Shown here: piece after piece, positions 1 through 64,000 of the stretch
Position numbering within the stretch: the stretch's first letter is position 1
Layout: each line of letters starts with the position of its first letter
DNA from: the human T2T-CHM13v2.0 reference genome, Homo sapiens
Reading direction: 5' to 3' (one strand)
DNA: 64,000 nt
Assembly (NCBI RefSeq): GCF_009914755.1
Contig: NC_060941.1
Translations under genes and position numbers: made by a program
Notes under the pieces: model-generated
The model's input: the letters and a program-made list of their open reading frames with translations, nothing else
What the model was told of the DNA's origin: nothing
The model's database searches: none

Positions 1-430
1 ATAAACAAAATGTGGCATATACATACAACGTATGCACATTTTTATTCAGCCATAAAAAGGAATGAAATTTTAATACAGGCTACAACATGGATGACCCTTA
101 AAAATGTTATGCTAAGTGAAAGAATCCAGACCCAGAAGGACAAATATTGTTTGATTCTCCTTATATGAGCTAACTAGAATATGCAAATTCATAGAGACAG
201 AAAATAGAAGTTACCATGGACTAAGGGTGGGGGGAATTGTGAGTCATTGTTTAATGGGTATGGAGTTTCTACCGGGGATTATTTAAAGTTCTGGAAATGG
301 ATAGTGGTGATGGTTGTACAATATTGTGAATGTACTTAATGCCACTGAATTGTACACATAAAATAATTTAAATGTACACATAAAATAGCTAAAATGCAGA
401 GATTAACTATTTTATACATAAAATAATTAA
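1..430 (+). mobile_element. Old L1 (L1MB/MC-type) 3'-end fragment
   Basis: Typical L1M 3' motifs: ataaacaaaatgtggcatatacataca, acaacatggatgaccctt, gttctggaaatggatagtggtgatggttgtacaa. Subfamily assignment is from memory. Confidence 0.75.
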
Positions 431-1395
431 AGCCCAGGAGTTCGAGGCTGCAGTGGGCTATGAGCACATGACTGCACACCACCCTGGGTGACAGAGCCAG
501 ACCCTGTCTTTAAAAAAAAAAAAAAAAAAAAGGTAAATTTTAGGTTATGCATATTTTACCACAGAAAAATTTGTTTAAGAGCCTGGCTATTGCATAGAAT
601 ATGGCCCCTCTTACAAACCCCTGATGGCATAAGTTTATGTAGTGGCCTTTCTATGAACCTACAGCCTTACTCTTGCACTGATCTACACATAGCTGTGGGG
701 CTCCTTCTACACTTCCAAGAATTTCCTGACCTCTGCCTGATTCTACAGTGAGCAGGGGATCCATAGCCCTGCCAGCCAGGAGCCCAGCTCCCCAGACTAT
801 GGACATCTACAACCAGGAGGCAGCCAGGCAAATGCTTCTGGAGTTAAAAGGCTGAGATTGAGCCCTGCCTTTGCCACTTACTTGGCACAGGTGCTTCATC
901 AAACGCCAACCTCTCCATCTCCACTCCTGTGCAATTGCAGCTACAAACTCTTACCTCGCAGGGTTATTGTAAGGATCAAATGAGGTCATACAATGGTCAA
1001 GTGCTGTACAAAGAGAGCTTTATGTTATTATGGTTGGAGTGATTCAGAAAGGATCAACCTAGTCACTTGTGCCCAGGAGTTTAAGACCAGCCTGGGCAAC
1101 ACAGTGAGATACCATCTCCACAAAAAATCAAAATGAACCAGGTGTGCCTGTAGTCCCAGGTACTCGGGAGGCTGAGGTGGAAGGATTGCTTGAGTGTGGG
1201 AGGTCAAACCTGCAGTGAGGTGTGATCGCGCCACTGCACTCCAGCCTGGGCGACAGAGCAAGACTCTGTCTCAAAAAAAAAAAAGGTTCAACTTAGGACT
1301 TAGGTCATCAACTTTAAGGAAAATTGATACCTTCAGAAGCTAGCTCTTTGCAAGCTAAACTTTTCTTGACATCACTCATGGTAAGGTCAGCAGTA

Positions 1396-1496
1396 GGGTG
1401 ACCAACTCTGCTGGTTTGCCCGAGACTGAGGGCATTCCCAGGATGGGAGTTTTCAGTGCTAAAACTGAGAAAGTTCTGGGTGTGAGTTGGTCACCC
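1396..1496. mobile_element. Short non-autonomous hAT DNA transposon (MER94-like)
   Basis: Perfect 13-bp terminal inverted repeats GGGTGACCAACTC (1396-1408) and GAGTTGGTCACCC (1484-1496). Family name recalled. Confidence 0.7.
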
Positions 1497-2144
1497 AAGC
1501 AGTAACCGCCCAATTGCTAATTCTAGAGCCTGCCTCCCTGGCCTGCTAGTCAATGCCTATTCGACCTGCCTTCCTTCTAGAACTTGGCCTCCAGAAGTAC
1601 TTGTGGATCTCCTGGCTAGATATACTTCCTCTGTTTGACTTTCATTGCTGACACTTCTCAGGATTTCTTCCTTTGCCTTTTGCTCTTATGATCCTACACT
1701 CCCTCCTTGGGAGATCTTGTTCATTCTCAGGACTCCTAAACACCTCCCACACAGTGGATAACTCCCAAATCTCCACGCAGACATTACTCTAGAGGCCAGC
1801 CTGGTATGTCCACCATCACTTACAAATACCCTCAGCTGTATCCAAAGTGAAATGTACAACCTTCACCACAGACTTTTTCCTTTTGGTTAATAACCCTAAC
1901 CCTCTTTTGCTGGGGCCAGAAGTCCACTTTCCCTTCCTCCTTCCTCTCCTTCAGCCACCATCCTCAGGCACCAAGTCCTACTGATCTAATCCCTAAATAT
2001 CTCTCAAATCTAGGTTGGGTGCAGTGGCTCACGCCTGTAATCCCAACACTTAGGGAGGCCGAGGCAGGCAGATCACTTGAGGTCAGGAATTTGAGACCAG
2101 CCTGACCAACATGGTGAAACCCTGTCTCGACTAAAAATTAGCTA

Positions 2145-2327
<183 letters not shown>

Positions 2328-2529
2328 TCATTCCCACTGCCATCGCCTCAATTCAGGCCTTGTCAACTCTTAGCTGGACAATAGCAACGGCCTTCTCGTG
2401 GTCGCCTGCTTCCGCTTCATCCCCTCTAACTGGTCCTCCATGTGGCTGCCAGAGTTGTCTTTCCATAATACAAATATGATCATGTCACTTCTTGGCTTGG
2501 GATTCCTCAAAGGTTCCCAATGGCCCAGC

Positions 2530-2945
2530 TCAGGGGTCAGCACACTTTCTGTAAAGGACTTGATGGTAAATAGTTTACGCTTTGGGGACAAGATGGTCTC
2601 TGTCTCAACTACTCAACTCTTATTGTGGCACAAAAGCAATACATAAATGAATGGGCATGGCTGTGGTCCAGTCAAACTTTATTTACTCAGCCAGGTGTGG
2701 TGGTGTGTGCCTGTGCTCCCAGCTATTCGGGAGGCTGAGGTGGAAGGATTACCTGAGCCCGGGAGTCGGAGGTTGCAGTGAGTCAAGATCATGCCACTGC
2801 CCTCCAGCCTGGGCCACAGAGTAAGAGGCTGTCTCAAAAGTAAACAAAAACAAAAACAAAAAAACTTTATTTACAAAAACATGTAGCATAACAGCCACCT
2901 CTCTCTTTGTTTGACCCAAGGGCAGTAGTTTGCTGACCTGGCCTA
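2530..2945 (+). mobile_element. MER58A-like hAT-Charlie element interrupted by an Alu fragment
   Basis: Begins caggggtcagcacactttctgtaaagg and ends gtagtttgctgacc. The segment aaactttattta occurs on both sides of the inserted Alu piece. Confidence 0.65.
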
Positions 2946-2953
2946 GGGAATAG

Positions 2954-3215
<262 letters not shown>

Positions 3216-4801
3216 TAGGCCTCCCAAAGTGCTGGGATTACAGGTGTGAGCCACCATGCCCAGCAGAATCCAAACTTCTTAGCATAACCCAAAAGACTCT
3301 TTACATGCAGCAGCCATGGGAAATGCCTTGCTCTCCCCAGAACGTAGCACCATGCCTTTGTATGTGCTGCCCCCTCCATTTGAAACATCCTTCCCCATCT
3401 CCCAAGTTGAGGGAGTCCACTAGTTCTTCAAGGTCTATTCTAAATGTTAGCTTCTCTGTGGAGCTGCCCCACAACCCCTTCAGGAGGAGTTGGTCGTCCC
3501 TCACCGACTCCAGCACTTTCTGTCTCTTTTACCACATTTATCATTCTATGAATGTATATGGTATTTATTTGTCATCATGTCTTTTGACTGTGATGCTTCA
3601 AAACCAGTCTTATTTATACTTCTTCCTCCCCCTAGTCCCAAGCACATTGCTGGGATTATGATAGGGTAATAATAGCTACTGCTAAACACCATATGTGTGT
3701 TCTCATTTAATACTCTCAGCAAAGCCCATGGAGGTAGGCACTGTTATCCCCATTATACAGATGAGGAAATGAGGCGTGGACAGTAGAAGTAACTTGCCCA
3801 GGTCACACAGCTAGTAATTGCATAGCCAAGACTAGCACTCAGATCTCTGACCCTGAAGCCTAAAGTTTGATTACCATATTATACTGACCAGTAGTTATTT
3901 GCTTAATTAATAGATGTATTAAGACAATAAATGTATTAATTATTTCCATGGCACAAGATGTCAAAATTACATGGAAAGTGGCTTTCCCTTCGGTCAAGAG
4001 CCCTGATTATAGTCACGGAGAAGAGCTGGCTAAATTCCCTGAGAACAGATGGGGCCCAGGAGAAGGTCACTGACTAGCTGATTATGAGCATGGGAAAAAG
4101 GACCTGAGCTATATTTCCACCATGTACCAAACCAGAGCAAGGTGGACCACTCCCATTTTAATCCTTCCAACAACTCTGCAAACTCCATGTTGTTATTTTC
4201 CTATTTAAATGAGGAACTGAGGCTTTAAAAGGTCAGAGATTGGCCAAGACCACACAGCTATTATAGATAATGTCAGAAGCAGGATTAAAACTCAAGTCTC
4301 AATGGCTCTAAAACCACAAGTAATTTCCACAAATCCAGTTTGTTCCAAAGAAAGAGTAACCAGCAGGGTCTCCTGATTTCCCACATAGCATCCAGCAAAT
4401 CCTGTCACCTGTCTCCAGCTCAGAGTTCCCACTTATAGAGGGGGGCTATAATCCTCCCAGCAGAGACAGAATGAACAAAACCAGGTTATGTCTCCATTAT
4501 TCTTTCCTTGGAAAATGGCTCTACATAGAAATCTATCTGGGCTGGGTGCGGTAGCTCACACCTATAATCCCAGCACTTTAGGAGGCCAAGGCAGGAGGAT
4601 CACTTGATCTCAGGAGTTCAAGATGAGCCTGGGCACATGGGGAGACCCCATCTCTACAAAAAATTAAAAAATTAAACAATAGCTGGGTGCAGTAGCTCAC
4701 GTCTGTAATCCCAGCACTTTGGGAGGCCGAGACGGGCAGATCACTTGAGGTCAGGAGTTCAAGACCAGCCTGGCCAACATGGAGAAACCCTGTCTCTACT
4801 A

Positions 4802-5072
<271 letters not shown>

Positions 5073-7429
5073 TCAGTACCACCCTGCATTATCCTCCCCC
5101 TTCCCAGGGGCAACCACTATTCTGAATTGGATGTTTGTTATTTCCATGCACTTTCATACGCTTTTATTACATAGCATATATCCTCAAACAATATAAAATA
5201 TTATTTTACCTAGTTTGTAAAAATAATACCACACTGTCATTACTCTTCTGAAACTTGCTCTTTTTGCTCATCATTGAAAGATTCCTATTATTTTTAAAAA
5301 AAGAATAACAAAATAAAGAAGAAAGATTCCTATTAATATGATTAGCTCTAATTTATTCATTTCACTGTTGTATAATATTCCATGATGTGAATATAACACA
5401 GTCTGTCTATTCTGTTGATAAATATTCATGGTTGTTTCTGGTTTTTGCTATTTGCAAAATAATGCTGCTATGAACATTGTGAGACATATCTTCAGGTGCT
5501 CACTGTGCAAGATATTTTCTGGTGCATATATTTAGGAATAGAATTGCTGAGTCACAGGAGGTTGACATCTCCAATTATCCTAGATATTGTCCCCCTCACT
5601 TTTTTTTTTTTTTTTGAGATGGAGTCTTGCTGTGTCTCCCAAGCTGGAGTTCAGAGGTGTGATCTCGGCTCACTGCAACCTCCGCCTCCTGGATTCAAGT
5701 GATTCTCCTGCCTCAGCCTCCTGAGTAGCAGAGACTACAGGCGTGCACCACCATGCCTGGCTAATTTTTTTATTTTTAGTAGAGACGGGGTTTCACCATG
5801 TTAGCCAGCTTGGTCTCGAACTCCCAACTTCAGGCAACTGCCCGCCTTGGCCTCCCAAAATGCTGGGATTACAGGCGTGAGCCACTGCGCCTGCCGCCCC
5901 CGCCACACACACTTTTTAGGACCTAGACATCAATAATCTGAGGCTGAAAAGCAGCTTCAATTGCAGCAAGCAGGACTGAAATTAGACCCTGCAAGGAACT
6001 TTTTTAGTTGTTAAAGGATTGTTAGAAATCGGCCCAAGTTGTGGAAGACACTGGAGGAATGTCTGTCACTCTGCTTTTCTGACATGCCTCAAGTACAGCT
6101 CAGTCTGGACTCAGTTCTAATTGTAGCCTAAAGATTTCAAAATTAATTAAATCGGCATATATGAGTTGAGCTCCTATTCCACGCAAAGTGCTAAGCTGGG
6201 AGCAGAAGCTTGTGTCCTCTTCCTGCAAAGCACATCGTCACCACCCCTCCTTGCAACTGAGATGAAAGACCAATGAGAGACATGTGCAAAGTTACACAGC
6301 AGGATGGGATTTAAATAACTGCTGAAGACCACAGTAAAGGGGAAGTCACAAAATACTGCGTGACTAATTGTTAAGTGAAATTGCCTTGGAGGCACAGAGG
6401 AAAAAAATCAGAGCAGTGGTCAAGGAACGTTGCACAGAAAAAAGGTAGTATCTGAGCAATAATAGTAGAATGTAGGTGATAATCATGGCATCTACTACTC
6501 ATTGATGAACATTGTGTGCCTTGCACTTTACTCAGAGTATCTTGTTTAATCCTCACAATGACCCTGTGAAGAAAGTATGATTAGTCTCTTCTGACACAGC
6601 AGGAAACTGATCACCAGAAGACCAAGTAGCTTACGCAAGCTCACACAACCACCGAGTGGCGGGGCAGGATTCGAACTTAGTCCTGAAGCCTCCCACGTCA
6701 GAGGTCCCCGGGAGGGAACACAAGCAAAGGGTGGGAGGTAGGGGAGGGAGCCCCAGGCACAGCTCCTGGTGTGGCTAGAATGGAGGGCTTCTTTGGAAAA
6801 AGTAGGTGATCCGGCTAGAAAAGGAGGTCCAGGCTGGCTCATGGAAGATGCTGGTTTCCAGGCATAGGAACTTTAAGTGATTAATTCAAGGAGATTCCAC
6901 AGCGAGGCAGGTGTATGTTGGAATAGAGGAAAGGGCAGTGCAGGCAGAGAGGTGCCTGGCAGGTTCAGCAACAGCAGTGCAGGGGGCCGAAAATACAAAC
7001 TTGAACAAGGAAGATGACTTGGGGACCCAACAGAGGGGACAGGTGTAGGAGAGACTTACAAGGAAGAATGTGTGGGGACTTGGCTTCCAACAGCCGTAAG
7101 AGCAACTGAGGGAGGAATTGACAATAGATTCCACAATTGTGGGTGGCCCAGGAAGCTAGGCAAGCAAAAGCAACGCTGTAGGCAGCTGAGGTTAATACAA
7201 ATGGCTAACGTTTGTTACCAGCTACTATCTATAAGCACTTTACATGTATAAACTCATTTCACCCTCACAGCATTCCTATGAAGTAGGAGTGAGGATCTAT
7301 TATGATTTCCGTTTTTCAGTTAGAGAAACTGGGGTACAGAGAAGTTAAGCAATTTGTCTGAGGTTACACCACTGGTAAATGGCAGAGCTGGGATTTGAAC
7401 CTGGGTTCCAGAGGCCTCACTCTTCATCA

Positions 7430-8485
7430 CTTCACTAAACTGTGTCTGTTGAGGTAACATCTTCAGAAAGAAGCAGGGTTTTCCACTCCCACTCCACATT
7501 CCCCACCCTCAAAGACCAAGCAGGATGGCAGGATTTTTTTGCTGAGTGGCATTGCTGGGGGGGAGTGTCAGGTCTCTGCTGCTACCCTAAGCCAGCTGCT
7601 TGTCACCACCGGGCAGTGAGCATGGGGCGTGCGGTGCTGGGGCCTGCACTGCTGGGGCACTCACCAGCAGGAGGGCACCTGGAGCACGGTCCTTCCTCAT
7701 CACAGTGGAGCAGAAGTAGCACTAGCTGGTGCAGGCCACAGAGCGTGCCTGGCAAGGGAAGACCCAGCCCAGGTAGCACAACTCCATCGGGTTCAGGAGG
7801 AAGCAGCCCAACCCCACCTGCACATGAAGTTCAGGAAGATTTTCTTCCTCATGGCTCTGGACACAAAGCAGTCAGGACTGGAGGGACAGGGGAGGAGTGG
7901 CAGTGAAGCAACCATGGCACATCACACCCAGAGAGTAGACCCCACCAGGAAGGCCAGCTCCATGCAGGCCCGCAGCACCACGTGGGCAGTGCAGACAGCC
8001 AGGACCCTGTATGACTGCAGGCTGGGGTACCAGGTGGCAGCCCCAAGGCATTTGGGGAAAAACCTCCTCTCCTACTAAGAGCTGCCCCTCTAGAAAGAAA
8101 GAAGCCCCCAGGGGCCCCAGCCTGGGTCCAGGGAGAGCCCCTCCAGCTGCCAGCTCTTGCACGGTTTCCAGCAGGTACACCCTCTCCACATCCACTGTCT
8201 CCCATTCACCATCTAGTGCAGCACACAGACAACAAAGAAGATGGAGGGTACGGCCACCAGCACAATCTGGAAAGCCCCAGCGGAAGTGGGAGAAGTGGTC
8301 ATTGGTGCAGCCAGGCCGCAGGGTATTGCAGATGAACTTGCAGTGCTCATCCCACAGACAGCACTTCCCAGCAGGGCGACAAGCAGGATGTGTAAGACCA
8401 GGACAGTGAGCCATACCTTGCCAACCACGGTGGAATCGTTCTGCACTCGGGTCAGGAGCCAGCCCAGGAATGACCAGTCGCTCAT
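7430..8485 (-). pseudogene. Disrupted connexin (gap junction protein) pseudogene, non-processed; 3' end approximate
   Basis: Minus strand from ATG 8485: MSDWSFLGWLLTRVQNDSTVVGKVWLTVLVLHILLVALLGSAV /fs ~8355/ WDEHCKFICNTLRPGCTN-DHFSHFR /fs/ AFQIVLVAVPSIFFVVCVLH* (TAG 8215-8213). Then TM3 RVLAVCTAHVVLRACMELAFLVG (~8008-7941), E2 GCDVPWLLHCHS /fs/ PCPSSPDCFVSRAMRKKIFLNFM, and TM4 VGLGCFLLNPMELCYLGW (~7820-7764). These match the connexin signatures MxDWxxL, STxxGKxWL, DExxxFxCNTxxPGC, DCFVSRPTEK and LNxxEL. Confidence 0.93.
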
Positions 8486-8495
8486 CTTGTGATTT

Positions 8496-8557
8496 CTGTG
8501 GACACAGAAATCACAAGAAATTGAAGTGAGGGGACAGGAAGGGAAGGGGACGAAAAC
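8496..8557 (-). other. Splice acceptor (polypyrimidine tract + CAG) in front of the connexin coding exon
   Basis: Minus strand: gttttcgtccccttcccttcctgtcccctcacttcaatttcttgtgatttctgtgtccacAG|aaatcacaagATG. The AG is at 8497-8496, 10 nt before the ATG, which matches the usual connexin layout of a non-coding first exon plus one coding exon. Confidence 0.7.
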
Positions 8558-9182
8558 ATAATGCCCCCACAGCCAGATATTTGCAAAGCTATTTCTGGCC
8601 CACAGCAAGAGCTCCAGCTCCATCTGTGCCTGACGCCCAGGCATGCCACTCGCTGCCTGACAAGGATGGGAAGAACAAGCTGGCAGAGAAAAGGACACTG
8701 CAGAAGAAAAGATGGAAGCAGTGACTCCCAGAAGGAGCCCAACGCAGCCCAACATTCACCAAGACAGGCTGCACACTTCTATTACAGTTAGGCTTCCACT
8801 GAACTCTTCCTAACTCAACAGGCTTTCGGGCCTCCCAACTGTCTTGGCATTTTCTTCAGATCGACATAGTACCAGGCATATTTCTCCCAAGATGCCACGG
8901 TGGAAATTCATGACCTAGATTGTGTTTCTTCCGAGTCCAGGGTAACATGTTTTTTGACTACTATGTCAGGGTTTGAAAGAGACAGGCCTTACATCCTCCT
9001 GTCTCTGTCCAGTGGATTCTCCTTAAGGCCTCATATTGCAACAATCTCATTTTACTTTACATTTCTGCAGCTTCTGACCCTGAGAATTACTGAAAAAATT
9101 CCCAAGGGTATAGCTTGTGGGGCATTTACACCCATTATTTCTGTCAACACTCTCCCTTCTGCCTCTCAAATAAACATGTAGT

Positions 9183-9665
9183 TTATTTATTTATTGTATT
9201 TTTTTAGAGACAGGGTCTTACTCTGTCACCCAGGCTGGAGTGCAGTAACATGAACATAGTTCACTGTAACCTCAAACTCCTAGGCGGAAGTGATCCTCCT
9301 GCCTCAGCCTCCTGAGTAGCTAGGACTACAGGTGTGTCCCACATGCCCAGCTAATTAAAAAAAAAATTTGCCGGGCACCATGGCTCATGCCTGTAACCCC
9401 AGCACTTTGGGAGGCTGAGGCATGCAGATAACTTGAGGCCAGAAATTCGAGACTGCCTGGCCAACATGGCAAAACCCCAACTCCTGACTCTACTAAAAAT
9501 ACAAAAATTAGCCAGGCGTGGTGGCGCATGCCTTGTAGTCCCAGCTACTCGGGAGGCTGAGGCAGGAAAATCGCTTGAATCCAGTAAGCGGAGGCTGCAG
9601 TGAGCCGAGCTCATCATGCCACTGTACTCCAGCCTGGGCGACAGGGTGAGACGCCATCTCAGAAA

Positions 9666-9699
<34 letters not shown>

Positions 9700-10043
9700 T
9701 ATATATATTGTATATTATATATATTATATATATTATATATTTTATATATATTATGTATTATATAATATATTTTATATATATTATATATTATATAATATAT
9801 ATTATATATATTTTATATATAATATATATTATATATATATTATATATAATATATATTATATAATATATATTATATATAATATATATTATATAATATATAA
9901 TATATAATATATATATTTTGTAGAGGCTTGAGGGAGTCTTCTTATCTCACCCAGGCTGGTCTCGAACTCCTGGCCTCAAGCGATCCTCCCACCTCAGCCT
10001 CCCAAAGTGCTGGGATTACGGTCGTGAGCCACTGCACCCAGCT
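9183..10043. mobile_element. Minus-strand AluJ split at its central linker by a plus-strand Alu (9370-9666) and its TG/TA tail
   Basis: Antisense right arm at 9183-9355, sense Alu at 9370-9666, antisense left arm resumes at about 9915-10043. Confidence 0.8.
9668..9916. repeat. (TG)n followed by ~220 bp of interrupted (TA)n
   Basis: Seen directly; produces the spurious YI-rich ORFs 9600-9907. Confidence 0.95.
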
Positions 10044-11554
10044 GACACAGTACGTAGCCTGCTTACTACGCAGCAGTACGTAGCATGCTTACTATACAAA
10101 CTCAGGGTAAAGACCAGACCCCAGCCTTCCCTGTAACTGATTGCCTTCTCTAACTCCCTCCTAAACAGAATCCTGGAGATCCTACTGAGAACCTTCCTTC
10201 TTCCTCCTTAACTTTCAGGAAGCCAAGTTGTCTTGACTCTTATCTCCCTGGCTGCTCCGTTTGAGTCAATGTGCTGTTCTTCTCTCCACTCTGTAGACAT
10301 TAATGTTCCTCAGGATACTTTAAGCCTCTTACTGGTCCTGGAGGACGCAGTCCACTAGGATGGCCACAGGCATTTCCAACTCACATTAAACATACTCTCC
10401 TGGGCCGGGTGTGGTGGCTCACGCCTGTAATTACAGCACTTTGGGAGGCTGAGGCAGGCGGATCGTCTGAGGTCAGGAGTTTTTGAGATCAGCCTGGCCA
10501 ACATGGTGAAACCCCAGCTCTACTAAAAATACAAAAACTAGCTGGGTGTGGTGGCAGGTGCCTGTAATCGCAGCTACTCAGGAGGCTGGGGCAGGAGAAT
10601 CACTTGAACCTGGGAGACAGAGGTTGCAGTGAGCCGAGATTATGCCACTTCACTCCAGCCTGGGTGACAGAGTGAGACTCTTTCTCAAAACAAACAAACA
10701 AACAAAACTTACTCTCCTGGAAAGGAGTGTTATAGTGGCTATGAACTCAGACTTAGACACCCAGAGCTGTGTAACCTCGAGCAAGTTGCTTAAACTCTCT
10801 ATGCTTCTGTTTCTTCATCTGTGTAATGGAGATTCTAAGGGGATTTACCTCATAGAGTTGTATGGGTTACTTGAGTTAATGTATGTAAAGGACTTAGAAA
10901 AGTGCTTGGCACATGGTAAGTACTTCATTAATATTAAGTATTATTATCTCTCCTCCAAAGCTACTCCTCTTCCTGTCTTGGTGAATGGCACCATCATCCA
11001 AGTTGCCCAAATCCTGATCATTATCCATCATTTCTCCCTCTCGCTTCTCCTCATCTAATTGGTAACCAAGTCCCCACAGTACTACTTCCTTAATATCTCT
11101 CACACCCACTGCCTTCTCATCAGTCCATGGCATAGACTTAGTCCAGACCTTCCCCTTTCTCTTGCCGGCATTATTACACTAACCTCCTAGTAACTTGCTC
11201 TGCCTCCAGTTTTGTCCCTTTGATCTACCCTCAAATGGCTGCATTCCTATAGATTTTTTTTTTTTTTTTGAGACGGAGTCTTGCTCTGTCGCCCAGGCTG
11301 GAGAGCAGTGGTGTGATCTCAGCTCACCGTAACCTCACCTCCTGGGTTCAAGCAATTCTCCTGCCTCAACCTCCTGAGTAGCTGGGACTACAGGCACGTG
11401 CCACCACACCTGGCTAAATGGCTGCATTCCTAAAATGCATATCTGGTTATGCATATGGTTTCATCTCCCTCATCAAAACTCAGCCGCGTGCAAAGGCTCA
11501 CGCCTGTAATTCCAACCCTTTGGAAGGCCAAGGTGGATGTATCACTTGATCTCA

Positions 11555-11848
<294 letters not shown>

Positions 11849-12281
11849 CTAACTCCCCAAGAAGGCATGTAAGACCCTCTCTAATCTAGTCTCTGCCTAC
11901 ACCTCCAGCCCCATCTGTGTCCTCCTTACCCTTCAGCTCTCAGACTTCCTGGAAGCCCTACACACCTGCAGACAGCTTCATGCTCCTGAGCAGTCACTCA
12001 CCCTCTTCCTCTGCCTGTCCAGCCCCACTGTCTTCCAGCCAATTCTTACTTACCTCCCAACATTCAGTTCAAGCAGTACCTTCTCCAAGGAAGTTTCCTG
12101 ATCCTATCCCAGAAAGGACTGACCATGCCCATGGTGGTCTCCTGCTTAGTGCATTGTCTGCTGAACATAATGTCTGTAATTTCCATTTATAAACAAATTT
12201 CATTTAAAACATAAGAATTATCTCCATTACTTGACTGCGAATCATTCAATGGCAGAAACTGTATCTTATTTGTCACTACTC

Positions 12282-15248
12282 TTTTTTTTTTTTTGTAAAG
12301 AGAAAAAATTTTATTGTGATATAAAATGCACTTATAAAATGTCCACCAGAAGGCATGTAATTCTTCACTGCTATATAAATTTACTGGGAATATGTTATTA
12401 CTGTAAACGATGAGTTATACTCTATAACAAATGCATCACTGATTTTCAGCAATCATTGGTTTAATAATTAGTTTAAGACTATAATCACATCTATATTCTG
12501 GAATGTCCATTTACTTTAATGTAGTGTAGTGGAATTTAGAGTATAATTGCACATAGATGGTACAGAAAAACATTCACTTCTAAATTATTGTATACCTTCA
12601 TGACAGGTAGTCTTCCTGACTGAAAATAACAGCTTCAGCTATGGTCTGCTCCAGGATTCTTAATGCAATAATTTGGGTGTATGTGTGTCTGTCTACGTGT
12701 ACACCCATGGAACAACTTATATCTTTAGTAAACAAGTGCAACATTATTCTCAGTTATTTTGCATGTTTAAATATTATAGTCTGATTATTTGTAAACAAAC
12801 AAAACCCCACACAAATACTCTAAATTCTATTTTAAAAATCTGTCAACCCATAATTATTCTAATATGCTTTACTTACTCGAACACAAATTTCTGAAAGGTG
12901 CATATATTACCTTAGATAATAAGGTTTAGAAATGAGTGCTTCACACTATGAAATGTGCATTTCCGATAAGTGATTTATGCAGCATAAAGTTTAGATCAAG
13001 AAATTACAAATCCTGGATCCCCACAGTTCATTTAGAAAATGCCTCAAAGTTATGGCTCTTGCAGCAGGTTTAACAGATTAAACATTAAGTGTTCTAGCTC
13101 CCTCTATTTCAAGTATCAAAGAAATATGAGGCTCAAAATCTCTCTAGGTTGTAACTGATAATGCAAAGCATTAGAAAACAGTTAAATGTGTTTTGAAATA
13201 CAGTATTAACTGAGATTATTAAGGTGTTTATCTACGTTAGCCTGTTAAGTACCAGGACTTTAAAGTAATTTTAAATCTGAGTATTTGCTCAGAAGTGATA
13301 AAGAACACAATTTGCCTATAAATGTATGGTTTTGGAGAAAAAAGTCAATCCTGATTTTTAAAACTCAACATTTTTTGTTTCCTTTTGAATGATATTAATT
13401 TAAATTTCAATCTGAACATAAATGTTTGGCCTCACAGAGCATTAGAAAGATAATTTACTAAGGCTGTTTAAAAGTCTTTCAATGTCATTAGAAATCCTGC
13501 AGTATAGAAAATATCTGGTACCCTTAAAGTTTCAGAGTGAGCTGATCTGCAATTTTAATGCTATTAAAAAAAAAGTCAAATATAAAAGACTGCTGCAATA
13601 TAAAGCACTATTTCTAAAAGTTGCAGACATGATCCTACAGTCTGACAGAGCTAGCACAGCTACTCGGAGTAAGCAACTTGCGGCCTTTTCCGAGGCACAC
13701 TAAGTTTCCAGCTTAGAAAATACTCTAGCCTGGTCCTTAACATATTCATTAAGTAATATGAATATTTTAAGGTCCTTCTGTCCCACAAGAAAGTAGTAAG
13801 TTTACCCTTTGAGACATCAGACTTTCTAGAGCTGGCCCAACTGTATAAAATTTTAAGAAGTATTTGAAGTGTGGAATCAACACTATGAAAACAGTGTGAC
13901 AAAATTAAACATTATGTTGAACCCTTTTCTAGCTTTAACTCAAAAATAGAAATCATGAGTCTTCTATAACATTAATTTTAAAAACACACAGAAGTGAAAA
14001 GTGCTATTTTCCAAAAAGTACAATGTTTTTCCCTACTTTATATCAACATGGAATGATTTCAGTTCTCCTGTACTAAAAGCTGGACTTTTAAAAAACCAGT
14101 ATTGCAATGTTTAATGTGACGACTTTAATCAGTAGTAGCTTCAGTTTCCGCTGGGCCCCTAATTAGTCTTCGAATTCCTCTTTTTCCTGCAGGACCTTTT
14201 GGTTTTGCAAAACTTTGCTTGTGTGCCTGCTGCTTGGGATGTACTTCTTCATAAAGGAAGTCTGCAGTCAACTCATCCCCATTGTCTATCTCGATCTTTC
14301 TAATTACATCCATTTGTAGTTGTCTTTCTACAATTTCTAGCAGAGGGCTTTTGCAGCTAGAATACAGCATCCGCTCTCTTATACTGCATGTGTATCCAGG
14401 CATTGAATAAATAAAACTATGGACTCTAAATAGTCTCCTTCATGGGAATGTTTATACAGAAAGAAATGGTAACGAGCTGAATCCTTGGGAATCCTCTTTG
14501 GCAAATCTTTCAGTTCTGTATTTGTTGTGTTGGCCAAAATTATAATTTCATTTTTTATATCTATTTCCAACTGCACATAGTTGAGCTGTCTGTTATTCAA
14601 TTTTTCCAAAGCCTGAAAGGCTTCTCGAGAAATGGGAAATGCTACTCCTTGTAGTGTTTGATGCTTAGTGTCCACACCCACGTCAGTCTGTACCTCATTG
14701 ATTTTAATCTGTCGTAATTCTTCCTCAGCTGCAGTCAGTGGGGCAGGGGAAGATTGTGACAGCAAGTATTTTTTATATCCATGTAATGATACATCTTCCT
14801 TTACTGTTCCAAATATTTCATCTTTAATGTGGCCACCTCCAAATTCCTTCTTCAGAGTTGCTCTTGTTGCTGCATACAACATTTTTTGACGAACATGAGA
14901 ATGATCTGGAGACCATGCAATGAATATCCATTCATATCCCTGGGCATTCTGAGAATCTAACCTGAATAATATATAGCATGGTTGTTTGTCCTCCAACAGG
15001 GGTAAAACAAAGGAATCATAATCCTTATCCCAGGAATCTGAAGGCTGACTATATGATCCAATCACAAGTTGCTCATTTTCAATAGATATTTTCAGAAGTC
15101 TGTACTTTCCATTTCTGGCTCTGGCAAAGATCTCTTTAACATCTTCACTTGCTTGGATGCCGGTCTGGTGGGACATGGCGGCGGCCGCTAGCTCCCGGCT
15201 CCGGCGCTGAGTGCAGCCAGCGGCCCCGGCCGGCGGCTCCAGGAAGTC
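12282..15248 (-). pseudogene. TWF1P1: Full-length processed pseudogene of twinfilin-1 (TWF1 retrocopy)
   Basis: Intronless CDS 15176-14125 translating to twinfilin-1 ([24 protein letters not shown]...[10 protein letters not shown]) with one 1-nt deletion at 14413-14416. GC-rich 5'UTR 15177-15248, ~1.8 kb 3'UTR, AATAAA at 12315-12310, poly(A) 12294-12282, and 14-bp TSD TTGTCACTACTCTT at 12270-12283 and 15249-15262. The P1 symbol is from memory. Confidence 0.97.
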
Positions 15249-15262
15249 TTGTCACTACTCTT

Positions 15263-19785
<4,523 letters not shown>

Positions 19786-20179
19786 ATACAACGTCAAACT
19801 CCACAAGGGGTAAACAACATGTTGTGACTGGCTGGAAGTCAGGGAGAATAAACATAGGCCCCATATCCTAGGAAATTGTGAAGCTCCAGTCAGCTGCGCA
19901 AAGTCACACAGCAAGGACCTTGCAGGGTCGGGAGTGGTGACTCCCCAGGTCCTCAGCAATGACAAGCCCTGTCATGCAAATCAGCTCCACTGTGGATGGA
20001 TTCCGCTCCCCTTCTAAACTCAGATCTTCTGGGGTTGCGGCAGGTTGCTAAGCAAGCATTCTCTGGGCCTTCCTAAGAGCCACATGGAAAACAGAAGCCT
20101 TCAAGAAGAGCCAAGGTCTGGAAGGAAGTTTCCCAGCTTCAGATCTTAATGTATCCTTGCCCTCCCCAAAGCCCTAGAA

Positions 20180-22040
<1,861 letters not shown>

Positions 22041-24320
22041 ATATATATAATTATATATAGTTTTTCCCATTTTATGGATGAGAAAACTGAATGTCAGAGC
22101 TGGGATTTCAATCTAGGTCTGCTGTCTCCAAAGCCTATGCCCTTTGTACTCTGCAGCCTCCAAAGGAGAGATGGTAGGACATGAAAGGCCTGTACATCTC
22201 ATGATCCCAGAAGACAAAAAAAAAAAGAGAAAAACTTGAACCAAACCCATAGACAAAACCTGCTCCAGAGCCTCATTCTCCTCCCCATCAGCAAGATGCT
22301 CCTTCAGTCTATCTTAAATCCCTCTGAGTATGGTTCTGCCTTCTGGAAACCCCCAGAGCCAGGACCACCATTCTCTTACCTGAAAGGCAGTAGTTGTCTC
22401 TGAGAGCTGGAGGTCCAAATAAATCTGCTGCCTGCTTAGGGGTACTGCAAAGCAGGGAATGTGCAGAATGTGGGCTGTTTATCCCCAGGCCTTGGGGGCC
22501 CTGCAGGAGGAAAACTCAGAAAAAGCTGGGACAAAAGCTGGGAGACACAATGGGCATCCCTCGTGCTCAAAATCCTGCCCACTCGGCACAACAGAAGCCA
22601 CGAGAATCCCCCCACTGCCAGCACTCAGGACCTAGCTGTGCCCATGGCCTGCCAGATTTGTTAAATTTGCTCCACAGGTGTGAACGCCCTGAGGGTCCTG
22701 TGTGGTCACCCGTGTGGAAGGGCAGATGAGGCCTGGCTTGGAAACCACCTGGCCCCCAAGAGATCTTGGTCTACACTGGCAGGAGTGAATCAGGAGCTGT
22801 GGCTTATCCCTCCCCAAAGCAGTTCTTTTTCCCATTTTGGTGGAAGGGGCAGCGAAGCTTGAGAATGAAGTTTAGGAGCACCTTCCCAAGAGAGGGCCAC
22901 CTTCTCCAGAAAGCCTGCCCAGCTTCTCTGGCCTTCCTGACCTCTCTCAGCATTCAAGCCTGAAACCAAGGGCCTAGGGCTCTATGGCTTCCTGTGTGAC
23001 TTTGGGCAACTCACTCTACATCTCTGGTCCTCATTTGTGTAGGAGAACCAACAAATATTGAGTGGCTTTCCAGTGCTAAACACATAAAAACTTTACATCC
23101 CTTTCCTTATTCAAATCCTCCTACCAACTCTATGAGATTGATATTAGGATCCCCTCATTGTAGCAGAGGAAACTGAGGAACAGAGAGGTTAGGTAACTTA
23201 CCTTGGGTCACACAGCTGGAATTCAAACTCAGATCTGGGTTGACTCAAACTCCATGGCTTCACATCATAAATTATACAGTACTTGACACAAGTGTAGCAG
23301 GAATGACTCCACCCTCAACTGCAGGGTATAGGAAATAGGTATTAGCTTTTGTATAACTCAGTTTAATCCCAGTCAATTTTAGTTTCCCCCTCCTTCTGCA
23401 CCAGGAAATTTTCGAAGTGTCCAAAGGCAGGGGTGGAAGCACTCTGCCTCTGTGTCATCTGCAGCTGATTAGTATCATTGTGTCATCCACTGTTCAGCTA
23501 GTCATTGGCTCACACATGGGTGTTTTTTGTTTTTTGTTTTAGAGACAATATCTCGCTCTGTCACCCAGGCTGGAGTGCAGTGCCATGATTGCAGCTCACT
23601 GTATCCTTGAACTCCTGGGCTAAAGCCATCCTCCCGTCTCAGTCTCCTGAGTAGTTGGGACTACAGATTTGTGCCACTACGCCTGGCTTCTGGTGGCTTT
23701 TTTTTTTACTACATTCATGCCAGCCTTGATGTTCCAGGATTCCAGGGAGGCAAGTTCCCATTTGCCCAGCCTCACAATGGGGCCATTCTCTTTCTGCTCG
23801 CCTAGGCTGTGGCCCCAAATACACAGTAGAGTTATTCTTGCTGGAACTCATGGCCACCTACATAGTCATCGCTTTTCCTCTGCCACCAGCCTGGAGGAAG
23901 CTTCTTTAGTTTCTAAAGGGAAGCCCACTCCCCTTAAACCTGCCCCACCCAGCTTTCACTTATGGTATTTCCTTCGACTATGTGGCCGATGTTCAGAAGC
24001 CTCTCCATTCCCCTAAAGGCTGGGTTTCTGGAGAACTAGGCCAGGAAGCAACTTTATTTCTGCAGCATCATCTTCTGAGGCAACGAGCACAGGACAGTCC
24101 AGCTCCTAGAAGAGGGGCCAGTGGTGGCCATGAAGTGTTAAAATGCCAGTAAGGGAAAAATGGGTAAGGTCCGCAAAACATCACATCAAGTTCGGGCGCA
24201 GTGGCTCACTCCTGTAATCCCAGCATTCTGTGGGGCCAAGGTGGAAGGATCACATGAGCTCAGGAATTCAAGGCCAACAAAATGAGACCTTGTTTCTACA
24301 AAAAGTAAAAAAAATAGCTA

Positions 24321-24476
<156 letters not shown>

Positions 24477-25775
24477 TCAATAACTATATCTGAACTTATT
24501 GTTATTATTATTTCTTCCAATTTCCTTTTTCTTAGAGCCAGAGATATTATAGCCTGGCAGGACTTAATAGCAATAATAATCATGGCTAATATGTGTTAAG
24601 TGCTTGTTATGGCCAGGCATTGTGATAAGCGCTTTACCTATATTATTTATTTTTATTTTTATTTTTATTTTTATTTTTATTTTGTAGACGGAGTCTTGCT
24701 CTGTCACCCAGGCTGGAGTCCAGGGGCACAATCTCAGCTCACTGCAACCTCTGCCTGGAGGTTCAAGTGATTCTCCTGCCTCAGCCTCCTGAGTAGCCAG
24801 GATTACAGGCGCCCACCACCATGCGCAGCTAATTTTTGTATTTTTAGTAGAGACGGGGTCTCACCATGTTGGTCAGGCTGATCTCGAACTCCTGACCTCA
24901 GGTGATCTGCCCGCTCGGCCTCCCAAAGTGCTGGGATTACAGGTGTGAGCCACCATGCCCGGCCAATATTATTTCATTTAATGCTCATAAAAGTCCTACA
25001 AGGCACTTATGATCCTCATTTTAAGAGGAAGCTGATCCTCAGAGGGCAAAATCATCTTGCATGAGGTCATCCAATCACTGAGCCACACCATTCAGATGCA
25101 CCACAAGACTCGGCAGTGTTCCTCAGGCTGCCCAGTCACCAGCATCGGGAACCGCTGTCCATGAGCAAGTAGATGGGACGGGTGCCTCCCTGGATGAGGA
25201 TGTGATGAAATGCTGGCGTGAACTGGTTTTGCCATGCAGAAGCAGGAAGATGGCTAGGAAAGACTTAATGTCTTACCTAGCCATCTTCCTTCCAAGGATC
25301 AAAAGGTCCAACTGTAGGTCCTTCAGCCAGGTTGGCCCACCTGTCAATGGCTTCCCAGCCCACACTCAGAAGCGTTGCCCAGGGTTCTAGGCTGGGGCCA
25401 CCTCCTGCCTGTCTTCCCTCTTTTCTGGAAGATGCTAGGAAAGTACTGCCCTAATCCAGGGTCCCCTCATTCACCCAGAAGTGACTGTGGGTACAAGGAA
25501 GTGGGTGGCACCACCAACAGGTGGAACAGGTGCCAGGAGTATAGTCCTGGGAGGTGACAGGGCAGGCCTGGGACCAGAAGCTGCAAATTCCTAGTCCATC
25601 TACTGCCTGGATGCTCCTGAGCTGATATTAAAGGCCCGGGGCACTATCACTTCCTGTGTGACTTTGGGCAGCTCACTCTACCTCTCTGGTCTTCATTTGT
25701 GTAACAGAACCAACAAATATTGAATGACTTTCCAGTGCTAAACACATATAAACTTTACATTACACACACACACAT

Positions 25776-26372
25776 GCTGTGACAGAGTTAACCTTCCTCT
25801 AATATGAGATTCCTCTTCTTCTATAGTAATTGGACTTTTATTTATACCTAGGCAATGTCTGCCCAGAATAAAGACTTTATTTTTTCCAGCCTTCTTTTCA
25901 GCTAGGTATGGCCATGCGACTACTCCCTGGTCAACAAGGATAAACGTTGTGTTGGTAAGTGCATCTTCCGGGCAAGGCTCAGCTGGATAATTTTTTTACT
26001 CCTTGTGCCATTGACTGAGGTCACTTGGTGGAGTTTAGCTGGTACACGGGTTGGCTCGGAGGGTCCATGACGGCTTCACTCATGTCTGGCATGCTGGCAG
26101 GGGCAGCTGGAAGGCTCAGCCAGAACTGCGAATTGGAACATCCACATGTGGCCTCTCCAGCTCTCGGGAGAGTTGGACTTTCTTACATGGCAGCCCAGGC
26201 TTCGGGAGCAAGTATTTCAGCGATCAAAGTAGATGCTCTATGGCCTGTTACAACTGAGCCTCAGAAGGTACTTGCCATCACTTCTGCCTATGCTAATAGA
26301 CCTACTGTTTGGGTCAAGGCAGTCACAAGTCCACCAACATTTAAGGAGAAGGGACAGAGAACACTTAGAAAC

Positions 26373-26421
<49 letters not shown>

Positions 26422-26995
26422 TGACATAGACTACTAACCTTCCCCTAATATGAGATTCTTTTTCTCCTATAGTAATTGAACCTTTTATTTATAGCTCAGT
26501 GAGGCTGAGTCTCTCACTGACCAACTGCTCAATGAGAGAAGTGTCAAAGAATTTGCAACCTGCTGGGTGCAGTTGCTCATGCTTGTAGTCCTAGCACTTT
26601 GGAAGGTCAAGGTGGGAGGACCACTTGAGGCCAGGAAGTCAAGACCAGCCTGCGCAACAAGGCAAGACCCCATCTCTGCCAAAAATAAGAAAAATTAGTC
26701 ATGTGTGGTGACGCAAACCTGTAGTCGCAGGTTCTCACGGGCTGAGGCCAGGAGGGTGGCTTGAGTCCAGGAGTTGGAGGCTGCAGTGAGCTGTGATTAT
26801 GCCACTGCACTCCAGCCTGGGTGACAGAGCAAGACCCTGTCTCAAAAAAAGAAACACACACACACAAGACACCACAGCAATCCTGGACCACTTGGGTCTG
26901 GACCTTAAGTCAGAGAAAAATAAACTTCCATTTTGTTAAAGCCACCACTCCCTTGGTTGTCTGTCACTCACGGCCAAATGCAATCCCAACAGAAA
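25776..26995. mobile_element. Old MLT1-type (ERVL-MaLR) LTR fragments with a (CA)n at 26376-26418 and an AluJ at ~26561-26850
   Basis: Motifs ccacatgtggcctctccagc, cttacatggcagcccag and agagaaaaataaacttccattttgttaaagccac are typical of MLT1. Confidence 0.55.
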
Positions 26996-28090
26996 CACAC
27001 ATATGCACAGACAAGCACATGCATACACACATACTCTCAATGACAGTGCACGCGGCCCACAAGACACAAGGAGAGACGTAAATGTTGAAATCTCACTAGG
27101 TTAGGAGTATTCATCTACTCACATGAACTCATACCACACACCAGTTTCAGGAGCTGTCCTTCCCCGAGGTTCACATCTCACTCCGCACTTCCCCTGCCAC
27201 AACCCTCACTGTGGTATATTATAATTAGAATATACTTGTCCATATCACCCTTCCCCTGGTCAACCCTTGGACCCCATCTGTCTTGTTCATCATCATTCAT
27301 TTAGCACCAAGCACAGGACTTCAATCGACATTTGACCAGGTTTGTATTTTACAAACAGCCTGCAGGTGACACTTTGAGCTGCTGGGGACTAGAGTCTGAG
27401 TGTAATGAGACTGATGAGGAGCCTGCCTGGATGTGAGGAGACCCTGAACTGGAGCCTCAGTACTGGAGACGGGGATGAAATGGAGAGAGCAGGAGGTGGG
27501 ATTGACAGGCATTGGGAGTGATTGGGGGGCGAGGGAGAAGTAGGAGTCAAGGAGCGCACCCAGATTTCTAATCTGGACGATGCAATAACAAATGGTGGCA
27601 CTCTTTGCTGACAGCAGAAACAAGGGGGGAGCAGAAGACTCAGGAGAAGGTAACAAGCTCAGTTTTGCCTATCTGTATTTCAAATGCCTGGGGGGCCATC
27701 CAGGTGGACTCATGCAGGAGGCAGCTAGACGGTTGGATGGAACAAAAGACTAGTGAAGACATGACCACGCTTTCTGAAACATTCCCATGCAAGTCATTCA
27801 TTGTCCAGACAAAGTGTTGGAGGAAGCGGGGTGCAGGGCAGGGCCCTGGGTTGGAAGTTGACAGACCCACATTCCCTTCGCCACTACTACCTGATGTGTC
27901 ATCTTGATGGGCAAGGGACACTGCCTTCTGGCTTGTACTTTTCTACTTAGTTGTAAAAATGAGAAGCCTGCCTCAAACCTCTGTGTTTCCTTCTAGCTCT
28001 CAGATGCTATGGCTAAATATTTGAAATATTTGCAGGCCTACCCTCTGCAGGCTACTGGGCTGGGCCCTGACCCCATTTCCACTTCTCTCA

Positions 28091-28127
28091 AACAACAACA
28101 ACAACAACAACAACAACGACAACAACC
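28091..28127 (+). repeat. (CAA)n microsatellite
   Basis: Seen directly; source of the polyQ and polyC ORFs. Confidence 0.95.
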
Positions 28128-28536
28128 ACCAAAAAGCAGGTCAACTGCAGGAGGAAACTGGGAGGTGAAACACACTGTAAGCTCCTCTGCTCCAAACTGC
28201 TCTTCTTTTTCCCCATTCCCTGCACCAAGGTCTCTGTCCACCCAATACACCAGAATGCCCTCCTTAGGTCTCCAGGCCCCTCCAGCTACTCCCAACAACT
28301 ATTTCCCAAAAGACCAACTAGGAATAAAAATTATCCCCATTCCTCCCCTTTGTGTCACACTTTACATTTCTACTTTCTCCAGTATAAATGATATTTACTG
28401 CACGGGAACCATATGGTAGGCACCATGCCAGGCTCTGGGATGAAGACCACACAGACCCTACCCTCAAAAAAGCAGGGAAGAGAGTTAGCAATGTAATTCG
28501 AGGTGAATGAACCACACAGGGGCTGTAGGAACATAG

Positions 28537-29827
<1,291 letters not shown>

Positions 29828-30294
29828 TCATTCTAAGCTCTCTAGATGGATTGATTCGTTTATTACTCACAACATACCTGAGAGTTAGGTTTTTATGTTC
29901 CCCTAATATGACAATATTGAGTCTTAGGTTAATTGACTTGCCTGAGGTCACACAGTTAACACAATACTGAATACAGGTAGTCCAAATAAAGAGCCATGAG
30001 CGTGGGGGGGAATTGCCTGGAGGCCTTAACATATGATTTCTATACCCTACCCTCAGAAAGTCTGATTCTCTCGGCCTGAAGTGAACAAGCTGGAATTTGC
30101 ATTTTAGCCATGCACCCTAGGTGATTATGGTTTGGTGGCTATCGGACCACTCTCTGAAAAAACCCAGTTCGAATGTACCTTTTTTCTCAATTCAGAGTTT
30201 TCTGGCACAATCCCTCCCTTCCTTGGGACTCCCTGTCCTTAAGGGACCCCGCTTTCCGGAGTCTGCTGGGAATAAGGGTACTCTGGAAACGGAC

Positions 30295-30313
30295 GTATGC
30301 CCCCTGGTGGTCA
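30295..30313 (-). promoter_or_regulatory. Candidate CTCF binding site
   Basis: Minus strand reads TGACCACCAGGGGGCATAC, close to the CTCF core consensus TGGCCACCAGGGGGCGCTA, in a locally CpG-retaining unique patch. Confidence 0.65.
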
Positions 30314-30982
30314 GAAATTAGAGGCTAGGCGCTGCAGCCAGCAGGGTCCCGTCAACCGCACAAATTTGTGAACTTTTCTAGAATTTCGTTCAGCCAGTAT
30401 TACTGAGGTGCCACTATGGGCCAGCACTGAGCCATTGTAATACACAGCACATTGGAGAGAAAGAAGACTTCTGGGGACAGAATTTTTCAAGGTGACTGCT
30501 CACCTATTTTCATCCGTGGATACAAAGGCATCAGTTTCAAGCTGCAATTGGACAAATTTCACCTGGTCTAAGTATTCGTATCTGGCAACATATAGCTCTG
30601 ATCTTAGGTCTTTAGGAGGCTGAAAAAGAGTTTTTTGAAAAAGGCTGAGTCCACCCTCGGGAAGGAAACACAGGAGCATGTATATTTGCAGGGCTCCAAG
30701 GCTTTGTAGTCAGGCTGTTCCAGCTCTGTTACTTCAGGCTCTGGGACCCGGGAGCAGTTATTTCATCTTTCTAAGCTGCAGCTGCTTCACCTGAACTATG
30801 TGAATAATAACAACACCTGTCTCAAAGGTTTGTGTGATGAAATGGTCTCTTAGTGCCTGGCACAAGATAAACGTTCAAAAAAGTTGTAGGTATTTTGAAA
30901 TATAATACTTTGTAGTTATATACCATAAACTATACACTATATATACCAGGGTTCTAACACCAGCCTTAATTCATTCACCTTA

Positions 30983-31451
<469 letters not shown>

Positions 31452-31886
31452 TTAGCCAGACATGGTGTCATGAACCGGTAGTCCCAGCTATACAGGAAGC
31501 TGTGGCAGGAGGATCACTTGAGCCCTGTAGTTGGAGGCAGCAGTGAGCCACTCCTGCCTGGGTGACAGACCAAGACCCCATCTAAAAAAAAGAAAAAACT
31601 CTTGATCCACTGTAGTTGAGAGACAAGATTTCCTCCAGTTTTGAATCCTCTAATATGTGATGCATAGACATCTAAACTATTCCACACTGTTGGTGGGATT
31701 GCAAGCTAGTACAACTTTGAAAAATTGTTTGATAGCGTCTGCTAAAACTGAACATATTTATGGCCCAGCAATTTATTCTTAGGTATATTCCCAAAAGAAA
31801 TGTTTACATATGTTACCCAGAAAACATAAACAAGCATGTTTATAGCAATACTATTTATAACAGCCTCCAAGTGGGGAAATATCTAA

Positions 31887-32051
<165 letters not shown>

Positions 32052-32397
32052 TAGCTGGGATTACAGGTGCCCGCCACTACGCCTGGCTAACTTTTGTATT
32101 TTAGTAGAGACGGAGTTTCACCATGTTGGCCAGGCTGGTCTTGAACTCCTGACCTCAAGTAATCGGTCCGCCTTGGCCTCCCAAAGTGCCGGGATTACAG
32201 GCATGAGATATGGCGCCCGGCCTAGATGTTTATTTTTTATTTTATTTTATTTTATTTTATTTTATTTTATTTTATTTTATTTTATTTTATTTTATTTTAT
32301 TTGAGACAGACTTTCACTCTTGTCGCTCAGGCTGCAGTGTAATGGCAGTCTCGGCTTACTGCAACCTCCACCTCCCAAGTTCATGCAATTCTCCTGA

Positions 32398-32595
<198 letters not shown>

Positions 32596-33594
32596 TAAAT
32601 TGTGGTATTTTCATAGACTAGAACACTACATGCAGTAACATGAGTAAATTTCACAAATATAATGACAAAAGAAGCCAGACACTGAAGAGTCCATACCGTA
32701 TGATTTCATTTATATAAAGTACCAAATGGTTGAAATGAAATGCCATTAGAAACTGGAATACTAATTGCCTTTAGGTGCAGAGTGGTGATTAGAGGGGGGC
32801 TAAAGGGGTTTCAGGGAGGGGATTGCCAATAATGTTCTATATCATGATCTGTGTGGCAGTTATACAAAGTGTCTGGACTTTATAAAAACTAATCAGACTG
32901 ATTGCTTATGATTTGTGCACTTTTCTATAGTATGGATTCATAGATTTCAATGAAAAGTTAGATTTTAATTAAAAGTTTACCTAAAAACTCTCCGTGAGTC
33001 CCTCATGACCAATCACAGAACACACCCAGGCCTCACTTATCATAAGCCCAGAGTCCCCCAGGGTATCAGAATCAGAAATTTAATGCCCTCTGGGGATGGG
33101 AGATGTGGCCTCAGGCCCATGAGCTGCAACCAGGTTTCCTGCTAAAAGTCAAGAACAAAAGAGTTGTCTTGTAGATAAAAACAGGTTCCAGAAAAACTGC
33201 ACCAGAGCAAAGAGCCTAGAGCCTGTGTCTGCCTAGAGCCTGTGGGTGAAAAAATCACCCCTCCAACACTGTGTCAATCAGAGGGGTGGCACCTGAGTAC
33301 ACACCAGACTTGCTGTTTGAGAAACCCAGGGCAAGAAATTAGTAAAAATCACCCACAGGCAGTGAAACTGCATAAAATACTTGCATAGAGAAATACAAAA
33401 TAGCCTCACAGGAGTTCGTCCAAAACCTAGAGAATGAGAAAGACCCTGCTCCCTGAGGAAATGAATGAAGAAACAAATGCCATCATAAACAGATGGCAGA
33501 TGCAAGGAATCAGAAAATGTGTGCGCCAGAAATCACAGATAAAAGGACAGTTTGAAAAAAATGTTTCAATTCATGAAACACAAATGCTAATTTA

Positions 33595-33978
<384 letters not shown>

Positions 33979-34731
33979 TGATCCACCCGCCTCAGCCTCC
34001 CAAAGTGCTGGGATTACAGGCGTAAGCCACCACACTTGGCCCTTTTTTTTTTTTTTTTTTTTTTTTTGATACGGCATCTTGCTGTCATCCAGACTGGAGT
34101 GCAGTGGCACCATCTTGACTCACTGCAACCTCTGCCTCCCGGGTTCATGCCTTCTCCTGCCTCAGCCTCCCGAGTAGCTGGGACTACAGGCACCTGCCAC
34201 CACACCCGGCTAATTTTTGTGTTTTTAGTAGATACGGGGTTTCACCATGTTGGTGAACAGGCTGATCTCGAACCCCTGACCTCAAGTAATCTGCCCGCCT
34301 TGGCCTCCCAAAGTGTGAGGATTACAGGTGTGAGTCAACATGCCAGGCCAAAAAGAAAAAAAAAAATTAGATAAAAGTTTTGTTAAAAAAACAAACAAAA
34401 AAAACCTGGGCTGGGTGTGGTGGCTCACGCCTGTAATCCTAGCACTTTGGGAGGCTGAGGTGGGTAGATCACCTGAGGTCAGGAGTTCGAGACCAGCCTG
34501 ACTAACATGGTGAAACCTTGTCTCTACTAAAAATAGAAAAATTAGGCAAGAGTGGTGGCACATGCCTGTAATCCCAGCTACCCGGGAGGCTGAGGCTGCA
34601 GTGAGCCAAGATCGCATCACTGCACTCTAGCTTGGGCAACAGAGTGAGATTCTGTCTCAAAAAAAAAAAAAAAAAAAAAAAAAAAGGAAAAAACCTAAAT
34701 GTCTATACGATTTATATTTCTAAAATTTTAG

Positions 34732-34998
<267 letters not shown>

Positions 34999-35364
34999 TA
35001 GCCAGGATGGTCTCGATCTCCTGACCTCGTGATCCGCCCACCTTGGCCTCCCAAAGTGCTGAGATTACAGGCGTGAGTCACTGCACCCGGCCTCTCATCG
35101 TATTTTCAAACCCACCTTTTCCCTCATAATATCTCACTCTCATCATATACATTCTACTTCTTCCTTTAAATATTTGAACATTTTAAACATATTTCTTTTA
35201 TATTTTATTTTATTTTAAGAGACGGGGTTGCCAGGCGTGGTGGATCACGTCTGTAATCCTGGCACTTTGGGAGACCGAGGGGGGCAAATTGCTTGAGCCC
35301 AGGAGTTCAAGACCAGCTTGGGCAACATGGTGAAACCCCATCTCTACAAAACATACAAAAATGT

Positions 35365-35887
<523 letters not shown>

Positions 35888-37147
35888 TCATGGCTCACTG
35901 CACCCTTGTACTACCAAGCTCAAGAGATCCTCCCACCTCAGCCTCCTGAGTAGCTGAGATTACATGTGTGCATTACTACATCCAGCTAAACAAAACTTAG
36001 TAAACAGTTAACTAGATCCTGCTATACAGTGAATTAATGAATTAGAACAAACATGAGGAAATCATTCAGGAAGTGGTAAAGAGATAGAAAATAAGAAAGA
36101 CAGAATGAAAGACATGGTGTATAGCATGAGAAGCTCCAAAACAGGAATTCAGAAGGAGAAAAATCACAACAGTGGAGGGAAGGCAGCAGACAAAGAGGTA
36201 ATGGGGGAAGTTTCCTGAACTGAAGAAAGACAGGAGTTTGCCAGCTGAAGAAGCAGAAGTCCTGAGTAGGATAAATAAAAGCAAGTCTATATCTAACACA
36301 TTCCTGTGGGATTGCAGAACATCAAGGGAGATAGAAAATCTTAAAGGCTACTAAAGAGAACAGATACCTACATCAGAACAAGAAACAGACTGATAGGGGA
36401 TTTCATGTCATTGCAGGAGTTTCCAGAAGACAATGACATGTCATCAAAGTGTTGAGGGAAATAACTACCAACCAAGAATCTTATTTCTAGCTATACTTAC
36501 ATTCAAAAGTAAGGCTGAAATAAAGTTGTTTTCAGACACATAAATATTAAGAAAGTTTATTACTTATAGATATTTGCTGAAAGAACTACTAAAAGATTAT
36601 TTCAGTATCTATCTTTATTGTCTTTACAAATCCAGAAGGAAGGAGTGAAATACAAGAAGAAATGGTAAATATATAAATTGGTACATCTAAATAAGTATTG
36701 ACCACTAAAACAATAAAATAAACAACCAAACCAAATATTAACGTAGAAGATGGGAATGGAAAGTTCCCATCTCTATCTTGTTCAGAAGAGTAGAGAAACT
36801 GAAAACATTTAAAATGAAAGTGTAAATTTACAAATACTAGAAATAGAATGTATACCTTTCAAATTATTGGAGGGGAAAAAAAAGAGAATAAAAAGAAACA
36901 ACAGCAAAAGGCAGGAATAGAGGGCAAGAAGCACAAAAAATGATGAAAAAGGTCAGGTGCAGTGGCTCACGCCTGTAATCCCAGCACTTTGAGAGGCCAC
37001 ACTGGGAGGATTGCTTGAGCCAGGAGTTTGAGATCAGCCTGAGCAACATAACTATAACCTGTCTCTTAAGAAGAAAAGAGATCGGGTGCGGTGGCTCACG
37101 TCTGTAATCCCAGCACTTTGGGAGGCCAAAGTGGGAGGATCACCCTA

Positions 37148-37546
<399 letters not shown>

Positions 37547-37599
37547 CTACATGTATACATATGGACAGATTTCAAAAATATGTTGAAGGGAGAAAGTGA

Positions 37600-37839
<240 letters not shown>

Positions 37840-37905
37840 TGATCTGCCCACCTTGGCCTCCCAAAGTGCTGGGATTACAAGCGTGAGCCACTGCACCTGC
37901 CCTGA

Positions 37906-38184
<279 letters not shown>

Positions 38185-38187
38185 TGA

Positions 38188-38515
<328 letters not shown>

Positions 38516-39113
38516 TGAAGTGATCCACCCACCTCAGCCTCCCAAAGTGCTGGGATTACAGGTGTGAGCCACCACACCCACCCCTTCCTTGCTCTTTCGA
38601 AACACACAGGAGCTGGGAGCGGTGGCTCAGTCCTATAATCCCAGTGCTTTGGGAGACTGAGGTGGGCAGATCACTTGAGACCAGGAGTTCGTGACCAACC
38701 TGGGCAACACAGTGAAACCTGGTCTCTACAAAAAAATAAAACATTAGCTAGGCATGGTAGCACACTCCTGTGGTCTCAGCTACTTGGGAAGCTGAGGTAG
38801 GAGGATCTGCTTGAGCCCAGGAGGTCAAGGCTACAGTGAGCTGTGATCACGCCACTGCACTCCAGCTTTCAGGCCACTGCACTCCAGCTTGGTTGACATG
38901 GCGAGACCTTGTCCAAGAAAAAAAAAAAAATAGAAAACCTCAGGAAACTCCCCCTCTGCTCCCCCACCATGGATATGAACAATGAAGAATACAGCCCCAA
39001 TTGCTACTGGAAAACACCCAACAATGATGAAAGCAGTCAGCCTTAGGATGAAGTCAACAATGAATTCAGTAGGACGGAGATGGAAAAAACCCGAGTCATG
39101 GAAACATCACTGA

Positions 39114-39468
<355 letters not shown>

Positions 39469-40110
39469 GAACTAAATAATTTTCTTATTGGCTATGCCAC
39501 TTTGCATTCGGTTTTCTATGACTTGCAGCCAAACTTATAGTAAATGATACAATGGATGTGGAGAAGTGGAGCCATATAGGACTATTAGGGAGGTAGAATT
39601 AGCAAGATTCAGCCAAAAGTTAGATATGGTGGTGAGAAAGAGAGAAGTGTCAAGATTGATCCTAGACTTCTGGCTTGAGTGGTACCATCTCTGAGATGGG
39701 GAACATCAAAGGAAGATCAGGATGGGGTTAGGGACACTAGTGGAGATCATCTGAACAGCTTGGCTGTGTTGGGTTCAGGGAATCTGTTGGAAGTCATCTA
39801 ACTAGAGATGTCTGAAAGGTAGTTAAAGAGTATACTGTGTTGAATAGTATCTCCCCAGAATGCAGGTCCACCTGGAACCTCTGTTTATGACCTTACTTGG
39901 AAACCAGGTCTTTGCAGATGAAATAAGGTAAATTGAGATGAGTTCATACTGGATTAGACTAGGCACCAAATACAATGACTGGTGTCCTTATGAGAAGACC
40001 ATGTAAAGACACAGTGAAGGCCGGGCACAGTAGCTCACACCTGTAATCCCAGCACTTTGGGAGGCCAAGGCGGGCGGATTCCTTGAGGTCAGGAGTTCAA
40101 GACCAGCCTA

Positions 40111-40374
<264 letters not shown>

Positions 40375-41673
40375 TTAGAATGATGCCTCTACAAGCCAAG
40401 GAGTACTAGGCATTGCTGGCAACCACCAGAAGAAAGGAGGGAGGTCTGGGACAGTTTCTGCCTTAACTTTCTCCTTAAGTCAAGGAACCACCCTTGATTT
40501 AAGACTTCTGGCCTACAGAACTGTGAGAGAATACATTTCTGCTGTTTTAAGCCAAGTTTGTAGCAGTTTGTTACAGTAGCCCTAAGAAACTAATACAAAA
40601 AGAGATGTGTGAATTTGAAATATAGATCTGGGAGCCACCAGCAAAGTAGTTATTGAACTCTTGGGAGTAGATTAGATTACCTCAGGAGAGTATAGAATGA
40701 GAAGCGAAAAGAAGGCCAAGAACAAACCCTGAGCAAGACTGACATTGATGGAACCGAAAGAAGAAAAGGAGTGGACAAAAAACAGTGAGCAGGAGCAGCA
40801 GAGAGAGGTGATTTGGAAGTCAAGGGGAAAGAGGTATCTAAAGAAAGAAGTGTTCAATAGTCTCAGTGGTGTAGAGATATTACATGTAAGAAAAACTGAA
40901 AAAGAGTCCATTGGGTGTGGCAATGGAAGTCACTTGTCTTCCCTACCAAAGCCGTTTCAGAAGAGTGGGAAGGACAGAGATACGAATGCTATGATTGAAG
41001 ACTGAGTGGCCGATGAGGACATTGAAATGGCCACCATTCTTTTAAAGCCTGGGGCTACGAAAGGCAGAGTGAGAATGGATGATTCTCCAGAATCACCTTC
41101 CAGAAAGGGAATTAGAGTCTTTGGTGGGTTTTATGTTTCATTTTGAGATGAAAGAGATTTAAGCATGTTTACAGGCTGAAAAAAAGGATCTTGAAAAAGG
41201 ATCAGTAGAAGAAAGTTTAAAATTGCAGGAATAGAATGTGGAGACCAAAAAACAGAAATTCAAACTAGTAGATATAACTTGTTAGATCTTTAAGACAAAA
41301 AGCGAATGAGAGTCTTTAAGGAGGGGCCATAACTCACCATTCCCTAAGTGGGGGCTGTGCATGGTGACTTTCTTCCAAAGAAGGCAGTAAAAAGGAAGAA
41401 AATAAAGTAACTTTTTAAGTGGAGAAACCTGACAAACTACCTCACGCCAGCGATAAGTCACTTGATAGTACGTATCCTTGACATGATGTGATGTGATGAG
41501 AATGGCTCTTTCTCTCTACGATCTTCCAAAAACATATTACCCTAGTCTAATCATGAGAAAAACAACAGACAAATCTTAATTGAGAGATAAAAATATACCT
41601 GACCAGGCCAGGTGCGATGGTTCATGTCTGTAATCCCAGCACTTTGGGAGACTGAGGAGGGAGGATCACTTGA

Positions 41674-42276
<603 letters not shown>

Positions 42277-42302
42277 TCAGGAGATCGAGACCATCCTGGC
42301 TA

Positions 42303-42584
<282 letters not shown>

Positions 42585-42922
42585 CTAGAGATGTCCACAT
42601 CCTAATCCCTAGAATTTGTAAATATGTTATTATGTGGCAAAAAGACTTTCCAGATGTTATTAAGGAACTTGGGATAGTGAAGCGAGATTGTTCTGAATTA
42701 TCTGGATATGTAATCACAAAGATCCTTATGAGGGAGGCAGGAAGAAAGGTCAGCGTCAAAGAGATTGAAATTTGAAGATGCTGTGCTGCTGGCTTTGGAG
42801 GTGGAGGAAAAGGCCATGAGCCAAGGAATGCAGGCTGCTTCTAAAACCTGGTAAAGGCAAAGAAATAGATTCTCCCCTAGAGCCTCCAGAAAAAAAATGC
42901 AGTCCTGCTTCCAGAATTGTAA

Positions 42923-43276
<354 letters not shown>

Positions 43277-43279
43277 TAA

Positions 43280-43468
<189 letters not shown>

Positions 43469-43496
43469 TGATGTTTTTGCTTTTGTTTTGAAATAA

Positions 43497-43835
<339 letters not shown>

Positions 43836-44444
43836 TGAGCCACCACGCCCAGCCTACTGCAGTCTTGACCTCCCAGGCTCAAGCAGTCCTCCCATCTCAG
43901 CCTCGCAAACAGCTGGGATTACAGGTGCGAGCCACCACAACTGGTAATTTTTTTTTTTTTTTAAAGTAGAGACGAGGTCTCGCTACGTTACCCAGGATGG
44001 TCTCGACCTCCTGAGCTCAAGCAGTCCTCCCACCTTGGCCTCCGAAAGTGTTGATATTATAGGTGTGAGCCACCATATCCAGCCATTTTTTTAATTAAAA
44101 AAATGTTTTTAATTGGAATAGCTTTTAAGGTACAAGTGATTTCTGGCTACATGGATGAATTGTAAAGTGGTGAAGTCTGGGATTTTAGTGCACACATCAC
44201 CTGAGTAGTGTACATTGTACCTGATATGCAGTTTTTTATCACTCACCTCCCTTCCACCCTCCCCCTCCTGAGTGTCCATAGTCCATGATATCACTCTGCA
44301 TGCGTTTGCATATCCACAGCTTAGCTCCCACTTCTAAGTGAGAACATACAGTATTTGGTTTTCCATTCCTCAGATACTTGACTTAGAATAATGTCCTCCA
44401 GCTCCATCCAAGTTGCTGCAAAATACATTATTTTGTTCTTTTTA

Positions 44445-44746
<302 letters not shown>

Positions 44747-44910
44747 TCAAAAAAAAAAAAGAAAAGAAAAGAAAAAAGAAATCTCCATACTGTTTTGCAT
44801 AGAGGTTATACTAGTTTACATTCCCACCAGCAGTGTATAAGTGTTCCCTTTTTATGGGGCAATTTGTTTTAGCAGCAATAGGAAATTAATAGGGGTTAAA
44901 AGCTAAATCA

Positions 44911-45054
<144 letters not shown>

Positions 45055-45570
45055 CTACTAAAAATACAAAAATTAGCCAGGCACGGTGGCGTGCACCTGT
45101 GGGCCCAGCTACTCAGGAGGCTGAGGTAGGAGGATCGCTTGAGCCTGGAAGTGGAGGTTGCAGTGATCCAGATCGCGCCACTGTACTCCACCCTGGGCAA
45201 CAGAGTGAGACTCTGTCTTAAAAAAAAAAAAAAAAGTCACAAAAAAGACAAAGAAACATAAAATAGTAGAGACATATAAGAAAACTAGAATATCATTTCA
45301 GGAGGTCCAACATCCAACCAATAGAAGTTGCAAAAAAACACATTAAATACAAGTGAGAAAATGATTTTTTTAAAAATTACAGGAATATTTCCAAGAATTG
45401 AAGAACATAGATTTCCTAAGGTTGGAAAAGTCTACTAAATGCCCGGAAAAATAAAGAAAATAAGATTTTCACCAAAGCATAGCCTCAGGAAATTCAGATT
45501 TTTAGGGATTAAAAAAAATCCAAAAACTTTTAGAAAGAAAAAAAAATCTTATACAAAGAATCAGAAATCA

Positions 45571-46059
<489 letters not shown>

Positions 46060-46526
46060 TCAGGACACTATTAGAGAATGTGCTTTACCAAAACAAGAGG
46101 ATAAACTACGAAAGAGGAAGATATAGGGTTCAACGCTGAAGGCAAGCAAAGGGAATGCCCAGGACATCAGTCAAGAGAAGTCTCTGGGCAGTAGCTACGT
46201 ACAGGGAGAAAATTCCCCAGATTGGAACCGAACAGAAGCTTCCAGGCTAGGCATGGTGGCTCACACCTGTAATCCCAGCACTTTGGGAAGCCAAGGTGAG
46301 CGGATCACTTGAGCCCAGGAGCTTGAGGCCAGCCTGAGCAGCATGGCAAATCCCTGTCTCCACAAAAAATTCAAAAATTAGCTGGGCATGGTGGCATGCA
46401 TCTGTAGTCCCAACTACTTGGGAGGCTGGGGTGGGAGGCTTCCAGAAAGGAGGTCTCCTGGGGGAAAAATGGAGCTGAGACATGATCTGAGAGGTTCAAA
46501 TGTAGAATATCATATTAGAAGTATTT

Positions 46527-46735
46527 TTTTAACCATTTTTTTATTATTATACTTTAAGTTCTAGGGTACATGTGCACAACGTGCAGGTTTGTTACATATG
46601 TATACATGTGCCATGTTGGTGTGCTGCACCTGTTAACTCGTCATTTACATTAGGTATATCTCCTAATGCTGTCCCTCCCTACTCCCCCCACCCCTGTGTG
46701 ACAGGCCCTGGTGTGTGATGTTCCCCACCCTGTGG
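46527..46735 (-). mobile_element. Short 5'-truncated L1PA insertion with TSD
   Basis: ttattattatactttaagttctagggtacatgtgcacaacgtgcagg...; TSD TAGAAGTATTT at 46516-46526 and 46736-46746. Confidence 0.9.
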
Positions 46736-46776
46736 TAGAAGTATTTAATGAAGATGCTGGGAAACTGAACCTATGA

Positions 46777-47109
<333 letters not shown>

Positions 47110-47417
47110 TGAGTAGCTGGGATTACAGGCTTGTGCCACCATGCCCAGCTAACTTTTTTATATTTTTAGTAGAGACAGGGTTTCTCCATGTTGGTCAGGC
47201 TGGTCTCGAACTCCCAACCTCAGGGAATCCGTCCACCTCAGCCTTCTAAAGTGCTGGTATTACAGGTGTGAGCCACCGTGCCCGGCCCTTTTTTTTTTTT
47301 TTTTTTTTTGAAACAGAGTCTCACTCTGTTGCCCAGGCTGGAGTGCAGTGATGCCATCTCGGCTCACGCAACCTCTGCCTCCTGGGTTCAAGCAATCCTC
47401 CTGCCTCAGCCTCCTGA

Positions 47418-47600
<183 letters not shown>

Positions 47601-47828
47601 TAAAATCTTATCTGCCAAAACCTATAATACATAATGTCAAAATTGATGAATACCAGGAAAAAAAAGCTTAAAAAGTTGAAAATGGTAACCTCTGGGCAGA
47701 GTAGCTGCTGGGTTTTTAAAAAATATGTAGGCCAGGTGCGGTGGCTCACACCTGAAATCCCAACACTTTGGGAGGCCGAGGCGGGTGGAAGATCACTTAA
47801 GGTCAGGAGTTTGAGACTAGTCTGGTCA

Positions 47829-48146
<318 letters not shown>

Positions 48147-48404
48147 CTAACAAAATATAGCAGTTGCTTTTTAAAATACTAGATAAAAAGGGGCTATTGA
48201 TTAAATGAAGTTCCTGAGATGGTAGGAAGGTGTATAATCCAGGACAGGAAGTGCTGATCATCTGGGGCTGGAGATAAAGAGGTGAGGTGGGTGTGGTAAT
48301 AGATACTCCTGCAGGTATTGCAGGTTCCAGGGGCAGAAAGTTGAGGAAATCCATGCCTGATGAAATAGGTTGTAATGTCACCTGCTGGGAGCAAAGGGAG
48401 TCTA

Positions 48405-48896
<492 letters not shown>

Positions 48897-50408
48897 TCAC
48901 CCAGGCTGGAGTACAGTGGCGCGATCTCAGCTCACTGCAACCTCCACCCCCAGAATCAAGCCATTCCCCTGCCTCAGCCTTCCCAGTAGCTAGGATTACA
49001 GGTATGTGCCACCATGCCCTGGCTAATTTTTGTATTTTTAGTAGAAACAGGGTTTCACCATGTTGGCCAGGCTGGTCTCCAACTCCTGACCTCAAGTGAT
49101 TCACCCGCCTCGGCCTTCCAAAGTGCTGCGATTACAGGCATGAGCCATAGTGTGTGGCCTACCCTTCCTTCTTATACCAAGAATATAAAAGAATTGGAGA
49201 CAGAGGCAGAAAGAAAATTTTGGGAGATAGCTGTGTTGTGAATCCCACTGCCCTTCAGGGGAAGGGGTGAAGGAGCTTCACTGCAAGGCAAAGGAGAAGG
49301 CTACGAGGGGCCCACTCTGAAAGCTTAAGATGTGTCCCCTGCAGACTAGAATCTAAAGGTCAGAAGTTAGGCTGGGCAACTGCTGAGGGATGAGGCCAAG
49401 CAAAGGAGGCTGATTGAGTAAGAACAAGCCCACATGCCAGAATTGGCCACGGCAAAGCATGTGTGAGTGCTTCCCATGGATGAAAGGGAGGTCATGCCTG
49501 AGAGGGAGCTGGAATGGGGTTGTAGCGACTTAGACCTGGAGCACAGATGTGTCCTTAGCAGAATGACACTGGAGGTGACCACCAGGTACCTAGGAGCTGT
49601 AGAAGGAACAGGTAGCCAGAGTGGAGATGCATAGACCTAGATCAAAGTTATTGCAGGTGGGGGCTCTCCCAAGAACCATTAAGTGCCCACAAAACTGACA
49701 GCTGTGAAGAGTTGCCAGATACAGAGTAGTGTGAAGCCATCTAACCACAGGACCAGTCAAGTAAGAAATTTTCTGCCCTCTTCCTCTCTTGTTCCTTCCA
49801 CTCCTGGAAGGGTCAGAAACCAGTGAAATAGTGGGAGAAAGAAAAAAGGTTCATGCTGGGCATGGTGGCTCACGTCTGTAATCCCAGCACTTTGGGAGGC
49901 CGAGGCAGATGGATCACGAAGTCAGGAGATTGAGACCACGGTGAAACCCCGTCTCTACTAAAAATACAAAAAATTAGCCAGGCGTGGTGGCTGGTGCCTG
50001 TAGTCCCAGCTACTCGGGAGGCTGAGGCAGGAGAATGGCGTGAACCCGGAAGACGGAGATGCAGTGAGCCGAAATTAGCGCCACTGCACTCCAGCCTGGG
50101 CGACAGAGCGAGACTCTGTCTCAAAAAAAAAAAAAAAAAAAAAAAGAAAGAAAGAAAGAAAAAAGGGTTCACTTTCCCTGGGTCCCTGGGTCCAGGATTT
50201 CTGCCTAAAGCATGTCCTGTCTGGGATTACAAATAGATGACTTACTTTTGAATGGGGATTGAAGTTTTGGTTGCTACCACCATACACTGAACATACGCAT
50301 TTAAAATTGAGATTGTCTTTTTTGTGATTTAAAGTAACTATCTAGGCCCAGTTGAGGTGACTCAGGCCTATAATCCCAGCACTCTGGGAGGCCAAGGCAG
50401 GCAGATCA

Positions 50409-50971
<563 letters not shown>

Positions 50972-51548
50972 CTAACTTTTTATTACCAACAAGTGTCAAG
51001 AAAAGCCATGAGACCATTCAAATTTACATCTAAGGCAAAGAAGAGAAACTAGCCCCACCAGAAAAAGAAATAAATAAAGGGGCCGAGGAGATGAGAATAA
51101 AGTTGCTTTCCTAGCTACTCTGTTGTTCACACGAGTCAAGAGGAAGAGGGATGCCTATAAGCAACATGATAAAAAATACAGACTTTTGAAACAAAGAGAA
51201 TTGAGTTTGTAATGTGGCTCTGCCACTTCCTAGCTTATGTGGCCTCAGGTTGATAACATAAGTTCTCTGAGTGTTTTCTGCATTAGAAAATGGAGCTAGT
51301 TAGGCATATCTCCCAGGGTTATTTGGGAGCACTAAACTAGATAACATTTGGAAAAAGACTTAAAAACATATTGGTTTTCTTCCTTTCTCCTCTTTGTTAT
51401 AGGATGCTGTGGTTGGCTGGTCAGCCTGGGTAAGCCAGGGAAGATTTCCTGCAGGTGGTGACTCTTTACACTGTCTTCTCCAAAGGACAAAAGAGAAGCA
51501 GATTGGCAGAGGCGGATCATGGGATGCTCCAGACAAAAGCAAGATGAG

Positions 51549-51738
51549 ACTAGGGTTGGCAGATAAAATGCAGGATACATACCCAATTAAAGCTGAGTTT
51601 CAGATAAACAACAAATATTTTTTGAGTAGAAAAAAATGTTTGAGATCTACTGATACTGAAAAAAAAAGCCATTATTTACCTGATATTCACATTTAATTTA
51701 GTGTCCTATATTTTTACTTGCTCAGTCTAGCAACCCTG
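51549..51738 (+). mobile_element. MER53-like hAT element
   Basis: Imperfect TIRs tagggttggcaga...tctagcaaccctg; internal tttcagataaacaacaaata. Family name recalled. Confidence 0.7.
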
Positions 51739-53796
51739 AATGATACAGAGTTGGACTGCTTGGCTACAGTGGAGAGAGTGGGCTGAGTGTCACACAATAG
51801 GACAAGTCCCATCCTTGTACCTACTTTTCTAGCTGTTTCATAGGGGTTCTAGTTGAGAGGAAGTGACTAAATCTGCAGTATTGAGAAATTCACTTAGACT
51901 GAGTTGAATTGAGATGCTCTGAGTCATTTACACACAGAGCAAGCAGGCTGTGGAGGCTGGGCCCTTAGGACAACAGCTCTCCCAGCAGGTTGGCATCCTT
52001 TTATGCCTGGAAGCAGAGGAATGGATGACCTCAGAAAGGGTTCAGAAAGAAATGGAGGCAAGTTCTCCCCCAGTGCCTGCCCTGCTGCCTTTTCAGGCCC
52101 AGCCAGGCCCTGGCTCCCCTGCCTGTTTGAAGAGGTAGAAAGGCACAGGGCAAAAAAACAAGATCCTGCAGCAGCAGCCCCTCATGGGGGAGGTGGGTGC
52201 AGGCTGAACGCTGACTGGGCCCTTTGCTTTGTACCCATCCTGCTTATTCCCACACAACAAAAGCGCTGCTCAGCCGCCTGGCCAGCTCCATTGTGCACTT
52301 ACCACAAAGTGCTGAGTCCAAGGGCTTCCCTGGCCCCATGACCTCACTCCCTCTCCCCCGGCCTAGAGGCAAGGCCAGGGAGTCAAAGCCATCCACAAAA
52401 TTCCACTGAGCATCTATGCTGCTTGGCGTGTAGCCCTGGTGTCCAGAAGCCCAAGGTTCGAAATGCCCTGGTTACATATGGGGAGCTGTCATGGTCCTCT
52501 TAATGTCAGATATCACCTCTAAATCTAACAGCGCACCCCGCTGGACAGCCAGTTGTCTCATTCAGTTGTGCAATGGGTGTGCAGGCTGAGAACACAGTTT
52601 GCAACCTGTGTCCCCAAAAGATCCATGCCCTCTAGAAAACTAGACTGACAGAATACGCTGCTAAAATTTAATAAAGAAAAATATCGGAAAACAAGAAAAA
52701 TGGAGTGAATTTTCCAAATTCAAAGGAAACATTTTTTATCTGAATTTTTTTTCTAAAATCTGTGCTACTTGCTCCCACTTGTCTCTATGAGAATTTAGCA
52801 AAAGATGGTATCTGACTTGGCACAGTCAGTAATGCAATTACCATGTGGTGATGAGTTCTGAGTACCTAGCATTGCTCTAAATCCCTTTATTTCCCTTCAT
52901 CTGATAGCAGTGGTTAAGGTAGATATTATCACCCTATTTTGTGCCAGGAAGAAAGAAGATGGGCTTTGCAGTCAGATAGACATATACTGAAGTCCCTGCT
53001 AGGTTCCCTGGCCCAGAACTTCCCTGGCCTCTCAGAACCTCAGTTAGCTCATCTGTAAAATGGGTATTATTATCTACTTCACGGCATTGTGGTAAGGATT
53101 ACAAAGACACTGTCTGGTTTTGCAGTCAATGCTCAGTAAGCTGTAGTTATTATTAATAAGGATGAACAGGAGAGACCCATACTCAGCCTGGGAGAAGGGA
53201 TTCCAAGCTGGTTGCTCCCTTCATTACCACTCCTTGAGTGGCTCTGCTTTAACTTTCCTGGAATGAGATGGGGCTGGGGGCTGCCGCAAGGGAAGCAGCA
53301 GTGCCAGACAATGTCAGAGGGGGAATCCGCCAGAACTCTGTTAAAAACTATATTGAGTTGACATTTGGAAGGCTTGGTGGTCAGTACTGGAGAGCTGAGA
53401 ATCCTCAATCTTTCAGGACTTAAGGTGATTGAGAAAAGTGGATTGAGGCCAGATGAGGACTTATGACTCCAGGAATGTATGATGGATATTTGTAAATTGT
53501 TCTCACAATAACCCTGATTCCCACCCGACCACCACTATAGTTCTGTGCATGTGTGTTTGGGCTTTTCAATCAAACATAAAAGCCTCGCTTCTCTGCAAAA
53601 ATTAAAAATTAGCTAAGTTGATCTCCATGTACTAGCAATTCAGTAGGATGTAAAGCCCCCATATTACGATGCTGAGGGTGTGTGAAGCCCAAGCAGGCCA
53701 GTTGTGGCTGGGGTGAGAAGGCCAAACTCAGCTGGGTGCTCCTAGCAATAAGGACTATGCCACCAGAATCACAAAACCCAGTCATTCATTCATTCA

Positions 53797-54226
<430 letters not shown>

Positions 54227-54659
54227 TTATAGAGCATGGAGGCTAGTGGAAGAATTAGATAGGTAAACAATGTTTTATTTTTTAAAATCACTTAGTCTTA
54301 ATAGAAAATATGTTCCCAATGTTCAAAATTTAAAGATTACAGAAAAATATACTATGAAAAGTCTTGTCCTATATCTGAGGCCCAAGTGCCTCAGTTTCCC
54401 CCAACATTTGGAAACCAGTACTTCTAGTTCCTAAAGCAATTTCTGCAGCATGATCAATGTGATCTTGTGTAATTGGAAAAGCACAGGATGACATGAGGAC
54501 ACACTGTGAGGGCCTAAGCCAGCCTAAGAGTGGATGATTGAAAAAATGACTAAATGAGTGTTTCCCAAAGACCCTAATTCTGAAGAAAGGAAGGAGGAAG
54601 AGAAGGGAAAGGAAAGAAGAATCACCAACCATAGACAGCTAGTGCTTTAAGCCCTTGCA

Positions 54660-54678
54660 CAGCCACCAGGTGGCCAGA
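54660..54678 (+). promoter_or_regulatory. Candidate CTCF binding site ~3 kb upstream of CRYBA1
   Basis: CAGCCACCAGGTGGCCAGA contains the core CCACCAGGTGGC (54663-54674). Confidence 0.5.
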
Positions 54679-54805
54679 GCATGCTATGATACCAAAAGCA
54701 ACTCTGTCCCCTGCCAGACATCCGTCCAGACATCACGAGTTAATCAAGGCATCAGAAACATCCTTGGGGCGATGTGCCATGCTTAGCATCAGATTTATAT
54801 GTCTA

Positions 54806-55511
<706 letters not shown>

Positions 55512-57479
55512 GAAATTTTCAATAGTATCTTTCATTGGAAAGAGAGTAGGGTAAGGAGTCATAAGCCTACAATGTATCAGGCAGATATTCTATTTTTGAG
55601 GTTGAGAGAGTCTGAGTGACTTGCTTCAAATCTCCCAGCCAGGAAACTGGGATTTGAACCCACATCTGCCTGGCTCAAAGCCTTCCACATCCATTGCAGC
55701 CTCTTGCTTCTCACAATATCTGTGATGCTTGCAGAACACATCTTCCCCTTCAGGGCCCCTGCGGAGGCCCACGATTCCCCTACCTTACCTTCATCAAGTG
55801 TCCTGAAGTTTCTGGGAGAAGTCATTTTACACTTTAAGGTACTATACGCATAGTAACTTGGGCCTGTGAGATTTCCAAAGACCTAAAACAATTCAGTAAA
55901 ACGTCAAAATTGGCCGGGCACAGTGGCTCACGCCTGTAATCTCAGCACTTTGGGAGGCCGAGGCAGGCAGATCACTTGAGGTCAGGAGTTCAAGACCAGC
56001 CTGGCCAACATGGTGAAACCCTATCTCTACTAAAAATACAAAAAAATTAGCCGGGCATGGTGGCAGGTGTCTGTAATCCCAGCTACTCAGGAGACTGAGG
56101 CAGGAGAATCACCTGAACCTGGGGGGCAGAGGTTGCAGTGAGGCAAGATCGCACCACTGCACTCCAGCCTAAGCAACAGAGCGACACTCTGTCTCAAAAA
56201 GAAAAAAAAAATTGGTTTTGAAGGTGTGGGTGGCAGGAATTCTCGCCCCTGGCCTGGGTGAGCTAGAGGGGAGAAGCAAGGACATCTAGGTCCCTATCAC
56301 CGCTTGCCTAGACAACTTCACAGGAAGGCCCCCGGGAATCTGAGATGGAGCAGGTGAACCCTTTACATCTAGATGGTGAGTCCAAAGGAGGTATTCAGAA
56401 GGTTGCCTTCTTCCCCTTCCTACTGCTGCCCAACGATGACCCGCAGGCTGAAAGAGCCCTTTCCTCCTGGAACTGATGTGGGACCTGGCCTGTTTGGGAG
56501 CAGAATGGTGAAAGGAATTAACATGGAAGACAAAGGGACAGGCAGCCAAGATCATTTGAGGAGGAAAAATTGCTTCATTTCTAGGCTCCTTCCCCTTTTG
56601 AAACAGATAAGTTACATCCATTATATGCTCAGTGTTTATATTCAGAACTGCAGTTCTAGCCAGGGGGGTCTCTTTCCTCTCCTGGAATTTTTTGGGCCAT
56701 TTATGCATTACTCCTGAGGGAGGGCCAGTGCAGGGCAGTGACTTTGGTGTTGGTTAGAACTGGATTCGAGTCTTGGCTCTGCCATTATAAATACTGTGAC
56801 CTTAGGCAAGTCACCTGATTGTTCTCTTAGTTTCTTAATCTGGAAAGTGGAGGTGAAAATAGCACTGTTGTGGTGGCTGTGAAAAAGTATTTCTTTCTTT
56901 TGTTGTGGAAAAGTATTTAATTCAAACTTTTTAAGTAAAGCATTTAGCACATGTCTAATATATAGGAATTATTCAATAAATGGTTTAATTCTTTTTTAAA
57001 AAACCCAAAAGTTATAGCTCCAAAATTTTTAAAGAAAATTGCAAAATTAAAAGGAATATTTAATAAAATAGCTACAGAGAGACACATGTCTGCTAGTCAA
57101 CTATAATTGAAGTCAACCCTTACATAGTTATATATAAATACAGCATAATAAAGATTCCCAAGAATACAATGAACCATTTTTTCTCATATTGAGTTCAGAA
57201 TTACAATAATTCTTTCACATTTTTAAACAACAAGAAATGCACATCTGTATGGAAGTGAGGTGCATTTTGATGTGTTTGATATGACATGGGGTCTCCCAGG
57301 GTCTTAAGGTCTTAGGAAGATCCCAAGGTGGTGTGAGGAACCTGGAGAAGGACAAGAGACAAGTACTCATGGCAGAGACTTCTGTCCTCACCCCCTAGCT
57401 GCTCTGAGAGATTAAGAAAGCCAAGGCCTGCAGCAGCCAGCCATGCCCACAACAGAGGGGCCTCTCTGGATTTCTGTAT

Positions 57480-57631
57480 CCCTGGTTTAAACAAAGGCCC
57501 CAGCAAGCTGAGCCACCAAAGCTCTGGGGATCATGAGGAACAAAGGCAGAGGGAGAGCAGAGTGCTGACAGGGCCAGAGGCCAGAGGCCGCAGGGCTATA
57601 AAGAGGAGGGCCACAGAGCAAGTGGTACCAG
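57480..57631 (+). promoter_or_regulatory. CRYBA1: CRYBA1 proximal promoter: TATA box, Maf half-site, two SOX-type motifs
   Basis: TATAAA 57597-57602; TGCTGAC 57563-57569; AACAAAG at 57490-57496 and 57539-57545. The ATG is only 29 nt after the TATA box. Confidence 0.85.
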
Positions 57632-57662
57632 ATGGAGACCCAGGCTGAGCAGCAGGAGCTGG
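57632..57662 (+). CDS. CRYBA1: Beta-crystallin A3/A1, coding exon 1 (31 nt)
   Basis: ATG GAG ACC CAG GCT GAG CAG CAG GAG CTG G|gtgagt = METQAEQQEL(E), the beta-A3 N-terminus; canonical donor. Confidence 0.97.
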
Positions 57663-58603
57663 GTGAGTAAGGCCCTCAGGGTGCCCTTGCCCTTCCTCTC
57701 CTTGCCCTGCAGAGACATGCCCAGGAGAGGGCCCAGTTCTCCTGCCTAGTGTGTAGAGCCTTCTAGGGTGGCTGGAGAAGAGTGGGGAACTCTGGCGGAA
57801 GACAGCCTTCTCTTGTCACCCCAAGAGGAGTCACTTATATAGCAATAACCACTGCCCTAGCAACTAAGGCTGGGGGATGGGCATGGGCCCCCAAGAAACG
57901 AGCAGGGAGAAGGTATGGGAGCAGGACCTGGGAAATGTTGCTTATTCAGAGATTCAGAATGGAAAAATATATTACAGAGTTGACATGCATCATTCCTGGG
58001 CCCAATACCAGCCAGGAGGAGGGCCATGAATATCTGTCCTAAGAAACCTAATACACACCTGCCTGTCTTCCTTCTTCCCTTCCTCCCCCACTTTTCCTTC
58101 CTCTTTCTTGCTCTGTCCTTCCTTTTTTAAAACTCGTCCTACCATCTTCACTGTCTACCTAACCTCTTTGAGCCTCAGTATCCTCATCTGTAAAATGGGG
58201 ATAATGATAATTCTTAATTCATAGTCTGTATGTGAAGATTAAATGCATGAATGCATGTAAAGCATTTAAAACAGGGCCGGACATGTAGATAGCCATTTTT
58301 GAGTGTAAGTATTATAACTCTTTTCTTCTTCACTTTCCTTCAATAAGTCTTTTTCAATGTCCCCCTGATCCCTCATCTCCACATGTGCTCAGCACGATGC
58401 TATACCAATCCCCTAGAAGACCGAGGCCTTGCCATTGAGGTGCTCACCAGGACATCCAACCAGAACACAGATTGGTACTGTGATGAGTGCTATAAATCAA
58501 GAAAGCAAGCAAGTGGCTGTGGGCTGGAGAAGGCAGGAAAGCCTCTGAGAAGGCAAGGTCAAGGCTGGGTAGGATCTAGGAGATAGAAAAGCAGAAAGGA
58601 ATG

Positions 58604-59854
<1,251 letters not shown>

Positions 59855-59909
59855 TCACCTCCCCCTCCTCCCAAGAGGCCACATCATTCGTGTGTGCTCT
59901 GTCTTCCAG

Positions 59910-59974
59910 AAACCCTTCCAACCACCAAGATGGCTCAGACCAACCCTACGCCGGGGTCCCTGGGGCCATGGAAG
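59910..59974 (+). CDS. CRYBA1: Beta-crystallin A3/A1, exon 2 (65 nt; contains the beta-A1 start codon at 59930)
   Basis: cttccag|AAACCCTT...TGGAAG|gtaagc = (E)[21 protein letters not shown]; 31+65=96 nt keeps the frame. Confidence 0.97.
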
Positions 59975-60949
59975 GTAAGCCCACCCCCATCACATCCAAC
60001 AGGGCAGGGGTGACATGCTGCACAGAGCAGGCCCCAGGCCTGTGCTCGTCCATAAGGCAGTGACTGACCAGAAAAACCCCAGTTTGTAGGGGAAAGGTCC
60101 ACACAAGCTCCAGTGCTGTCGAAGGAAGGATCTCTCAGGATGTCCCACTGGACAAAGGAAGGATGACTGTGGATGCCATTGATGGGTGGGAGATGATACC
60201 TAGTTTCCTAACTCCTCTCTCCTCCCCACTAAAGTCATCTTAAAATACAGCAGCCCAGCAACAGTTATGTCCATGGAGAAAATGAGGGCCCATAAAGATA
60301 TTTACTACTAGATCCCAAATAAATTACAGGACTCAGCCTCCCATCCTGAGGTTGGCTTTAACCATTGGCCGAAGTGGCTGATCCTCAGGCCTCTCACTGG
60401 CCTCTCTCCAACACTCCCCACTCTCCTCATTGGGTCAACTCTGAGGCCAGCTCACAGCTTTGCGAGTGGTCCTCTGGCCAGGTCCACGAGCCAGGTTTTA
60501 GTTCAATGTACAAAAAGGGTTGACCATAACTCTCCTTTACACTCTAGGTTTCTATAGGGGGTATGGCTGGAGAAGCTAAGAATCTATAAGGAGCTCCTGG
60601 GACTCCCAGAATCCTGGCCTCTGGGCCATGCTTATGAAGGAACTGTGGTGGAATGGGAGCCCATAAGTCCTTGGCCTGTCCATTGGTCTAGATATTATCC
60701 CTGGCAGACCATTTCTATCATAAACCAATCCTCCCTCCACCTCATCCCTACTCTGGGCAAATGAACACCAACCAGTGGCATTAATTCAAACCCCTTCCTG
60801 CCCTGTCTACACTGGAAGAGACCTCATCAGGCATCCCAGGCTACAGCTGGTAACAGAAAGCACAGAGTCAGACTGAAGTTAAGCTGTTGACCTGGACCTC
60901 TGTTTTTCCTGATGTTCTAGCTCTCTTGCGCCATTCAATCTCATTTCAG

Positions 60950-61068
60950 ATAACCATCTATGATCAGGAGAACTTTCAGGGCAAGAGGATGGAGTTCACC
61001 AGCTCCTGTCCAAATGTCTCTGAGCGCAGTTTTGATAATGTCCGGTCCCTGAAGGTGGAAAGTGGCGC
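60950..61068 (+). CDS. CRYBA1: Beta-crystallin A3/A1, exon 3 (119 nt; Greek key 1)
   Basis: tttcag|ATAACC...GGCGC|gtgagt = [39 protein letters not shown](A). Confidence 0.98.
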
Positions 61069-61994
61069 GTGAGTATGGACTTCCGCAGAACCGCAGCCCC
61101 TTATTTCAGGTCCCTTCAGACAGGGGACCATAGAGTGGGGATAGGGGAAGAAGGATGTTCCCCTAGGCTCTAGTCATTTCTCGGAGACAGGCCTCGAAAG
61201 AAATCACTACATGCATAATTTAGTAAGCCAAAGCTAGAAGGAAGGAACATGAGGTTCTTAGTGGCTTGGTACTAGATTTCAGGGGCTGGATAAAGAAATA
61301 CATACAATGGGGTGGGACAGTGGCAGTAATCAAAATTTTGCTTCTGGAGCTCACAGGCTGCTACCTAGGGTGCCCTCAGAACAGCCACAAGACCCTTGAG
61401 TTTTTCTTGCCTGCAGAAAATTGGTAGAGAAGAAAGTGTCAAGTGGCTGCCTCTTCATGGCTAACTCTCCTCCTGCATATCCCAGAGCAGACACTGTTAG
61501 CTAATTTCTTTATGAAAAAAAAAACCTTAACCCCACGACTCCAGAGACATATTAGCTCCTGATTCATCTTTCAGGCAGTTTCTTGTTGATGGTTAATCTT
61601 GGTGAGGGAGACCCTCTCATTTTTGTCCTCTGACTCTTGGCAGAGTAGTTGAGGCCTTTATCATTAGCCTGAAAATACCTAAGGAAAAGACTCACCCTTG
61701 ACTAGGCAGAATTGGCCTTGCATGTGGATAGGCTTCCACAAGTTGCTTGCCACCAAAATTAAGCTCTTCAGTCCTTTAAAAGATGTAACACTTTAAGGTG
61801 TCATCACTAACTGAGACCCAGTTGTGAAAAACTGAGCTGAGTGTTTCAAGTTTTAAGTACAGGTATGGGGCACTAGGAGAAAGAACTCGCAAGTCACAGG
61901 AAGAAAAAAGACTAGTAATCCATCAGTTGCTTGTTCATCCCTGTGCTTTCTTAAGAAGAAGCCAACAGGTTTGGCTTGAGCCAAAGCAATAGTC

Positions 61995-62546
61995 CAGGGG
62001 TGTCTAATCTTTTTGGCTTCCCTAGGCCACACTGAAAGAATTGTCTTGGGCCACATATAAAATACCATAACGATAGCTGATGACCTAACAACAACAAAAA
62101 CAACTCATAATGTTTTGAGGAAGTTTACAAATTTGTGTTGGGCTGCGTTCAAAGCTGTCCTGAGCTGCATGCAGCCCTTGGGCAACAGGTTGGACAAGCT
62201 TGCAACAGTCACTAGATCCTGAAACAGGTAGAGAATAGGTGATTTGGAGAAAAAGAAAAAAAAATTTTTTTTTTTTTTGAGGCAAGGTGTCACTCTGTTG
62301 CCCAGGCTGGAGTGCAGTGGCACAATCATGGCTCACTGCAGCCTCCACCTCCAAGGCTCAACCCTCAGCCCCCTGAATAGCTGGGACTGCCAGTAGTGGG
62401 TCACCACGCCTGGCTAATTTTTGAGTTTTGTAGACGGGGTTTCGCCATGTTTCCCAGGCTGGTCTCCAACTCATGGGCTCAAGCGATCTGCTTGCCTTGG
62501 CCTCCTGAAGCGTTGGAACTACAGGCGTGAGACACCACACCCAGCC
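61995..62546 (-). mobile_element. MER30-like element (61995-62200) and AluJ (62264-62546) in intron 3
   Basis: Reverse-complement homology to 54806-55030; antisense Alu with a T-rich tail. Confidence 0.8.
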
Positions 62547-62831
62547 AGGAAATATAATTTTAGATTGGCTTTGCTAATACACTTCACTCAGACCAGTGAA
62601 GTAGATAGACCTTTTCAGTGATAACCCCCAAACAAATATTACATTCACTAACCTGCTTAGTATACCTGTCAACTCATTCCTCAACTCTTGTGACAAATTA
62701 CTTTGTACAGCTCTACTGGGATTGGCTTGATATTTTACCCCACTATTGACTTATCTAAAACGAAAGATGCCTTCTCCCCAAGGCCATATAGGCTTTGAAC
62801 ACCATGAACAAACACTACATGTCTTTGGCAG

Positions 62832-62973
62832 CTGGATTGGTTATGAGCATACCAGCTTCTGTGGGCAACAGTTTATCCTGGAGAGAGGAGAATACCCTCG
62901 CTGGGATGCCTGGAGTGGGAGTAATGCCTACCACATTGAGCGTCTCATGTCCTTCCGCCCCATCTGTTCAGCT
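62832..62973 (+). CDS. CRYBA1: Beta-crystallin A3/A1, exon 4 (142 nt; Greek key 2); gene continues beyond the window
   Basis: ttggcag|CTGGATT...TCAGCT|gtgagt = (A)[47 protein letters not shown]; phase 2 matches the end of exon 3. Confidence 0.98.
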
Positions 62974-63749
62974 GTGAGTCTCTGAAATTTCCACTTCCGT
63001 GCATATGAGGGATGGGACAAGAGGGTGTGGACAGACTGACGTTCATGCTATTTATCATCAGTTATGCTGAATGTGGCAGGAAAAAAGACAAAAGTAAAAA
63101 AAGAGAAAACATCACTTTCTTCTCTAAGCCTGCTATTTGATTTTTCTCCACCAGGTGGTACTTCCCTTAAGCTAAAACTAAGGGTCTTACAAGTGGCAAT
63201 AAGTGGATACTCAAGAGCCCAGTAAACTTGTGAAACACTAGTAAATGAGTGAAAGTGCTTACCCTGCAGCAAAAAGTAAATCCTTGGCCAGTTAAATTTC
63301 AATCTGTGTAACATTTTTACTGCAGAAACAGGAAAATGCTGAAGTAACCTTTCAGTAAGTGGGAATGACTGACGAAATAGGCAAGTCTTCCAGTATCGAT
63401 CTACACTGATTGATAATAATCTTCTTGTTCTGAACACTTAAGTATTACTCAATAATGCATCAGGCTGGGATGTTTCTGGTCTTTGGAAACAGTTCAAGCA
63501 GAAAGCAGAATGACCTTAAGGGGTGTGTTGAAAATGATCCCTGTATTAGGAGTTAGGTTGGGCTAGAACCTTTCCAAATATTCAGTCTATGTGAGAGTTT
63601 CTCGTGATTTTGGTTAATAATCTCATCTTGGTTCAAAGTCTTGCCAAAATTCAACTGGTGGAGAAGTTAACCTAAATAGTTCTAATCCAAATAAATAGTT
63701 GCCTGTCTGGAAATTATTTCAATCTCACTTTTAAAAACATTTCATTTGC

Positions 63750-64000
63750 CCACCCTAAGGTATAACTGACATACAGTAAAATGCACAGACCCTAAGTGAA
63801 TATTCTCATGAGTTTTTGAAAAATATATAGATCCATGTAACCAACACCCTAACCATATAAAGAACATTCCATCATAGTTCCCTGGTGTCCCTTTCCACTC
63901 AATTGCTCCCCTACCACTTTCTATTACCAAACAGTTTTGTCCATTTTTGAAGTTCATACAGGTTAGTCTCTGTCTTTTTAATGCTTGTGTAGTATTCATG
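63750..64000 (-). mobile_element. Old L1M (L1MC/ME-type) 3' fragment
   Basis: taactgacatacagtaaaatgcacagac...catgtaacc...ataaagaacattccatca is typical antisense L1M 3' sequence. Confidence 0.7.

What the first reader, a model, noticed from the sequence alone, without database searches (positions are those of the whole stretch)
7430..8560. Fossil of a lost connexin gene (unitary pseudogene candidate) hidden across all three minus-strand frames
Seen: no single ORF shows it, but stitching frames recovers the connexin N-terminus, TM1, E1, TM2, TM3, E2 and TM4. E1 keeps C-x6-C but has lost its third Cys in a small deletion near 8300. E2 keeps all three Cys (C-x4-C-x5-C across a frameshift). There are at least five frameshifts and a stop at 8215-8213. 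An upstream splice acceptor is present and I see no poly(A) or TSD. Inference: this is an in-situ decayed gene rather than a retrocopy, and it does not look like a recent copy of any human connexin I recognise. From memory and unverified, it may be the orthologue of the Cx39.2 lineage that is intact in fish, marsupials and some bats and that databases label GJA4-like/GJA4P. It would then record loss of a whole gap-junction channel type in our lineage.
Basis: partly seen in the sequence, partly recalled or inferred. Interest (0 to 1): 0.8.

Follow-up and report, generated by a model that had tools for sequence, protein, structure and literature searches.

The report
Dead connexin gene, already described
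This stretch is the broken remnant of a gap-junction (connexin) gene that fish, bats and some other mammals still carry intact; it is real, but it is already annotated and its true identity (Cx39.2/GJD5, not GJA4) was published in 2020.

Summary
On the minus strand, from the ATG at 8485 down to about 7710, a single-exon connexin can be read only by changing frame. Against the closest intact relative found (P0201) it shows 7 frameshifts, 2 in-frame TAG stops (8215-8213 and 7724-7722), a lost codon in TM1 and a net 20-nt loss in E1. The alignment scores 748, against 31-39 for shuffles.

All 5 Cx39.2/GJD5-type proteins tested score 422-748. All 20 human connexins score 131-249, with GJA4 at 227. 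In a tree the relic sits with a bat protein and an unnamed mammal-like protein (100/100), inside the fish "gap junction delta-2-like" group and outside every human connexin. A clade with GJA4 is rejected at p 2.6e-5. The human genome holds no second GJD5-type locus.

It is not new. Mikalsen et al. 2020 (PMC7066803) showed that human "GJA4P" (NG_026166, chr17) is Cx39.2P and proposed the name GJD5P. Still open are synteny-based proof of in-situ decay and the dating of the loss; neither could be tested here. Interest is low.

The parts
8496..8545 (-). Acceptor-like site: pyrimidine-rich tract ending in CAG (G at 8496), 10 nt upstream of the ATG
   Evidence: It has 14/20 and 30/40 pyrimidines; 75 of 4668 YAG sites in the window are as rich.
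8357..8485 (-). Block A: start codon, N-terminal helix and TM1. One codon (Leu29 of P0201) is missing near 8402.
8277..8354 (-). Block B: extracellular loop E1 in a second frame. Cys codons lie at 8330-8328 and 8309-8307; the third Cys is absent; a net 20 nt are lost between 8301 and 8276.
8216..8275 (-). Block C: TM2, back in the frame of the ATG
8213..8215 (-). In-frame TAG at the codon that is Gln99 in P0201. It ends the 90-codon ORF that starts at the ATG. A frame change lies at or just after it.
8067..8213 (-). Cytoplasmic loop, alignable only to the mammal-type relatives P0201 and P0202
7937..8065 (-). End of the loop and TM3
7894..7935 (-). First part of E2, with the first E2 Cys codon at 7902-7900
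7823..7891 (-). Second part of E2 (Cys codons 7888-7886 and 7870-7868) and the entry into TM4
7710..7820 (-). TM4 and the proximal C-terminal tail, with a second in-frame TAG at 7724-7722. This is the last stretch with demonstrable similarity.

Best explanation
This is the non-functional relic of the connexin gene Cx39.2/GJD5. RefSeq calls it 'gap junction protein alpha 4 pseudogene' (LOC100421028, GJA4P), which misnames it.

The ancestral gene encoded a four-helix gap-junction channel subunit on a single coding exon, preceded by a 5' intron. In the human lineage it decayed where it lay. The reading frame now breaks after codon 44, and the ORF from the ATG stops at a TAG after 90 codons. Six further frameshifts, a second stop and deletions in TM1 and E1 follow. 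No connexin can be made from it.

Shown here: the lesions, the family, the placement with GJD5-type proteins and away from GJA4, the absence of a second GJD5-type locus in this genome, and that a close relative's copy (P0002) shares the lesions from 8402 to 7936.

Inferred: that the decay happened in place (a unitary pseudogene) rather than in a retrocopy, and that the ancestral protein formed gap-junction channels. The latter rests on family membership alone. The one function table I saw lists no known phenotype for zebrafish gjd5 (PMC9073686, table passage).
For: Connexin family:
- Pfam gives E 9.7e-9 and 5.1e-7 on separate frame pieces.
- All 22 PDB sequences matched are gap-junction proteins.
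- The own-genome Pfam scan lists this locus twice among its 29 matches.

Lesion map against P0201:
- Score 748, 180 of 255 identical, 7 frameshifts, 2 TAG stops.
- Controls score 31-39.

Orthogroup:
- 5 of 5 GJD5-type references score 422-748, against 131-249 for 20 of 20 human connexins.
- Identity to Anguilla anguilla P0129 is 53% and to GJA4 41%. The paper reports 55% to eel cx39.2 and 38% to GJA4.
- In the tree the relic plus P0201 and P0202 form a group at 100/100, within the fish group at 94/95.
- The AU test rejects a GJA4 clade at p 2.6e-5.
- The fish relatives carry the database name 'gap junction delta-2 protein(-like)'. The paper says this is how cx39.2/gjd5 is usually labelled.

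Single locus:
- P0201 searched against the whole genome finds only loci already, plus this one.

Not a retrocopy:
- There is an acceptor-like site at 8496.
- No adjacent poly(A) is present.
- No TSD above chance was found.

Age:
- P0002 is 180 of 201 identical to the human reading.
- It runs through the same wrong frames across the sites at 8355, 8276, 8214, 8066 and 7936, so these lesions are shared.

In print:
- PMC7066803.
Against: - Synteny with an intact GJD5 in other vertebrates was not tested. No vertebrate genome other than this one is searchable here. The main text of PMC7066803 does not mention CRYBA1, MYO18A or NUFIP2 (0 occurrences each).
- Connexin coding regions are intronless, so the lack of introns says nothing about retroposition.
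- The acceptor-like site has a chance rate of about 0.0006 per base per strand, which is only modest support.
- The stitched sequence used in the tree followed the path found with P0201, which could favour that grouping. The per-reference scores do not share this bias.
- The ultrafast bootstrap had not fully settled (correlation 0.989).
- The names of the human loci (GJA4 = L005 and so on) come from recalled chromosomal positions and protein lengths, not from a tool.
- P0201 and P0006 come from unnamed records, so their species and gene names are unknown.
Confidence: 0.9

Rival explanations
1. It is a processed retrocopy of a GJD5 mRNA that landed here, and the parent gene was later lost from the genome.
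For: The coding region has no introns, as in any connexin, so a retrocopy would look much the same over the coding part. An exact 11-nt direct repeat brackets the relic at 8528-8538 and 7033-7043.
Against: A pyrimidine tract plus CAG lies 10 nt upstream of the ATG, where an mRNA copy would carry exon-1 sequence. No A-rich stretch lies next to 7043 or anywhere between 7710 and 5616, apart from an A7 run. About one exact 11-mer pair is expected by chance in 3 kb, and three were seen, only one of which brackets the relic. No second GJD5-type remnant exists elsewhere in the genome, so this reading needs the parent to have vanished without trace.
Confidence: 0.06
2. It is a decayed duplicate of GJA4 (Cx37), as the RefSeq name says.
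For: GJA4 is the best intact human match to P0201 by single-frame search (201.9 bits, 49% identity). That probably explains the name.
Against: GJA4 scores 227, against 422-748 for GJD5-type proteins. The tree places GJA4 among the alpha connexins, far from the relic. The AU test rejects the clade at p 2.6e-5. PMC7066803 reaches the same verdict.
Confidence: 0.01
3. The relic is dead as a connexin but is still used, for example as a transcribed non-coding RNA or as a short N-terminal peptide from the 90-codon ORF.
For: The ATG, the acceptor-like site and a 90-codon ORF remain.
Against: Nothing here tests transcription. The lesions look like neutral decay. The RefSeq functional elements listed for the window do not overlap it (table given with the task). 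P0002 differs from human at 21 of 201 aligned positions and by further indels, with no sign that the ORF is kept: P0002 reads through where human stops.
Confidence: 0.03

Closest known systems
Cx39.2 / GJD5 orthogroup (Mikalsen et al. 2020, PMC7066803; 2021, PMC7914757). The human relic is proposed there as Cx39.2P / GJD5P.
   Same: It is the same locus. It is the only connexin pseudogene found on chromosome 17, with the same RefSeq name. The placement with fish 'gjd2-like' proteins and a bat protein is the same, and the identity levels are similar (53% to eel here, 55% in the paper).
   Different: Nothing of substance differs.
GJA4 (Cx37), the gene the RefSeq name points to
   Same: It has the connexin fold and motifs. 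It is the best intact human match to GJD5-type proteins (49% to P0201).
   Different: It belongs to a different orthogroup. Identity to the relic is 41%, against 71% for P0201, and a clade of the two is rejected.
Other human connexin pseudogenes seen: the Cx43-like open frame on C5 (L015), the relic on the X chromosome (L023/L027), and the GJC3-like copy with 2 TGA on C7 (L020). The names GJA1P1 and GJA6P are recalled.
   Same: They are broken or redundant connexin copies in the same genome.
   Different: By the loci listed and my recall of their names, each of these appears to have an intact human relative. This was not tested here: no identities among them were computed. The relic here has no intact human counterpart, so it records the loss of a whole orthogroup.

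Membership tests
Connexin (Pfam PF00029) | Significant match to the family profile | tested here: met
   E 9.7e-9 (35.7 bits, cut-off 31.3) for 8213-8485, and E 5.1e-7 (30.1 bits, just under the cut-off) for 7793-7921; both halves are found in the genome-wide scan.
Connexin (Pfam PF00029) | N-terminus, four transmembrane helices and two extracellular loops in order | tested here: met
   all are recovered in order against P0201, but only across 7 frame changes.
Connexin (Pfam PF00029) | E1 motif C-x6-C-x3-C (motif recalled; present in P0201 and the fish proteins) | tested here: not met
   only two Cys codons remain (8330-8328, 8309-8307). The third is gone, beside a net 20-nt loss. This is a lesion of the relic, and P0002 still has a Cys there.
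Connexin (Pfam PF00029) | E2 motif C-x4-C-x5-C | tested here: met
   Cys codons at 7902-7900, 7888-7886 and 7870-7868, with one nucleotide missing between the first two.
Cx39.2 / GJD5 orthogroup | Groups with GJD5-type proteins and not with any other connexin orthogroup | tested here: met
   100/100 with P0201 and P0202; 94/95 with the fish group; GJA4 clade rejected; 5 of 5 against 20 of 20 scores. The outgroups were human connexins only. Other orthogroups that humans lack, such as gjd6 and gjd1, were not sampled.
Cx39.2 / GJD5 orthogroup | Lies at the chromosomal position of GJD5 in species that keep the gene | not testable with these tools
   No other vertebrate genome is searchable here.
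Unitary pseudogene | Disabling lesions in the only copy of the orthogroup in the genome | tested here: met
   (7 frameshifts, 2 stops). (no other GJD5-type locus; only the best candidates are scored, so a very decayed second relic could be missed).
Processed pseudogene | Poly(A) tract at the 3' end and target-site duplications | tested here: not met

The most novel reading that the evidence does not exclude
GJD5 was lost several times independently in placental mammals, and the human-lineage loss is old enough to be shared with at least one other species. P0002 shares the human lesions from 8402 to 7936. The bat protein P0202 has none of them: it keeps Leu29's position filled, an intact E1, an in-frame TM2 and Gln at the human stop. 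Yet P0202 is cut short at 196 residues and has odd residues at conserved sites. A lesion-by-lesion map over a mammalian alignment, which I did not find in the main texts I read, could date each loss and tie it to a tissue or physiology. That could give a first clue to what this unstudied channel does.
Probability: 0.5. Interest if true: 0.3.

Novelty: already known. Interest (0 to 1): 0.15.

Why it matters
It records that the human lineage lost one whole connexin type, which fish, amphibians, marsupials and some placentals retain (PMC7914757). The point is published, and the locus is annotated as a pseudogene. The practical value is small. The RefSeq name (GJA4 pseudogene) is misleading, and the annotated span (7770-8485) stops short of the alignable end at 7710. 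What GJD5 does is unknown even in zebrafish (PMC9073686), so the consequence of the loss cannot be stated.

Tried and rejected
1. C-terminal tail. I looked for the fish tail (which ends in a conserved short motif) in window 1-9000 using 67 fish tails, and by frameshift-aware alignment over 7250-7720. Nothing exceeded the shuffles: the best score was 46, against shuffles of up to 40. A 12-residue match at 6609-6574 (7 of 12 identical, E 0.45-1.5) is at chance level.

2. GTGAGT after the Leu run at about 7665-7660. I considered that it marks an intron before a last coding exon and dropped the idea. P0006 comes from a 2.2-kb contig and runs uninterrupted to the end of the tail, so I inferred its coding region is contiguous, assuming the unspliced contig was translated directly. 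No downstream exon was found either.

3. The first word-based search, with the 90-residue piece, found only 2 proteins among 561 candidates. The exhaustive search and a search with P0002 residues 1-75 were needed to reach the relatives.

4. The supplements of PMC7066803 (the alignments, the mammal list and possibly positions) could not be opened. They may already contain a lesion map or positions.

5. Earlier findings of this scan were not open.

6. Literature on synteny: 'cryba1' + 'nufip2' + 'connexin' found 0 papers. 'connexin' + 'unitary pseudogene' found 10 papers; none of the 10 titles or abstract openings listed concerns this locus.

7. Name trap: Premzl 2019 (PMC6858305) uses 'GJD5' for GJE1/Cx23, which is a different gene.

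Full report
What is there.
On the minus strand an ATG at 8485-8483 opens a reading that begins like every connexin and then loses the frame. I scanned eight frame pieces against Pfam. Four match Connexin (PF00029):
- the N-terminal piece 8213-8485 at E 9.7e-9 (35.7 bits, cut-off 31.3);
- the E2/TM4 piece 7793-7921 at E 5.1e-7;
- two overlapping E1 pieces at E 0.0025 and 0.013.
The N-terminal piece matches 22 distinct PDB sequences, all gap-junction proteins. A Pfam scan of the window's own genome (3.1 Gb, 24 contigs) gives 29 matches. Two of them are this locus, at window 7817-8008 and 8207-8479.

Finding the right reference.
- A word-based search with the N-terminal piece found only two proteins: a near-identical ORF (P0001) and P0002, a 203-residue ORF from an unnamed record that is a close relative's copy of the same relic.
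- The exhaustive search of cluster representatives found 79 proteins at E up to 0.001. The best full-length ones include P0006.
- A search with P0006 returned 1911 proteins at E up to 1e-10. In the 120 listed, every organism name is, to my knowledge, a ray-finned fish. The usual name is 'gap junction delta-2 protein(-like)'.
- A search with residues 1-75 of P0002 gave two more. P0201 is a 293-residue intact connexin from an unnamed record. P0202 is a 196-residue protein of the bat Molossus molossus.

Lesion map.
No frameshift-aware aligner is installed, so I wrote one: local, BLOSUM62, gap penalties 11/1, frameshift 10, stop -6. Against P0201 it gives score 748, with 180 of 255 aligned codons identical, from 8485 to 7710. 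The lesions are:
- one codon missing in TM1 near 8402;
- a frame change at 8356-8355;
- a net loss of 20 nt in E1 between 8301 and 8276, which removes the third E1 cysteine and includes a frame change at 8276;
- TAG at 8215-8213 where P0201 has Gln99, with a frame change at or just after it;
- frame changes at 8066, at 7936 (with two codons lost), at 7893-7892 and at 7822-7821;
- a second TAG at 7724-7722.
That makes 7 frameshifts and 2 stops. The E1 cysteine codons at 8330-8328 and 8309-8307 survive, as do all three E2 cysteine codons (7902-7900, 7888-7886, 7870-7868). The same protein scores 34 on the opposite strand and 31-39 on ten shuffles. Below 7710 neither fish tails nor the P0201 tail score above shuffles.

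Which connexin.
I cut 20 human connexin proteins from the loci. Their gene names are recalled from position and length. GJD2 and GJD4 are exon-2 parts only. I left out GJE1 and the pseudogene loci L015, L020, L023, L025, L027 and L029. With each reference given its own best path, the scores are as follows:
- the 5 GJD5-type proteins score 748 (P0201, 71%), 455 (P0202, 66%), 444 (Anguilla anguilla P0129, 53%), 437 (P0159, 50%) and 422 (P0006, 49%);
- all 20 human proteins score 131-249 (36-46%), with GJA4 at 227 (41%).
I built a maximum-likelihood tree of 31 rows: the 20 human proteins, 10 GJD5-type proteins picked from about 125 in hand, and the read-through with X at each break. It uses 393 columns and IQ-TREE with LG+C20+F+G4. 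The relic joins P0202 (99/85), then P0201 (100/100). This group lies inside the fish group (94/95), apart from all human connexins. The bootstrap had not quite settled (0.989). Forcing the relic and GJA4 into one clade costs 169.8 log-likelihood units, with AU p 2.6e-5. P0201 searched against the whole genome finds only loci already listed, plus this one. Its best intact human match is the locus I take to be GJA4 (49% identity), which probably explains the RefSeq name.

In place, or a retrocopy?
A pyrimidine-rich tract ending in CAG (G at 8496) lies 10 nt before the ATG. Only 75 of 4668 YAG sites in the window are as pyrimidine-rich. There is no poly(A) next to the relic, and no flanking repeat above chance. 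The genome has no second GJD5-type remnant. These points favour decay in place, but the decisive test is synteny in species that keep the gene, and it could not be run here.

Age.
P0002 is 180 of 201 identical to the human reading. It runs through the same wrong frames across the sites at 8355, 8276, 8214, 8066 and 7936, and it lacks the same TM1 codon and the same E1 segment. Relative to human it has one extra frame change near 8331, and it keeps a cysteine where human E1 has histidine. The gene was therefore already dead in the common ancestor of the two. The bat P0202 has none of the human lesions.

What is known.
[quoted passage not shown] It gives 55% identity to eel cx39.2 against 38% to human GJA4.
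- The same paper says orthologues occur in opossum, several Afrotheria and bats, 'sometimes as obvious pseudogenes', and that the relic should be called GJD5P.
- Its main text has no occurrence of 'frameshift', CRYBA1, MYO18A or NUFIP2.
- PMC7914757 (passages) reports gjd5 in all fish groups, amphibians, marsupials and placentals, but in no reptile or bird.
- PMC9073686 (table passage) lists zebrafish gjd5/Cx40.5 with no known phenotype, low expression and no human counterpart.
- PMC6858305 (passages) uses 'GJD5' for GJE1/Cx23, which is a name clash.

Verdict.
Synteny and dating remain open.

Noticed in passing
This rests on my memory of the consensus, and no repeat library was available to test it.
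   Followed up: no
window 7770-8485 (RefSeq span of LOC100421028): The annotated span ends inside TM4. Similarity to GJD5-type proteins runs on to 7710 and includes a second TAG at 7724-7722.
   Followed up: yes
window 6574-6609, minus strand: A 12-residue match (7 of 12 identical) to a conserved motif of the fish GJD5 tails, at E 0.45-1.5, which is chance level. It might be a last trace of the tail, or nothing.
   Followed up: partly
P0202 (Molossus molossus): The bat protein stops at 196 residues, departs from P0201 after about residue 188, and has unusual residues at conserved E1 and TM2 positions. It shares none of the human lesions, so it may be an independently decaying copy.
   Followed up: partly
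L020 = G000:C7:101230434-101234054: A connexin-like locus with 2 in-frame TGA, about 60 kb from the locus I take to be GJC3 (L019). It is probably a decayed duplicate.
   Followed up: no
L029 = G000:C2:216402514-216405792: A weak Pfam Connexin match below the cut-off (29.3 bits, E 9.4e-4, profile 42-138) in an open frame of 118 residues. It is not matched by P0201.
   Followed up: no
window 5600-5615: An A16 run on the minus strand, about 2.1 kb downstream of the relic. This is too far to be its poly(A) tail, and it is more likely the tail of a SINE.
   Followed up: no
literature: 'GJD5' is used for two different genes: Cx39.2 in PMC7066803 and GJE1/Cx23 in PMC6858305.
   Followed up: yes
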